Shown here piece after piece: positions 1 to 64,000 of a stretch of 64,000 nucleotides of DNA (position 1 is its first letter; each line of letters begins with the position of its first letter). Under the pieces are notes generated by a model. The model had not been told where the DNA came from and did not search any database. It was given only the letters and a program-made list of their open reading frames with translations. The position numbers and the translations under genes are program-made. Source of the stretch: an uncultured Spirochaetota bacterium (GTDB taxonomy: Bacteria > Spirochaetota > Brevinematia > Brevinematales > JAOACQ01). The stretch spans positions 96,001 through 160,000 of the forward strand of contig CAVYGN010000001.1 in NCBI GenBank assembly GCA_963768055.1, read 5' to 3'.

Positions 1-194
1 TAATTGTTTCATTTAGCCGGCTAAGCCGGCTGTATTGTCCTCTTCATCAGTAAATCCTCCAGATGCAGGTACATAATATGGCCTGCATTTTATTATTGAG
101 GGAGATCCGGCGAATTCAATAGTCATGCAACTTTTTCTCATAATGAATTAATAAGCTATAATATAATAACTTGAAATTTAGAGAGGCATATCTA

Positions 195-581
195 ATGGAT
201 AAAGATAAAGAACCTCCCATTTTTGACACAAACCCGCTTGTCCTCCGGGATGAGATGATTATGAAGCCTGTGCTGGCTTCAGGTCCCGGAGGCCAGCATA
301 TAAATAAGACATCGTCGGCAATCCAGGTCTATCATCAGAAATCCGGAATTCGTTTCCGGGTGCAGGATTCCCGCGACCAGTTCCAGAACAGAAAGATAGC
401 GGTAGAAAGGCTGGCAATGAAACTCGAAAAACTAAATGAAAAGAACAGATTAAAACTGGCTGAAAATAAAAGGAAAAATAAAGTATGGAAGAAACCTAGA
501 AAAATCAAAGAAATGATACTAAAAGACAAAAGGAAAATATCGGAAAAGAAGGAATCGCGAAAGGGACCCTTAGCCGATTAA
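195..581 (+). CDS. Peptide chain release factor-like protein (ArfB/YaeJ-type ribosome rescue factor)
   Basis: GPGGQHINKTSSA GGQ motif, RDQFQNRKIA motif, basic C-terminal tail; ATG at 195 follows GAGAGG RBS. Confidence 0.85.
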   Translation: MDKDKEPPIFDTNPLVLRDEMIMKPVLASGPGGQHINKTSSAIQVYHQKSGIRFRVQDSRDQFQNRKIAVERLAMKLEKLNEKNRLKLAENKRKNKVWKKPRKIKEMILKDKRKISEKKESRKGPLAD

Positions 582-796
582 AGGTTGTATTTAACCTTGA
601 TCTCCTGTTCGGCTTTTAACCAATCCGATATTTCATTGCCTGGCATTCCATTATTTTTCCTTTCCAGATAAAGTTCATAAGATCGTTTTTTAATTTCATT
701 CAAAAAATCTTTGAGTTCCGGCTTTACTTTCGGGCTCCTCTTTTTTGCAGTTTTTTTTGCCGGTTTTTTTGTCGAGGTCTCTTTTTTTGAAGCCAT
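578..796 (-). CDS. Small DUF2934-like protein with Lys-rich N-terminus
   Basis: IKKRSYELYLER...G...DWLKAEQEI pattern; ATG at 796 preceded by AGGAGGGG. Confidence 0.7.
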   Translation of the reverse strand: MASKKETSTKKPAKKTAKKRSPKVKPELKDFLNEIKKRSYELYLERKNNGMPGNEISDWLKAEQEIKVKYNL

Positions 797-974
797 AATA
801 ATTCCCCTCCTAAACACTAAAAGAATTATAATAATCGCCCTGCAATAAAGCAAAATAATTAAAGGGTCGGCAAGCTTATAAAAAATTCCCTACGGCTCTT
901 TGCAGCGGGTCATAATTCCTGTTATAATTTTTAAGGATTTCATATAAGTCCGGTTATTTTAGGAAGATATCACG

Positions 975-2078
975 ATGCCCTTTGACAAAATTATGAAAAT
1001 AATTGTGAAACCTTATACACTGGGATTGCTATTACTGATAACCGGATGCGAATTGAATCCGGAAGGCAGCAATCAACATGTCAGTCCAAGGAATTCCAGC
1101 TCTTCGTCATCGTCGTCATCGCAGTCCCATTCGTCAGTCAGCAACCCGACAAATTTGGTTTTAAATCATTTCGGGACACAAATTATAGGCAATCACTTCC
1201 AGGTGATCGTTTCAAGCTGGCTTAGTAACGGTTCAACATATTTTGCCACAAACTCATTATTAGACAAGGAAGATATCAGCATCCTTTTCGCTTGCGAACA
1301 AACCCCTGTTATCTTTAATGGAAAATATTATGAAGTAGTCTCCGTGCATCCGGCTGTCGGAGGCCAGGAGAATAATATTAATACTTATATTGTCGTAATG
1401 AATGTTGATGGAGTAAATAATATAGTCGCCAGGACAGGCACCTTTACAAGCATGTGCTGCGCTATTGTAAATGGCGGCACTCTTTATATATACGGTACTT
1501 TATTGAGCAGAAACGGCATAACCAGAGATTGCCAGATTCCCTGGGTATTTTATACTCAGGACCTCATTAACTTTCAATCTAACCAGGTATTTTCAACAGA
1601 CCCGACGAATACGATCTTTAATACCAGTGTTTGTTTTGATGGTACCAGATATGTTATGGCGCTGGAAGCGGGTTATTTTAATCCGGTATTCGCGCAATCT
1701 GCCGACGGGAAGAATTTTACTCTGATGAACCTTAAATATCAGAACGGAAGTTATAATGCATGTCCGACTATACGCTATTCAAACGGTTATTATTATATGA
1801 TTTATCTTATTTATACGAATGGCCTGTATAATGAAATGATCACAAGGACTGCCGACTTTGTCAATTGGCAGGATTCAGTCAAGAATCCGGTTTTAGTTCC
1901 CGATTCTTTTGACATGAAGGATCCGTCGTGCATTGATACTTCGGATATAGATATGGTCGAATATGGGGGGCAGCTTCATGTTTATTATTGCATCGGCAAT
2001 CAGTCCAGCTGGTTCAATATAAGGCGCGCCTATTATAATGGGACTATGGCCAATTTTTTCAACTGGTTTTATATGTGA
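975..2078 (+). CDS. Lipoprotein, putative beta-propeller glycoside hydrolase-like
   Basis: Lipobox LLITGC, Ser-rich linker, propeller-like blades (ACPTIRYSNGYYYMIY, RTADFVNW, KNPVL, DTSDIDMVE). Confidence 0.55.
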   Translation: MPFDKIMKIIVKPYTLGLLLLITGCELNPEGSNQHVSPRNSSSSSSSSSQSHSSVSNPTNLVLNHFGTQIIGNHFQVIVSSWLSNGSTYFATNSLLDKEDISILFACEQTPVIFNGKYYEVVSVHPAVGGQENNINTYIVVMNVDGVNNIVARTGTFTSMCCAIVNGGTLYIYGTLLSRNGITRDCQIPWVFYTQDLINFQSNQVFSTDPTNTIFNTSVCFDGTRYVMALEAGYFNPVFAQSADGKNFTLMNLKYQNGSYNACPTIRYSNGYYYMIYLIYTNGLYNEMITRTADFVNWQDSVKNPVLVPDSFDMKDPSCIDTSDIDMVEYGGQLHVYYCIGNQSSWFNIRRAYYNGTMANFFNWFYM

Positions 2079-2145
2079 TGATATGCCCCGGGATGGCAAA
2101 CCAGGCTTTGAATCAAAAATTTTTATTAAAAATATATGCAATAAC

Positions 2146-2174
2146 TTGACACTACGAAATAACGGGATTATCCT
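2146..2174 (+). promoter_or_regulatory. Sigma-70-type promoter of RRM gene
   Basis: TTGACA-17nt-TATCCT just upstream of AGGAG RBS and ATG 2192. Confidence 0.6.
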
Positions 2175-2191
2175 TATTTAGGAGTTGAAAA

Positions 2192-2455
2192 ATGAAACTT
2201 TATGTAGGAAATCTATCGTTCAACATGACCGATTCGAGTTTGAGTGATATTTTTAAGGAATTCGGCGCTGTGAATGAAGTTACCATCGTTATTGACCGCG
2301 AATCAGGTAGATCGAAAGGTTTCGGGTTCATTGAAATGCCAAATCAGGCTGAAGCTGAAGAAGCTATCAAGCAGCTTGACGGCAAGGAAGTTGACGGCAG
2401 AAAAATTAAAGTGAATGTCGCCAAACCGAAAGAAGATCGTTCTCGCCGCTATTAG
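2192..2455 (+). CDS. RNA-binding protein (RRM/RNP-1)
   Basis: RNP2 KLYVGNL and RNP1 KGFGFIEM motifs. Confidence 0.95.
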   Translation: MKLYVGNLSFNMTDSSLSDIFKEFGAVNEVTIVIDRESGRSKGFGFIEMPNQAEAEEAIKQLDGKEVDGRKIKVNVAKPKEDRSRRY

Positions 2456-2569
2456 TCAATTTTCCGCATTGCTTCAGAGGATTGTCTGGAACCGCTGTCA
2501 AAGAAGTCATAGAGGTGTTTATTTTATATCGCCTCAAGAGGCGTTTGTGCCGTACAATGAGGATGTGAG

Positions 2570-2840
2570 AGAGGCTGAGAAATTAGGGCTGTTAAAATAT
2601 CCTCTTTATCCGAACGGGCGGATAGTCTTACCGCGACAGCGGGCTTTTTGATCAGTCCTGATAGAGCGCGGCAGGATCCAAATCCTTTGATGAAGAAGCG
2701 GGAATGCCTGTTTCAATAATATCGACGCCTGATTTTTCAATCTGAATCGCAACGGCAATTTTGTCTTCAATTGAAAAGCCGATACCCGGCCCCTTTTCTC
2801 CTACCTGAAGAGTCGTATCGAGTATGAATAGCTTTTTCAT
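2570..2840 (-). pseudogene. 2-isopropylmalate synthase (LeuA-family) N-terminal remnant
   Basis: ILDTTLQVGEKGPG...GVDIIETGIPASS resembles the LeuA N-terminus (DTTLRDGEQ degenerate); after a frameshift near 2680 similarity continues (SCRALSGLIKKPAVAVRLSARSDKEDILTAL) and then stops; AAGGAGG RBS intact. Confidence 0.75.
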
Positions 2841-3146
2841 GTTATACCTCCTTTAAGCAAATACCTTTTTCCTGCCATTGATTATCAATAGCAATTTTAT
2901 TTTATCCTGCCATGGACATGCAATTTGCCTCAAAGTAAGGAATAAAAGGTTTTTCCTTATTTCCCGGAAATTGATACCAATCTAAAAAGTGATTAATATT
3001 TAATCATTTTTATATAATAAGATTATATTATAATCTGGTTAAATTATTTTAGCATAATAATTACTCATTATTTTGAAATTGCAGTAGCTCATTTAACTTA
3101 TTTGATAATAAGGAATTATAATATCACCTGATTAAAATATAGAATG

Positions 3147-3163
3147 TTGGTATAAATATTGCT
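3147..3163 (+). promoter_or_regulatory. Sigma-54 (-24/-12) promoter
   Basis: TTGGTATAAATATTGCT = GG-N10-GC, about 40 bp upstream of a nitrogen-related APC/P-II gene. Confidence 0.65.
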
Positions 3164-3202
3164 TCATTTATTTAAAGAGATTTTTAGATAAAGGAGGATT
3201 CT

Positions 3203-5104
3203 ATGTCTGAAAGAATAATAACCGGTCCGAAGATTGTTCCGACTCTGGGTTTTATGGGCGCTGCAATTAACGCAATGGCGCTGATCGCTCCCGGGGCGTT
3301 TCTCTGGATCACATACCAGATGCAGGCCGCGGCCACGGCTACAAGCGGGGCGTCTGCGGCGCTGGATATGTGGCCGGGTATATTAGTCGCTCTTGTGCTG
3401 GCTTTTTTGACGGCCCTGTCCTACGCGGAACTCGCAAGGATATATCCGGAAGCCGGTTTTGCAAGCTGCGCTTACTTCGCGGAGAAGGCTTGCCTTGATG
3501 CTGCAAAGGAAAAACGTGCGGCCCCCGCTTCTTTCGCACGTCTCTCCAAACTTGTGACCGGCTGGGCCGCCCACCTGTTCTACTGGGTTTACCCCGGCGT
3601 TATGGTGGCCATGATGTCGATACTCATAGGCTATATATATAATGCTGTAACGGGCCAGACCCTCTCGAACACGGTCCTGGTCATCATCGGTATAGTTTTT
3701 GCCTTCGTCATGGGTTATATCGCTTACAGGGGCGTCAATGGCTCCACGAAGACCAATATTGTGGTAAATATAATCCAGTGGGTGGCTATTGTTGTATTTA
3801 GCGGCCTTGCGATATGGTACAGGATATCCAACCCCGAACATGTTCAAAACTGGTCTTTTACCGGCACGTACGATATCCTCAAATTCCACAATATCCAGGC
3901 CGTACTGGTTCAGTCCACGATCGCCATCCTTATACTCGTCGGCTTCGAAAGCGCGACCGCGCTGGGCGCCGAGACAAAAGAGCCGGGGAAAAATATCCCC
4001 AAGGCTATAATCCTGGCGTTATTTGTCCAGGGTGTTATAGCGTACCTCTTCGAATACTTCGCGGCAAACCTTATGGCCAGTGAAAAGCTTACAGGTACGA
4101 TTACTGTTGCGGCGACTGCCTCAGCTAAAGCTTACACGAAGACTGTGACCGGCATGGACTGGCTTGCCGCATCTTCCGCGCCGATCGGCGATATGACGAG
4201 GCTTCTCGGCGACAAACTCCTGGGCGGTATAGGCTTCGGGCTTATGATAATCATGGCTGTAACCGTCGCGATAGCGGTAATAGGCACGACCCTTAGCTGT
4301 ATGAATACTGCCGTCCGGGTGACGAACGGCATGGCAGCGGACAGGGAACTTCCGGAATTCCTGGGGTTCCTCCACACCGAGCATAAGTCTCCGCATACCG
4401 CCATCTGGGTGCTTGTCGCAGTTTCCTGTGTAATAGCGGCTATCGGCATACCGAATATTGTCGGTTTGACGGGCATTACCCTTGCATCCAACTTCGGCAC
4501 GTTCGTCCTGTACGGTTTCGTATGCATATGGACTATAATCGCTTTTAAAGGCCGAAAGGATTTTAACCTGCTCAGGCATGGCGTTATTCCTGCAGGAGGG
4601 CTGATCCTGAACATCCTGATGCTTGCAGGGATAATCTACCTGAACTTTACCGGAACGGCGGATAATGTTACCGAAGCGAGTATATGTTTTTACATAGCGG
4701 GCGGCTTTGCTCTTGTAAGCTTCCTGTATGTGGTGATTACGACCGTCAACAAGAATTATAGCATGAAAATGATATCGGCGATGATACGTCCTGAAAAGCT
4801 GGGAATACTTGTCGCTGTGTTAAAGGAAGAATCCCTTGTCCAGGGCATGACTGTTACAAAAGTCAAGGGTTTCGGCCGGACATACGGCAAGGTCGATCCG
4901 GATGAACCGGTCGACGAGAAGATAAGCTTTATCCCCAAAACCAGGATCGATATAGTCGTAAACGACTGGGATGTTCCCCATGTCCTGGCTATAATGAAGG
5001 AAGTTTTAAGGACCGGTAAAGCCGGTGACGGCAAGATCTTTGTTACCGACACAAAGGAAACCTTGAGGGTTTCCACCGGTGAAACAGGGGTCCTTGCCGT
5101 ATAG
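3203..5104 (+). CDS. APC-family amino acid permease fused to a C-terminal P-II domain
   Basis: Multiple TM helices with YAELA, GFESATALGAETKEP, MAADRELP motifs; from about 4763 a P-II domain (IRPEK, GMTVTKVKGFGR, RTGKAGDGKIFV, RVSTGETG). Confidence 0.9.
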   Translation: MSERIITGPKIVPTLGFMGAAINAMALIAPGAFLWITYQMQAAATATSGASAALDMWPGILVALVLAFLTALSYAELARIYPEAGFASCAYFAEKACLDAAKEKRAAPASFARLSKLVTGWAAHLFYWVYPGVMVAMMSILIGYIYNAVTGQTLSNTVLVIIGIVFAFVMGYIAYRGVNGSTKTNIVVNIIQWVAIVVFSGLAIWYRISNPEHVQNWSFTGTYDILKFHNIQAVLVQSTIAILILVGFESATALGAETKEPGKNIPKAIILALFVQGVIAYLFEYFAANLMASEKLTGTITVAATASAKAYTKTVTGMDWLAASSAPIGDMTRLLGDKLLGGIGFGLMIIMAVTVAIAVIGTTLSCMNTAVRVTNGMAADRELPEFLGFLHTEHKSPHTAIWVLVAVSCVIAAIGIPNIVGLTGITLASNFGTFVLYGFVCIWTIIAFKGRKDFNLLRHGVIPAGGLILNILMLAGIIYLNFTGTADNVTEASICFYIAGGFALVSFLYVVITTVNKNYSMKMISAMIRPEKLGILVAVLKEESLVQGMTVTKVKGFGRTYGKVDPDEPVDEKISFIPKTRIDIVVNDWDVPHVLAIMKEVLRTGKAGDGKIFVTDTKETLRVSTGETGVLAV

Positions 5105-5129
5105 GATTTATCCTGAAAGGAGGCATTAA

Positions 5130-5407
5130 ATGAAAAGAATAGAAGCAATAGTAAGGCAGAAAAAGCGGGTGCTGTGGTAACGGCCCTTGGCCGGATCGGG
5201 CACCCGGGTATAATGATAAGCGAGATAGAAGGACATGGAAAACAGCATGGCCTGGAGGATAATGTCCGCGGAAAAAAATATACAATCGACCTGATAACCA
5301 AGACGCGTATCGAGATAATCGCTAAAGATCCCGATGTAAAAAAACTTGTCAATGCGATAAGAGAAGCGTTTTTACTTAATCATCGCAACCGTTCTTATAT
5401 TATTTAA
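5130..5407 (+). pseudogene. P-II family nitrogen regulator, frameshifted and 3'-truncated
   Basis: GGAGG RBS; MKRIEAIVR then frameshift at about 5157-5165 (stop 5178); the -1 frame continues EKAGAVVTALGRIGHPGIMISEIEGHGKQ...KTRIEI; TGxxGDGKIF loop missing where the convergent gene ends. Confidence 0.8.
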
Positions 5408-6637
5408 AAGCGTATCTGCATTCTTAAGCCATATGCCGACTTCCCTGTCATCATATGAAATTGCCCTTTCGGCCCATTGCCTGCAGTACGAACATACCAG
5501 GGATTTGTCATTTATAACCCTGTCGCTGCCCATTCCATCACAAACCTTTTTATCGCATTCATAGTTTGTTACAAATTTTTTTAAAAATCCGTCCAATTTT
5601 TTATTATCGATATAAAGGCTGGAAGGAAACTTAAAGAAATCAAAAAACCTGGCCAGTTCCTCCAGATTTGTTTTCCCTGCCGTGTCTTGCCCGGCCTTTT
5701 TAATCTCTTTAATATCTTTAATAGACGGCCAGAACATCAGGTCTAACAGGTTTCCTTTGTATTCTCTCGATATATAAGCCTGTGCAACCCTTGATAAAAA
5801 TTCGGTAGTTTTAGTTCTATCGACGAGCTTCATAGAAAAATTGTAATTACCCGTTTTATTGCAAAGCTCTTCATAGAGGTATATGTCCTCGGGCCTGATA
5901 AATTCGGCGGCTATATTATGTACGGGATATTTGAATTTTTCCGTGCAGCAATTCATTACATTGTAATCTATAATTAAATTTTCCGATGGGTCGCCTTTTC
6001 TGCTTGAATGCGACTGGCTTGTCGAGTGGGAAATACGATTAGGGCAATAGTGCAGGCATGAACTATTTGCAAAGATCCGGAGCGCAACATTTGAATTCCT
6101 GGTATAGCTCAGCATATCCTCAAGCAATTCAAAGTTTCTATTATTATAGTTTTGCAATGTGATTTCATCCGCGCCCATCTCTTCCCAATACTTTATGTGC
6201 TGCAGTTCGCAAATACAGGCGTGCGCCCCGATTGTAACCTTTAAATCCGGAAAAAGTTTTTTAACTATAGTCAATAGATATGAAGAATTAAGGGTTATCC
6301 GGTCCGTACCCATCTCTACAAGGGATTCAACCAGCCGGATCATTTCATTAAGGATGGTTTTATCAAATTCTTTATTTGCCAGACACATGGGATTTAAAAG
6401 GTAGTTAAACTGCAGTCCGTTATCATGGCAAAGTTTTATATAGCTTCCAAGCGACTCCCTGGAAAGCTCCGGTAGGAGCATAGAGTATCTTCCGCCTCCC
6501 ACAGCATCGCTTTTTTGCTTCCCATAGACAGATTTTATCGATTTTTCGATATCAATTTTTACTATCTCTTTAATTAATTGAGGATCGAAGTTCGTTGCCA
6601 GAGAATAATTCATTTTGAATTTTTCCGGACTTTGCAT
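5372..6637 (-). CDS. Peptidase U32-family protein (probable Fe-S enzyme)
   Basis: FNYLLNPMC, CLHYCPNR, FIRPEDI, MKLVDR motifs and Cys-rich C-terminus. Confidence 0.75.
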   Translation of the reverse strand: MQSPEKFKMNYSLATNFDPQLIKEIVKIDIEKSIKSVYGKQKSDAVGGGRYSMLLPELSRESLGSYIKLCHDNGLQFNYLLNPMCLANKEFDKTILNEMIRLVESLVEMGTDRITLNSSYLLTIVKKLFPDLKVTIGAHACICELQHIKYWEEMGADEITLQNYNNRNFELLEDMLSYTRNSNVALRIFANSSCLHYCPNRISHSTSQSHSSRKGDPSENLIIDYNVMNCCTEKFKYPVHNIAAEFIRPEDIYLYEELCNKTGNYNFSMKLVDRTKTTEFLSRVAQAYISREYKGNLLDLMFWPSIKDIKEIKKAGQDTAGKTNLEELARFFDFFKFPSSLYIDNKKLDGFLKKFVTNYECDKKVCDGMGSDRVINDKSLVCSYCRQWAERAISYDDREVGIWLKNADTLLNNIRTVAMIK

Positions 6638-6684
6638 TTCTTTATCTCCAAATTTGCCGCATACGGACGGCGATTGCAGGAGAT

Positions 6685-6713
6685 AGTATAAAATGAGGCA
6701 AAATAATAGTCAA
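6685..6713 (-). promoter_or_regulatory. Sigma-70-type promoter of U32 gene
   Basis: Minus strand TTGACT-17nt-TATACT. Confidence 0.55.
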
Positions 6714-6730
6714 AACCCTAAATGACCGGG

Positions 6731-8071
6731 TCATCGCGGCGGGATGTAGTCCCTGTATTCTTCAATCCAGCCGTTTTGAAGCATTACCCTGACTTTTGTT
6801 CTTCCTGTTATATTTTCAGGTAAAGGGCTTGTCCATGATTTGCCCGGAGGCAATGAAAAATTAGTCGAATAAGAGCTGTCTGATCCGTCAATAAGGACTT
6901 TTCCGTTCGTTATTCCGTATTCCGTAGGATTATCCAGCTGCAAAGTCATATCGGGATGAACTATTTCGATATTTACCGGATCGATGATCCTAATTAAAAC
7001 AATGCCGGGCCTTATATCGTTCGTACTGTTAAATTCGGATTGATAAAAAAGATATACATTGGTTTTGACTGTGAAAGCAGGGATTTTTACCGGGATGACG
7101 ACTGTTTCCTGATCCGCTGAAAATTTGATGTTTCCCGAGATTTTGGGATTTTTCTCCAGGTTAAAATGAATCATTCCGCCCTTTGACATATCTGTTTTAT
7201 CCCGGCGTAAATCCAGCAAAAGCGTTTCACCGGGGTAAATATGAACTTCGTTATTTTCAGGCTTGAATGCCGGATTTGTGCAATTGAACATGCATTTATA
7301 TAAAAACATGGTAATGTGTGTTACTGCGCTGTAAAAAAATTCGTCATTTTCCCCGAGGCCTCCTCCTTCCATGACTCCATGGCCCATGCCCTTCAAGGTA
7401 AGCAGTTCATTAAAGATACCCTTATCGGTTAGTAATCTTGAAAAATTGGCGCTGGTTTCATAAGGAACAAACTGATCTTTATCGCCATGGATCAGAATAG
7501 TCGGAGTATCGGTAAGCTTAAACGCCGGAAACGAAAATGACCCGTAAATACTTATTATCGCGAAAAGCCCGCTTTTATCCGGATAGTTGTGAGCGATTTC
7601 ACCGCCGGCTGAAGCTCCTCCAAGGGCGATGAAATTTGAATTTATTCCATACCTTACGCTGTTTTCTCTTACCCAGGCTACGGCTTTTTCCGTATCGGCT
7701 ATAGCGTTAGCATAAGCCTTCGCCCAATTCAATTCAGGATGATCCGCAAGGGTATAATTTATCGAAATAACGACATAACCCCGCCTTGCAAGAGCTTCGG
7801 CCAGGGTCTCTAGCTGTGTTTTATCGCCGGTGGAAAACCCTCCGCCATGCACAAGTATAATTGCAGGACGGCTTAATGCCTTATCTTTTGACGGCCTGTA
7901 AATATCCAAAGTAAGATTAGTATTCTGCGGGGAGTAAACCAGGTCATTTTCCGCATCGATTTTATCAAAAATCGGAATTAAGTAACGCAGGGTTTCATTG
8001 CCCTTATTCTGTGAAAATCCAACTGATGAAAATAGAACGGCAATTGTTAATATAAAAATGATTTTCCTCAT
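6731..8071 (-). CDS. Secreted alpha/beta hydrolase (esterase/lipase) with C-terminal extension
   Basis: Signal peptide; HGGGF oxyanion loop, GASAG nucleophile, HGDKD and MGHG catalytic motifs. Confidence 0.85.
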   Translation of the reverse strand: MRKIIFILTIAVLFSSVGFSQNKGNETLRYLIPIFDKIDAENDLVYSPQNTNLTLDIYRPSKDKALSRPAIILVHGGGFSTGDKTQLETLAEALARRGYVVISINYTLADHPELNWAKAYANAIADTEKAVAWVRENSVRYGINSNFIALGGASAGGEIAHNYPDKSGLFAIISIYGSFSFPAFKLTDTPTILIHGDKDQFVPYETSANFSRLLTDKGIFNELLTLKGMGHGVMEGGGLGENDEFFYSAVTHITMFLYKCMFNCTNPAFKPENNEVHIYPGETLLLDLRRDKTDMSKGGMIHFNLEKNPKISGNIKFSADQETVVIPVKIPAFTVKTNVYLFYQSEFNSTNDIRPGIVLIRIIDPVNIEIVHPDMTLQLDNPTEYGITNGKVLIDGSDSSYSTNFSLPPGKSWTSPLPENITGRTKVRVMLQNGWIEEYRDYIPPR

Positions 8072-8320
8072 TTGTTGCTCCTCTTTTTATTCAATTAACG
8101 GTTTAAGGCTTATATTCCGGAAATAAAGTGAAGGCTTGTCAGCCCCGCATTCGAATTATAACCAGCCGAAATCGTCGGTTTCGATCCTTTCATGCCGCCG
8201 CATGATACTAAAGTCATGCCAAAGGCGAAGCACACGTCGGCTGTTAAAGACTTGTGGACAATATTCATCAGTTTCTCCTGTTAAATATGTGGTAGATAAT
8301 TTCTTTGAAGTGTTTACTTT

Positions 8321-10639
8321 TCAAATTTCTATATAATTAACATTTCTATATTTTTTATTGTTATTGAAAATTTCTTTAATTTCACCTTTCGATGAAAAAT
8401 ATAATATTTGCCACCCCTTATCTATAATTTTTTGAAGCATATTAATTTGTTTTTCCAATCTAATAGGATCAGATTTAATAAATGGATCATCCAGAATAAA
8501 GAAACCTTTACTTCCTTTCAAAAGCTTTTCTCCAAGTGCAAGCCGGATGGAAAAATATAATTGGTCCCACGCTCCTCCTGATAATTTTTCAGCTTCTAAA
8601 ACTTCTCCATTCTGTCGTCTGACTTTTATTTTATCATTTTCCTGGCTAAAAATAACTTCTTCATAGAAGTTACCTGTTATTTCAGCAAAAAACTTTGAGG
8701 CCGGGCTATTTTTTCCAAAAAGCACAGAAACCTTTTCTTTTTCTTCAGCTTCTATCTCTTCAAATATTTTAATACCTTCCAGTGCGTTTTCCCTGTTATT
8801 TTCAGTTTTATTTATAAATTCCTGCAATCTATTTAAAAGTTCTTCCAGTTCAATAGTTGTTGTACAATAAATACTTTCACTTTCTGCATGTAAAACTTCA
8901 TTTGCCTTTTTTCCAATTTCATTCATTTCATTTTGAATATCTTTTAATTTTTGATTTAATATATTCAAATTATTTTCAAATTCATTTTTTTGATTGTTTA
9001 ATTTTAAAAATGATGTTTCATTAAAATTTATAGATTCTGCTTTATCTTCATATTCTTTTAATTTTTCTATTTCCTCAGTCCAGAAATTAATATTTTCTTT
9101 TAAAATTTTGCTCTTTGAATCAAATAAACTATTTAAGATACTTTCTTGTTCTTTTATTGACCTCTCATATTGACTTTTTAAAATAAGTTTCTTTGTATAT
9201 TCTTCCAATGATTCTTCTTCAGATTTACTTTTTATCAAATTGATTTTTTCAAGGATATTTTTTATTTTATTTTTTATCCCTGGAATTTTTACTTCTTTCA
9301 ATTCTTTTATTTTATCTTTTTTGATTTCCAGTTTTCTCTTAAATTCTTGCAATTCATTTGATTTTTTATCATAGTTTTCATTAAACCTTTGCATTAATGA
9401 AAGTATTTCTTCTATATTATCAGAAGCCAGTTCAAATTTTGATAAATATAATCTTATTGCATTAAATGAGCTTGAAAACAAGGCTTTTTTCTTTATAAAT
9501 TGATACTGTAATATAAAAAAAATACTAAAAACAATGATAGAAAATGAAGCGAGGAGATAAAAAAAATAGTATAAAAATGATGGTTTAAGAATAGCTCCAA
9601 ACAAGGATATACAGAAAACAATTGCTGACATAATTAAAAATGGAGTAAAAAATTTACTTTTAATTTCTTGCTGAACTATTTCCCCTTTCTCCTTTTCAAG
9701 GTTTTTTAATTGGGGTTTTACTTCATTTTCCAGATCTTTTTTCCTTTCTTCGTAAATTTTAAAATCACTCACCAATCCAAGGGATTTTTCACTTATAATT
9801 TCATATTCTTTTTCTTCTTTTATTTGTTCTACAAGTAGATTTTCTTTTTCCTCTTCCAAAGTTTTAATATCCTTTTCATTATCCCTCCAAAATTCCCGGT
9901 CTTTCTCATTAATTTCCTCTAGGTTTTCAATTTCTTTTAAAGCTTTTTCCATTTTATTCAAAGCATCTTTTCCTTTTTCATATTTATCTCTTTTCCTTGC
10001 GGCATCAAAATTTTTAATATTTTCTTTAAGGATATCGATTTCTTCACTTTGTTTGGCAAAATTTTCTTCAATCGCATCAAACTGTTTTTCTTTAATTTCT
10101 TTTTTTAATTTTTCAATTTTATCAATAAGATTGACGGCCTGTTCAAACCTTGTTTTTAATTTATCATCTTTATCAGAATCAGTAAGATTATTGTCCTTAG
10201 CAGTAATTTTTCCAAAATTTCTCAAGTTTTTAATTATCTTTGAAATTTCATTAGTTTTTAATCCTGTAAGTCGATCTGTAATATTAATATAAAATTTATT
10301 CTCACACGAAATAGAAAGATTGCTATTTCTTATCACAAAAATATTGTTGTATTCTGCTGAAGTTAATTCAGTAATTTCAGTTAAATAACCTTTTTCAGGA
10401 ATTTTAATTTCTTTACTATTTTCATCTTCAATAATAACATACCCTTCCGGTTCTTCATCTACACGATTAATTTCATTAAATTCTTTATAAGGTTTTAATA
10501 TCATTTTCACAAGCGCATCTATTGATAGAGTTTTTCCCTCCTCATTTTTCCCCCAAAAGAGGTTGAAATTTTTCAACCTAAATATTCCTCTATTAATTAA
10601 CGGACCGTAGTGGGTAATAGAGAATTCTTTAATTTTCAT
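8321..10639 (-). CDS. SbcC/Rad50-like (YhaN-type) ATPase with coiled coil and two central TM helices
   Basis: Walker A GKNEEGKT, signature LSGG, Walker B FFILDDPF; TGATG overlap with upstream nuclease gene. Confidence 0.85.
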   Translation of the reverse strand: MKIKEFSITHYGPLINRGIFRLKNFNLFWGKNEEGKTLSIDALVKMILKPYKEFNEINRVDEEPEGYVIIEDENSKEIKIPEKGYLTEITELTSAEYNNIFVIRNSNLSISCENKFYINITDRLTGLKTNEISKIIKNLRNFGKITAKDNNLTDSDKDDKLKTRFEQAVNLIDKIEKLKKEIKEKQFDAIEENFAKQSEEIDILKENIKNFDAARKRDKYEKGKDALNKMEKALKEIENLEEINEKDREFWRDNEKDIKTLEEEKENLLVEQIKEEKEYEIISEKSLGLVSDFKIYEERKKDLENEVKPQLKNLEKEKGEIVQQEIKSKFFTPFLIMSAIVFCISLFGAILKPSFLYYFFYLLASFSIIVFSIFFILQYQFIKKKALFSSSFNAIRLYLSKFELASDNIEEILSLMQRFNENYDKKSNELQEFKRKLEIKKDKIKELKEVKIPGIKNKIKNILEKINLIKSKSEEESLEEYTKKLILKSQYERSIKEQESILNSLFDSKSKILKENINFWTEEIEKLKEYEDKAESINFNETSFLKLNNQKNEFENNLNILNQKLKDIQNEMNEIGKKANEVLHAESESIYCTTTIELEELLNRLQEFINKTENNRENALEGIKIFEEIEAEEKEKVSVLFGKNSPASKFFAEITGNFYEEVIFSQENDKIKVRRQNGEVLEAEKLSGGAWDQLYFSIRLALGEKLLKGSKGFFILDDPFIKSDPIRLEKQINMLQKIIDKGWQILYFSSKGEIKEIFNNNKKYRNVNYIEI

Positions 10640-11712
10640 CAAGATATCTCCATCATTGACTTGATTGTCATATCTTGCAGTTCTTTTTTCTTTTTTGCAT
10701 CAAAAGCGCTTTCATTTAATTTATTTATAAAAATTTTAAATAAATCATCTTCTAAAATTCTATTTATATCTTTAAATTCAAATTTTGTGTCTTTTTCATC
10801 ATCAATTAAATTCTTATCCTTGATTACATCTTTTATTTTTTTTACAAGATCCTGTTCATTAATTTTCATCTTTAAACCATTAAAATAACCACCAATTGAC
10901 AGTATAAGAGAGGCTTCTGGATTAATATCCTTTAGATATTCACTTACAACTTCTATAGGGTTTTTATCATTAAAAGGATCAAATCTAATAGTGACTTCTT
11001 CAAAATATGAAGTATCCAAAAGATATTCCTTTGGCTTTTTTCCTATTTCGAAGAGATTGACTTTCCTTTTCCCTGTTTCTCTTTTTGTTATTGAAACTGG
11101 TGATCCGGGATAAACAAAATATCCTCCATTTTCTAATTGCCACATATCAAATTTAGAATGGAAATGGCCTCCAAGAACGTATTCAATATTTAAATCTTTA
11201 AAATATGATAGTTTGACAGGCATATATTTTTCATCGCCTTCTTCTCCAAAATCTTTTCTGGAATAAAAAGAATCAAGTAATTCTCCATGATAAAGCAATA
11301 TATTTTTTTTATTGTTTGTCAAACTATTTTTTAGAGAATGTAGTTTTTGGATAATTTTGTCGGAAGTCAGCTTTTCAAATGGAAAACCCCAAATATTGAT
11401 ATCCTTGTATTCATATGGTTTATTTAGATCATTTAATACTATTATATCTTCCCCAAAATACATACCGCTTTTATAAGAATCACTATCATGATTCCCCGGA
11501 ATAACAACTATTTTATAGCCGTTATTTGAGAAAATTTGCCTTATTTTTGTTTTAAGGGTTTCTGCATTTATGTCTTTATCAAAAAGATCTCCACTAATAA
11601 TAAGTATTTCAATTTTTTCCTTTTTTCCGACTTCGATAAGTTTTTCAAGAGCCTTCCATCTTTCGTCTTCAAATTCCCTTAAATGAATATCAGCAGTATG
11701 AAGAATTTTCAT
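10639..11712 (-). CDS. SbcD/Mre11-like metallophosphoesterase nuclease
   Basis: HTADIH, SGDLFD, PGNHD, GHFH, YPGSP motifs. Confidence 0.9.
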   Translation of the reverse strand: MKILHTADIHLREFEDERWKALEKLIEVGKKEKIEILIISGDLFDKDINAETLKTKIRQIFSNNGYKIVVIPGNHDSDSYKSGMYFGEDIIVLNDLNKPYEYKDINIWGFPFEKLTSDKIIQKLHSLKNSLTNNKKNILLYHGELLDSFYSRKDFGEEGDEKYMPVKLSYFKDLNIEYVLGGHFHSKFDMWQLENGGYFVYPGSPVSITKRETGKRKVNLFEIGKKPKEYLLDTSYFEEVTIRFDPFNDKNPIEVVSEYLKDINPEASLILSIGGYFNGLKMKINEQDLVKKIKDVIKDKNLIDDEKDTKFEFKDINRILEDDLFKIFINKLNESAFDAKKKKELQDMTIKSMMEIS

Positions 11713-11772
11713 TATTTGCCTCGATTATTTCTTTCATTTGTCCTCGAAATGATATCTATGATCCCTTACAGC

Positions 11773-12432
11773 TTAATCTGTGGAATCTGTGGTTTCGTTC
11801 TTCCGGTGGAAAACTCTGCCGAATACATATACCGCGCTGAAAGCCAGTAGAAGCCCGGCGGCCGCATCAGCGACATAATGCTGTTTGATGAATAGGGTCG
11901 ATAATACGATCAAGGCGGTCCATAATGCGGCAGGTATTCCGATCCTCTTTTCAAGTTTCCACCAGTGGATAGCCATTACGGTCGATATTGAAGTATGCAG
12001 GCTCGGGAAATCATTATACGGATTGTCGGTGGAATAAACACCCTTGATCAGCCCTGATAGAAAATCGTTTCCTTCAATAGACGGCCTGTCGACATAGGAC
12101 TGAAAAAAATAATAAAATAAATAACTGATTATGAATATTGTTATCATCGATAACGCTGCTGAATGAAAATATTCAGTCCTGAAAAGCAGGAATAAAATAA
12201 GCGAGAAATAAACGTAGAGGTCTAAAGAGATATAAGGTATGACGAATATTTTGACTACCGGTATAATTTTGTCAAAAGGAGTCAGCAGGAATATTCGGGC
12301 CGGGCCATGATTGAGCGGTCCGTACACAAGGGAAACCAGGTAAACGGCCGCAGCCAGGATAACTGCCAGGAAAGTATTAAGCCAGCCGGTATATAAAACA
12401 CCATTTTTTAACCGTGATAATAACCAATTCAA
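11773..12432 (-). CDS. PAP2-superfamily membrane phosphatase/phosphotransferase
   Basis: RP...FPSLHT...KQHYVAD motifs; multiple TM segments. Confidence 0.8.
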   Translation of the reverse strand: MNWLLSRLKNGVLYTGWLNTFLAVILAAAVYLVSLVYGPLNHGPARIFLLTPFDKIIPVVKIFVIPYISLDLYVYFSLILFLLFRTEYFHSAALSMITIFIISYLFYYFFQSYVDRPSIEGNDFLSGLIKGVYSTDNPYNDFPSLHTSISTVMAIHWWKLEKRIGIPAALWTALIVLSTLFIKQHYVADAAAGLLLAFSAVYVFGRVFHRKNETTDSTD

Positions 12433-12537
12433 AAGAACCCCCCTTCGGTGCTTCCTATCCGTAGAAGCGCCTTAAAAAGAATATAGAGGGCAAGGATAAA
12501 TGTCAAAATCTAATAACGGCTGATCTTAAAATCACAG

Positions 12538-12579
12538 ATGTCATTTCGAGGTTAACAGCTGGGATGCTCGAAATGACAT
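12538..12579. repeat. REP-like palindrome (ATGTCATTTCGAG / CTCGAAATGACAT)
   Basis: Perfect 13-bp inverted repeat with 16-nt loop; half-sites recur at 11742, 26920 and 50122. Confidence 0.75.
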
Positions 12580-12650
12580 TGTTTTGGAAAAATTAGCGTA
12601 ATCGTTTTATAATTATGAAAGAGGATCTTGAAACCGATTGGAGTGATATA

Positions 12651-13469
12651 ATGGAATTTACCGAAGATCAGCTTGAACGTTACAGCAGGAATATCCTTTT
12701 AGAGGATATCGGCACTGCCGGCCAGGAAAAGATCTTGAGAAGCAGTGTACTGGTTATCGGCGCGGGTGGGCTGGGGTCACCTGTCGCGCTTTACCTTGCC
12801 GCGGCAGGAGTAGGAACGATCGGGATAGCTGATTTCGACAGGGTGGAGCTGTCCAATCTCCAGAGACAGATCATCCATTTTACTGCGGACATCGGCAAGC
12901 CCAAGGTCCAGTCCGCCCGGGAAAAAATGACTGCGATCAATCCGGATATCAAGGTAAATGCCATAGAAGAATTTCTAAGCGGCGTTAATATTGTTTCGAT
13001 TATTCGGGGATACGACTTTGTGATAGACTGCACGGATAATTTTGCCACCAAGTTCTTGATCAATGACGCCTGCGTCATTGAGAAAAAACCATTTTCTCAT
13101 GGCGGCGTCCTGCGCTTCGAGGGTCAGACGATGACCGTCAAGCCCGGAGAAACGGCCTGCTACCGGTGCATTTTTACTGCGCCGCCTCTCGCCGGCACTG
13201 TTCCTTCATGCCGTCAGGCGGGTGTGCTTGGCGCTGTCGCAGGCATTCTCGGTACGATCCAGGCTTCCGAGGCTTTGAAATTTATTACCGGGGCCGGCGA
13301 AATGCTTTACAACCGGCTCCTTATTTTCGATGCGAAGAAAATGAATTTCAGGAAAGCGGTGTTCAATAAAAATCCGGAATGCCCGGTCTGCGGGGAGAAT
13401 CCGTCGATTACCGAAATTAAAGAAAACTCTCAGTCGGCGATCGACCTGGTTTTCGAATTGAAGAAATAA
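12651..13469 (+). CDS. ThiF/MoeB/HesA-family adenylyltransferase
   Basis: ERYSRNI, GAGGLGS, SNLQRQ, DCTDNF, two CxxC Zn motifs, active-site PSCRQAGV. Confidence 0.92.
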   Translation: MEFTEDQLERYSRNILLEDIGTAGQEKILRSSVLVIGAGGLGSPVALYLAAAGVGTIGIADFDRVELSNLQRQIIHFTADIGKPKVQSAREKMTAINPDIKVNAIEEFLSGVNIVSIIRGYDFVIDCTDNFATKFLINDACVIEKKPFSHGGVLRFEGQTMTVKPGETACYRCIFTAPPLAGTVPSCRQAGVLGAVAGILGTIQASEALKFITGAGEMLYNRLLIFDAKKMNFRKAVFNKNPECPVCGENPSITEIKENSQSAIDLVFELKK

Positions 13470-13844
13470 TTAAACCACAGATTTACACAGATTGATACGG
13501 ATTAATTATTGTAAGGAATGAGAATTTCTCTGTGAAATCCATATAAAATTAGAGAATAAATTGTGATTTACCCCAAAGAGTCATAAGGTATTATTTTACA
13601 TGTAGAAACTGAGGCACGAGAGTATATAAGATGATGTTCATCAATTAAATTATACTATTAAATAAATCAAACCTTAATAAAAATGGTTTAAAGAAATGTT
13701 AAAAAAATAAAATTTATATTAAAATAAAACTCATTTATTCAGTGTGTCGAGGACCGGGTAGATTCCCCAGTGGCAGGGGCATGAGATTCCCCACCTTTTC
13801 CTGAAAAATACCGTTCTTGATTTTAGAGAGAAATCATAAAACTT

Positions 13845-14591
13845 TCAAATAGTTTTCCCTTCCTTCCGGAAAGATTTTCCATCTTTGGATTTTACCAGGA
13901 TTTTAATTGAGCCTGAAACAAGGCGGTCAAGCATAGCCCCTCCAATCACAGGATCAGGGAAGATTGCCAGCCAGTCCTCCGGAGGCCGGTTGCTTGTCAG
14001 AATAATGGACCTGTTTCCAAGCCTTTCATCGACAATCCGGTATAGGTATTCCGTTTCTTCATTGTCGAGTTTTTTAAATCCGAAATCGTCTATTATCAGG
14101 AGGTCTGTTTTAATACACTTTCTGAATAGAGTATTCTTAAACATAAGCTTTTCGCTTTTCAAGTCTTCAAGAAGAACCGCGGCTTTCTTGAAAAGAACTG
14201 TGTTTCCTCTTCTGCAGGCCTCATGGCCGACTGATTTTGCAATGCATGTTTTACCTATGCCGGGAGGCCCGGCGATGACAACAAACTGTCTCATATCCAT
14301 GAAACGGCAGGACGCGATTTCACGAATAAGCCTTGAAGGGATAGCGCTCTCATTGAAATTAAAATCAAACCCCTCGAAAGTGTTTTCCTGGCCGAACTTC
14401 GCTTCTCTCAGCCTCTTTTTGAGCATGTTATTATCCCTCTGGCATAATTCATCCTGAACTAACAAAGAGAAAAATTCTCCATAGTCCAGGTTTGATTCTT
14501 GAGCCTCCCTGATCCGCATAGGAAGGTTGAATAGCATCCCAGGAAGCTTTAACCTCCTTAAGTTTGCCTCAAGCTGATTCTGATGTTCCAT
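13845..14591 (-). CDS. istB: IS21 helper ATPase IstB
   Basis: GPPGIGKT, LLIIDDFG, LTSNR, AMLDRL motifs. Confidence 0.95.
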   Translation of the reverse strand: MEHQNQLEANLRRLKLPGMLFNLPMRIREAQESNLDYGEFFSLLVQDELCQRDNNMLKKRLREAKFGQENTFEGFDFNFNESAIPSRLIREIASCRFMDMRQFVVIAGPPGIGKTCIAKSVGHEACRRGNTVLFKKAAVLLEDLKSEKLMFKNTLFRKCIKTDLLIIDDFGFKKLDNEETEYLYRIVDERLGNRSIILTSNRPPEDWLAIFPDPVIGGAMLDRLVSGSIKILVKSKDGKSFRKEGKTI

Positions 14592-14609
14592 ATTTCCTCC
14601 TCATTATCT

Positions 14610-16151
14610 CTATTGAAAGTAATAGCTGCCGTCCCTGGTCATTTCAGACCCTTCTTCTGAAATTTCAAACAGGGTGTCCTGTTTATCCTTTCCTTCATTT
14701 TCCATCCAGCTTTTGAATAGTTTGGGATCGGTTATTTTTGCCGATATTGCTCTTTCACAGACTTTATTAAAGTATTCTTCTTTCGAGAATGTTTCCATTA
14801 CACTTAAGAACCCCAGGGCCCTCCGGCAATTCAGATTAGCATGAACAGCAAGGATTTGAAAGATCAACTGGTATGCGGCTTCTCCGTATTTCCTCGACTG
14901 GTCTAATAAATACTTGGGGTATCCCCCGGATAGCATCTCCCTTGTATTCTCCGGAAAATCAGTCTTTTCATATGCTGCATGTCCTCTTGGTACGACAAAT
15001 TCCCGGATAAGTTTGTACTGGAAGAAGATCTTCACTAAATTGCCGGTTCTCCTGACAAAGACTTCCTCTCCACGATACCTGGGAGGCAGGGAATACCTCT
15101 TTTTCTCGAACTGGACAAATTGGTCCGGGTGTACCTTGGCCTTTTTCCATACGGGAGTCTTAAACCTTTCTTCAGGAAGCTTCTTAAGCAGGGGCTTCTC
15201 TATCGTTTCAAATACCTCTATTGGTTTCAAACCTGTTGTTCCATGGTTCCTCATCCCGTATTCATACCTGCACCATTCCAGAGCTTTGATGTTTAATTCC
15301 TTTAACGAGGCTCCGGGATTAAGGGCTTTAAGTTTTCTGAAAAGCTCTCTGGCAACAGGGACCATTCTCTCTATCTTGGCTTTATCCTTTGGTTTCCTTA
15401 CCCTGCAAGGATCAAGAAAAGTATTGTAATACTCCGCATAATCAGCATATGCCTGATTATATTTAGGATCGTAAAGGTCCGGTGATATGATGCCGGTTTT
15501 CAGATTGTCCAGGGATATTCTTACAGGCACACCGCCGTAAAACTCCAGCATATCCACATTGCTTTCAACGAATGATTCCTGGTTTTGTGAATAGACATAT
15601 TGAACAAATGGCAGCCTTGAACTCGACATTATTCCGATAAAAGACTGCACGATCTTGTTGTGCCCCAGGTATTCCATTGTGCCGGCCCTGCCGTAGTCAA
15701 GCTGGATCTCCTGACCAGGGTTAGTTTCAATCCGGATGGTTTCCTTTAATTCTTTAGCTGTAAGGCCGCTCTTTATCGAGAATCTCTTGAAACTTGTATA
15801 GCTTATGTCCAGATTATGCCTTATACAGACAACTTCAAAGGCTGTCTTGGGTTTCATTCCGTTTTTCGGGTCATTTATGAGCCCGTACAGCTCATCTTTA
15901 TATCGTTCAAGTATGCTTGCCTTATTTTCATTTTTTGGAGGCCCTACAAAGGGGCGTTTCAGATGGAATTCTTCCCGGCTTATTGTTTCTCCCGCCTTTT
16001 CAAAGCCGTAATCGATAATTTTTTGAATCGCTAGTCGGACTGTTTTCCTATCCCTGTTTTCCTGTTCGGAAATTTCACTTATGCTTTGATCGGCTTTCCA
16101 TCGTCTGTAAATGTCATAGTAATCCTGTTCGTTCATAAATCTGTACCCCAT
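14610..16151 (-). CDS. istA: IS21 DDE transposase IstA
   Basis: ETNPGQEIQLDYG, FYGGVP...LDNLKT, KPKDKAKIER motifs. Confidence 0.95.
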   Translation of the reverse strand: MGYRFMNEQDYYDIYRRWKADQSISEISEQENRDRKTVRLAIQKIIDYGFEKAGETISREEFHLKRPFVGPPKNENKASILERYKDELYGLINDPKNGMKPKTAFEVVCIRHNLDISYTSFKRFSIKSGLTAKELKETIRIETNPGQEIQLDYGRAGTMEYLGHNKIVQSFIGIMSSSRLPFVQYVYSQNQESFVESNVDMLEFYGGVPVRISLDNLKTGIISPDLYDPKYNQAYADYAEYYNTFLDPCRVRKPKDKAKIERMVPVARELFRKLKALNPGASLKELNIKALEWCRYEYGMRNHGTTGLKPIEVFETIEKPLLKKLPEERFKTPVWKKAKVHPDQFVQFEKKRYSLPPRYRGEEVFVRRTGNLVKIFFQYKLIREFVVPRGHAAYEKTDFPENTREMLSGGYPKYLLDQSRKYGEAAYQLIFQILAVHANLNCRRALGFLSVMETFSKEEYFNKVCERAISAKITDPKLFKSWMENEGKDKQDTLFEISEEGSEMTRDGSYYFQ

Positions 16152-16582
16152 CCATTCCCCTCCGGTTTTTTCCGGAGAGTATGTTTGATTTTTTAGATTC
16201 TGAACAGGAAAAGGTGGGTGGGGAATCTCATGGCCCTGGATGCTAAAAAGTGGGGAATGTGGTGGCCCTGACCCTGGGGAATCTCATGGCCCTATTTTGC
16301 CTTTTTACTGGGGAATCTGGGTGGCCCCGGACAAGTGTCTACAATTCATAATTATGTTATGATTACACAGATATTTCCTTATATACCAATACATTACAAT
16401 TTTTAAACCCCGAAAAAAGATTTCTGGTTATAGCGTTATCTGAAATGACATCTGTGCAATCGGTGCAATCTGTGGTTCCAATCACAGGTAATCCTATAGG
16501 AAAATGGTTGTTAATTTACAAAACCTGGAAATCATTATATAATTTTCGTTATGAAAAATCTGAAATGGACAGGTTGTCGAAT

Positions 16583-17440
16583 ATGAACATATTTATAATT
16601 ATTCTCCTCGCTGTAGTCCAGGGAATGGCGGAGCTTCTGCCTATATCGAGTTCAGCGCATGTCATTCTTGTTGAAAAATTCCTGGGCTTAAACCCCTCTT
16701 CCCCCGAAATGACTTTTTTACTTGTTATGCTCCATACCGGGACTATGTTTGCCGTTCTTATATATTTCTGGCCCCGCTGGAAAAGATTATTGTCAAAAGA
16801 AAATCCCAACCGATGGAATTTTGTCAGGATGGTGATTTACAGTACGGCAGCTACGGGAATAGTTGGACTGGGGCTATTATATTTAATTGAAAAATATGGA
16901 TCCCCCGGAAAATCGGTAGAAGACATATTCGGCAACACTTTAATAATAGGGACCGCTCTCGGAGCTGCGGGAATATTAATTATCGTTTCAGGGCTTTTTA
17001 ATAGGAATATAGAAAAAGATAAAATCGATTTCGATTCAAAAAATTATGAGTTAAAAAATTCCTTTCTTGTAGGGATTGTCCAGGGTCTGGCTCTTCCCTT
17101 CCGCGGATTTTCAAGATCGGGTTCGACTATATCAACCTCCATTCTGCTTGGACTGCCTAAAGGCTTCTCCGAAGATTATAGTTTTATCCTCGCACTTATT
17201 ATAACCCCGCCGGTCATTATCCGTGAATTTTTACGTCTCAGGCATTTTGCCGGGGCGAATATAAGCCTTCCTTATTTACCGGGAATATTGGGAATGATAT
17301 TCAGCTTTTTTGCCGGCCTATTAGCAATTAAATGGCTTTCATCATGGCTTGAAAAAGGCCGCTGGTCTATATTCGGCTGCTACTGCCTCGTTCTCTCCGC
17401 ATTTATCCTGACTATGACGGGTTTGAATATTCTCAGGTAA
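16583..17440 (+). CDS. uppP: Undecaprenyl-diphosphate phosphatase
   Basis: QGMAELLPISSSAH and GFSRSGSTI motifs; start moved to ATG 16583. Confidence 0.9.
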   Translation: MNIFIIILLAVVQGMAELLPISSSAHVILVEKFLGLNPSSPEMTFLLVMLHTGTMFAVLIYFWPRWKRLLSKENPNRWNFVRMVIYSTAATGIVGLGLLYLIEKYGSPGKSVEDIFGNTLIIGTALGAAGILIIVSGLFNRNIEKDKIDFDSKNYELKNSFLVGIVQGLALPFRGFSRSGSTISTSILLGLPKGFSEDYSFILALIITPPVIIREFLRLRHFAGANISLPYLPGILGMIFSFFAGLLAIKWLSSWLEKGRWSIFGCYCLVLSAFILTMTGLNILR

Positions 17441-19136
17441 TATCCGCCGGATCCCCCTGATAAATATCGCTATTCGCCTGGTTGACCGCGGTGAATTCGT
17501 AGGTCTTGTAACCGCCGGACAGATTAAAAACACTATCGAAGCCGCTCTGGGTCAGGATACGTGCGGCAGTATAAGCCCTTAAACCAACTCCGCAGAATAC
17601 TATGATCTTCTTATCCTTAGGCAATTCGGGAAGGCGCCCCCGGATTTCATCAACCGGAATATTTACCGCGTCTTCGATGGTCCCTTTCCTGTATTCCTCT
17701 TCCGTCCTGACATCCACCAGGATTGTTTTAGAGGGATCCCGACTCATTATATCGTACCATTGAACAATTTTTACTTTTCCTTTAAGGATATTATCCGCTG
17801 TAAAACCGGCTATATTGACGGGATCTTTTGCGGACGAATAAGGAGGAGCGTAGCTTTGTTCCATCATCTCAAGATCGTAAACGGTTTTACCGTTCAAGAG
17901 AAAAGCGGCGATGACGTCGATCCTTTTATCTACCCCTCTGTACCCGACGATCTGGGCGCCCAGGATTTTTCCATCATCGGGAGAAAAAAGTATTTTGATA
18001 GACATGGGGGCCGCATTCGGGTAATAGAGAGCATGGGAAGAGCTGTGTGTTATCGATGCCATATACGGAATGTTTTCCCTTCTGAGAAGTTTTTCGGAAG
18101 CGCCAGCCGATGCAACTGCAAGGTCGAACACCTTCACAATAGCCGTTCCTATAGAGCCGATATATTTCGAATTATTTCCGTAAACGATATTGTCGGCGGC
18201 AATCCTTCCCTGCTTATTGGCAGGCCCGGCAAGGGGCATCAAAACCTTTTTGCCGATTACCGGGTTGGTAACTTCTATCGCATCCCCCACCGCATATATA
18301 TCGAGATCGCTTGTCTGAAGATATTCGTTTACCTCAATTCCCCCGAGTTCTCCGGTTTTAAGCCCCGATTCCCGGGCCAGTTTGATTTCCGGTTTAACTC
18401 CGATAGATATTATTGCCATGTCCGCGAAGAGTTCCTTTCCGCCGCCCAGGACAACGGATAATCTGTTTTCCCCGGGGTTTTTAAATGCTTTAACGCCCTC
18501 CTTAAGGAACAATTCCACTTTCTTCGTTTTTAAATGATGATGGATCATTGAAGCCATTTCGAAATCCAGAATGTTCATGACCTGATCGGACATTTCGACT
18601 ATTGTTACTAAAACCCCTCTTTTCTCAAGTGTTTCAGCCATTTCAAGACCGATAAAGCCGGCCCCTACGATAACCGCCCTTTCCGGTTTTTTAGTATCGA
18701 TAAAATCTTTTATGGAATCGGTATCCTGAATGCTCCTGAGCGTAAAAATACCTTCGCCGTCTATTCCCGGGATAGGGGGAATTACAGGTTCGGCCCCCGG
18801 TGAAACAACTAATTTATCATATTTTTCACTATAAACTTCCCCTGAACCGGTTTTTTTTACTTCGATTGTCTTTACGGCCCTGTTTATTTTAATAATATCG
18901 GATTTCAGGCGTACATCCACATTGAACCTTGCCTTGAAACCTTCCGGGGTCTGAACGAAAAGATCGTCCCTGTCGGGGATCACTCCGCTTATATAATACG
19001 GCAACCCGCAATTTGCATATGAAATATAATCCCCCCTCTCGAAAAGGACGATATCCGCTTTTTCATCGTTTCTTCTGAGCCTTGCGGCGGCCGTCGCTCC
19101 CCCGGCTACTCCGCCTACTATTAAATACCTGGACAT
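17433..19136 (-). CDS. CoA-disulfide reductase-like flavoprotein with rhodanese domain
   Basis: GGVAGG, SYANCGLPY, GAGFIGLE, SYAPPYSSAKDP; rhodanese DVRT...FCGVGLR. Confidence 0.92.
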   Translation of the reverse strand: MSRYLIVGGVAGGATAAARLRRNDEKADIVLFERGDYISYANCGLPYYISGVIPDRDDLFVQTPEGFKARFNVDVRLKSDIIKINRAVKTIEVKKTGSGEVYSEKYDKLVVSPGAEPVIPPIPGIDGEGIFTLRSIQDTDSIKDFIDTKKPERAVIVGAGFIGLEMAETLEKRGVLVTIVEMSDQVMNILDFEMASMIHHHLKTKKVELFLKEGVKAFKNPGENRLSVVLGGGKELFADMAIISIGVKPEIKLARESGLKTGELGGIEVNEYLQTSDLDIYAVGDAIEVTNPVIGKKVLMPLAGPANKQGRIAADNIVYGNNSKYIGSIGTAIVKVFDLAVASAGASEKLLRRENIPYMASITHSSSHALYYPNAAPMSIKILFSPDDGKILGAQIVGYRGVDKRIDVIAAFLLNGKTVYDLEMMEQSYAPPYSSAKDPVNIAGFTADNILKGKVKIVQWYDIMSRDPSKTILVDVRTEEEYRKGTIEDAVNIPVDEIRGRLPELPKDKKIIVFCGVGLRAYTAARILTQSGFDSVFNLSGGYKTYEFTAVNQANSDIYQGDPADIT

Positions 19137-19241
19137 AAGAAATTCCTCCTGAAAACATTAAATACAGTACTTAGAATTGAATATAATTATTAAATGAAGA
19201 AATTGCAAAGTCATTTTATAACCTTGAAAAATATAAAAAAT

Positions 19242-19294
19242 TCCCTCGCCAGTTTAATTGTAATAATAGTCAAGCCGGATAGACTGGCGAGGGA
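19242..19294 (-). terminator. Probable intrinsic terminator (long loop)
   Basis: 12-bp IR TCCCTCGCCAGT/ACTGGCGAGGGA followed by a T-run on the minus strand. Confidence 0.55.
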
Positions 19295-19317
19295 CAATTT
19301 ATAGGGAGGAAAGATTT

Positions 19318-20241
19318 TTATCTGAACCTGGCCCTCTCATCCAGGGGGATAAGTAAAATCACTATCCTTCTGTTTTGGGCCTTCCCTTCCTCGGTATCGT
19401 TCGAAGCAACCGGATTATACTCGCCGTACCCGGTCGCTTTTAACAGGGTGGGATCGATACCCTGGCTTTGCAGATAACGAACGATCGTTGTCGCCCTTGC
19501 AGTGGAAAGTTCCCAGTTTGATGGAAATTTCCACCGATAGCCAGGAGCTATCGGAACATTATCAGTATAACCCTCAATGCGGATCTGTTTATTTGTAATA
19601 CTTTTTAATACCTTTGCCACTTTATCAAGGGTTCTCTTACCGCTGTTTTTAATGTCGGCGCTGCCCGAATCGAAGAAAATTTTATCCTGGAAATCTACGC
19701 TTAACATGTCGCCCATTTGCTTGATTTTTAAATCTCCGCTAGCAATTTCTATCTGCATAGCTGCTTCGAGTTTATTATGGGTTTCAGTAATGTTGGATAT
19801 TTCCTGGTTTTTTTCCTGAAGAAGCTTTGCCTGCTCTGCCGATAGGGATTTGATCGTCTTTTGCAGATCATTTATTTGTCCATCCCTATTGCTTATCTCA
19901 TTTTGCAAATATGATTTCTTTAGATTGTTGTCTTTAATGGACTCATTCAAACTGTCAATTTGCTTTCCCAGTGCGCTTTTCGTCGAGTCTACAAGATTCT
20001 TTAAAGCGATATTATCATTTGAGTATATTGCAGCCTGCTTCTGAAGACTATCCCTCTGATCCTGAAGGGAAGCTATATCGTTTTTCCGTTGATTCAGATC
20101 GTTCGCCAGATTCTGGTTTTCTGCCGTCAGATTATCGTTATCCGCCTTTAACTTGGCAAACTCTTCAGGTTTTATAGATGAACAACTGCCCAGAATTATA
20201 AGTAAAGATGAAAGTGATGCGAGCCATAAAAATTGTTTCAT
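19318..20241 (-). CDS. MotB/OmpA-domain peptidoglycan-binding lipoprotein with coiled coil
   Basis: Lipobox LGSC; FFDSGSA, IEGYTD, SNWELSTARA, NRRIVI motifs. Confidence 0.88.
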   Translation of the reverse strand: MKQFLWLASLSSLLIILGSCSSIKPEEFAKLKADNDNLTAENQNLANDLNQRKNDIASLQDQRDSLQKQAAIYSNDNIALKNLVDSTKSALGKQIDSLNESIKDNNLKKSYLQNEISNRDGQINDLQKTIKSLSAEQAKLLQEKNQEISNITETHNKLEAAMQIEIASGDLKIKQMGDMLSVDFQDKIFFDSGSADIKNSGKRTLDKVAKVLKSITNKQIRIEGYTDNVPIAPGYRWKFPSNWELSTARATTIVRYLQSQGIDPTLLKATGYGEYNPVASNDTEEGKAQNRRIVILLIPLDERARFR

Positions 20242-20635
20242 ATAAACCTCCTTTGGATTTATCTTTATTTTACTAACGATTGTAACAGGAGTAATCAGGA
20301 ATATTTACTGATTTATGAATATCATGCTCAGGAAATTAAACTGATTTTTAATAAAAAGCGTAGGGGATTATTACTGATTGGCATTATTTACCGAATGAAT
20401 CGACCATCTTTATTAATTCATTTTTATTCTTTGAACCTGTTTTCTGATAAATATGATAAACATGTGTTTCGACGGTTTTATTCGAGATGAAAAGCTTGTC
20501 TGAAATTTCCTTATAACTGTATCTTTGTACCAGAAGTTCAAGTATATCGCATTCCCTTTTCGATATTTTATGTTTTTCAGCAAATTCTTTAATGGGGGTA
20601 ACAACATCATAGCTGTAACCAGGGGCAAAGTAGCT

Positions 20636-20795
20636 CTATATTGGGAATTTCTTAATAACTTCATTATATTTCTCTTGAGCCTCGACTATAGAAAGTTTTG
20701 AATATATCTCGAGCGTCTTTCGGCTCTCATGTCCGCTATAAGGTTGTATCAAAGCATCATCAATACCTTGCTTTTTGAGCCATGTGAAAAGGAAA
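20636..20795 (-). pseudogene. Tyrosine recombinase C-terminal fragment
   Basis: [34 protein letters not shown] resembles box II (xGH...catalytic Y); stop codon abuts the left IR. Confidence 0.8.
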
Positions 20796-20876
20796 GCCCG
20801 TGGATTGAAACTGGAAAGACACATATTCTATCGCCGCCCCCATCGTCGGGCCCCACGCGGGCCCGTGGATTGAAAC
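20796..20876 (+). CRISPR. CRISPR mini-array remnant, type I-C-like repeat
   Basis: Half repeat GCCCGTGGATTGAAAC (20796-20811), 33-nt spacer (20812-20844), full 32-nt repeat GTCGGGCCCCACGCGGGCCCGTGGATTGAAAC (20845-20876) with internal hairpin and ATTGAAAC end. Confidence 0.82.
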
Positions 20877-22261
20877 CATTAAGGTAATCCGAATGTTTAA
20901 TTCACGGAACATAAAAAAATCATCCGGTAGATTAATTGAAAGCTACTTTGCCCCTGGTTACAGCTATGATGTTGTTACCCCTAATGGGCAGTCCGGGCTC
21001 TTCCTTTATTTTTCCGGGCACTGTGATATATAGATAATAAGTATTAACGATAGTAAACAATAATATTCCATAACCGAGGGTATCCTGCTGGCCGATAAAT
21101 AAGACTGTCAGGCTGATCGTATAAATTTTATTCTGGATAATATAAATCAGATATGAAAATAGCAGGATTGAAGAGCTCAATAAAAACACAATGGATTTCA
21201 ATCGGTCTTTTTTAATAAAATAAGCTGAAATAAATATATTGAATGCCAGGCCGGCCAATAATAAAATGTAATAAATCGATAGAATGTAATTAAGCGATAC
21301 CCAGTTAACCGGTAAGGTTAATGATATGATTATTAGTATAAAAACAGCGGAAATGATCCTGAAGATAGCCCTGCTTTGACTTTTAAAAAAAAGATATATG
21401 AACAGGGCGTTTATAAGGAACAGTTTTGCATAAAGTAAAATTATTTGTATTTTAATAAGCAAATCGGCTGAAATATCCGAAAGAAAATTAAGAGTTTCTC
21501 CCCTGCCGACTAAATTCAGGGCCTGGATAAATGCAAATAAACTCAGTATCAAAAAAGCGTAATTTTTCCTGTTCCCGAGCAGTAAGAGTAAATTAAAGAT
21601 AAAAATCAGCAATAGCGCCCCGTCTATAATGCCTTCCCTGAATAATATCAGCCATCTATGTTCCCGGATGTCTTTTTCCAGTCCAATTAAAATAGTTTCC
21701 CTGATAATTTTGATATTCGAGTAATCAAAGATTTTTAAATATAATTTCAGCGGATTGAGATGATCCGGGACAGGCAGGATATTGCTTTTGTCGCGGTAAT
21801 TTACTTTCCACCTTGCGATGTAATTATAACCGTTTGAAAGTCCTATGTTATCGTTGATCCAGAAATAATAGGGGGAGAGGAGCGGAGGTATTAATAATGC
21901 TATGCTGTCCGCTTGATTCGAAGAAGACCCTTTTTCCGGGAGGATAATTTTTATATAAAACTCAGCGGAATCGTTTTCTTTATCATAATATGACGGATTA
22001 AGATCTTGATCAGGCCCGTCGGATATTTTAACTATCCCGTCTTTATTGAAGTCCCAGTGAGACAGGTCGAGCGTCCCTTTTTCAATAAAGGGCATTGTAT
22101 CAGCACTGGCGTTCCCGCAGAAAATCATAAGAACTAAAATAAAAGATAACTTAAATAATCCCATTTGAACCCGTCTGATTTTATCCCATAAGTAATCGAT
22201 CTATTTTAAAGAGTATGAATGGATTAATCAAATGTGTTCAGATATTGTAATATATAAAAGA

Positions 22262-22289
22262 ATCCCGGAAGTTCAAAAACTTCCGGGAT
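22262..22289 (-). terminator. Intrinsic terminator hairpin
   Basis: ATCCCGGAAGTT/AACTTCCGGGAT 12-bp stem after stop at 22306. Confidence 0.7.
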
Positions 22290-22305
22290 GATTAGAGATA
22301 TATAA

Positions 22306-22974
22306 TTATTTAAATTTCGCCCTGGTATCCAGAGGGACCAATTGGACTTCTATTCTTCTATTCTGGGCCTTTCCTTCAGGTGTTGCATTCGAGGCGACCG
22401 GGTTGAATTTTCCGTATCCGGCCGACTTGATCATATCCGGTTTAATCCCCTTTTCAACAAGATACCTCACTACTGCATCAGCCCTCGCGGTTGAAAGCTC
22501 CCAGTTGGATGGAAATTTCCACTGGTATGCCGTGGCTATAGGTACATCGTCGGTGTACCCTTCAACCCGTATAAGCCTATCATTGATAGGTACAAGAGTT
22601 TTAACGATATCGTCAAGGGCTTTTTTCCCCTCCGGCTTAATGACATCGCTTCCTTCATCGAAGAAAATATCGCTTAAAAATGTGACTTTTACACTGTTTT
22701 GCAGAGCGGTGATCGTCGATTCCTTTGCCGCTAGCTGGTCCTGAAGGTCTTTTATAAGATTGCTGTAACTTGAAGCATCGGATCCCTTCGGCTGGTTTGA
22801 AAGCTGCGATGACAGGCTCGCTATCTTTTCGTTCAACGCGTCGATCTGCTTGTCCTTTGCGCTTAACTGGTCCTTAAGACCGGCTGTCTCGTCGGGTTTA
22901 GTGCTTTGCTGTGCGCAGCTGAACAAAAAGAATAATCCTGCAGATAACGCAAATATCTGGATTTTACTTTTCAT
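22306..22974 (-). CDS. MotB/OmpA-domain lipoprotein (paralog of 19318-20241)
   Basis: Lipobox LFSC; FFDEGSD, VEGYTD, WKFPSNWELSTARA, NRRIEV. Confidence 0.88.
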   Translation of the reverse strand: MKSKIQIFALSAGLFFLFSCAQQSTKPDETAGLKDQLSAKDKQIDALNEKIASLSSQLSNQPKGSDASSYSNLIKDLQDQLAAKESTITALQNSVKVTFLSDIFFDEGSDVIKPEGKKALDDIVKTLVPINDRLIRVEGYTDDVPIATAYQWKFPSNWELSTARADAVVRYLVEKGIKPDMIKSAGYGKFNPVASNATPEGKAQNRRIEVQLVPLDTRAKFK

Positions 22975-23235
22975 AAAATACCTCCTTTTATGAATAATAA
23001 AACAAATTTTATAATGATCATTTCTGTATAAATATTAAAATTTAAACAGTTATGCGCAATCAGGAAAATTTACTGAATTTCATTTAAACCGCTCAGTAAT
23101 TTTTACTGATTTTTGCTTACCGGGGTTTAAGCCGGAAATTTATCTGAATTTTTGCTTGAAAATTTGCGATTTTATGAATATAATTCTATAAAAGAAACGT
23201 TATATAAATGAAAATATAAAAAAAACGGAGGAAAT

Positions 23236-23952
23236 ATGAAAAGAGTTATATCGCTTCTATTTATATTCCTGTTAACGGCCGTGTGCCTTTATGCGCGGAA
23301 TGTGAATTTACTGATGAACGACGGATCGGTAATAAAAGGCGAATTGATCGGTAAAACAGCGGATAGCGTTTATGTAAAGGATACCAATGACCAGACGATC
23401 ACGGTTCAAAAAGCCGATATAAAATCGGCATTCGACCAGGATACGGGAGATGAAATTGACCTTACTGCGGTCAATACCGAGACGGCCCCCCAGGATAACA
23501 GTTCAGCGAACGACGTTGTTACAAATGCGATAGAGCCTGAGCCGCAACTTGTTGTAATACCCGGGACATATGTTTATTATTACCCCTACGGAGGCGCCGA
23601 CTGCTTCTACTACGGGGGATATTGGTGGAGGCCCTGGCATGGCTTTTGGTACCGTTCCACTGTATATAACGGCGGCTGGGCTGTCATAAGCCCGAGATAC
23701 GTACCGACTTATGTGTCCCATCTTCCCGGAAACTGGAGGGGAAGGATCGCCGCCGCTCCCAGGATCGGATGGGGTGAAGCCAGGAGCAACTGGAGAGAAT
23801 GGCAGAGGACGGGTTATTGGGCTAATCATGGCTGGAAAAGGGAAGGGGTAGTAAGGCCGGGCAACGGCAATGGCGAAGTCAGAAGACAGCCTGCAGAAAA
23901 TAGAGAAAAACCCAGGGAGGGCAAAGGGGAAAAGAAGGAAGAAAGAAACTAA
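23236..23952 (+). CDS. Secreted hypothetical protein with Trp/Tyr/Gly-rich domain
   Basis: GGAGG RBS, signal peptide, VVIPGTYVYY...FYYGGYWWRPW region, charged tail. Confidence 0.75.
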   Translation: MKRVISLLFIFLLTAVCLYARNVNLLMNDGSVIKGELIGKTADSVYVKDTNDQTITVQKADIKSAFDQDTGDEIDLTAVNTETAPQDNSSANDVVTNAIEPEPQLVVIPGTYVYYYPYGGADCFYYGGYWWRPWHGFWYRSTVYNGGWAVISPRYVPTYVSHLPGNWRGRIAAAPRIGWGEARSNWREWQRTGYWANHGWKREGVVRPGNGNGEVRRQPAENREKPREGKGEKKEERN

Positions 23953-23958
23953 AAGCCT

Positions 23959-25116
23959 TTATACCGGTTCAGAGGGGCGGAACGTCCTGGAAGGGCGGAA
24001 CGTCCTGAGAGGGCGTCCTGATTTTATATGTGCAGCTAAACGGGTTAGTTCCGGAAGGCTGTGCTTGAAAAAACCTTTATAGGCCGGGCAAAGGTAGTTA
24101 AGCCCTCCGATACGGTCTTTAGGGCAGCCCCCATTGCAGTAAGAAAGTATTTCACAGTTTCTGCAAACAAGGGGTAGTTTATCCCGTTTATCTTTTCCGA
24201 ACCTGATCAAGTCAGGATCTGTGGCCAGATCTTTAAGGGTCCGGTTATAAATATTTCCAATAAGATGGTCGTTATCGACATAGTGGTCGCAAGCATAGAA
24301 GTTTCCATTATGTTCAAGGACCGCCGCACTTCCGCAAGTTTCCCTGTGAATGCACAAAGCATGGGGTATCCCGTAAACCGGCCTAAGCGCCTCGTCGAAA
24401 GTTTGTATAACTATTTTACCGACATCCTCGCTTATCCACCTGTCAAAAACAGAACAAAGAAATGTTTCCAACAAACGGGGACTGACAGTAAGGCCGCTAA
24501 CACCGCCCCCTTCCAAAACCCTCACCAGTGGAAGGAACTGGATATATGAGGCCCCTATATTCCGGAAGAAATCATATACCCTGTAAGGCTCGTTTGCATT
24601 ATCCGAATTGAGAACGCAGAGAACATTGCAGAAGACATTGTGTTTTTTAAGTAATTGAAAGGCATTGACAACTATTGAGTGAGTCGGCCTCCCTGTGGAG
24701 GTTTTTCTGTATTTATCATGAAGGTCCTCAGGGCCGTCAATTGATAAGCCTACTGAAAAACCTTCACCGGATAAAAATCCGGCCCAGTCTTCATCGATCA
24801 AAAGCCCGTTAGTCTGCAAGCCGTTTGTGATAATTCTTCCCCCGGGCTTATTTTTCCCCTGGATACGAGTTATCATTTTGAAATAATCCAGCCCTAATAG
24901 TGTGGGTTCTCCGCCATGCCACTCGAAATGGGTTGAAGGCCCTGGAGAAGCCTCGATACGCTCTGAAATATACCTTTCCAGAAGCTCTTCCGTCATCCGG
25001 CGAGGTATTTCCGGGAAAAGAGATATTTTATCTAAATAATAACAATAAGCGCATCTCATATTGCAGGCAGGGCCGCAGGGTTTGGCCATGACGAGGTATT
25101 CGTATTGACTTTCCAT
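23959..25116 (-). CDS. Anaerobic sulfatase maturase-like radical SAM/SPASM protein
   Basis: CNMRCAYC, WHGGEPTL, SIDGP, YACDHYV, CxxCxxxxxCxGGCPK. Confidence 0.9.
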   Translation of the reverse strand: MESQYEYLVMAKPCGPACNMRCAYCYYLDKISLFPEIPRRMTEELLERYISERIEASPGPSTHFEWHGGEPTLLGLDYFKMITRIQGKNKPGGRIITNGLQTNGLLIDEDWAGFLSGEGFSVGLSIDGPEDLHDKYRKTSTGRPTHSIVVNAFQLLKKHNVFCNVLCVLNSDNANEPYRVYDFFRNIGASYIQFLPLVRVLEGGGVSGLTVSPRLLETFLCSVFDRWISEDVGKIVIQTFDEALRPVYGIPHALCIHRETCGSAAVLEHNGNFYACDHYVDNDHLIGNIYNRTLKDLATDPDLIRFGKDKRDKLPLVCRNCEILSYCNGGCPKDRIGGLNYLCPAYKGFFKHSLPELTRLAAHIKSGRPLRTFRPSRTFRPSEPV

Positions 25117-25117
25117 T

Positions 25118-26185
25118 TTATAAAAGTGATTTGACCCATTCCCTTTTTTCAAGCAGCGCACATCCCGATATGCCTTTTAATTCCGGATGGTTGTCCCGGA
25201 TTTTGCGGAGAAAAGCTGAATTTAGCGCCTCTTTAAGGGAAAGATTTTTTAGATTGGAGTCCGAATAGGGTGAGAAGGGACAGGGTTCCAGGGATCCGTC
25301 AGCGCTGATATGCAGGAAACCCCTTCCGGCTGAAAGGCAGCCCTCGTATTGGCCTTCTTCACCTGGAAATTCGATAAAGATCCCGGGTATGGCCTTTCGC
25401 AGATCTTCGATACTTTTAAGAAAGATCCCTTTTTCATCGCTTGTAAGGGGGGGAATAGTCTGATTGTTCCCGTTCTGCTGGTATTCAACGAATATAAAAA
25501 CCCTTGCGCCGCTTTTATAAAGTCTTCTGATAAATTCAATGTCTGTAAGAAGTTTGAAATTATTCCGGGTCGCGGTCATCGAATGCCCGTAAAGTATTCC
25601 GGACTTTTTTAATAATAAAGATAATTTTTCTATTTTATTATAAACCCCGCTGCCCCTGCATTCATCAGTCTCATTTTCACCGCCTTCAAGGCTTATGACA
25701 GGTACGATATTTTTCTGTTTTTTCCAGTTCTTAATATTGCCTTCAGTTATTAAAAGTCCGTTTGTAAATAATGGAAAAAGGATGTGCGGGAAACCGGTAG
25801 TAAGCGACAGGATATCCGGCCGAGTCATAGGTTCTCCTCCGCTGATAAAAATGATCCTTGAACCTATATCCATGGCTTCTTTTAGAATATTCAGGAACAT
25901 GCCTTTTTCCATCCCGGCTCCCGCCGTATTTTCGCGGGGTTTGTTATAACAGCCCGTGCATTTGAGGTTGCAGCGATTGGTGATGCTTGTAATCAGGATC
26001 GGGGGGACTTCAAGCGACAGGGTTTTCCAATAATTTCTCCTTTTGATCGCAATAATCTGGCTGAAAAGCATTCCGATCATAAAAGGAAGATAAGAGGGAA
26101 AAATGAATGAAAGAGATGTCAGCTTCCTGAAAAAAAACAATATGTTCCTGTCCAGGATATTTTTAAAATTTTTGTTTTCGTTCAT
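25118..26185 (-). CDS. Radical SAM protein with Twitch/SPASM domain
   Basis: CNLKCTGC, GGEP, GCLSAGRGFLHISADGSLEPCPF. Confidence 0.88.
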   Translation of the reverse strand: MNENKNFKNILDRNILFFFRKLTSLSFIFPSYLPFMIGMLFSQIIAIKRRNYWKTLSLEVPPILITSITNRCNLKCTGCYNKPRENTAGAGMEKGMFLNILKEAMDIGSRIIFISGGEPMTRPDILSLTTGFPHILFPLFTNGLLITEGNIKNWKKQKNIVPVISLEGGENETDECRGSGVYNKIEKLSLLLKKSGILYGHSMTATRNNFKLLTDIEFIRRLYKSGARVFIFVEYQQNGNNQTIPPLTSDEKGIFLKSIEDLRKAIPGIFIEFPGEEGQYEGCLSAGRGFLHISADGSLEPCPFSPYSDSNLKNLSLKEALNSAFLRKIRDNHPELKGISGCALLEKREWVKSLL

Positions 26186-26285
26186 AAAAAGAAACGTCTC
26201 CGCGCTGAAATAGGTTTATTGACAATTAATAAATTGTCCAATTATATTAACCTCAAATTGTCTCTTTTTCAATCCGGCAAGAAAC

Positions 26286-26849
26286 TTATTGTTTTATTAT
26301 GCTTATCTTATTTATAACTACAGGTGTCAGAGGCATGTTATTGGCAGGGTCTGTCGGCACTTTGCCTATTGCCTGTACGACTGATAAGCCTTCGATAACC
26401 TTTCCGAAGACCGCATGCTTGCCGTCAAGCCATGGACATGGTACGAGGGTGATGAAGAACTGAGATCCTCCGGTATTGGGGCCGGCATTTGCCATTGACA
26501 GGATTCCAGGACCGCTATGCTTCAAATCTTTATTGAATTCATCATTGATGGTGTAACCCGGGCCGCCTGTTCCGTTTCCATTCGGGTCCCCTCCCTGGAT
26601 CATAAACTGGTCGATCACCCTATGGAAAATGAGACCGTTATAAAAACCTTTATTAACAAGGCTTATAAAATTTTTAGCCGTCAATGGGACTTTATCCTCG
26701 AAAAGTTCGATTTTAAAAGTTCCCATCGATGTTTCGAAAACTGCAATAGGGTTCATTTTTTTTCCTTTTTTAACGGAATCTTCCGCCGAATAAGATATTA
26801 CTGTAAATAAGCCGATTATGCAGATAAAGAGGGATATGCTTTTGATCAT
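26286..26849 (-). CDS. Cyclophilin-type peptidyl-prolyl isomerase with N-terminal signal sequence
   Basis: [43 protein letters not shown] 26849 with GGAG RBS. Confidence 0.93.
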
Positions 26850-27010
26850 GAAATCGCTCCTGAAATGTGTGATATTCAGAAAGAGTATTATAAAATAAAG
26901 TTTTGATTTAATCAAAGTTCCTCGAAATGACATTACTGCCATCGAAAAGCGGCGACCGACGAGTTTGTAGTCGATAGTCAACAGTCGACACTCCCTTTAT
27001 TACCGAAATA

Positions 27011-27268
27011 AGACAATATGCGGTTCTATTTGAAGTTATTTTTTTCCGCGCCTTATGAAGATGGCATAGAGCCACCGGGCGAAAAACGGATAAAGGAAGC
27101 GCTTACCAGAGATTGTTTATTTTAATTAATTTATTCTTATATAATAAAAAATATCTTTAATAAAAAAGCATTCCATCAGCGCTTACATCCGTTTTGAACC
27201 CTTGTGGCTCAAGCCGTCGAATCCAGCGCGGAAAAAAGTACTTCAAAAATAAAACTGCATATTGATCT
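27011..27268. repeat. About 260-bp foldback MITE-like element, copy 1
   Basis: Imperfect palindromic arms; closely similar copy at 50161-50437. Confidence 0.85.
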
Positions 27269-27278
27269 GGTCGGCCCC

Positions 27279-27908
27279 TCAATTATGATAGCTGAAATCA
27301 AGCTCCGCTGTACCCAGGACTTTGCCGTTGATAGCCGCCAGGAGTTCATCGAGGCTGAACCCGTCTTTAAGACCGGTTGAGGCCGAAAGGGCGTAAACTT
27401 TAAGTCTGTATATGTGAATAATCGGTTTCTTCGCGTCTTTCGGAAAATCCGACGGGGGCTGGGGTCCTGTATAACCGATGGAACCGGATCCGTTCTTCCC
27501 CTGAATAAAATCATGCCCTGTAGCTGAAGCGTTATCTTTAAGACCTTTCATCGAAGGATCGATATCTGCCGCGGCCCAGTGAAGGAAAGAGTCTCCCTTC
27601 ATGCCGTAACTTGCCATGACCTTCTTCGCGTCAGGGTCATCCAGGATAAGGGCGAGATATTTTGTCCCTGAAGGCAGGTTCTTCCATGTGAATGGAAAAG
27701 ACCTCTTGTTTGAGGGACCCTTGTCCCTGGCTGCGTACAAGGCGCTGATGCTTCCCGACGATTTTAAGCCCGAATCAAAACCGGTCCGGGGCGAACCCTT
27801 CACTGCCGGCGACCATAATTTAAATTGGCCGGATGCGGCTGAAATAGCAATTGCCGAAAATAGAGCTATTACTGTAAGAAACAAGAGACCTGACGAGTTT
27901 TTTCCCAT
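27279..27908 (-). CDS. YbhB/YbcL (PEBP/Raf kinase inhibitor-like) exported protein
   Basis: LILDDPDA, FLHW, GYTGPQPP, HIYRLKVYAL motifs. Confidence 0.88.
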   Translation of the reverse strand: MGKNSSGLLFLTVIALFSAIAISAASGQFKLWSPAVKGSPRTGFDSGLKSSGSISALYAARDKGPSNKRSFPFTWKNLPSGTKYLALILDDPDAKKVMASYGMKGDSFLHWAAADIDPSMKGLKDNASATGHDFIQGKNGSGSIGYTGPQPPSDFPKDAKKPIIHIYRLKVYALSASTGLKDGFSLDELLAAINGKVLGTAELDFSYHN

Positions 27909-27931
27909 ATAAACCTCCTGAATTTTTATTA

Positions 27932-28045
27932 TAAGGGCAGTTCTAATATCTCAAGAATATTACCATTTAAATCAACAAGTTTCAGAATAACTCTATATGC
28001 ATGTCCTATGGGTGCCTCCTATCCGAAGGTTTTTAGAAGCGCCAT
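27932..28045. repeat. Short MITE-like element with GGGCACTTCTAA-type ends
   Basis: TAAGGGCAGTTCTAATA ... TTTTTAGAAGCGCC imperfect IRs; relatives at 12447, 43681 and 47674. Confidence 0.55.
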
Positions 28046-28084
28046 TTAATAATAATCGAGGGAGGCCGGGAACGTCAAATACTG

Positions 28085-29359
28085 CTAGCGGGCAAGGCGG
28101 TAATAGTTATCGGGATTATATATGTAATAGCAATCGACAGGTTCAAGCCTTGGAAGGAGTTTAAAACGTTTGCCTTCGGGATCGGTCTGCTCATTTATAT
28201 CGTATGAATGAGGCCTGGCTGAAATTGCTGTAATGGAATCCGGGTTCCTTATATAGGATTCTTCATTAATTGTATCTACAACCTGGTCTACCCATTTGAG
28301 CTTTTTTGCGTTGTCGGCGAATTCCATCCAGTCACCTGTACTGCGGTGTTTATACATTTCCCTGATGAAATCATCAAGGCTTAAACCCATTTTTAATGCA
28401 ACCGGGGCGGCAAGCCTCTTCCACCATTCTTCAATATCTTTAACCGATTCCTTTTGTTCCGTCAAATTTCCCATACTGACGCTCAATATCTGGTGATGCA
28501 GTATAATAGCGTTCTGATAGGCGAAGGATTTTTTTGCCTGCGTAGTAATATTGGCTGCCATGCTTGCAGCGAAAGATTTAACAACGACATATACCGGCGC
28601 CGGGCTTCCGTTCATTGCCTTGAGGATTTTGTAACCGGCCATGACCGATCCGCCCGGAGAACTGTCGATCACTACAAAAATGGGATAAACGCTGTTCTGA
28701 TTATTGAAATAATTTATTCGTTCGACCACAAAGTCGGCGCTTTCCATAGTGATTACATCATTAAGGGCAATACGCCGGTCGCTTATAGTCAGTATGCCGT
28801 TTTTGAAGGGTTCCATGGTATATTGCATATCATGTTTAACCCTGTTGTTCAACTGGTCCTGTTTATCCCGAACCTCAATTTCGTTATTTAATAATGCGAC
28901 CTTATTATCGAGCTCCATTTTCTGGAGATCGAGTTCCGTCATCCTGAACTGATATTCGGTTTTCTTCCTGCTGAGTTCGCTCATCTTTGCCGCGTTCTCC
29001 GCTTCTACCAGGTCATTTGTAGCCCTTAGTTTTTCAACATGGAATCTTAAATCCGCAAGCTCATCATCCTCTTTCTCCTTCCTTTCGGCTTCTTTCAAGG
29101 CGGCGCGTTTTGTATATAGTTCGAGTTTCCTGGAAATTTCTTCGAGCTCCGACTGTAACGATGCAAGGCTTTTCTGGAGCATTTGCTCGGCTATACTGTT
29201 TTCAAGAACCAGCTTGTCATGCTCTTTACGGAGTTCTGATAACGGGTCGGAGGTTACGGCATTGGTATCCTGTGCAGCTGCTCCGAAAGCGCCCGACATA
29301 GCAAGTGTAAAAAACAATATTAAAGCTGGTATGATAATTATGCCGGTAGGTTTTCTCAT
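28085..29359 (-). CDS. Exported coiled-coil protein with C-terminal ClpP-like (S14/crotonase-fold) peptidase domain
   Basis: Signal peptide; IDSSPGGSV, FAASMAA (Ser), ILHHQ (His), DWMEFADNAKKLKWVD (Asp). Confidence 0.8.
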   Translation of the reverse strand: MRKPTGIIIIPALILFFTLAMSGAFGAAAQDTNAVTSDPLSELRKEHDKLVLENSIAEQMLQKSLASLQSELEEISRKLELYTKRAALKEAERKEKEDDELADLRFHVEKLRATNDLVEAENAAKMSELSRKKTEYQFRMTELDLQKMELDNKVALLNNEIEVRDKQDQLNNRVKHDMQYTMEPFKNGILTISDRRIALNDVITMESADFVVERINYFNNQNSVYPIFVVIDSSPGGSVMAGYKILKAMNGSPAPVYVVVKSFAASMAANITTQAKKSFAYQNAIILHHQILSVSMGNLTEQKESVKDIEEWWKRLAAPVALKMGLSLDDFIREMYKHRSTGDWMEFADNAKKLKWVDQVVDTINEESYIRNPDSITAISARPHSYDINEQTDPEGKRFKLLPRLEPVDCYYIYNPDNYYRLAR

Positions 29360-29697
29360 AAGATACTCCTCAAAGGGTTCTAGGGTGTTTTACACAGAGA
29401 AACATAGACACGGAGAGTTTAAAAGAAAGACAAATTAATCAAATATTCTAACCATCCATGTATTTAGATTCATGAAATGGGCTAAACAACAAACCAAAAC
29501 TTAATAAGGAAAAGTTGAAAATGATTTAAAAGTTTGTAAAGGTCTTATTAAGATTGGTATTTTAAAAAAAACTCCGTGACTCTGCGCCTCCGTGTAAATT
29601 CACACTCCTAAGATATAATTATAATATGATTTTACAGATATCTCCAAAATTATTTGTGTAATCTGTTCATTCTGAGGCTCTGATCCGTTCAGGGCTG

Positions 29698-31884
29698 TCA
29701 TTGCACAAGGTTTAGACCTTCTTTTTTTGCAAGAACAAATTTTTCGACTAAATTATGAAGTATATTGGCATAGTTCTGATTATCTTCAATTATCGATTTT
29801 ATCTGGTCAAGGGACCCGATAAGCTGGGTCAAATTATCAATGTGGGTTTTGACATTGTCCTTGCTCTTTAAAGAGAAATCACGGAGATCTCTAAGGGCGG
29901 CGCTGAATTCTTCCGTGGCGTTCTTCTGTTCTTCCATAGAAATTTGAACCTCCTCCGTGATCCTGACAAGTTCCTGCGTCGCTTTTAGTATTTCCTGAGA
30001 GCCGTTGTTCTGCTCCGCTATGGCAAGCATCAGCTCTTCGATGACCCTGGAATTCTGCCGTGAATAATCCATGATCATGTCGAGGCCTCCTCCCGCTTTT
30101 TCAGCAAGATCGACCGAATCTTCGATTTTATGGATAATATTCCTTACAACGTTGCCGATTTCCTTGGTGTTCCTGTTTGTGTCGTCTGAAAGTTTTCTGA
30201 TCTCACCGGCTACTATCGAGAATCCCTTTCCATGCTCTCCCGCGTGTGTCGCCTCTATTGCGGCGTTCATAGCGAGAAGATTTGTCTGGCTGGCGATATT
30301 CGTGATTAAATCGACCAATTTCAGGATTTGCTGCGAAAATTGGGATACTTCCTTTATCGAAGACAATGTCGACTTTACCAGCATCCCGCCGTCATTGGCA
30401 ACTTTATTAAGGCTGCTGGAAATTTCATTACTTTGTTTCGACATCTTCATTGTGTTCTCTATATTTCTCGCCATCTCTTCAATAGAACCCGACTGTTCTT
30501 CTACCGATGAGGATTGCCGCGTCATATTTTTTGCGATCCCGCTGATATTCCTCGAGATCTCCTCAAGGGTGCTTGAGAGTTCTTCAACTTCTGTTGTCGA
30601 GTTCTCGGTTTGGCCTCCGATCTGCTGGATATTGGCTTTTATTTCATCGATATTGGCGCCGCTGTTAACCAGGGCAAGGAAAGCCCTATCGGAAACGTCC
30701 TTGATCCTGACAGATACTTTTTCAACATTCGATATTTCTTCATTCAGATTTCCCATGAATTTATTGAATTCATTGGACAGCATGCCCACTTCGTCGCCTG
30801 TAGAAAGTTCAATTCGTTTTGTGAGGTCGCCTGAAGCTCCCTTGGTGAAAATATCCATAAAAGTGCCTATTTCCCCTCCGATCGATTTCAGGATATAATA
30901 TGTAACAAAGGCAATTAATATGACAACCGCCGACAGTATGACCGCCATCCTGATTATCAGAGAAATAAGCCTGTTGTATAAATGGGTTATATCCGTATAG
31001 GCGAATATTCCCCCGACTTTTCTATTGCCGGCGTCATATAAGGGGAAAACTGCAAGATTGTAATGTTTCGATCCGGCTGTCAGGTTATTCAAAAAAACAC
31101 CTGCATCGGGCAGCTTTTCAAAGTCGACGTTAAGATCGAGAGTGATGTTGGTCGCTGTGTTATCGACGATAAGAAGGTCTTTCAAATCGTCCCAGTTGTC
31201 GCGTAAACCCTGGGTCTGCCTGACCGAGTGCCATCCGCTCCGGCTGAGATATTTTTTTAAAATGACAAGCCCGAACTCATTGTCCGTCCCTTGTTTAAGC
31301 GTCTGAAAAAAGGAGTCTATTTCCTCCCCCAGTTCCATATATCCTATAAGTTTCCCTTTATCATAATAGGGGTGGACGACACGGAGCGCGAATGCAGTTT
31401 GCCCGAGTTCAAGACCTGTACCGTACGATTTTGTTTTAACTGAATCAAGGTAGGTATGCCTGTTTATTGTATCGCCGTAATTGGTCGGGTCATGCACCCT
31501 CAAAAAGCATTTAGAATCAGGCTCGGGGAGAATAAAGTACCAGTGCGTGATGCTGTAATTTGTTTTAAGATTTTGAAAAATCGGAGAAGCGATCCTGTAC
31601 AGTTTTTCCCTGTCCCTTTCCAGGAAGGCTTTTTTTATCGGCCCATTTTCCAGAAGGACGTCAAGTGTTGAAGAAAGCTTTACGGTATCGCTTTCTTTCG
31701 TGTATTTGAAATTTTCAATATCGGTTTTTACAGCATAAGAAAGGAAGAAGTTAATGTCGCTGTTGAATATTACCAGGCCGAAGATGAAGCATGAAAGGAC
31801 AGCCATTACAAAAAGGGCTGAAACGAGAATAAGGATCTTGGTTTTTATGGACAGGGAAGGCTTGATTGATTTTTTATCAGCCAT
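29698..31884 (-). CDS. Methyl-accepting chemotaxis protein with Cache-type sensor and HAMP domain
   Basis: Two TM helices, GDLTKRI...DEVG HAMP, IASQTNLLAMNAAIEATHAGEHGKGFSIVAGEIRKLS. Confidence 0.93.
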   Translation of the reverse strand: MADKKSIKPSLSIKTKILILVSALFVMAVLSCFIFGLVIFNSDINFFLSYAVKTDIENFKYTKESDTVKLSSTLDVLLENGPIKKAFLERDREKLYRIASPIFQNLKTNYSITHWYFILPEPDSKCFLRVHDPTNYGDTINRHTYLDSVKTKSYGTGLELGQTAFALRVVHPYYDKGKLIGYMELGEEIDSFFQTLKQGTDNEFGLVILKKYLSRSGWHSVRQTQGLRDNWDDLKDLLIVDNTATNITLDLNVDFEKLPDAGVFLNNLTAGSKHYNLAVFPLYDAGNRKVGGIFAYTDITHLYNRLISLIIRMAVILSAVVILIAFVTYYILKSIGGEIGTFMDIFTKGASGDLTKRIELSTGDEVGMLSNEFNKFMGNLNEEISNVEKVSVRIKDVSDRAFLALVNSGANIDEIKANIQQIGGQTENSTTEVEELSSTLEEISRNISGIAKNMTRQSSSVEEQSGSIEEMARNIENTMKMSKQSNEISSSLNKVANDGGMLVKSTLSSIKEVSQFSQQILKLVDLITNIASQTNLLAMNAAIEATHAGEHGKGFSIVAGEIRKLSDDTNRNTKEIGNVVRNIIHKIEDSVDLAEKAGGGLDMIMDYSRQNSRVIEELMLAIAEQNNGSQEILKATQELVRITEEVQISMEEQKNATEEFSAALRDLRDFSLKSKDNVKTHIDNLTQLIGSLDQIKSIIEDNQNYANILHNLVEKFVLAKKEGLNLVQ

Positions 31885-31986
31885 TGGAATCCTCCGAATA
31901 ATAATCCGCAATTTAGAGTGATTTTTTCATTGCTACAATATAATAAGGATCAAAAAATAGTCAAGTAATGGGAATCAAAAGGAATC

Positions 31987-32331
31987 CTAATACGTGATGA
32001 TCAATGCCAGCAATTCAAGGTCGCTTGATCCGGTATTGCTGATCGAATGCGTTTCACCGTTCCCGGTGACCATGACATCTCCCTGTTTTATCTCTTTAAC
32101 GACGCCGTTATCATTTACAGTGCCGGTACCTTTTTGAATGATGAAATATTCGGTTTCATTCAGGTGCTCATGTGAACCGACGCCGGAACCCGGAGCTATA
32201 GTCAGCCGGGCCAGTAAACGTGCGTTTTTCATGACGGGGCCTTCCACATAGTGCAGCAGGGAGACCGAACCTTCACCCCCGCGCATTTTTTCCTTTAGTT
32301 CTTTTCGCATTTCCGATGGATGGATAAGCAT
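31987..32331 (-). CDS. Cupin domain protein
   Basis: HEHLNETEY...GETHSISN metal motifs. Confidence 0.85.
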   Translation of the reverse strand: MLIHPSEMRKELKEKMRGGEGSVSLLHYVEGPVMKNARLLARLTIAPGSGVGSHEHLNETEYFIIQKGTGTVNDNGVVKEIKQGDVMVTGNGETHSISNTGSSDLELLALIITY

Positions 32332-32359
32332 AATAATATTTCCTCCCATATGTATTTGA

Positions 32360-32827
32360 TCAGGAATTAAATTCTTCAAGCCTGCCTAAAAAAGAACCGA
32401 TTTCCGATGCAATATCTTCAATTCTTTCTTTGAGTTCCGGCGAAAGGCCCTCGCCGTATTCCGCTTTTTTTATCTGGATTCCGGCTATAAGGACTTTTAC
32501 AGAGAGCCCTAATCCCCGGTATAACTGAAAAAGTCCCGGAAGGGTCAGTTCGTGAGTCGAGAAATTCTCATAAGCGGACTTATAATCGGCTTCTTCCAGC
32601 CTGAAGATCCTCAATGCGCCGGCTTCAAGCCCCGCATCTACAGCGTCGATCAAAAGGACTATGGGATATTCGCTTATTATATTAACAAGGTCCAGTCCGG
32701 CCGCACCGAAATTAATAAATGCGAGATTTGTATTGCCCGGGAATTTTTTTTGAAGTTGGAGAAGGACTGATATTCCTATACCGTCGTCTCCCCGCAGTGT
32801 GTTGCCGATTCCGATTACGCCTATCAT
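32360..32827 (-). CDS. Hydrogenase maturation protease
   Basis: GIGNTLRGDDGIG, LIDAVD, STHE motifs. Confidence 0.9.
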   Translation of the reverse strand: MIGVIGIGNTLRGDDGIGISVLLQLQKKFPGNTNLAFINFGAAGLDLVNIISEYPIVLLIDAVDAGLEAGALRIFRLEEADYKSAYENFSTHELTLPGLFQLYRGLGLSVKVLIAGIQIKKAEYGEGLSPELKERIEDIASEIGSFLGRLEEFNS

Positions 32828-33027
32828 GCATTTATTCTATACTATTGAACGAAATTAGACAATGTTCCATCAACCATGGGTTTAAGCAGCAGATTTTTCA
32901 AAGATTTTACGTATGGAGATCCTCTAAGACACGCGAATAATGAAAAGAGTTATGGAAAATATGTAAGTGGATCTTAGCGTGACTTTGAGGAAGATTTTGC
33001 AAATTATATAGTTCGGAAATTTTATTT

Positions 33028-33056
33028 TTGACAAAACCGCCGGCTTGAAATAGAAT
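33028..33056 (+). promoter_or_regulatory. Sigma-70-type promoter
   Basis: TTGACA-17nt-TAGAAT upstream of 33103. Confidence 0.7.
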
Positions 33057-33102
33057 GTTAATTCAAATTGCTTACAAATTGTAAGTTATTCGGAGAATTT
33101 AT

Positions 33103-35745
33103 ATGAAAGGTCCGCAGGAGAAGGAGAAGGATCAGAACATAGCGGAAGCTTTTCTTAATAAAACGCTTACAGCCGGAGTGATCTCCGGCGATCTCAAAGC
33201 GGTTATCGCATCAATGCCAATAGCCATGGCCGTTTATGATAAAAATGCAGAAATTATTATTTCCAGTGAAGCCGCCGAAGCGATATTCTCACGGTTCAAT
33301 ATAAGTCTGGAATATTTTAATAAACCTGTTTGCCGGGCCTTAAAAGGGGAAACGGTAAATAATTTTGAAATGACTGTTATAGCCCATGACGGCGGGGAAG
33401 TGAGTTTATCGATAAATTGTGTCCCAATGTTTACGGATGAAGGTAAAATAGCCTGTACGATTGCAACTTTTCTGGAGATTACCGAATATAAAACAAAAGA
33501 ACAAACTATAATAAAGCTTAACAAGACCTTAAAGGCGCTCAGCAGGAGCAGTCAGGCCATGATGAGGGCTGTTGATGAAAAGGAATATTTGAACGAGGTA
33601 TGCAGGATCATTGTGGAGGATTGCTCTTATTCCATGGTATGGATCGGTTATTCAATGGAAGACGAGGGGAAATCAGTGGTCCCTGTGGCTTTTTCAGGGA
33701 TGGAAGAGGGATACCTTGAACAACTTAATGTAACCTGGGCCGATACTGAAAGAGGGAGGGGCCCCACGGGAACTGCCGTCAGGACAGGTAAAATAAGCTG
33801 GTGTTCGGATATGAAAACAAACCAGGCTTTCAAACCCTGGAAGGAAGAGGCTTTAAAACGGGGTTACGCCTCCTCGATCGCATTTCCTCTTCTTACAGGC
33901 GATAAGAGTTTCGGGGCGCTGACGATTTATTCTGACATTATAAATTCATTTACCAGCGATGAAATGGATCTGCTCGCGGAGCTGGCATCTGATTTATCCT
34001 TCGGAATAACATCTTTAAGGGTCAAAGCCGCACAGTTTAAAATTGAGGAAAGGCTTTTTTACCAGGCAGGTATTATCAACAACGTTCATGACGCAATAAT
34101 CAGTTTAGATCCGGATTTGAATATAATGGAATGGAACAATGCGGCGGAACAATTGTACGGATGGAAATCCTGGGAAGCTATAGGACGGCACATGAAAGAT
34201 GTTGTAAAGACGGAAATAAGCGAAGAGGCCAGGAAACGCCTGCTGAAAATTGCCGTTAACAAAGGCTCAATGATTACCGAAGCTGTACACCACAACAGGG
34301 ACGGCAGGGCGATTTTCGTAGAAAGTAATTTAAGCATAATCTATGACCTGGAAGGCAAAATTACAGGTTATCTGACAGTGAACCGTGATATAACCGAAAG
34401 AAAAAAAGCCGAAGATAGGCAAGCTTACCTTGCCTCATTTCCCGCCCAGAATCCCAATCCGATTTTCGAGATTAGCCTGGATGGAAACATTCTCTATGAA
34501 AACGATGCGGCATTAAAGATATTAAATACTGAAAGTAAAACCGGCGTTAAGGAAATATTCCCGGGTATCGATAATTCCCTTATCGAGGCCGTTATTACGA
34601 ATAAAATAATAAGGCGGGAAACCGAAATTAATGGGAAATGGTATCGGCAGGCGATACAGTATTTTGAAACCATACCGAATATCAGAATATATATGGTGGA
34701 TATAACCGACAGGGTAATAATGGAAAGAGAACTGGAAAAGGCAAAAAATGACGCTGAAAATGCAAATGAGGCTAAAAGCCGTTTTCTGGCCAACATGAGC
34801 CATGAATTGAGGACCCCTCTTAATGCGATCATCGGCTACGCAAAAAACCTTGGCGCCAGCGGCGGATTAACGGAAAATCAAAGAGACAATATTGAAGTTA
34901 TCGGTAAGAGCGGCGAACGCCTGCTCATGATGATAAATAACCTGCTGGATTTATCCAAGATCGAAGCCGGTAAAATGGAATTAAAAAGAAAATCTTTCAA
35001 CCTGCCCGATTTGCTCGAATCGGCTATCGATCTGATAAAAATCCAGGCCGAGGACAAGAACCTCGTCCTTGTCATCAGCATCGATCCGGACCTCCCCGCT
35101 TTTGTATACGGAGACGAGGTATGTCTGGAGCAGGTCCTTATAAATCTGCTTAATAACGCAGTGAAATTTACTAACGAAGGAAGTGTTACGCTTCGCGCGA
35201 AAAATAAGGGCAGTTCAGTATTATTCGAGATAGAGGATACGGGAATAGGAATAGCCTCCGATAAAGTTGAAGCTATTTTCGAGCCCTTCGGGCAATTAAT
35301 TGCTGATAAAGAATATGGAAAGGGTACAGGGCTCGGGTTATCAATAAGCCGCAAACTTGTAAATATGATGGGGGGCGATCTCTACGTACAAAGCTCTCCG
35401 GGAAAGGGCAGTACTTTCAGGTTCGAACTTGAGTTTGAAGAATCGAAAAATAAGGGTGCCAATCGAAAAATAAAAAGCAACGACCGGGTCATGGACTATA
35501 AATTTAAAAATGACGATAGTTTCATTATACCGCCCCCCAGGGAGGATATTGAAAAGCTCGTTCAGCTATCGAGGATCGGCGATATTATGAGTATAAGAAG
35601 ATGGCTTGAAAAGGAAAAAAATTCTAATAGCAGCAGATACGGCGCTTTTGTAGAAAAGGTTTATAATCTGTCAAAAAGCATAAAGATCGCGGATATAAGG
35701 AAATTTTTGGAGCGGTACATTGGGGAGGAAAATAATGAACTCTGA
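33103..35745 (+). CDS. PAS/GAF sensor histidine kinase
   Basis: GAF (GRGPTGTAVRTG), PAS domains, H-box FLANMSHELRTPLN, N/G1/G2 boxes. Confidence 0.92.
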   Translation: MKGPQEKEKDQNIAEAFLNKTLTAGVISGDLKAVIASMPIAMAVYDKNAEIIISSEAAEAIFSRFNISLEYFNKPVCRALKGETVNNFEMTVIAHDGGEVSLSINCVPMFTDEGKIACTIATFLEITEYKTKEQTIIKLNKTLKALSRSSQAMMRAVDEKEYLNEVCRIIVEDCSYSMVWIGYSMEDEGKSVVPVAFSGMEEGYLEQLNVTWADTERGRGPTGTAVRTGKISWCSDMKTNQAFKPWKEEALKRGYASSIAFPLLTGDKSFGALTIYSDIINSFTSDEMDLLAELASDLSFGITSLRVKAAQFKIEERLFYQAGIINNVHDAIISLDPDLNIMEWNNAAEQLYGWKSWEAIGRHMKDVVKTEISEEARKRLLKIAVNKGSMITEAVHHNRDGRAIFVESNLSIIYDLEGKITGYLTVNRDITERKKAEDRQAYLASFPAQNPNPIFEISLDGNILYENDAALKILNTESKTGVKEIFPGIDNSLIEAVITNKIIRRETEINGKWYRQAIQYFETIPNIRIYMVDITDRVIMERELEKAKNDAENANEAKSRFLANMSHELRTPLNAIIGYAKNLGASGGLTENQRDNIEVIGKSGERLLMMINNLLDLSKIEAGKMELKRKSFNLPDLLESAIDLIKIQAEDKNLVLVISIDPDLPAFVYGDEVCLEQVLINLLNNAVKFTNEGSVTLRAKNKGSSVLFEIEDTGIGIASDKVEAIFEPFGQLIADKEYGKGTGLGLSISRKLVNMMGGDLYVQSSPGKGSTFRFELEFEESKNKGANRKIKSNDRVMDYKFKNDDSFIIPPPREDIEKLVQLSRIGDIMSIRRWLEKEKNSNSSRYGAFVEKVYNLSKSIKIADIRKFLERYIGEENNEL

Positions 35746-36853
35746 AGATGAAAGGGATACCTGTATATTGATCGTGGATGATGATATAGATAATGTAAAT
35801 ATCCTACTTGATTTCCTGGATAAGGCCGGATTCCGTACTATGGTATCGACGGATGGGGTTACCGCCGTGGATCAGGCGGTCCAGAACAAGCCCGATATCA
35901 TTCTTCTCGACGTTATGATGCCCGGTCTGGATGGTTTTGAAACCTGCAGGTTTCTTAAAAAAAACGAGGAAGTAAGAGACATTCCCGTGATATTCATGAC
36001 GGCTCTTACCGAGACCGTCAACAAGGTCAAGGGTTTCGAGGCGGGAGGAGTGGATTATATCACTAAACCGTTCGATGTTGAAGAAGTCCTTGTACGGATT
36101 AAGACCCATATGACGATCCAGAAACTTCAGCATCAAATCCTTGAAAAAAACCTCGAATTGAGGGAGCTTAACGCCAGCAAGGATAAATTCTTTTCGATCC
36201 TGGCCCATGACCTTAGAAATCCAATGGCGGTGTTTCTTTCGTTCTCAAAGCTTTTAAATAATATTGAAAAAATGAATAAAAAAGAACTGGCACTTTATAT
36301 TAAACAGTTCCAGGAAAGCGCAACAAATCTTTTCGCACTCCTTGACAATCTCCTGACCTGGTCAAGGCTGCAGAGAGGCCTGGTAGAGTTTTCCCCCAAG
36401 GCGTTGAAAATTTACACCTTAGTGAACTGGAATATTAAGCTGCTTGAACCTTATATATGGCAAAAAAAGATTGTAATTAAAAATTTCGTAGGAGATAATA
36501 TTTTTATCAATGCGGATGAAAACATGGTCAATTCAATCATCCGGAACTTGATTTCTAACGCAGTGAAATTTAACAATACCGGGGGAACTATAGAAATTAA
36601 AGCTGAACAGGGTGATTTAGATGTTCATATTATTATATCCGATACCGGAATCGGTATTGCTCAAAGCGTCCTGCCAAATCTTTTCAGGATTGATTCGAGG
36701 ACGAAACAGCCGGGTACAATGGACGAAAGGGGGACCGGCCTGGGTTTGATACTTTGTAAGGAATTTACGGAAAAAAACGGGGGGAAGATCTGGATTGAAA
36801 GCGAGCCGGGCGCCGGTACAATTGTGCATTTAACTCTGCCGTTGAGTGTATAA
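35735..36853 (+). CDS. Hybrid response regulator receiver-histidine kinase
   Basis: ILIVDDD, LLDVMMP, KPF; AHDLRNP H-box; GTGLGL. Confidence 0.92.
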   Translation: MNSEDERDTCILIVDDDIDNVNILLDFLDKAGFRTMVSTDGVTAVDQAVQNKPDIILLDVMMPGLDGFETCRFLKKNEEVRDIPVIFMTALTETVNKVKGFEAGGVDYITKPFDVEEVLVRIKTHMTIQKLQHQILEKNLELRELNASKDKFFSILAHDLRNPMAVFLSFSKLLNNIEKMNKKELALYIKQFQESATNLFALLDNLLTWSRLQRGLVEFSPKALKIYTLVNWNIKLLEPYIWQKKIVIKNFVGDNIFINADENMVNSIIRNLISNAVKFNNTGGTIEIKAEQGDLDVHIIISDTGIGIAQSVLPNLFRIDSRTKQPGTMDERGTGLGLILCKEFTEKNGGKIWIESEPGAGTIVHLTLPLSV

Positions 36854-38183
36854 GATGCTTCAGGATAATGAAAATAAAATTTTCGTCCTGGATACTAATG
36901 TTCCTCTTTATGATTATAACTGTATTTATAATTTCCAGGAGCATAGTGTTGTATTGCCTATAACTCTTCTTGAGGAAATTGATAAATTTAAAAAAGGTAA
37001 TGAAACAATTAATTTTCATGCCAGGGAATTTTCAAGGGAATTGGACAACCTTATCGGAGACGGAGAACTGCAGGAAGGGGTAAAATTGGCGAGCGGGGGT
37101 GAACTGCATGTTGAAACCGATACACGGTATGACGCTTCGATAAAGGACATTTTCTGGGAAGATAGTCCCGATCACAGGATCCTCTCGATAGCCTACAATC
37201 TTTCAAAAAAATACGGCCATGACAGGGTTATCCTCGTTTCAAAAGATATCAACCTGAGAATGAAAGCCAAAAGCGTAGGGATCCTTGCCGAGGATTACAA
37301 AACCGGGCAGATCAAAAACCTCGATGAACTATACACCGGGAAAAACATTTTTGACAATGCCGATGATGGAGTTATTGATACAATATACCGGGATGGCTCT
37401 CTTCCATTCGAAAATTCATTGCTGAAATGCGAACCTCTGCCGAATGAATTTTTTATCCTGAGAAATAATCATAAAAGCCTTCTGGCAAGATATATCGATG
37501 AAAAAAAAGAGCTGAGGATAGTCGAAAAGAGAAGGGCTTACGGTATTAAACCCCGTAATGCCGAACAGACCTTTTCACTGGAAGCGCTTTCAGATCCGTC
37601 CGTACAGCTTGTTACTCTTGCCGGTAAAGCCGGAACGGGCAAAACACTTATGGCCCTGGCTGCTGCGCTTGAGGCGAGGAAATTCTATAAAACCATACTA
37701 CTCGCCAGGCCGATAATTCCCCTTTCAAACAGGGACATGGGATATCTTCCAGGCGATATCAGGGAAAAGCTCGATCCGTATATGAAGCCTCTCTTCGATA
37801 ATCTTGCAGTGATCCAGAACCAGTTCGATGAAGGAACAGCCGATTATGAAAAGATAAACGAACTCCTGGAAGGCGAAAAACTCCTCATCATGCCCCTCGC
37901 TTATATTAGAGGCCGGAGCCTTTCCAAATCTTATTTCATTGTCGATGAAGCCCAAAACCTAACTCCTCATGAGGTAAAGACTATTATAACACGGGCCGGA
38001 GAGGGAACAAAGATAGTTTTTACAGGCGATCCCTACCAGATAGATACTCCTTACCTTGACGCAAGGAGCAACGGTCTTACATTCCTTATCGATAAAATGA
38101 AAGGCCAGGGGTTATATGCGCATGTGACTCTTGAAAAGGGAGAACGTTCCGAACTCGCCGAGCTGGCTTCAAATCTTCTATAG
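36846..38183 (+). CDS. PhoH-family protein with N-terminal PIN domain (PhoH2/YlaK-type)
   Basis: VLDTNV PIN motif; GKAGTGKT, YIRGRS, VDEAQN, GDPYQID. Confidence 0.92.
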   Translation: MYKMLQDNENKIFVLDTNVPLYDYNCIYNFQEHSVVLPITLLEEIDKFKKGNETINFHAREFSRELDNLIGDGELQEGVKLASGGELHVETDTRYDASIKDIFWEDSPDHRILSIAYNLSKKYGHDRVILVSKDINLRMKAKSVGILAEDYKTGQIKNLDELYTGKNIFDNADDGVIDTIYRDGSLPFENSLLKCEPLPNEFFILRNNHKSLLARYIDEKKELRIVEKRRAYGIKPRNAEQTFSLEALSDPSVQLVTLAGKAGTGKTLMALAAALEARKFYKTILLARPIIPLSNRDMGYLPGDIREKLDPYMKPLFDNLAVIQNQFDEGTADYEKINELLEGEKLLIMPLAYIRGRSLSKSYFIVDEAQNLTPHEVKTIITRAGEGTKIVFTGDPYQIDTPYLDARSNGLTFLIDKMKGQGLYAHVTLEKGERSELAELASNLL

Positions 38184-38234
38184 TCATACATTACACTTGA
38201 CGTTTTTAATAATTTATTTCAAATTTAATGCAAG

Positions 38235-39204
38235 ATGGCGGGTGATAAGAAAATGGATTTTATCATAGTAGAATTTGACACAGAACCAGGCAACCGGCCT
38301 GGAAACATCTCTGCTGTAGGGGCTGTAGCTGCCGGAAAGGCCGGGGTAAGTTTTTTTGAAATATTGAATCCCGGTGAAACGGCCGCAGGCGTCAGGTTTT
38401 TAATAGAAAAGTTTGACCGCTGGCTCCAGGAAAGTTTTTCAGAAAATCCCGTGATCGTTACTTCAGACATTAGAAGCGTTTATATGCTGCTTTCTCCTCT
38501 TTTTACCGGCAAAATTCTCGAACTTGCTTCGTTTTGCAATGGTCTTGGCAGGGATTTTGAGGCTTCCATAAATGATTTTAATATCTCTAAAAAAGGCGAT
38601 AATGCCCTGGCGAGGGCTTTTTATAAAACCTTATTATTTACCGGCCTTTTAGAAATTTACAATATGAGTACCGGCGGGACCGATTCCGGAGATTTTATAA
38701 TGAAAGCCTTTAGATTTGCCTTGCGAAAGCATGAAGATCAAAAACGAAAGTTTTCAGGAAGCCCTTATATAATTCATCCGGTAAGGGTATCTGAAATTGT
38801 ACGCAAACATGGGGGGCGACACTGTGCAGCGCGCAGCGGCTATTCTTCATGATACTATAGAGGATACGAAAACAAGCTATCAAGAGATCCTCGATTTGTT
38901 CGGACCTGAAACCGCTGAAATGGTCATGGCGCTCACGAACGATCCGGGCGAAAAAGAGAGACTTGGCAAGCGGGAATATCTTGCAAGGAAGACGGCCGCA
39001 ATGGGGCCGAGAGAACTTCTTGTAAAGCTGGCCGACCGCCTGGATAATGTTCGCGATCTTGATGATGAAAAAAGCGATTGGAACATGAATTATGCAGAGG
39101 AGACAAGGATAATCCTTTCACGTTTGCCTGCCGGTCTTCTTGAAGAAGCACATAAAGCAATTATCAGGGATATTAATGAAAAATTACTTGTTTATCGATC
39201 ATAA
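38235..39204 (+). pseudogene. RelA/SpoT-type HD hydrolase with N-terminal extra domain, split by +1 frameshift in a G6 run
   Basis: KHEDQKRKFSGSPYIIHP in frame 1; AILHDTIEDT and VKLADRLDNVRD in frame 2; deleting one G at 38811-38816 fuses them. Confidence 0.8.
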
Positions 39205-39274
39205 TTGAATGATTATACTGAAAATGTTAAAATTGCTTCGGGATTAATGATTTTTTAGAATCAGGGGTTTTTTG

Positions 39275-39859
39275 ATGGGGAAAAGGATAGATTTTAAAAA
39301 AAAATTCAGAGAACTGGAAAGGTCCTGCAGGAGGCTCGAGGAATTATCGGTGCTTGACGAACTGACAGGGCTCTACAATCGCAGGGGATTTATGACGCTT
39401 GCAAACCAGCAGCTTGCGCTCTCCAAGAGAAGGAAAGAGTATTTTCTGCTCTTCTTTATCGATCTTGACAATATGAAAACTATTAACGATTCCTACGGGC
39501 ATAAAGAGGGCGATCGTGCCCTGATAGAAACATCCCGGATCATAAAAAGGACTTTCAGGGCTACGGATATAGCCGGCCGCTGGGGCGGGGACGAATTCGC
39601 GGTGCTTGCCATCGATTCCAGGATCAATGAATTTGACGGGATAATGAAAAGATTAAAAAAATACATTGACGATGCAAATTATAAAGCAGGTAAACCTTAC
39701 AAACTTTCTTTTTCTGTGGGGGCGGCGTCATATGAACAGGGACGTTACCATTCAATCGAGGATATGCTGGAAAAAGCGGACATCGACCTGTACAGGAAAA
39801 AGAGAGGTAAAAAAAAGGCCGTAGAAAGTCCAAAAAATAATTTAAACGCCGGTCAGTAA
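39275..39859 (+). CDS. Diguanylate cyclase (GGDEF)
   Basis: DELTGLYNRR, DLDNMKTINDSYGH, I-site RATD, RWGGDEF. Confidence 0.93.
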   Translation: MGKRIDFKKKFRELERSCRRLEELSVLDELTGLYNRRGFMTLANQQLALSKRRKEYFLLFFIDLDNMKTINDSYGHKEGDRALIETSRIIKRTFRATDIAGRWGGDEFAVLAIDSRINEFDGIMKRLKKYIDDANYKAGKPYKLSFSVGAASYEQGRYHSIEDMLEKADIDLYRKKRGKKKAVESPKNNLNAGQ

Positions 39860-40500
39860 CTTTTACGTCTTATAAAAATTAACACCTGGACAAACGACAC
39901 AATAAATAAAACGGCATAAATAAAAAAATAAGCGTAAGCCCCGTACATATAGTTCCTTCCGCCGGTTACAAAGAAATTCCAGAATAATGCATATGAAGCC
40001 GGCTGCATAAAACAAATCAAACAGTTTTCAATGATCATATCGCTATTTTTAAGATAAAATAAAATAATGAACAAAAACAATATAACGGGGATAATAAAAA
40101 TAACCGCCACCGGAAGAAGGGACGGCGAAGGCGGAAGAACAAGGTAGCAGATAAAAAGATATAAAGCATACATAGCCGCAAAGAAATATAAAAGGGACTT
40201 TTTAAGTATTACCGGCTTTATCCTGACAAATTTTTTTGCCGGCAGGAATATTATGAAAAGGAGCGGAGCTAGATATAAACTGAAAAGAAATATTAAGCCT
40301 CCGGCGATCAGGAACATGTCTTCCCGGGAGAAGATGGTTTTTATAATAAGGCGTGAAATCTGAACCAGGCTTGTCGCTTCGGAAAAATCGGAGAATAATG
40401 TAATGAACCTCAGAAATGGAAGAAAAAATGTTGCGATAAAACAAAAAAAGACGAATATCTTCAATAAATAAATTATGTCGGTATTTATTTTGCTTTCCAT
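39853..40500 (-). CDS. Hypothetical integral membrane protein
   Basis: About six hydrophobic segments; no recognisable motif. Confidence 0.6.
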   Translation of the reverse strand: MESKINTDIIYLLKIFVFFCFIATFFLPFLRFITLFSDFSEATSLVQISRLIIKTIFSREDMFLIAGGLIFLFSLYLAPLLFIIFLPAKKFVRIKPVILKKSLLYFFAAMYALYLFICYLVLPPSPSLLPVAVIFIIPVILFLFIILFYLKNSDMIIENCLICFMQPASYALFWNFFVTGGRNYMYGAYAYFFIYAVLFIVSFVQVLIFIRRKSY

Positions 40501-40775
40501 AAAAACCGTCTTTCCCTTACAGTCGAAAGCCAACAGTCGAAGGTAAAAGAGGCATGCCTGCAGACTGTCGACTCCCGACTATTGACTGGCTGATACGCCC
40601 CTTATTTTATTTCCGGGATTAAAAAAAATCCAGAAAACAGGCGGCGAATTTAGTAAGCTGTCGATCAGTCTATAGTCATGCTATCACCCATTGATTTCTG
40701 ATTATACTGCTGACTGCTGACTTGTGTCGACTATGTTGACAATTTGTAATCTGGTGGTTAATATAAGCAAAAAAA

Positions 40776-41684
40776 ATGGGGGTTATTATGGTAAGATTTA
40801 TTCTTTGTTTCATTTTATTCACTGGAGTTTCAATGGGTGATATTATACATGCAGGCGTAGTCTGGGAGGCGAAAATCCAGGATATGAATGCAAAATCCTC
40901 ATCGACAATCATTACCAGCAACTATGCAATGAAGGGAAATGTCAGGGAGGATTTTACAGATGTAAGCGACTCGAAGAACACGTTTTATAAAAAGGGAAAT
41001 TACTTTATCTATAAGGCAAGTACAAATATTGTTTACCTTGTCGATCCCGAAAAGAAAACTTATACCGAGCTTTCGATGGACTCCATCCTTTCAGCTATGG
41101 GCGCGGCAGGAGATATGATCCAGATCACTATTTCAAACCCGAAAGTAGAGGTTCAGAAACTGGATGGGGAATCAATTCTGTCGTATCAGTGTTCTCATAT
41201 CAAGATAAACAGTTCATATGACATGGAAACAAAAATTTCTTTCATGACTATAAAATCCCATATGGAATCAACAAAGGAATTATGGGGCAGCGGGCCTGTT
41301 TTCGGGAAGGAAATGACCGGATATTATATTTCTAAAGCATTCAAGACTTCATATAAAGACCTTGACAACCTCATACAAAAGCAAATGGCGGGATATAAGG
41401 ATCTTGGATTCATTCTCAAATCCGTTACGATAACTACATCGACGGATCAGAATAAAAATTCTCAGACAACGACGAATAATATGACTGTGGAATCAATTGC
41501 TGAAAAAAATTTGAGCCTGGATTTATTTAAGGTTCCGGCAGGTTATAAAAAAATCGAAACGGAAATAAACTCCGGACAGCCTTCTGAAACTAACAATAAT
41601 AACAATACTCAAAGCACTAATACCCAGAATACGAATAAGGAGAATAATATCAAACCTGAAGATCTCCTGAAAAAGCTATTTTAA
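40776..41684 (+). CDS. Exported DUF4412-like protein
   Basis: Signal peptide; VDPEKKTYTE, ESILSYQC, LFKVPAGYKK; TTGACA-17nt-TAATAT at 40736-40764. Confidence 0.7.
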   Translation: MGVIMVRFILCFILFTGVSMGDIIHAGVVWEAKIQDMNAKSSSTIITSNYAMKGNVREDFTDVSDSKNTFYKKGNYFIYKASTNIVYLVDPEKKTYTELSMDSILSAMGAAGDMIQITISNPKVEVQKLDGESILSYQCSHIKINSSYDMETKISFMTIKSHMESTKELWGSGPVFGKEMTGYYISKAFKTSYKDLDNLIQKQMAGYKDLGFILKSVTITTSTDQNKNSQTTTNNMTVESIAEKNLSLDLFKVPAGYKKIETEINSGQPSETNNNNNTQSTNTQNTNKENNIKPEDLLKKLF

Positions 41685-41722
41685 TCCCGGATCATATGGG
41701 CAACGGCCGGCCCGGAGAATTT

Positions 41723-43666
41723 ATGAAAAAGCTGTTAGCCATTCTCATTTTGATTTTAATATCCAGCCGGTTTGCTTTTACAGTTTCAACAAAATATTTA
41801 ACGGATTATAAGTTCGATAATATCGAGCTGTATGAATTCAGCAATATTAGTTTTGTTGAAAACGGGGGGATTGAACTTGCCCATGATTATAAAGTTCTAT
41901 TTACCGGAAAAAATCCCGTATGGTCTCTTTCAGAGTGGAAAGGCGGCCTTTTAGCCGGAACCGGGGATCCGGCTCAGCTTCTATATTTAAAAAGCGGCGG
42001 ATATAAGAATATTTTAGAGTTTTCGAACCAGGTGCTTGTCAGCGATATAAAACAGTTCAATGGAGCATTATATATATCCTCTTTTCCAAAAGGGGCCATA
42101 ACGATTCTTGATGAAAATTTCAAGGAAAGCAAAAGGATACCTCTCAAAAACGAATATATCTGGAACATAGTGCCCGACATGAAGGGATATTTCGTACTTA
42201 CCGGCAGTCCGGCTTCTATTTGTCATTTTAACGACAGGGATGAATTGGAATATTCCATACCTGTCCCCGGGGAAGAAAACCTTCTTAAAGGCCTTGCTGA
42301 CGGAGATGACCTTTATTTTTCAGCGGACGGAAATATCCTTTATAAGTTCAATTCGCATGACAAAAAAGTCAGGGCAGTTTACTCTTTTGACAACTCGATC
42401 ATGGATATAATTTATGTAAAAAATTTGATGTATATTATTACTTCGGCTTCAGAGTATAAAAATCTATCCCATGAAGTTTTAGGTGAATCATCGTCTGATA
42501 CTAATGAAAAAAAGACCTCCCGGACAGGCACTTTTAAAAGCGACCTTTATTCATATGATATGAAATTGTCTGTGGAAAAGATCTTTGAAAAGGCAAATAT
42601 CAGATTCATTTCCCTCTCATACTGGAACGATTCGATTGTTATAGGGACAGATAAGAATGCCGGATATTATCAAATTTCCCTCAAGGGAAATGAAAGAAAA
42701 TTTTCCGGATTAGGAGCAGGAAAATTTGCGCGTTTACTGGAACTCCGCGAAGATAATTTTGCTCTGCTCCTTGATCCCACCAGGATTATCAGGCTGGAAA
42801 AGGAATTCGCAGGCAAGGGTTTTATGGTTTCCGGTTCTTTCGATACGGGAAATATATCGCGCTGGGGTAAGCTGTCTATAGATAGTTCCATTTTTCCGGG
42901 AACATCTCTTACAATTTACACAAGGAGCGGCGCCATTCCCGAAGACAACCTCTGGGAAGAATGGTTGGAATATAAAAACAGGACCGCGTCAAGCCCAAAC
43001 AGGTATTTTCAGTATATGGCCGAACTTGGTTCCGGAGGGGGCAATACACCGGTTTTCAACGGCATAACCGTTCCTTTTATACAAAAGAACAGCGCCCCCA
43101 GGATCGACAAGATATCACTGAATTACAATAACAATATTTACAAATTAAGCTGGGACGGGGAAGACGAGGACAGGGATATTCTGATCTATAATTTATATTT
43201 GGCTCTCTCAAATGAGAGCTGGGTGAAAATTAACGATAAACCCCTTGAAGAAAACAATTTCGAAATAAATCCCGCCAATTATCCGGAGGGACAATATCGT
43301 ATAAAGGTAACAGTTTCCGATGAAAGATCGAATTCTCCCGCTGAGGCTAAAGAGGGCTTCAAGATCAGCGAACCTTTCATGATTGTTAACAGCTCGCCAG
43401 TAATCGGGGATATCGCTTTAAAAAAGAACGGTAAAACCGCCATGCTGGCCTGGAAAGTTACGGACAATCTTTCACCTGTTTTAGAAGTCGATTACATGGT
43501 AAACGGCTTAAAGTGGCTGAAGGTCCTGCCTGAAGATGTTATCTACGATTCGAAAACTCTAATGTTCGACCTTAAACTCAACATTGACGAGCCTTCCTTT
43601 ATTGTTATCAAGGCTTCGGACTTATATGGAAATTATTCGACAAAAGGAATATTTGTCGAAGAGTAA
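41723..43666 (+). CDS. Secreted beta-propeller/Ig-like domain protein
   Basis: Signal peptide MKKLLAILILILIS; propeller-like repeats followed by beta-sandwich segments. Confidence 0.65.
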   Translation: MKKLLAILILILISSRFAFTVSTKYLTDYKFDNIELYEFSNISFVENGGIELAHDYKVLFTGKNPVWSLSEWKGGLLAGTGDPAQLLYLKSGGYKNILEFSNQVLVSDIKQFNGALYISSFPKGAITILDENFKESKRIPLKNEYIWNIVPDMKGYFVLTGSPASICHFNDRDELEYSIPVPGEENLLKGLADGDDLYFSADGNILYKFNSHDKKVRAVYSFDNSIMDIIYVKNLMYIITSASEYKNLSHEVLGESSSDTNEKKTSRTGTFKSDLYSYDMKLSVEKIFEKANIRFISLSYWNDSIVIGTDKNAGYYQISLKGNERKFSGLGAGKFARLLELREDNFALLLDPTRIIRLEKEFAGKGFMVSGSFDTGNISRWGKLSIDSSIFPGTSLTIYTRSGAIPEDNLWEEWLEYKNRTASSPNRYFQYMAELGSGGGNTPVFNGITVPFIQKNSAPRIDKISLNYNNNIYKLSWDGEDEDRDILIYNLYLALSNESWVKINDKPLEENNFEINPANYPEGQYRIKVTVSDERSNSPAEAKEGFKISEPFMIVNSSPVIGDIALKKNGKTAMLAWKVTDNLSPVLEVDYMVNGLKWLKVLPEDVIYDSKTLMFDLKLNIDEPSFIVIKASDLYGNYSTKGIFVEE

Positions 43667-43680
43667 GATTTAGCCTTGTT

Positions 43681-43867
43681 ATGGGCCCTTCTAATAACCG
43701 CCTTTTCATCGGGCATACCCTTACGGGCACAAGAGCCGATACAAGCAAGGCGGCAAGGTTGGCCCCATAGGGTTTATGCCCGTAGGGTGTTTATGCCCGA
43801 AGGGTGCGGTTTCATTACGATTTGAACATTATTTATTAATAACATAGTTAGTTTTTGGATGCCCTTA
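43681..43867. repeat. MITE-like element with internal CCCTTCGGG-type mini-hairpins
   Basis: Ends GGGCCCTTCTAATAAC / GTTTTTGGATGCCCTTA; internal repeats TTTATGCCCG(T/A)AGGGTG. Confidence 0.55.
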
Positions 43868-46800
43868 TAAAAAATATTTTACACCGGCTTTGAAGATCGG
43901 CTGGAATTTATTTCCGGGAATATTTACCCCAATAAAGGGTCCGGTTCTCTCCGAATGGGCCATTTTACCGAATATGCGTCCATCGGCGCTCGTTATTCCT
44001 TCAATAGCGAAATCTGAACCGTTAGGATTAGAAGGCATATTCATTGTCGCATTTCCGTTTTCATCTACGTACCTGGTTGCGATCTGTCCATTCTTTTTGA
44101 GTTCATCAAGAACGCCGGAAGGGGCAATAAACCGGCCTTCGCCATGGGATACCGGCAATATATGCATATCTCCGATTTTACTTTCCATGAACCAGGGTGA
44201 AAGAGTGGAAACGATTTTTGTCCTGACCATCGATGAAACATGCCTGCCTATTTTATTGTAGGTAAGGGTTGGCGAATCAATATCGAGGTCCCTGATCTCT
44301 CCATATGGGACAAGCCCGAGCTTGATCAGGGCCTGGAATCCGTTACAAATACCCAGAATAAGGCCGTCCTTAACTTTGAGCAAATCCATAACAGCATCCC
44401 TGATCTTAGGGCTCCTGAAAACGGCCGCTATGAATTTTCCCGAACCTTCGGGTTCGTCACCCGCTGAAAATCCGCCGGGCAGCATTAACATCTGCGCCCT
44501 GCTTACAGCACTGGCGAGCGATGAAATCGATTGATTGACGTCTTCAGGCGTTCTGTTTCTAAAGATGAAGGTTTCGGTTTTAGCGCCTGCTTTTTCAAAG
44601 GCATTTACAGAATCGTATTCGCAGTTTGTTCCCGGGAAAACAGGAATTAGAACTAAAGGTTTTACCGATTTTCCCTTATGAATTAAAGGGTAATCCGCGC
44701 AGTAAGAATAGTCATCGAGGGCGATCTTGCTGTCCGGAGTCTTGACCGGGAAAATTTCCGACAGCGGTTCCATCCATCTATCGATCAACACAGACAAGTT
44801 TATTACAGTATTTTCAATCCTGATCTCGCTTTCAGGTATTGTTCGTCCGAGCAATATATGATCTAGACCGGATAAATCCTCTTCATCGAGGCTCCCACCC
44901 TCGATAACAAAAGAGCCGTAACCCTGTCCGAAGAGCATTCCGGGGGCCGGTTTTCCAGTCATCTCGAAGCCGATCATATTTCCGAAACACATCTTGCTGA
45001 TTGCTTCGCTGACGCCGAAAGCCCTTACTGTTTGAACCGATATTATTTTTTTATTATCAATCAGATAGAAGAGCCTTTCGCAGAGTTTTTTAAAATAAGC
45101 CCAGTCGGGTATAAAAAATTCGTTTTTACGCATCTGAAGAAGGTAGACATTATTATTCGGATTTTTAAATTCCGGCGTGATGATACCCGTTATATCCACG
45201 GGTGAAAGCGCAAAGCTTACAAGGGTCGGGGGAACATTCAGGTTATTGAAAGTCCCCGACATGCTGTCCTTTCCGCCTATAGCCGGTATCAATAGCTCCT
45301 TTTGTACTTTATAAGCGCCTAAAAGGGACGAGAAAGGCTTGCCCCATTTTTCAGGAATATCGAACAACTTTTCAAAATATTCCTGCAGCGTAAGACGGAT
45401 CTTGCGATAGTCAGCACCGGCTGCAGCAGCTTTTGCGATGGAGTCGACAACCGCATAAATTCCTCCATGATATGGGCTCCATTCGGATATTTCAGCGTCA
45501 AAACCCCAACTCATAACAGTCCCGGTAGTTGTTTCATAATCCGTTACAGGCAGCTTTGAGCACATACTCTGCGCCGGAGTGAGGCTTTTCCTTCCGCCGA
45601 ACGGCATTGTAACTGTAAGAGCTCCGATAGTGCTGTCAAACCTTTCAACAAGGCCTTTCTGAGAAGAAGAGTTCAGGTTTGATAGAGAATAGATCCATGC
45701 TTCTTCAAGATTATTACCGGCAGTCTTTATTCCGGATTTAATAAAAGGAGAAGAGTTTTTATCGGGCGACTTTACATTAACCCTGGCATGTCTTTTTGGG
45801 CCGCTTGAATTTAGAAAATCCCGGCTGATATTTACAATCAATTTACCGCGCCAGGTCATTTTCACCCTTTTTTCTTCTATTACTTCGGCAACTACAGTCG
45901 CTTCCAGATTTTCCTTTGAAGCTGATTCTATGAAAATCCCGGCGTTATTACTATCCACCAGGACAGCCATTCTTTCCTGCGATTCTGAAATCGCGAGTTC
46001 AGTCCCGTCCAGATCTTCGTATTTTTTCGGTACCTTGTCAAGGTTAATTAAGAGGCCGTCGGCAATTTCACCGATGGCTACCGAGATCCCGCCGGCCCCG
46101 AAATCGTTGCATTTTTTTATCAGAACCGAAACTTCCGGCTTTCTGAACAGCCTCTGGATCTTTCTTTCTTCCGGGGCATTGCCCTTCTGGACTTCAGCTC
46201 CGGCCTTGAAAATAGATTCCTCCGTATGACTCTTGGAAGATCCCGTAGCTCCGCCGCAGCCGTCCCGTCCGGTCCTTCCCCCCAACAGGATCACGACATC
46301 TCCTTTTACAGGACTCGAACGCTTTACAGCGCTGCGCCTGACCGCTCCGACAACAGCTCCAATTTCCATTCTTTTAGCCACATATCCCTCGTGATATATT
46401 TCGGAAACCTGTCCTGTCGCAAGGCCTATCTGGTTTCCATAAGAACTAAAACCGTGAGCGGCTTCAACAGTTATTTTTCTTTGAGGGAGTTTTCCCTGCA
46501 GGGTGTCTGAAGCGTTTTTCATGGGATTGCCGCTTCCGGTTACACGCATAGCCTGGTAAACGTAAGACCTGCCGGAAAGGGGGTCTCGTATTGCTCCTCC
46601 TACACAGGTCGCTGCGCCTCCAAAGGGTTCTATTTCCGTCGGGTGGTTGTGGGTTTCATTTTTAAACATCACGAGCCATTCTTCGGATCCGGTTCCCCCT
46701 TCAACAGGAACAACGATACTGCAGGCATTGATCTCGTCGGATTCATCGAGGTCGGAAAGATAACCCTTTGCTTTAAGTTCTCTCATTGATATTGTCGCGA

Positions 46801-47650
46801 GGTCCATAAGGCTTATTTTTTTTCCATTTTGATCGGTGCTTAAAAATCTTCGGGATTCCAGGTATTCATAATAAGTACTTTCAATTGACGATTTGAAAGG
46901 CCCTTCTTCGAATTCCACTTCATCGATTTCTGTTAGAAACGTAGTATGGCGGCAATGATCCGACCAATATGTATCGATGATCCTTATTTCAGTCATTGTC
47001 GGGTCCCTTTTTTCATCGTTTTTAAAATAGGATTGAAGAAAAATCAGGTCGTTCAAATCCATTGCGAGACCAGTTCCGGCAATGAATTTTTCCAGGGCCG
47101 AATTATCCATTGTTATAAAGCCTTTAATGACCGGAATATCATCCGGCTGATCCCTGTTTTCTATAAGTGTTGAAGGTTTTGACAGACGGGTTTCACGGGA
47201 ATCCACAGGATTAATAATAAATTTTTTTATTTTTTCAATTGCCGGGGCGGAAATCTTCCCATAAAAAACCAGGATAGAAGCGTATCTGATAACAGGCTTT
47301 TCGCCCTGCGTGAGAATTTGAATTGCCTGGGCCGCCGAATCGGCCCTCTGGTCATACTGGCCCGGCAGGTACTCCCAGCCGAAAATTTGTTTTTTTTTAT
47401 CCGAAGCCTCCATGCCGGCGGGCAAAGCTTCATCATATATAAAATCAAGAGGGGGTTCTGCAAAAACGCTGAAACGTGATTTTTGATAATCTTCTTCGGA
47501 AATACCCTGGATGTCGTATCGATGAAAAACCCTGAGCCTTTCAATCCCGGAAATATGAAGGACTGAGGTTAAGTCATGAAGAATGTTTCCGGATTCGTTG
47601 TCATATTCCGGCTTTTTTTCCGTAAAGATCCTGTAAACACGATTGTCCAT
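43865..47650 (-). CDS. purL: Phosphoribosylformylglycinamidine synthase (large fused form)
   Basis: WSDHCRH, KNETHNHPT, SESQERM, GICNGFQ, HSER motifs. Confidence 0.96.
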   Translation of the reverse strand: MDNRVYRIFTEKKPEYDNESGNILHDLTSVLHISGIERLRVFHRYDIQGISEEDYQKSRFSVFAEPPLDFIYDEALPAGMEASDKKKQIFGWEYLPGQYDQRADSAAQAIQILTQGEKPVIRYASILVFYGKISAPAIEKIKKFIINPVDSRETRLSKPSTLIENRDQPDDIPVIKGFITMDNSALEKFIAGTGLAMDLNDLIFLQSYFKNDEKRDPTMTEIRIIDTYWSDHCRHTTFLTEIDEVEFEEGPFKSSIESTYYEYLESRRFLSTDQNGKKISLMDLATISMRELKAKGYLSDLDESDEINACSIVVPVEGGTGSEEWLVMFKNETHNHPTEIEPFGGAATCVGGAIRDPLSGRSYVYQAMRVTGSGNPMKNASDTLQGKLPQRKITVEAAHGFSSYGNQIGLATGQVSEIYHEGYVAKRMEIGAVVGAVRRSAVKRSSPVKGDVVILLGGRTGRDGCGGATGSSKSHTEESIFKAGAEVQKGNAPEERKIQRLFRKPEVSVLIKKCNDFGAGGISVAIGEIADGLLINLDKVPKKYEDLDGTELAISESQERMAVLVDSNNAGIFIESASKENLEATVVAEVIEEKRVKMTWRGKLIVNISRDFLNSSGPKRHARVNVKSPDKNSSPFIKSGIKTAGNNLEEAWIYSLSNLNSSSQKGLVERFDSTIGALTVTMPFGGRKSLTPAQSMCSKLPVTDYETTTGTVMSWGFDAEISEWSPYHGGIYAVVDSIAKAAAAGADYRKIRLTLQEYFEKLFDIPEKWGKPFSSLLGAYKVQKELLIPAIGGKDSMSGTFNNLNVPPTLVSFALSPVDITGIITPEFKNPNNNVYLLQMRKNEFFIPDWAYFKKLCERLFYLIDNKKIISVQTVRAFGVSEAISKMCFGNMIGFEMTGKPAPGMLFGQGYGSFVIEGGSLDEEDLSGLDHILLGRTIPESEIRIENTVINLSVLIDRWMEPLSEIFPVKTPDSKIALDDYSYCADYPLIHKGKSVKPLVLIPVFPGTNCEYDSVNAFEKAGAKTETFIFRNRTPEDVNQSISSLASAVSRAQMLMLPGGFSAGDEPEGSGKFIAAVFRSPKIRDAVMDLLKVKDGLILGICNGFQALIKLGLVPYGEIRDLDIDSPTLTYNKIGRHVSSMVRTKIVSTLSPWFMESKIGDMHILPVSHGEGRFIAPSGVLDELKKNGQIATRYVDENGNATMNMPSNPNGSDFAIEGITSADGRIFGKMAHSERTGPFIGVNIPGNKFQPIFKAGVKYFL

Positions 47651-47868
47651 CTCTTCAAATCCTCATAAATTAATAAGGGCACTTCTAATAGCCGCCCCGA
47701 ATAATTATACGGAAAATCGTAAAAAAAATAAATTAATTTGTCTGTTGCCGATGTTAAAAGGCTTGAAGAAATATTTAATTATGGTATTGAATAAAAACTT
47801 TGATAATGATAGAATAACATATTTCAAAATCCCTGTAAGGAATTCCGAGTAATAAAAAGGAGATAAAA

Positions 47869-49290
47869 ATGATAGAAAAAAAATTTCTTGTGCCCTTATG
47901 GTTCTGCGCGGTTTTAATTACCGAAGTTTCTTTTTCCGAAACAAGGGTAAATTCCTGGATTACAACAACCTCAGAAAAGCCATGGCGGGTGAACTCTGTT
48001 GGCTTAATCCGGACCGGCAGTCAAGGCGCTTCGGACCTGGAAATCGACGCTTCGGAATCTTACCAGATCATAGATGGTTTCGGGGGCGCATTTAATGAGA
48101 AGGGCTGGGCGGCCTTGTCGGTGCTTTCGGAAAATGAAAGGCAGAACGTGTTAAAAGAGATATTCGATCCTGAAGACGGACTTAAATTCAATATCTGCCG
48201 TGTGCCTATAGGGGCAAGCGACTATGCGATGGACCGTTATACCCTCGATGAATCGAGTAATGATTATGTGATGAGTAATTTTTCAATCGAAAGGGACAAA
48301 AAAATGCTGATCCCTTATATAAAAGCGGCAATGAAGTATAGACCCGATTTACAGCTCTGGGGTTCTGCATGGACTCCTCCTACATGGATGAAGGATAGCG
48401 GGGCCTTTGACGGAGGAGACATGAAGGACAAGCCCGAAATCTACAGGTCTTACGCGCTGTATCTTGCCCGTTTCATCGAGGCTTACAGGGCAGAAGGTCT
48501 TAATATGACCGCTGTATGCGAGCAGAACGAGCCTCTGATAATGACCCACTATCCAAGCTGTTTATGGATGCCCGGCCAGTTCCTAGATTTTATAAAGAAT
48601 TACATGGGCCCTCTCTTTCAGAAAAGAGGCCTGACCAACGCGATCTGGCTTGGGACATTGCAGGATGGAAATTATAAACTTTTTCCCGAGACGGTCCTGA
48701 AGGACCCCGAGGCTAACAGGTATATTTCCGCAGTAGCCCTTCAATGGGGTGGTATAAATTCAGTGGCAAAGATTCGTGAGAATTTCCCCGACAAAAAAAT
48801 TGTTCAAAGTGAAACAGAATGCGGAAATTGGTCCTGGAAGTCGGGTTATAACCCCGATATGCCCCAGAATGACTGGGCTTACGGATCCTACACATGGAGA
48901 AAAATCCGGGGATTTATAAGCCTCGGGGCAAATTCATACATGCTATGGAATATGATACTTGACCAGGAAGGCAAAAATATCGACGAATTAAAACCCTGGC
49001 CCCAGGATGCGGCTGTAGTAATAAACAGCATAAATCATTCGGTAACATACACGCCGATGTTTTATGCAACAAAGCACTTCAGTTACTTTGTCCGGCCGGG
49101 TTCAAAGGTGATAAAAACAAGCGGAAGTTGGGATGAATCTATAGCGTTTCAGAATCAGGACGGTTCAGTAATACTTGAAATATTGAACGATTCTGACAAG
49201 GCAAGGGATTTTCAGATTAAAATAGGCAATTCCATGTTCAAAACCGTTATTCCGGGGAAATCATTTGACACGTTTACAATAAATCTTTAA
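47869..49290 (+). CDS. Secreted glycoside hydrolase family 30
   Basis: GFGGAFNE, CRVPIGASDY, SAWTPPTWMK, QNEP, QSETECG, WNMILD. Confidence 0.9.
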   Translation: MIEKKFLVPLWFCAVLITEVSFSETRVNSWITTTSEKPWRVNSVGLIRTGSQGASDLEIDASESYQIIDGFGGAFNEKGWAALSVLSENERQNVLKEIFDPEDGLKFNICRVPIGASDYAMDRYTLDESSNDYVMSNFSIERDKKMLIPYIKAAMKYRPDLQLWGSAWTPPTWMKDSGAFDGGDMKDKPEIYRSYALYLARFIEAYRAEGLNMTAVCEQNEPLIMTHYPSCLWMPGQFLDFIKNYMGPLFQKRGLTNAIWLGTLQDGNYKLFPETVLKDPEANRYISAVALQWGGINSVAKIRENFPDKKIVQSETECGNWSWKSGYNPDMPQNDWAYGSYTWRKIRGFISLGANSYMLWNMILDQEGKNIDELKPWPQDAAVVINSINHSVTYTPMFYATKHFSYFVRPGSKVIKTSGSWDESIAFQNQDGSVILEILNDSDKARDFQIKIGNSMFKTVIPGKSFDTFTINL

Positions 49291-49325
49291 TTAGCAGGCC
49301 CGGTCGATGTACTGTAGAGGTAAGG

Positions 49326-50081
49326 ATGAAGTCGTACCTTATAATATTATCCTTTTGTTTATTTTATTCCGGCAGGAGCATTTATCCCATTACCATAGAT
49401 GATTTTTTGAATTCGGACATAGGAAGCCGGAGAAACACCCATGAAGGCAACGTTGCGCTCCTTAGCGAGGTCAGCAATGAAATATCCCTTGATTCAAACA
49501 AGTATGAACTTTTCTGGGAATGTTCGGCACTATGGTACACTGAAGGACAGCTTTACGCCACGAACAGGGAATCGAAGAAATACTGTTTTTCCAATGTAAA
49601 AGACAACGCCCTGATAGCCGTCAAATTAAATCCTTCCGGTCCTGAAGGGCATTATTGGCTCGGAGTAGGCTATGGCCTATGGTCCGAGGCTAACGGTATT
49701 CTCGACAGTTTATTCTATGCAGGGGATATATTGAATGAAATGACAGCTGTTATTGAACTGCAGCCGGATTTCTTTCATGGAGAAGCCTGGGCTATTCGCG
49801 CCAAGGTTTATGACTATGCGCCCGGATGGCCGATTTCTATTGGCGACAAGACGAAAGCCTATGAAGATTTGAAAATGGCGATGAAGTATGGGAGTAATTA
49901 CCGTTTCATTCTTCAGACCGATGTTGAAATATTGATGAATGACGGAAAATATAAAGAGGCCCGGGAAGCTGCGGAAAAAGCTCTTACCCTGCCGTACGAC
50001 AGCAGGATACCCAAAGAAGAAGACCAGGGCATAGCGGCGCTCAGTAATTATCTTATTATTATTAATTCGGCATTGAAATAA
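49326..50081 (+). CDS. Exported TPR-like helical protein
   Basis: Signal-like N-terminus; AVKLNPSGPEGHYWLGVGYG, APGWPISIGD. Confidence 0.65.
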   Translation: MKSYLIILSFCLFYSGRSIYPITIDDFLNSDIGSRRNTHEGNVALLSEVSNEISLDSNKYELFWECSALWYTEGQLYATNRESKKYCFSNVKDNALIAVKLNPSGPEGHYWLGVGYGLWSEANGILDSLFYAGDILNEMTAVIELQPDFFHGEAWAIRAKVYDYAPGWPISIGDKTKAYEDLKMAMKYGSNYRFILQTDVEILMNDGKYKEAREAAEKALTLPYDSRIPKEEDQGIAALSNYLIIINSALK

Positions 50082-50160
50082 AGGAAGATTTCTCGTCATA
50101 CTGCCCCTTTAGGGGCTGGGTCCTCGAAATGACATAGCCTCTCCCCACTCACCGAATTTA

Positions 50161-50437
50161 AGACAAAATGCAATTCAATTTGAAGTAATTTTTTTCTGCG
50201 CCTTATGAAGATGGCGTAGAGCCACCGGGCGAAAAACGGATAAAGGAAGGGCTAACCAGAGACTGTTCATTGTAATTAATTTATTCTTATAGATTATAAA
50301 AAATATCTTTAATAAAAAAGCATTCCATCAGCGCTTACATCCGTTTTAAGCCCTTGTGGCTCATACCCTTCGGGCACAGGCACTATCGAATCTAGCGCGG
50401 AAAAAAATTACTTCAAAGATAAAACCGCATATTGTCT
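50161..50437. repeat. About 277-bp foldback MITE-like element, copy 2
   Basis: Closely similar to 27011-27268, with an extra CCCTTCGGG-containing insert at about 50364-50382. Confidence 0.85.
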
Positions 50438-51584
50438 AATCGGCTCCAGCCAGGTATCCCTTCATCACGGCAAGTAATTTTTTTTCTTTTTCAGCTACAG
50501 CGCCGGCTAAAACCCTCGCTTTTCTATACATAATCTTCCTTTCGTCGATATTTTTAAATTCCTTTACATTGACTGAGATTTTCAAGCATTCCTGAGAAAA
50601 ATCCTGCCAGGATAAGGCTGAATCCCCCAGCTCAGCTATAATGGGGTTTAAATTCCTGTCATAGGTATGTATGAAAGCTTCCCTTAGAAAATTCCTGAAA
50701 AATATTCTAAAGGCAAAACCGTCATTATCTTTGAGAGCTATATCATGGTATATATTATTGAAGACTATTTGAAGAAAGCCGTAAAACCTCACCCTTTTTT
50801 CAAAATCGAAAATATCAGCCGGAAGTTTTATCAGGGCCGATATACCATTTCCTTTTTGAGGACTTTCCATGTTCCGGATTGATTCCGAAAGAGCTGTCTT
50901 TACGGCCTGTTTCCAGTTGTAAAGATAGGACGGGTCTTTTTTTCCGATCCAGTAATAAGAACGCTGCGGAGGGAATATCTTTAACCGGGAAGAACGCGCC
51001 ATATCAAGGTCTTCTATACTGATTTCTTTAAGCTCTTTGTAAGGAGAATCTGCGACCCAGGCAAGATCGCTATATGTATCGATCCCGAGAATAGTCACAT
51101 AATGCCTGCCGTCGGAAGCAAAAGCCGGCCCCTCTTTTCCGTCGAAACGGTAAGACAGATACCGTGTATCGACCCTGAGCGCCACGGGTATCCCGGATGA
51201 AAGCAATTTTTTAACACCCTCCCAGGACGACCTTGGGTCCGGAGGGACTACTTCATGAAAGGCTATCCCGGCCCCTGTGAGGAATGTTTTATGCATATCG
51301 GGATAATTGCAGTCTATTATAGGAAACTCACCCTCCTGTATAGAGAAACCGATGCCGGAAGCGCCTATAATGTCCCTTTCATTTATTGAATATCCCGAAT
51401 AAGACATCAGGTTAAGCAAGGCCCCGCTCTCGCTGTTAATGCTTTTTATGATGACGGCGTTAGTAATGAGGTATTTTTCATAATTAATTTTGCCATTGCC
51501 GGTATCGAGCCAGGGTGATGAACAACTGCAGGCTGTTAATAAAATTAAAAAAAATGGCCATCCCGTTTTCATATATTTGCGCAC
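50436..51584 (-). CDS. BtrH N-terminal/DUF4872-like lipoprotein (papain-like fold)
   Basis: Lipobox LTAC; GIPVALRVDTRYLSY, RHYVTILGID, FRIFFRNFLREA. Confidence 0.7.
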   Translation of the reverse strand: MRKYMKTGWPFFLILLTACSCSSPWLDTGNGKINYEKYLITNAVIIKSINSESGALLNLMSYSGYSINERDIIGASGIGFSIQEGEFPIIDCNYPDMHKTFLTGAGIAFHEVVPPDPRSSWEGVKKLLSSGIPVALRVDTRYLSYRFDGKEGPAFASDGRHYVTILGIDTYSDLAWVADSPYKELKEISIEDLDMARSSRLKIFPPQRSYYWIGKKDPSYLYNWKQAVKTALSESIRNMESPQKGNGISALIKLPADIFDFEKRVRFYGFLQIVFNNIYHDIALKDNDGFAFRIFFRNFLREAFIHTYDRNLNPIIAELGDSALSWQDFSQECLKISVNVKEFKNIDERKIMYRKARVLAGAVAEKEKKLLAVMKGYLAGAD

Positions 51585-52195
51585 CAGAATGCCGCATTGG
51601 TAATAATTCTTTTAAAGAATGGATTTTGCATCTGGCCGGGCCCATGTCCGAGCGCTGTATAAAAAACCCTTCCCAAACCATAAGGCTTGGCCCAGGCCAG
51701 GGGCCTGCTGAAGCCCTTGTATTCCGTTTCTAACATGGTTTCGAAGGGGGGATATGTCTCCATTAAATATAATTCGTCGGTTATTTCAAAATCGGCTATT
51801 TCTTTCATCACCGGATGATCCGGTTTGCTGACATGCACGGTAAATGGTTCGCCTATGGGAGGGTGGGTAAGGAATCTGCCTCCAATCATTTTTAGATAAT
51901 CGGTTTTATTGAGGAAACTTGCACAAGCTCCATGAACTCCGATAAACCCGATGCCCCTTATTACGGCCTGCAAAAGACCTTCAGCCTGCCTGCCGGTCAT
52001 GACCGGGTTAAGAGAACAGCATAATATTACATTAAAAGGCCGGATTTTTTCAGCGTGAAAAAAGCTGACGTCTTCTGTAAGGGTTACATTAAAACCTGAC
52101 TCTGTTAATAATTGCTTGTATAAAGGCCCGATAATTGAAAATTCATGGTAACGGAGTCTGTCCCCGCCAATGACAAGAATTTTAGGTTCTTCCAT
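51569..52195 (-). CDS. ThuA-domain protein
   Basis: GFIGVHGA, DELY, PLAWAKPYGLGRVFYTALGH. Confidence 0.85.
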   Translation of the reverse strand: MEEPKILVIGGDRLRYHEFSIIGPLYKQLLTESGFNVTLTEDVSFFHAEKIRPFNVILCCSLNPVMTGRQAEGLLQAVIRGIGFIGVHGACASFLNKTDYLKMIGGRFLTHPPIGEPFTVHVSKPDHPVMKEIADFEITDELYLMETYPPFETMLETEYKGFSRPLAWAKPYGLGRVFYTALGHGPGQMQNPFFKRIITNAAFWCANI

Positions 52196-52204
52196 AATAA
52201 CTCA

Positions 52205-52936
52205 TTACCAGTAGAGGGGTTTTCCATTAGAATCTATATAAACAGGATCATCATTATTCCATTTCCTGTTCGCCAGGAATGTTATATTTTTTGCCGCTTC
52301 TTCCGGATATATGTCGGCTTCAACTCCGCCCATATCTGTTTTCATCCATCCCGGATGGACTGCTAAAACTTTTATATCGAATTCCGAGAGCCTGTTCTGG
52401 AGAATTTTCGACTGCATATTCAGGGCCGCTTTCGACATGCAGTATCCGAACTCGTCTTTCCTGTAACTTTGCGATATGCTGCCTGCTTCCGAAGAAATAT
52501 TAATCACAATCTTTCCGGCTCCTTTTTTTAAAAAGGGAAGAAAATGTTTGACTACGAGCAGAGGTCCATATGTATTGACTGAAATATTATTCATTATCGT
52601 TTCAAGGCTCACATCGGCCAGATCGGCAATATGCTTCCATTTGTGAGCTGAAGGTTCCGGGTGAATCCCGGCATTGTTTATAAGGATGTCTATATGTCCG
52701 GTTATTTTTTTAAGCTCCTCTGAAGCTTTTATTACAGACGACTCGACTGAAACATCCGTTATTAATTCAAAGGTCTTTTTCTGATGAATCAGTGCAAGGT
52801 TATTAAATTCTTCACTTTTTGACTTATTCAAGGCTATTACAATTGCTTTTTGTTCAAGAAAAGATTTTGCAAGCCAGAACCCGAGTCCACGGCTGGCGCC
52901 TGTTATCAGCACGGTTCCAGGCATAACTTGCTCCAT
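52205..52936 (-). CDS. Short-chain dehydrogenase/reductase (CsgA-like)
   Basis: TGASRGLG, NNAG, YCMSK, HPGWMKTDMGG. Confidence 0.9.
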   Translation of the reverse strand: MEQVMPGTVLITGASRGLGFWLAKSFLEQKAIVIALNKSKSEEFNNLALIHQKKTFELITDVSVESSVIKASEELKKITGHIDILINNAGIHPEPSAHKWKHIADLADVSLETIMNNISVNTYGPLLVVKHFLPFLKKGAGKIVINISSEAGSISQSYRKDEFGYCMSKAALNMQSKILQNRLSEFDIKVLAVHPGWMKTDMGGVEADIYPEEAAKNITFLANRKWNNDDPVYIDSNGKPLYW

Positions 52937-52941
52937 AAATA

Positions 52942-54624
52942 TCAATATTCGAATATATCCCATTCGCCGGGAATTAAATTAAAGCTATAGCCGAAGACGC
53001 CCTCGTTTTGGACGCCTCCAATTTTTCTGCCGTCTTTCATGCTTGCGATTTCACCTCCCGAACCGGGAATGTAAATCCGCATTTCGGATGGATGATCGAG
53101 TTGGGAATGAACCGCGGCCTTGTTATTATCATATAAGAAAATGCTGACACCGGGATCGGAATCGACCCACGCAAGATCCCTGCAGATCTCCCTCCTGATA
53201 ACATTCCAGACATCGGCCGGAATAAGATACAGATCGGAATAGTGATCGGGAATGTTCAATAAAACAAGTTCTCCGCCGCCATAATGCTGTTTAAGAAGGA
53301 CGGCTCCTGTATTCTCTCCGCTGCCGCCTGCCAATAAGGGGCTCATGTCGGTCGTAGGCCATTCGATGAATGGAAAACTGACAGGAGTCTTATTAGTAAA
53401 ATAATCTTTATAAGAACAAATATTAGGATACGCGGAATATCTTTCCATACTTATTTTTCTATCGCTGATCCAGAACGACGCGAGTAATTTTTGTTTTAAT
53501 GGATCGATAGATTTCCAGAACCCCGATGTGATTATAACCCGCGATGAAGCTGCAAGGCTTAATATAATTTTATCGATTATATCGGGGTCATACGCCGCTG
53601 ATTGCGTCAGCAGAATATCTTTTGAAAAGGACGGATAGTCGGTGTAAGGCTCAAGGGGTATCGAGCACATTCCAAGATAATTATGAAGATAGTCCTCTCC
53701 CCGCGAATGATAGGGTTTATAGCAGGCTATGCCCCGGGGAGAGCCGAGCTTTTTAAGAAGGGGGTCAAGCCTGTCGAACAAGTGGCTGATAACCGGTATA
53801 TGGACTGTGCCTTTTATCAAATGGAAGCAGAACAGGGTGATCTCTCCGGATTTGGCAAGGAGGGAATATAAACCCTGGGCGCTGAAATCGAGCGGATTAT
53901 AGCAATCGAAATTGTCAAACCATGCCCCCCTGTTCTTGCCCTTGCCGACATTGTCAATATACCTGTATAAAAAATAACCAAGATACCGGGGAAGGTTTTG
54001 CTGGGTCATAGCCGAATCTCTGGTTTCCGTTCCGGTATATATCGCGTCGAAGATGCCCGGCTCGTCCTTAAGATTATAGCCGGTATATTGATAATGTTCG
54101 TACCAGTTGGGAAATTTAATGACCATCGATACATTGGGATTTGCCTCTCTGGCGGTCTTCATGACCAGCGTTTCCGAAACTTCCGCCAGACGCTTTATCC
54201 TGAATTCATCCCATGAGTCGTTTCCCTTAGCCTCGATGCATGAAGAACAGCGGCATTCGGTAAAAAAGAAATCGTCAAGGATCACTTCATCGAAATTTTC
54301 CGCCGCGAACCTGACAGCCTGTTCAAGAATATCAAGATCTTCACTGCGTGTATAGCAAAAAAGTTTCCAGCGTTCCAATGGCCTGTTTGTTGTGGTAATT
54401 CCGCCTGAAATGGATATGCCCTTTTTTGAAAAAAAACTTTTTAATTTATCGATATCGGATAATTCAGCGTTTATCCCGCCCCTGAAAGTTTCAAGATAAA
54501 CCTTGCCGGTCTTCAGGTGCTTTTCAAAGTACGCCCATTCTTTTTCGATATCTTCACTGCGGGCCAATGCAATAACATCGCCGACAGTGAAATAAACAGC
54601 CAGTCTGAAATTCTCGTAAGACAC
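52942..54624 (-). CDS. Conserved hypothetical protein, possible glycoside hydrolase-like barrel
   Basis: 560-aa ORF in sugar cluster; ILDDFFFTECRCSSC, KFPNWYEHY, YTGTETRD motifs. Confidence 0.55.
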   Translation of the reverse strand: MSYENFRLAVYFTVGDVIALARSEDIEKEWAYFEKHLKTGKVYLETFRGGINAELSDIDKLKSFFSKKGISISGGITTTNRPLERWKLFCYTRSEDLDILEQAVRFAAENFDEVILDDFFFTECRCSSCIEAKGNDSWDEFRIKRLAEVSETLVMKTAREANPNVSMVIKFPNWYEHYQYTGYNLKDEPGIFDAIYTGTETRDSAMTQQNLPRYLGYFLYRYIDNVGKGKNRGAWFDNFDCYNPLDFSAQGLYSLLAKSGEITLFCFHLIKGTVHIPVISHLFDRLDPLLKKLGSPRGIACYKPYHSRGEDYLHNYLGMCSIPLEPYTDYPSFSKDILLTQSAAYDPDIIDKIILSLAASSRVIITSGFWKSIDPLKQKLLASFWISDRKISMERYSAYPNICSYKDYFTNKTPVSFPFIEWPTTDMSPLLAGGSGENTGAVLLKQHYGGGELVLLNIPDHYSDLYLIPADVWNVIRREICRDLAWVDSDPGVSIFLYDNNKAAVHSQLDHPSEMRIYIPGSGGEIASMKDGRKIGGVQNEGVFGYSFNLIPGEWDIFEY

Positions 54625-54698
54625 TAATCCCCCTTTGTAATGGACGGTGTCATGTTTAAGTTATTTGAATATTGATTAAAGCTTTTCGCGATATGGAG

Positions 54699-55640
54699 TT
54701 ACCCCTTGATACCGCCGGACAATCCTTCAATGAAATACCTCTGGAATATAAGGAAGATGACCACAGGTATAAGAGTGAACATGAAACCGATTGCCATAAT
54801 AGCGTCGGGGACCCTTTCCACATTGTTGGCTTTCAAGGCGCTTATCGCTATAGGTATCGTGTAAAGGTTGTTATTGTCTAGCATTATTATGGGAATCAGG
54901 AAATCGTTCCAGATATACCTGAACTGGTAAATCGAAAGAGCCGCCAGCGCCGGAACGGAAAGAGGGATAATGATATTCCACCAGATCTTTATATGGCTCG
55001 CTCCGTCGATTACCGCCGATTCTATAAAAGAATAGGGAAGCTTTATGTAGTACTGCCTCATAAGGAAGACCCCGATTGCGGAAACAGCCGCGGGAATTAT
55101 AAGACCCAGGAGATTATTCCTCAGGTGGAGGGAGATCATTAACTTATAATACGGTGAAAGCATTGTTACTGTCGGGAGCATGAAGCTCAGCAGTATGAAA
55201 TAAAATAAAGCATTCTTAAACGGAAATTTCAGGAAAGCGAAGGCATAAGCGCAGAGGGAAGTTAGCAGCAAAGTCAGAGCCGTACCGCAGGTAGTCACTA
55301 TTATGGAATTCAGGAAACACCTTCCGACGTTTATACCATGTACGCCCGCAAAAGCCTTGATTATATTCGCAAAAGTATAACTTCCCATATGCGGCCAGCC
55401 TGCGCTGAAATCAATAAACCTGGGGGGTATGTTGAACATTTCGACTTTCGGGCGGAATGTGCTGTCAGCCATCCAGAGCAGGGGATATAAAAAAATCACC
55501 GCAAACATACATAGAAAAATCAACCCTATGAGCTGTCCCACTGTAAATTTTATATGCTTTTTTTTAGATAGTTTAATAGCCCTCGCAAGTGAAACTTCTA
55601 CAGTTTTATTAACCGCGGTTTTATCAGAAATTGTAGCCAT
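54699..55640 (-). CDS. Carbohydrate ABC transporter permease (MalG-type)
   Basis: ESAVIDGAS EAA loop, WNDFL, FQRYFIEG. Confidence 0.92.
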   Translation of the reverse strand: MATISDKTAVNKTVEVSLARAIKLSKKKHIKFTVGQLIGLIFLCMFAVIFLYPLLWMADSTFRPKVEMFNIPPRFIDFSAGWPHMGSYTFANIIKAFAGVHGINVGRCFLNSIIVTTCGTALTLLLTSLCAYAFAFLKFPFKNALFYFILLSFMLPTVTMLSPYYKLMISLHLRNNLLGLIIPAAVSAIGVFLMRQYYIKLPYSFIESAVIDGASHIKIWWNIIIPLSVPALAALSIYQFRYIWNDFLIPIIMLDNNNLYTIPIAISALKANNVERVPDAIMAIGFMFTLIPVVIFLIFQRYFIEGLSGGIKG

Positions 55641-55643
55641 AAT

Positions 55644-56642
55644 TTATTCCTCCTTTGCCGAACCGAGGCCCAGCACCCTTATCTGTATTACATTTATGAC
55701 CGCGATGATGAAGAAAACAAACCAGCCTGCTGCAGCGGCCATGCCGATCTTTGACGGGGATACGTCGAAAGCGTAATAGTAAATATACGGCATGAAAAGC
55801 TTGGCATGATCGCCCGTCGCGAAAATACCCACGCTTGTTTCAAACAGTATGAATATCACGTCGAATACAAGGAAACCTCCTACGAGAGAAGTAATTGTAA
55901 CGAATGCCACCGCCGGCCTCATGAGGGGCAGGGTGACCCTGGTGAGCACTTGAAAGGATGAAGCGCCGTCGATTTTCGCAGCTTCATAAAGATTGGGATC
56001 TATGGTCTGCAACTGTGATACAAAATAAACCATGTGAAAACCCGTCCACTGCCAGAAACATACAACTACGAGCATCAGGATAGCAAGATCACCATTGTGG
56101 AGCCAGTCGACAGGTATCACCAGTTTTGTATCGGGATTGATCTTAAGCATTCCGAGAAGGCCCAGGATCCAGTTTATAGTTCCCTGGTCGGGGTTAAAGA
56201 GTTGAGCGAAAAGCCATGCTACAATAACCGTGTTTAATATACAGGGAATAAAAAAGGCGGTCCTTAACCCAGCCTGCAGCTTTTTAAATGGCAGGTTGTT
56301 GAGAACAAAGGCAAGAACGAACGCAACCGGCACCTGGGTAAGCAGGCAGCCGATTTCGAATTCGAAGGTGTAAAGAGCGGCCCTGTAAAACTCGCTTCCT
56401 GTAGTCAACTGGGTCCAGAGCTGTGCGAAATTGTCAAATCCGATGAATTTAGCTGGATTCATGCCGGATGCATCGGTTAAAGAGAGGTAAAAACCGGAAA
56501 TAAAGACATAAAGCTGAAATAATATAACACCGATTAAAAACGGAGCAATGAATATATAGCCGCTTAAACCTTCGCGGAAGCCTTTCCTTAAAAAAACACT
56601 TTCCTTTTTCCGCGCGACATTCCCTACCAAAGTATTCGCCAT
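55644..56642 (-). CDS. Carbohydrate ABC transporter permease (MalF-type)
   Basis: YEAAKIDGAS EAA loop; FIGFDNF. Confidence 0.92.
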   Translation of the reverse strand: MANTLVGNVARKKESVFLRKGFREGLSGYIFIAPFLIGVILFQLYVFISGFYLSLTDASGMNPAKFIGFDNFAQLWTQLTTGSEFYRAALYTFEFEIGCLLTQVPVAFVLAFVLNNLPFKKLQAGLRTAFFIPCILNTVIVAWLFAQLFNPDQGTINWILGLLGMLKINPDTKLVIPVDWLHNGDLAILMLVVVCFWQWTGFHMVYFVSQLQTIDPNLYEAAKIDGASSFQVLTRVTLPLMRPAVAFVTITSLVGGFLVFDVIFILFETSVGIFATGDHAKLFMPYIYYYAFDVSPSKIGMAAAAGWFVFFIIAVINVIQIRVLGLGSAKEE

Positions 56643-56669
56643 CTGATTCTCCTAAACTTTATTATAGAA

Positions 56670-56698
56670 TAAGGAAGGCGGATAAACCGCCTTCCTTA
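56670..56698 (-). terminator. Intergenic stem-loop after the solute-binding protein gene (terminator/mRNA stabiliser)
   Basis: TAAGGAAGGCGG/CCGCCTTCCTTA 12-bp stem. Confidence 0.7.
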
Positions 56699-56724
56699 AT
56701 AAGATTAAATGAAACGGGCTTAAC

Positions 56725-57990
56725 TTACTTCATCAATTTAAGAGCATCTTCTTCAGCAGCTTTACAGCCATCTTCAACAGATACTTTACCAGTCATTATG
56801 TCGCCATAAGACTTGTTGAAGGAGTTGATTGTTTCCCAGAAAATATCACCGGTTGTGATATTAGGAAGCTCTTTAGCCATTTCAATCTGAAGCTGAGCAA
56901 GTTTCATTCCGCCGAAGCGTTTGTCAGGCTGATCGAAAGAAGGATCTCCCCAGATGCTCGCAAACGGGGGAAGAATTCCTGAATTGGGATAACGCTTTAA
57001 GAGAGAGTCTTTGTTATACTGCATGTTTTCCATGATAGCGTAAATCCCTGCAACATCTTTGTTACCCTTGGGGATAGCAAGGAAAGATCCGCCCCAAGAA
57101 CTTGTTCTAACTTTGCTGCCATCATAAAGGGGAAGGGGTCTAGCCATGAATTTAACGCCCGCAGCAGCGGCATCGTTAACCTGGGGAACCCACCAGTCGG
57201 GTGAAGTGTAGGAAGCAAGTGTTCCGGCCTTTAAGAGAGAACCGAAATTGCCCCAATCCCATGCTGTGAAAGCGCCGGTATCATACTGCTTTTTCCACCA
57301 TTTTACGAAAGCGACAAAAGGCTTGGAATCGAGAATAGGTTTGCCATTCTTGTCAAGGATCTGAGCGCCTGTCTGCTGCCAGATCATCCACATCATGTCG
57401 CCGAGACCGCCGTTACCTGAAGGAAGAGCAAAATGGGTAGGTTTGCCGTCTTTCTCTTCATATTTGATAAGCTTAACAGCGTCTTTGAAGAATTCATCCC
57501 ATGTTTTGATCTTTGCAACGTTAACGCCGGCTTTTGACCAGAGATCGTTGTTCCAGATCAGAAGAACAGGATGTACATCATGGGGTAATCCATAAACATG
57601 ACCACCGACTGTTGTCCATGATATGCGGCCTTTTGTTACGAAAGGAATGACCTTAGATACGGAAGTATAAGCGGTAAGGTCTTCGACAGAAGCGTTCTTC
57701 GGATCGGCTGCGAAAACTCTGTTGTTTTCAATCAACCATTCGATGATGTCCGGAACACCCTGTCCGCTCATCATAACGGACTGCAGTTTCTGAACATAAG
57801 CATCCTGGGGAACGAGAGTAAGGTCCAGAGTAATACCGAGTCTCTTCTCGATATCAGGCTTCTGGTTCGACCAGTCAGCTAAGTTGTTCGGTGCAAAACA
57901 CCACATGGTTACGTTTCTTGGAGCCGCGAACGAAACTTGGAAAAGAGCGGCAACAAGAGCGAGTACTAAAAGGGCTGATAACTTGCGCAT
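56725..57990 (-). CDS. Sugar ABC transporter solute-binding protein
   Basis: Signal peptide; GVPDI, VYGLPHD, TWDEF, WGGSFLAIPK. Confidence 0.9.
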   Translation of the reverse strand: MRKLSALLVLALVAALFQVSFAAPRNVTMWCFAPNNLADWSNQKPDIEKRLGITLDLTLVPQDAYVQKLQSVMMSGQGVPDIIEWLIENNRVFAADPKNASVEDLTAYTSVSKVIPFVTKGRISWTTVGGHVYGLPHDVHPVLLIWNNDLWSKAGVNVAKIKTWDEFFKDAVKLIKYEEKDGKPTHFALPSGNGGLGDMMWMIWQQTGAQILDKNGKPILDSKPFVAFVKWWKKQYDTGAFTAWDWGNFGSLLKAGTLASYTSPDWWVPQVNDAAAAGVKFMARPLPLYDGSKVRTSSWGGSFLAIPKGNKDVAGIYAIMENMQYNKDSLLKRYPNSGILPPFASIWGDPSFDQPDKRFGGMKLAQLQIEMAKELPNITTGDIFWETINSFNKSYGDIMTGKVSVEDGCKAAEEDALKLMK

Positions 57991-58074
57991 ACTTTCCTCC
58001 TATAAAAATTTTATTATTCATACGCTTACAAACAAACATTCTCATCTTAGAGGAAACAACAAGATTTGATATCT

Positions 58075-58103
58075 ATTCTAACTCAACTTTTTAAACTTGT
58101 CAA
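58075..58103 (-). promoter_or_regulatory. Sigma-70-type promoter of the ABC operon
   Basis: Minus strand TTGACA-17nt-TAGAAT. Confidence 0.7.
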
Positions 58104-58259
58104 CACTAAGTCATGATTTTCGGCCTGTTTTTTCCAACCCGATCATTGTTAATCAAACAATGTCCTTGAAAAAACGTAAGGGAGAAATCCGTCGCAATTA
58201 CCTTAATATACTGTGCAAATATTTAAAAAGTTACAAGGGGCATGATTTTTTACAGGAAA

Positions 58260-60380
58260 TTATTCGACGATGATCTCGCCGGATACCTGCGGGGCCGCTC
58301 CGAGTTCTATTCCCCTCGGATCCGGCGAACACCCGCCGGCCGTAATCAGATATATGCCCGGACAAGGTTTTCTAATACCCTTGCTGTCATATATAGTAAA
58401 AAGGTCCGGAGCAAGTTTAAAAGTCACCTTCATCTCCCGGCCCGGGGAGATATAGAGCCGTTTAAATCCGCAGAGGCTGTATCGCGGTCTGGGCCGGGGA
58501 GCGCCCGGGTTGGAGATGTAAAGCTCAACTACCTCGTCGCCTCCGATTTCCCCCGTGTTCCTGACATTTATCTCACAGGATGATCCTTCCCCCGTTTTTA
58601 TCCGTTTATCGGCTAATTTTATTTCTTCATATTTAAAAGATGTGTAGGACAGACCGAAACCGAACGGATAAAGAGGTTCGGCTTCCATATACCTGTATGT
58701 CCTGCCATCCATCGAATAATTGTCAAACGGCGGCAGGTCTTTGACAGATTTCGGAAATGTAACAGGAAGCCGTCCTCCTGGAGAAACTTCGCCGAACAGG
58801 ATCTTTGCGACGGCGTTGCCGCCTTCCTCTCCGGGGATCCAGCAAAACAATATGGCATCGCAAAGGTCTTCGGCGCCGCCAAGCGAGACAGGGCTTCCGC
58901 CCAATAAAATCAGTATTATAGGTTTTCCTGCCGTGGATATCTTTTTCAGGAACTTTATCTGGCTCGGCGGCAATTCAATATCCTTCCTATCGCCATTATA
59001 AGCCGATGCTATAGTGTCTCCCTCCTCGCCCTCGAGTTCGGGGGTCAGTCCCATTACTGCGATCACCGCGTCGCTCGATTTAATATCGTCAATTATAAAA
59101 TTGCTTTTACTCCGGTTTTCCCAGTTATGCAGGCAGCCTTTACGGTAATCTACATGAAGAGAAGGCCCTCCCTGGCTTATAATTCCTTCGAGAACAGTCA
59201 CCATCTTTTCTGAAAGCCCGCTGTAGTTTCCCATCAGTGCATTGACGTCGGCTGCGTTGGGGCCGGTAACGAAAATCTTTAAATTTCTATTTTTAAAAGG
59301 AATGATATTGTTTTTATTTTTTAAAAGCACTATCGATTTCAGGGCTGCATTTAGAGCTAATTCCCTATGAACTGGGCTGTCTATAGATTCGACGCCCGGC
59401 GATAAATATGGCGAAGATTCTTCCGGATCGAACATTCCAAGCTTAAAGCGAGTCCTTAAAAGCCGCCTGAGGGAACGATCGATATCCTCTTCTTTAAGCA
59501 TGCCCCTATCCACACAATCGAGGATGAGGGAGTAGGTATTTCCGCAATTAAGGTCGCATCCCTTTGAAATAGCGAGACTTACCGATTCAAGAGCATTCTT
59601 TGTTACATGGTGGGTCTTATGAAAATCGTCGATCGCGCCGCAGTCTGAAACTACATGACCCGCAAATTTCCATTCGTCCCTGAGTATCTTTTGGAGAAGA
59701 AGCTCGCTTGCACAGCAGGGCTCGCCCAGTACCCGGTTATAAGCCCCCATAACCGCTTCGACCCCCTCCCTGACAAGGGCTTCGAAAGCCGGTAAATAAG
59801 TTTCCCGGAGGTCTTTAAGGCTGACCTTCGCATTGAATCTGTGCCTGTCCTTTTCGGGGCCGCTATGGACAGCGAAGTGTTTAGCACATGCGGCGGTCTT
59901 CAGACGGCCGGGGTCATTACCCTGGAGACCCCTGACAAAAGCCCTGCCGATTTCGGAAGTCAAATAAGGGTCTTCACCGTACGTTTCCTGGCCCCTTCCC
60001 CATCTTGGGTCCCTGAAAATATTTATAGAAGGGGTCCAGAATGTGAGACCCTCGTACATATCAGTCCAGCCCTTTTTTAGAGCCGAGTTATATTTAGCCC
60101 TCGCTTCAGTGCTTATGGCATCGGCGATTTTTTGCAGCAGTTCGGTTTCAAAAGTCGCCGCCAGGCCGATGGCCTGCGGGAAAACCGTCGATTTTCCGTT
60201 CCGGGCTACCCCATGAAGGCATTCGTTCCACCAATTATAAGCCCTGATCCCCAGTCTCTTTATCGGGGGAGAATTGAAAAGCAATTGTGAAGCCTTTTCT
60301 CCTATAGTCATCCGGCTTATAAGATCCTCTATTCTTTTTTCAAGCGGTTGTTCCGAATCAAGATAAATCTCGGGCTCCAT
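58260..60380 (-). CDS. Glycoside hydrolase family 3 (beta-xylosidase-like)
   Basis: WWNECLHGV, DPRWGRGQETYGEDP, KHFAVH, VVSDCGAI, YPFGFGLSY. Confidence 0.93.
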   Translation of the reverse strand: MEPEIYLDSEQPLEKRIEDLISRMTIGEKASQLLFNSPPIKRLGIRAYNWWNECLHGVARNGKSTVFPQAIGLAATFETELLQKIADAISTEARAKYNSALKKGWTDMYEGLTFWTPSINIFRDPRWGRGQETYGEDPYLTSEIGRAFVRGLQGNDPGRLKTAACAKHFAVHSGPEKDRHRFNAKVSLKDLRETYLPAFEALVREGVEAVMGAYNRVLGEPCCASELLLQKILRDEWKFAGHVVSDCGAIDDFHKTHHVTKNALESVSLAISKGCDLNCGNTYSLILDCVDRGMLKEEDIDRSLRRLLRTRFKLGMFDPEESSPYLSPGVESIDSPVHRELALNAALKSIVLLKNKNNIIPFKNRNLKIFVTGPNAADVNALMGNYSGLSEKMVTVLEGIISQGGPSLHVDYRKGCLHNWENRSKSNFIIDDIKSSDAVIAVMGLTPELEGEEGDTIASAYNGDRKDIELPPSQIKFLKKISTAGKPIILILLGGSPVSLGGAEDLCDAILFCWIPGEEGGNAVAKILFGEVSPGGRLPVTFPKSVKDLPPFDNYSMDGRTYRYMEAEPLYPFGFGLSYTSFKYEEIKLADKRIKTGEGSSCEINVRNTGEIGGDEVVELYISNPGAPRPRPRYSLCGFKRLYISPGREMKVTFKLAPDLFTIYDSKGIRKPCPGIYLITAGGCSPDPRGIELGAAPQVSGEIIVE

Positions 60381-60418
60381 GAAAATTCACTCCTAAGCTT
60401 ACATTTCGTTGAAAAGTC

Positions 60419-61933
60419 CTATAACTCTTTATATAATTCCTTCAATGCAGGATATAGTTTTCGGTATATTCCGTAATATTTCATATATATTTCATGATTT
60501 TCTTTTATAGGGCCGCATCTTTTTTCGACAGAGACGGCTATGTCGCAGCCTTCGGGCACATCAGTGTAAATTCCGGCTCCCACGCCGGCAAGGATGGCGG
60601 CGCCCAATGCGGGACCTTCGCTGTTTTCAACCGTCCAGATATCACGGTTAAATACATCCGATTGAATCTGCCTCCACAAGGAGCTCCTTGCTCCGCCTCC
60701 TGAAGCCCTTATAAACCCGGTTTCGATCCCCATGCCTTCTATAATTCCCAGGCAATCCATGAGACTGTAGACAACCCCCTCCATGATAGAGCGCGCCATA
60801 TCCCTTTTTCCATGCTTTGCGGTTATTCCGAAGAATAAACCGCGGGCGAAGGGATCCAGGTGGGGGGTTCTTTCCCCCATAAGATAAGGCAGGTATATCA
60901 GCCCGTCAGAACCAGGTTTGGAATTTTCCGCTTCCATGCCGATAAGCTCGTACGGATCCATGCCGGTCAATTCGGCCGTTCTTTTTTCCTCGACGCAGAA
61001 ATTGTCCCTGAACCATTTCAACGACAATCCCGCCCCCTGGGTTACGCCCATTACATGATACTTTCCGGGAACGGCATGGCAAAATGTGTGCACCCTTCCT
61101 TCCGGATCTATTTTGACATCTTCAGAATACGCGAATACAACTCCGGATGTGCCGATTGTTGAAGATACTATGCCTTTTTTAACAATTCCGCTGCCTATGG
61201 CCCCGGCGGCCTGGTCTCCGGCCCCGCCGACTACCGGCGTACCTGCCTTTAAACCAGTAAGTGAAGCCGCTTCCCGCGTCAAAACTCCCGTTATTTCAGG
61301 GGATTCATAGAGCTTCGCGAGAATGTTTTTATCAATCCCGATTTTTGTCAGGACTTCGCCGCTCCAATTTCTTGCGGGTATATCCATAAGCTGCATTCCG
61401 CTTGCGTCCGAGACATCTGTGGCGAATTCTCCCGTCAGCATGAACCGTATATAATCTTTCGGTAATAGCAGTTTATATATGTTTTCGTAAATATTTTTTT
61501 CGTTATTTTTTATCCAGAGCACTTTCGAAGCTGTAAATCCTGTAAGGGCGGGGTTGGCGGTTATCTCTATCAGCCTGGCCTTGCCTACGGCGAGACTTAT
61601 CTCTTCACACTCGGCGGAGCTTCTCTGGTCGCACCATATGATCGCCCTGCGGAGCACATTGCCGTCTTTTCCGATCAATACCGCGCCATGCATCTGGCCG
61701 GTCAGGCCGACCGCTTTAATATCGGCAGGATCGATGGAATTTCTACCGATCACTTCGGCCGTCGTTTTACATGCGGCTTTCCACCAGTCTTCCGGGTCCT
61801 GCTCCGCCCAGCCTATTTGTTCCTGATAAAGGGGATATTCGGCATTTGCGCTTCCGATAAGCTTTCCCCTTTCGTCGATCAAAACCGTTTTAGTGCCGGA
61901 TGTTCCGATATCGATCCCCATTAAATAAGACAT
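60419..61933 (-). CDS. xylB: Xylulokinase
   Basis: GIDIGTSGTK, TGQMHG, TDVSDASG, GAGDQAAG, PYLMGERTPH. Confidence 0.92.
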   Translation of the reverse strand: MSYLMGIDIGTSGTKTVLIDERGKLIGSANAEYPLYQEQIGWAEQDPEDWWKAACKTTAEVIGRNSIDPADIKAVGLTGQMHGAVLIGKDGNVLRRAIIWCDQRSSAECEEISLAVGKARLIEITANPALTGFTASKVLWIKNNEKNIYENIYKLLLPKDYIRFMLTGEFATDVSDASGMQLMDIPARNWSGEVLTKIGIDKNILAKLYESPEITGVLTREAASLTGLKAGTPVVGGAGDQAAGAIGSGIVKKGIVSSTIGTSGVVFAYSEDVKIDPEGRVHTFCHAVPGKYHVMGVTQGAGLSLKWFRDNFCVEEKRTAELTGMDPYELIGMEAENSKPGSDGLIYLPYLMGERTPHLDPFARGLFFGITAKHGKRDMARSIMEGVVYSLMDCLGIIEGMGIETGFIRASGGGARSSLWRQIQSDVFNRDIWTVENSEGPALGAAILAGVGAGIYTDVPEGCDIAVSVEKRCGPIKENHEIYMKYYGIYRKLYPALKELYKEL

Positions 61934-61991
61934 ATAAAATTCCCCCGAAATTTTTTTGTAATAAAGTTTAAAGCGATTTTGAATCATAGTC

Positions 61992-62025
61992 AAAAAAAGC
62001 GGGCGCCCGGATTCAAGCGCCCGCT
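61992..62025 (-). terminator. Intrinsic terminator
   Basis: AGCGGGCGC/GCGCCCGCT stem followed by a T-run on the minus strand. Confidence 0.75.
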
Positions 62026-62045
62026 CTTTACAATTGACAGTTTTG

Positions 62046-64000
62046 TCATCGGGCCATCGGCAATCCTTTTGAAAGCTTCACCAGTTTTACGAACTCATGC
62101 CTATAGCCGTCCGTATCGTCGTCCAGGGCCCCGCTCGACAGATCGATTACCTGGTCATATGAAGCGGAGGCTTTAAACTTTGAATTGCGGAGCATCAAAC
62201 CCCATTCGGCAACAGCCGCCGCGAACCGGAAATTTTCCGACGTTTCATTAAAAATTAATTTTTTATTCAAAACCGGGTAAACAAGAAGGCGGCTCTTGTC
62301 TTCATTGGGCTCTTTATACCTGAACTTTATTGTCATCAGTTCCCCTGTCCCGGCTGTATTGGTATTAAGCGCCATAGTCTGGTATTTTAAACCGGAGTCG
62401 ACACTGCCGTTTCCTGCGGGAACTATCTCATAAAGGGCAGTAACGCTCTGGCCGGCCCCAAGCTCGCCCGCGTCCTTTTTATCGTCGTCAAAATCCCTGT
62501 TTTTGAGAAGGCGCTTCTCATAACCGATAAGCCGGTACTGCCCTACCGCTACAGGGTTGAACTCAATCTGTATTTTTACATCCTTTGCCAGAGTGAGCAG
62601 CGTCCCCGTCATCTCCTTTACCAGGACTTTTTTAGCCTCTGAGAGTGTATCGATATAAGCATAATTGCCGTTACCGTTGTCGGCAAGTTTCTCCATTTTG
62701 GAATCCTTATAATTTCCCATTCCGAAGCCGAGGACGGTGAGATATATCCCTCCGTTCCTATTTTCCTCGATCATCCGGACAAGTTCGCCGTCGCTCGATG
62801 CGCCCACATTAAAATCCCCGTCTGTTGCAAGGATAACCCTGTTATTGCCTTTCGGCTTGAAAGAGTTCCTGGCCGTTGCGTAAGCGAGGAGAATTCCCTC
62901 CCCGCCGGCTGTGGAACCTCCGGCCTCCAGGGAATCGATAGCATTAAGGATCTTTTCCTTTTGATCGCATGATGTGGAGGGTAATACAAGCCCGGCGTTT
63001 CCGGCATATACAACAATCGCGATACTGTCCTGCCTGCGCATCTGCTTCACCAGAAGCTTCATGGAGGTCTTAACAAGGGGGAGTTTGTTCTCTTCATCCA
63101 TCGAACCTGAAACATCGATCAGGAAGACCAGGTTATTGGGCGGAAGATTATCCAGGCTTACTTTTTTCGCCTGGAGCCCGATCCTGAGGAGCTGGTGTCC
63201 GCTATTCCAGGGACAGGTGGAAAGTTCGCTGTTAAAAGCCAATGGAATATCCCCTTCAGGTTCGGCATAGTTATAAGTAAAATAATTAATCATTTCTTCA
63301 ATCCTGACTGCATCGGGGTAAGGCAATGTGCCCTGATTTATAAATCGCCTGATATTGGCATAGGAGGCTGTATCGACGTCGATCGATAGCGTGGATAGGG
63401 GATCCTTAGTCGTTAGCATGAACTCGTTTTCCTCTATACGGTCATATGCCTCCGTGTTGAATTCCTTCATACCGGATTTATCCGCAGGATATTCCTTAAA
63501 CGCCTTTTCTGTCTCGATAACCGGCGACGGCTGATTTTCCATGATCCTGTCTTTTTCATCGGCGGACCTTGTTGGTTCCTTGCCGGCTGCCGAAAGATCT
63601 TCATGGGCTGGCGTTTGAACTGATTCCTTTTTTTCAGGGTTATTTTTGTTTCCAGTCATATTGAGGGGTTTTGATATTTTCTGGGTTGATAGATCGGTAA
63701 GGGGTTCTTTTTGCTTTAATTGAGGCTGGGCCAGATAAAGGGCCAGTATTGCAATGCAGAAAACCGCCGCTCCGCCGAGCGCAGCTTGAAACCCTCTATT
63801 GAACAGGAAGAAAGGCCTCTTTTCCACTGCTCCGAATTTTTCAAGCAGCGTCTTTTTAAGCTCTTTCTGAAAATTTCTATCCATAATAAGTTTGGGTTTA
63901 TCGCCTAAAAGGTTTTCAATCACTTTTTTCAATTCAGCCTCCCTGTCCCGCAGAGCAGGATCGATTCTGTAAAGTTCCCTTAAGATCGATTTGATTTTCT
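62046..64000 (-). CDS. YfbK-like VWA domain protein (5' end outside window)
   Basis: SIDVDTASY, RIEEMINYF, MIDAS DVSGSM, ATDGDFNVG; frame stays open upstream of 63932 to the window edge. Confidence 0.9.
   Translation of the reverse strand, partial: KIKSILRELYRIDPALRDREAELKKVIENLLGDKPKLIMDRNFQKELKKTLLEKFGAVEKRPFFLFNRGFQAALGGAAVFCIAILALYLAQPQLKQKEPLTDLSTQKISKPLNMTGNKNNPEKKESVQTPAHEDLSAAGKEPTRSADEKDRIMENQPSPVIETEKAFKEYPADKSGMKEFNTEAYDRIEENEFMLTTKDPLSTLSIDVDTASYANIRRFINQGTLPYPDAVRIEEMINYFTYNYAEPEGDIPLAFNSELSTCPWNSGHQLLRIGLQAKKVSLDNLPPNNLVFLIDVSGSMDEENKLPLVKTSMKLLVKQMRRQDSIAIVVYAGNAGLVLPSTSCDQKEKILNAIDSLEAGGSTAGGEGILLAYATARNSFKPKGNNRVILATDGDFNVGASSDGELVRMIEENRNGGIYLTVLGFGMGNYKDSKMEKLADNGNGNYAYIDTLSEAKKVLVKEMTGTLLTLAKDVKIQIEFNPVAVGQYRLIGYEKRLLKNRDFDDDKKDAGELGAGQSVTALYEIVPAGNGSVDSGLKYQTMALNTNTAGTGELMTIKFRYKEPNEDKSRLLVYPVLNKKLIFNETSENFRFAAAVAEWGLMLRNSKFKASASYDQVIDLSSGALDDDTDGYRHEFVKLVKLSKGLPMAR

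Follow-up and report, generated by a model that had tools for sequence, protein, structure and literature searches.

The window analysed here, a 64,000-nucleotide stretch of the genome of an uncultured Spirochaetota bacterium, contains a 387-bp insertion that interrupts a 7TM/LuxR regulator gene and joins the end of a tyrosine recombinase gene to a fragment of a type I-C CRISPR array (Table 1). The element is probably a Tn3-derived miniature element (TIME), that is, a non-autonomous internal-deletion derivative of a TnpI-type Tn3 transposon whose parent, designated T2, carried a CRISPR-Cas system of type I-C.

Direct reading of the sequence reproduced every coordinate of the earlier note, which had described perfect 41-bp inverted repeats with GGGG ends, a 5-bp TAATG duplication, about 52 terminal codons of a tyrosine recombinase with their stop touching the left repeat, and a half repeat, a 33-nt spacer and a full 32-nt repeat between the arms. 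The arms of the terminal repeat, designated IRA, are complementary at 41 of 41 positions, and a repeat search extended them to 48 nt at 94 %. Allowing up to three mismatches, exactly two copies of IRA were found in the window, and none of 100 shuffled sequences gave any. The half repeat GCCCGTGGATTGAAAC recurs as the 3' half of the full repeat (two matches in 0 of 100 shuffles) and lacks the hairpin of the full repeat, which is identical to the two trailer-proximal repeats of a 13-repeat array on contig C2 of the same genome. Open frames in the element comprised a 62-aa recombinase remnant and chance ORFs, with no transposase gene. A working array has a leader and at least two full repeats; the element has 1.5 repeats and no leader. 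Promoter-like sites were not enriched (three, against a shuffle mean of 3.0), and no Rfam family matched between 20400 and 21200. The 64-nt trailer was considered as the 5' end of tnpA and rejected, since the TnpA proteins of relatives begin MKRNWELDELIEHFT-like and the trailer ORF does not resemble them.

Table 1. Features of the 387-bp element and of the gene that it interrupts, in window coordinates
Feature	Coordinates	Strand	Evidence
Host gene split by the insertion	20384..22164	-	Domain search; in silico removal
Left target-site duplication TAATG, 5 bp	20590..20594	.	Single copy of site in relatives
Left terminal inverted repeat IRA, 41 bp, GGGG at its outer end, GGGGTAACAACATCATAGCTGTAACCAGGGGCAAAGTAGCT	20595..20635	+	Repeat search; architecture as in Tn3-family repeats of 62 public loci
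TnpI-like tyrosine recombinase 3' remnant, stop and last 52 codons	20636..20794	-	tblastn and Pfam
Half CRISPR repeat (3' 16 nt), GCCCGTGGATTGAAAC, deletion junction with recombinase remnant	20796..20811	+	
Spacer, 33 nt	20812..20844	+	
Full type I-C repeat, 32 nt; 7-bp stem, 5-nt loop, 11-nt tail ending ATTGAAAC	20845..20876	+	Folding; identity to C2 array
Array trailer, 64 nt, last repeat to right inverted repeat	20877..20940	+	Within 137/137 identity to C2:1591411-1591547
Right terminal inverted repeat IRA, 41 bp	20941..20981	-	Repeat search; C2 identity
Right target-site duplication TAATG, 5 bp	20982..20986	.	Single-copy site of relatives

The 23-nt core of IRA matched 66 stretches of public genomes from many phyla. 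Of 68 instances of the core, 52 have GGGG at a distance of exactly 16 nt on its outer side, and six have GGCC there. A domain scan of three elements with this core (L084, L061 and L105) detected a DDE_Tnp_Tn3 transposase together with a Phage_integrase-family recombinase. The IRA repeats belong to a widespread Tn3-family clade with a Tn3 DDE transposase and a TnpI-like tyrosine recombinase, and the element is therefore classed as a TIME: its GGGG repeats, of a kind that in the Tn3 family measures about 38-40 bp, are common to autonomous Tn3 elements, it has a 5-bp duplication and it is small and transposase-free. Tn3-family membership had been proposed from the GGGG ends and the 5-bp duplication, and the sharing of the core with Tn3-transposase elements supports it. 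Beside tnpA, relatives of the remnant encode a tyrosine recombinase that replaces the serine resolvase, as is characteristic of the TnpI subgroup. Cargo in these relatives lies between the tnpA-distal repeat and tnpA; passenger modules in genome neighbours and public relatives include ArsR and a P-type ATPase, merA, HigBA and others. Upstream of tnpA, relatives have GTTCCG-N16-18-GGAAC palindromes, candidates for the internal resolution site to which TnpI binds in this subgroup, and the corresponding region has been lost from the element. A weak look-alike of this palindrome occurs in the 64-nt trailer.

The 52 codons of the recombinase remnant (20639-20794, ...KFPI; stop codon at 20636-20638) were 65-78 % identical by tblastn to the C-termini of 232-240-aa recombinases encoded downstream of tnpA, matches being present in 21 of the 80 loci from metagenomes and in 10 of the 62 from genomes. 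They hold the GH...Y region, the N-terminal ~180 codons having been deleted, and their Pfam Phage_integrase match (profile positions 133-168 of 172, E 0.0013) is below the cut-off because the remnant is a fragment. In about 9 to 11 of 13 loci read by eye, the repeat comes after the tnpI stop. At the DNA level, homology to recombinase genes on plasmids stops at ~20795. The nearest annotated plasmid relatives (Paenibacillus, Priestia and Bacillus cereus, 64-66 %) bear generic names only; on a Paenibacillus bovis plasmid, an annotated Tn3 family transposase is followed by a tyrosine-type recombinase. A start of the remnant inside the half repeat, as given by BLAST extension, was rejected, the alignment showing true homology from FLFTW. 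Within a 401-genome sample of the phylum the 52-aa remnant matched itself and one other sequence (45 %), and no other copy of its recombinase was found in the genome.

The connection with CRISPR-Cas was traced to contig C2, on which positions 1591411-1591547 are identical to window positions 20845-20981 (repeat, trailer and IRA) at 137 of 137 positions. This segment runs into a 13-repeat type I-C array (12 spacers), a leader, cas2, cas1c and cas4, and cas1c scored 506 bits against a cut-off of 385. The locus is a truncated copy of the CRISPR-bearing parent T2, and its array, ending in the same repeat beside cas2, cas1c and cas4, bears out the assignment of the element's repeat to type I-C. Tn3-family elements, at least five in number, have caused heavy rearrangement of the surrounding region. 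Chromosomal I-C arrays of two relatives (G023 and G024) terminate without any such repeat.

About 16 kb from the truncated T2 locus lies a sibling, T1 (C2:1562899-1575163, 12.3 kb), in which perfect inverted repeats (38 of 38) enclose a five-repeat array (four spacers), cas2-1-4-7-8c-5-3, tnpI and tnpA. An inner repeat at C2:1571274 sets off a 3.9-kb core within it. All seven genes of the operon (cas3-cas5c-cas8c-cas7-cas4-cas1c-cas2) scored above their cut-offs, as did, against curated cut-offs, both the HD nuclease and the helicase domain of Cas3. TnpA is intact, with 1004 aa and 903 bits for NF033527 (cut-off 500), and falls in the same clade as the relatives of IRA (L105, 69 %; metagenome relatives, up to 74 %); the T1 repeats differ from IRA. 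T1 and T2 have diverged in their I-C proteins (identity of 76 % for Cas2, 65 % for Cas1 and 55 % for Cas4), and the T1 CRISPR repeat is 84-86 % alike to that of the element by blastn. In the phylum sample, T1 tnpI matched only same-genus relatives (38-45 %). T1 is flanked by TTGTA and TACAA, with no direct target duplication, and no empty site was found for it, the only homologous flank (G020) lacking synteny beyond the flanking gene. The earlier note had postulated a Tn3 parent with a CRISPR array and perhaps cas genes. The truncated copy and the complete sibling support such a parent, whereas an intact version bounded by IRA was not found; the components to be looked for in it, namely TnpA, a recombinase, cas3/cas5c/cas8c/cas7 and a longer array, are present in T1.

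Searches with the IRA 41-mer and with the whole element located only three IRA copies in the genome and no intact parent with IRA at both ends, and IRA flanks none of the genome's four Tn3-type tnpA genes, three of which are full-length. A plasmid-borne parent could be absent from the assembly, because the genome (two contigs) is 94.75 % complete. IRA was not detected in 34 other genomes of the order, which gave CRISPR-repeat matches and one weak 34-nt match (G034) only. Zero matches were obtained for an exact 22-mer of IRA in metagenome contigs and for the repeat core and the repeat-gap-IR pattern in viral contigs. By tblastn, none of 142 loci of the same transposon clade (62 from genomes and 80 from metagenomes) had cas genes, and the sole array seen among clade loci (L095) is 4.4 kb outside the element. 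To date, the Tn3/CRISPR-Cas linkage has been seen in this genome alone. Full-text literature searches found no report of Tn3-borne CRISPR-Cas; the earlier note had judged that a combination of Tn3, tyrosine recombinase and type I-C would be unusual.

The order of events may be reconstructed as follows. T2 would have carried its I-C CRISPR-Cas cargo in the interval that separates the tnpA-tnpI module from one terminal repeat, and 64 nt would have lain between the inner edge of this repeat and the array's trailer end; this location of the cargo fits the clade because the cargo of relatives also lies between the tnpA-distal repeat and tnpA. A single deletion, with one breakpoint at tnpI codon ~180 and the other midway through the penultimate CRISPR repeat, would have eliminated tnpA, the bulk of tnpI, the cas genes and the leader and left 1.5 repeats of the array. 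The remnant would then have been moved into the 7TM/LuxR regulator gene by a transposase supplied in trans, presumably one of the Tn3 family, with duplication of TAATG. The element's spacer is absent from the 12 spacers of the C2 array and the four of the T1 array, so the C2 copy as it stands is not the direct donor.

A rather unlikely alternative is that a CRISPR-carrying transposon never existed. Illegitimate recombination or repair would have added 81 nt of CRISPR sequence to an ordinary ~4-kb tnpA-tnpI transposon, and a copy of the element downstream of a resident array would have recombined via the 32-nt repeat, leaving the right repeat and 64 nt on C2. Such an account requires two rare events and still needs an array that supplied the fragment, and, although it accommodates the lack of cas genes in related loci, the missing spacer in the C2 array and the rearranged state of that region, it does not explain T1, in which different repeats and a different I-C system share the same layout with perfect 38-bp repeats. 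It also takes no account of the normal position of cargo in the clade.

If the element descends from T2 by deletion, its CRISPR-Cas ancestry would represent plain defence cargo with no role in guiding transposition. Without a leader and with an upstream repeat devoid of a processing hairpin, the mini-array would now be inert, and the miniature element is most likely inert apart from the regulator knockout. There is very little likelihood that the mini-array remains live, which would entail transcription of its spacer from the element or the host gene and uptake of that spacer, as a portable guide, by the I-C Cascade of T1. The genome does encode a complete I-C effector, and the downstream repeat is undamaged and forms the hairpin expected of it; however, there is no leader, promoter-like sites are at shuffle level and the T1 repeat differs from that of the element. 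Processing of crRNA by Cas5c requires the repeat hairpin, and the crRNA 5' end would be uncuttable because the upstream repeat is only 16 nt and has none. Nor was a target found for the spacer, which had no other match of more than 14 nt in the genome, none in 182 retrieved loci and none in phage records.

An equally improbable idea is functional coupling between the transposon and the array or its crRNAs, as might operate in the choice of targets, in rival exclusion or in copy-number control. It arises because T1 and T2, which differ in repeats and I-C systems, both set the array trailer against a transposon end, and the array-adjacent end of T2 (IRA) has demonstrably served in transposition. 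Even more doubtful is CRISPR-guided transposition, in which the I-C system and the array beside the transposon end would steer the Tn3 transposase to spacer-matched targets, as in Tn7-like systems, which have a core of TnsB, TnsC and TniQ and an effector that lacks a nuclease. The recurrent placement of the array end against a terminal repeat may merely reflect capture, and T1 appears to encode a defence-type system because it retains Cas3 (HD nuclease and helicase) and a full adaptation module. The transposase is a Tn3 DDE enzyme from a clade widespread without cas genes, and TnsC/TniQ-like adaptor genes were absent from the ORFs scanned in T1. No spacer of the element or of either array matched the genome over more than 18 nt or near the insertion at 20590; insertion at a set distance from a spacer match, which the earlier note had raised purely as a check, was not borne out.

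The insertion itself is evident from the host gene, whose N-terminal part encodes a 7TMR-DISM 7TM domain in a reading frame that now terminates inside the right repeat, and whose C-terminal 69 codons correspond to a GerE/LuxR helix-turn-helix. In silico removal of the element and one TAATG gave one open frame with 7TMR-DISM and GerE. Two empty sites, an ortholog in a sister species of the same genus (G022) and a paralog (C2:2334-3217), lack exactly 392 bp (387+5). Confirmation of the junctions in reads had been called for: in public read assemblies the left junction (20407-20696) is bridged by a 290-nt contig of public run X1, which may be the source sample, with no differences, while no contig among the listed public contigs bridges the right junction. 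Among the public runs listed for the sequence, none that contained it was of RNA. An assembly chimera misjoining a transposon end to a CRISPR array, which the unbridged right junction and the common breakage or misjoining of assemblies at repeats and transposon ends might suggest, can practically be discounted given the precise 5-bp duplication, the exact 392-bp absence at two independent homologous sites, the X1 contig and the assembly of the genome in two large contigs.

The Bacillus transposons Tn4430 and Tn5401 combine a Tn3 DDE transposase with a tyrosine recombinase that acts as resolvase and have GGGG repeats of ~38-53 bp and 5-bp duplications, and by this general description the clade of the element resembles them in transposase, recombinase, repeats and duplication. 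Tn4430 has tnpI upstream of tnpA, whereas in the relatives found here tnpA is followed by tnpI, with the tnpI stop against the repeat. Like Tn3 transposons with metal resistance or toxin-antitoxin cargo, these elements hold passengers between a terminal repeat and the transposition module; the cargo here differs in being a complete adaptive immune system of ~8 kb. TIMEs, as described in two reports, are short, usually single-copy elements with no transposase gene, the repeats of autonomous Tn3 elements and a 5-bp duplication, and are mobilised in trans (2014, PMC4133298; Gomi and Yano 2026, PMC13367494). The element shares their short length, Tn3-type repeats, 5-bp duplication and lack of a transposase. 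Those described there are 244-262 bp and derive from Pseudomonas and enterobacterial Tn3-family lineages with serine resolvases, and paired TIME ends can mobilise intervening DNA as TIME-COMPs (PMC4133298; PMC13367494); this logic of paired ends likely applies to T1. By comparison, the element has 387 bp and, in place of a conserved core, an interior in which the deletion has left a visible scar, and none of the described TIMEs is reported to carry a CRISPR or tyrosine recombinase remnant. A few Tn7-like elements carry complete CRISPR-Cas as cargo, according to one survey (Benler et al. 2021, PMC8649781). Relative to the Tn7-like CRISPR transposons described there, cas genes and arrays likewise lie inside transposon ends, but transposition here depends on a DDE enzyme of the Tn3 family, TnsB, TnsC and TniQ are all lacking, Cas3 and the adaptation genes are retained by the I-C system, and nothing indicates guided insertion.

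CRISPR-Cas loci often move between genomes, on vehicles that in most cases have had to be inferred. In the present genome, a transposon of a replicative, plasmid-hopping kind has a complete I-C system, with array, adaptation genes and Cas3, enclosed by perfect repeats, and a miniature derivative demonstrates that the array-adjacent repeat has been a working transposon end. CRISPR-Cas thereby joins the cargo known for Tn3-family transposons, and TIMEs can keep scars of parental cargo. Coupling between array and transposon, if true, would be the first such case outside the Tn7 family. Judged from the sequence of the whole 12.3-kb unit in one genome, such transposons may provide a concrete candidate route for the horizontal spread of adaptive immunity.

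Direct reading of the window confirmed every feature that the earlier note had described for the 387-bp miniature Tn3-type transposon (MITE); coordinates are listed in the table, together with the content of a related element, T1. Complementarity between the terminal arms (IRA) reached 48 nt at 94 % in a repeat search, these were the only two arm copies in the window (≤3 mismatches), and none appeared in 100 shuffles. On the minus strand, 52 codons ending in KFPI precede the stop codon of the recombinase remnant. The full CRISPR repeat forms a hairpin (stem of 7 bp, loop of 5 nt) with a tail of 11 nt; all that survives in the half repeat is this tail plus a portion of one stem arm, and it has no hairpin. 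Cas5 of type I-C systems requires the repeat hairpin. As the mini-array also has no leader and promoter-like sites were no commoner than in shuffles, we take it to be an inert scar.

Features of the 387-bp element (window coordinates) and of its sibling T1 (contig C2)
Feature	Coordinates	Strand	Description
Target duplication	20590-20594 and 20982-20986		TAATG, flanking the 387-bp element (direct reading)
Terminal arms	20595-20635 and 20941-20981		GGGG at start; 41/41 complementary
Recombinase remnant stop codon	20636-20638	minus	touches left arm
Half CRISPR repeat	20796-20811		16 nt
Spacer			33 nt, between half repeat and full repeat
Full CRISPR repeat	20845-20876		32 nt
Trailer	20877-20940		64 nt, full repeat to right arm
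T1	C2:1562899-1575163 (L121:2900-15164)		12.3 kb, about 16 kb from T2; perfect 38-bp inverted repeats
T1 content 1			245-nt trailer
T1 content 2			5-repeat I-C array
T1 content 3			cas2, cas1c, cas4, cas7/csd2, cas8c/csd1, cas5c, cas3, all above curated NCBIfam cut-offs
T1 content 4			second, diverged repeat (29/38), between cas3 start and tnpI stop
T1 content 5			tyrosine recombinase, 245 aa
T1 content 6			Tn3 transposase, intact, 1004 aa

The element is a real insertion. A genome of the same genus (G022) and a paralogue on C2, the other contig of this genome (C2:2334-3217), align with both flanks and each lack exactly 392 bp (387+5), with the alignment gap beginning at the first TAATG. Excision in silico of the element and one TAATG restored a single open frame with halves matching 7TMR-DISM_7TM and GerE/LuxR, indicating that a membrane-bound transcription regulator was disrupted. 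The left junction was bridged without differences by a 290-nt contig from a public sequencing run, X1, which is not independent support since X1 may be the source sample; the right junction was covered by none of the contigs listed. In a 187-nt X1 contig on window 20845-20964, spacer 11 of the C2 array runs straight into the last repeat and trailer with spacer 12 left out, which may reflect a strain variant or the choice of path through identical 32-nt repeats.

A 23-nt core of the arm, AGCTGTNACCAGGGGCAAAGTAG, gave matches in 66 public genome stretches. Their sources were cyanobacteria, Bacillota, Chloroflexota, Bacteroidota, Actinomycetota and one archaeal bin, and numerous matches were at contig ends, as for transposon ends. 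Exactly 16 nt outside the core, GGGG was found in 52 of 68 instances (62 loci), GGCC in six and other sequences in ten. Inverted pairs of the core lay 4 to 8 kb apart in four loci, and the interiors of the three scanned (L084, L061 and L105) encoded a DDE_Tnp_Tn3 transposase, a Phage_integrase-family recombinase and merA or other cargo. The 52-codon remnant was 65–78 % identical to recombinase C-termini at 21 of the 80 loci from metagenomes and 10 of the 62 from genomes. In 13 inspected loci these recombinase genes sat directly downstream of tnpA and mostly encoded 232–243 aa (four open frames stretch upstream to 271–346 aa), with a terminal repeat after the stop codon in roughly 9 to 11, as read by eye from the sequence. 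These matches bore out the Tn3-family ends and tyrosine-recombinase tail proposed previously. The arm family, the remnant homology and the position of the stop codon next to the repeat indicate that the left 200 bp is an ordinary tnpI-proximal end of a tyrosine-recombinase-type Tn3-family transposon. DNA homology to plasmid-borne recombinase genes ends at about 20795 and, in alignment, true protein homology begins at FLFTW; an apparent match before FLFTW was rejected as a chance extension into residues encoded by the half repeat. The element as a whole fits the definition of TIMEs (inverted-repeat miniature elements derived from Tn3) published in PMC4133298 and PMC13367494. Several relatives (L133, L138, L140, L150 and others) have GTTCCG-N16-18-GGAAC palindromes about 100–130 nt upstream of tnpA, a likely TnpI resolution site; a weaker look-alike, GTTCCG...TCGGA, lies on the minus strand of the MITE trailer (20877-20940).

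The genome assembly (3.69 Mb, two contigs, 94.75 % complete) contained one further arm copy, at C2:1591411-1591451. From C2:1591411, 137 of 137 bases (arm, 64-nt trailer and repeat) are identical to window 20845-20981, followed by a 13-repeat array, a leader, cas2, cas1c and cas4. The operon of this locus, T2, breaks off just upstream of cas4; after another 338 bp comes a Tn3-family element of 7.4 kb that has a serine resolvase. A genome search found no second arm for T2 and no other copy of the remnant's recombinase. The CRISPR-bearing parent predicted in the earlier note was thus recovered in truncated form, sharing the junction with array and cas genes, while an intact parent with the exact arms was not found in any collection searched. 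The MITE spacer is absent from the C2 array, so the locus as it now stands is a relative of the donor rather than the donor. Within that array, spacers 8 and 9 (C2:1591747-1591846) are identical through duplication of a repeat-spacer unit, and the G variant of the MITE's repeat occurs only in the two trailer-proximal repeats. At C2:1591366-1591451 the outer ends of two Tn3-family repeats, IRA of T2 and the GGGGTGAACGCAGAATTC...TAAG repeat of another element, T3, stand back to back, 5 bp (AAATA) apart.

The terminal repeats of T1 are GGCCCC-type, of the same length class as the MITE arms and with the same inner AAAGTA motif. Its TnpA shares 69 % identity with the TnpA of Marinisporobacter element L105 and as much as 74 % with metagenome relatives. 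T1 has the appearance of a core transposon of 3.9 kb that acquired a neighbouring CRISPR-Cas locus via a perfect outer repeat, following the same logic as TIME-COMPs, DNA mobilized between paired TIME ends, as outlined in PMC4133298. Between T1 and T2, Cas proteins share just 55–76 % identity, indicating two different I-C systems. The 5-bp flanks of T1 (TTGTA/TACAA) are reverse complements and its right end interrupts tnpA of another transposon; as there is no direct target duplication and a search found no empty site, movement of T1 as a unit is no more than plausible.

T1 and T2 belong to a cluster of five or more Tn3-family elements (C2 about 1555400-1602200). Among the others are two elements with serine resolvases, one of them with FGE-sulfatase and HigBA, and T3, in which the right end of T1 has truncated the transposase; T3 also encodes a tyrosine recombinase of 214 aa and has some 13 kb of cargo related to metals and sulfur. 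An IS21-family insertion sequence at window 13783-16200 encodes an IstB-like ATPase and a 513-aa transposase (minus-strand genes 13845-14591 and 14610-16151), and its left end occurs nine times in the genome. The T1 trailer holds an approximately 100-nt relic of this left end, roughly 19 nt away from the last repeat of the array, and an IS probably shortened the T1 array. Two solo copies from the arm repeat family, each 40 nt with GGCC ends, lie 6.2 kb apart in direct orientation within a defence island (C2:1672315-1672354 and C2:1678519-1678558; L034:6316-6355 and 12520-12559), upstream of genes of the radical-SAM/HD and AEP-TOTE/helicase kinds; both are probably left over from transposon ends.

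T2 Cas1 shares 79 and 75 % identity with the Cas1 proteins of two same-family genomes, and the chromosome of a sister species holds an array whose repeat is 91 % similar; the chromosomal arrays of relatives finish in ordinary sequence without a transposon repeat. The MITE recombinase type is common in other phyla; among 401 sampled genomes of this phylum it is nearly lacking (one 45 % match). Most simply, a local I-C system would have been captured by an incoming Tn3-family element. A less likely alternative, in which the MITE predates its recombination with a resident array, requires more steps and leaves T1 unexplained.

Linkage of Tn3-family transposons to CRISPR-Cas is not general: tblastn detected no cas genes at any of the 62 loci from genomes that share the repeat core or at any of the 80 metagenome loci with TnpA 53–74 % identical to that of T1, and the one array seen near related transposons lay 4.4 kb outside the element. 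RNA guidance of transposition has no support, since T1 retains adaptation genes and Cas3 with its HD nuclease and helicase domains, and spacer matches were lacking. The earlier note had proposed comparing insertion sites with spacer matches; spacers of both arrays and the MITE had no genome match longer than 18 nt, none near the MITE insertion and none in 182 fetched loci, and the MITE spacer had no phage match.

TIMEs and cargo-bearing Tn3-family transposons are already known, and Benler et al. (PMC8649781) noted whole CRISPR-Cas systems in a small number of Tn7-like transposons. Full-text literature searches, which covered few subscription journals and so are no proof of absence, found no report of CRISPR-Cas on a Tn3-family transposon or of a CRISPR remnant inside a miniature element. 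The miniature element is a fossil of modest interest; its 12.3-kb sibling T1 is the more interesting object.
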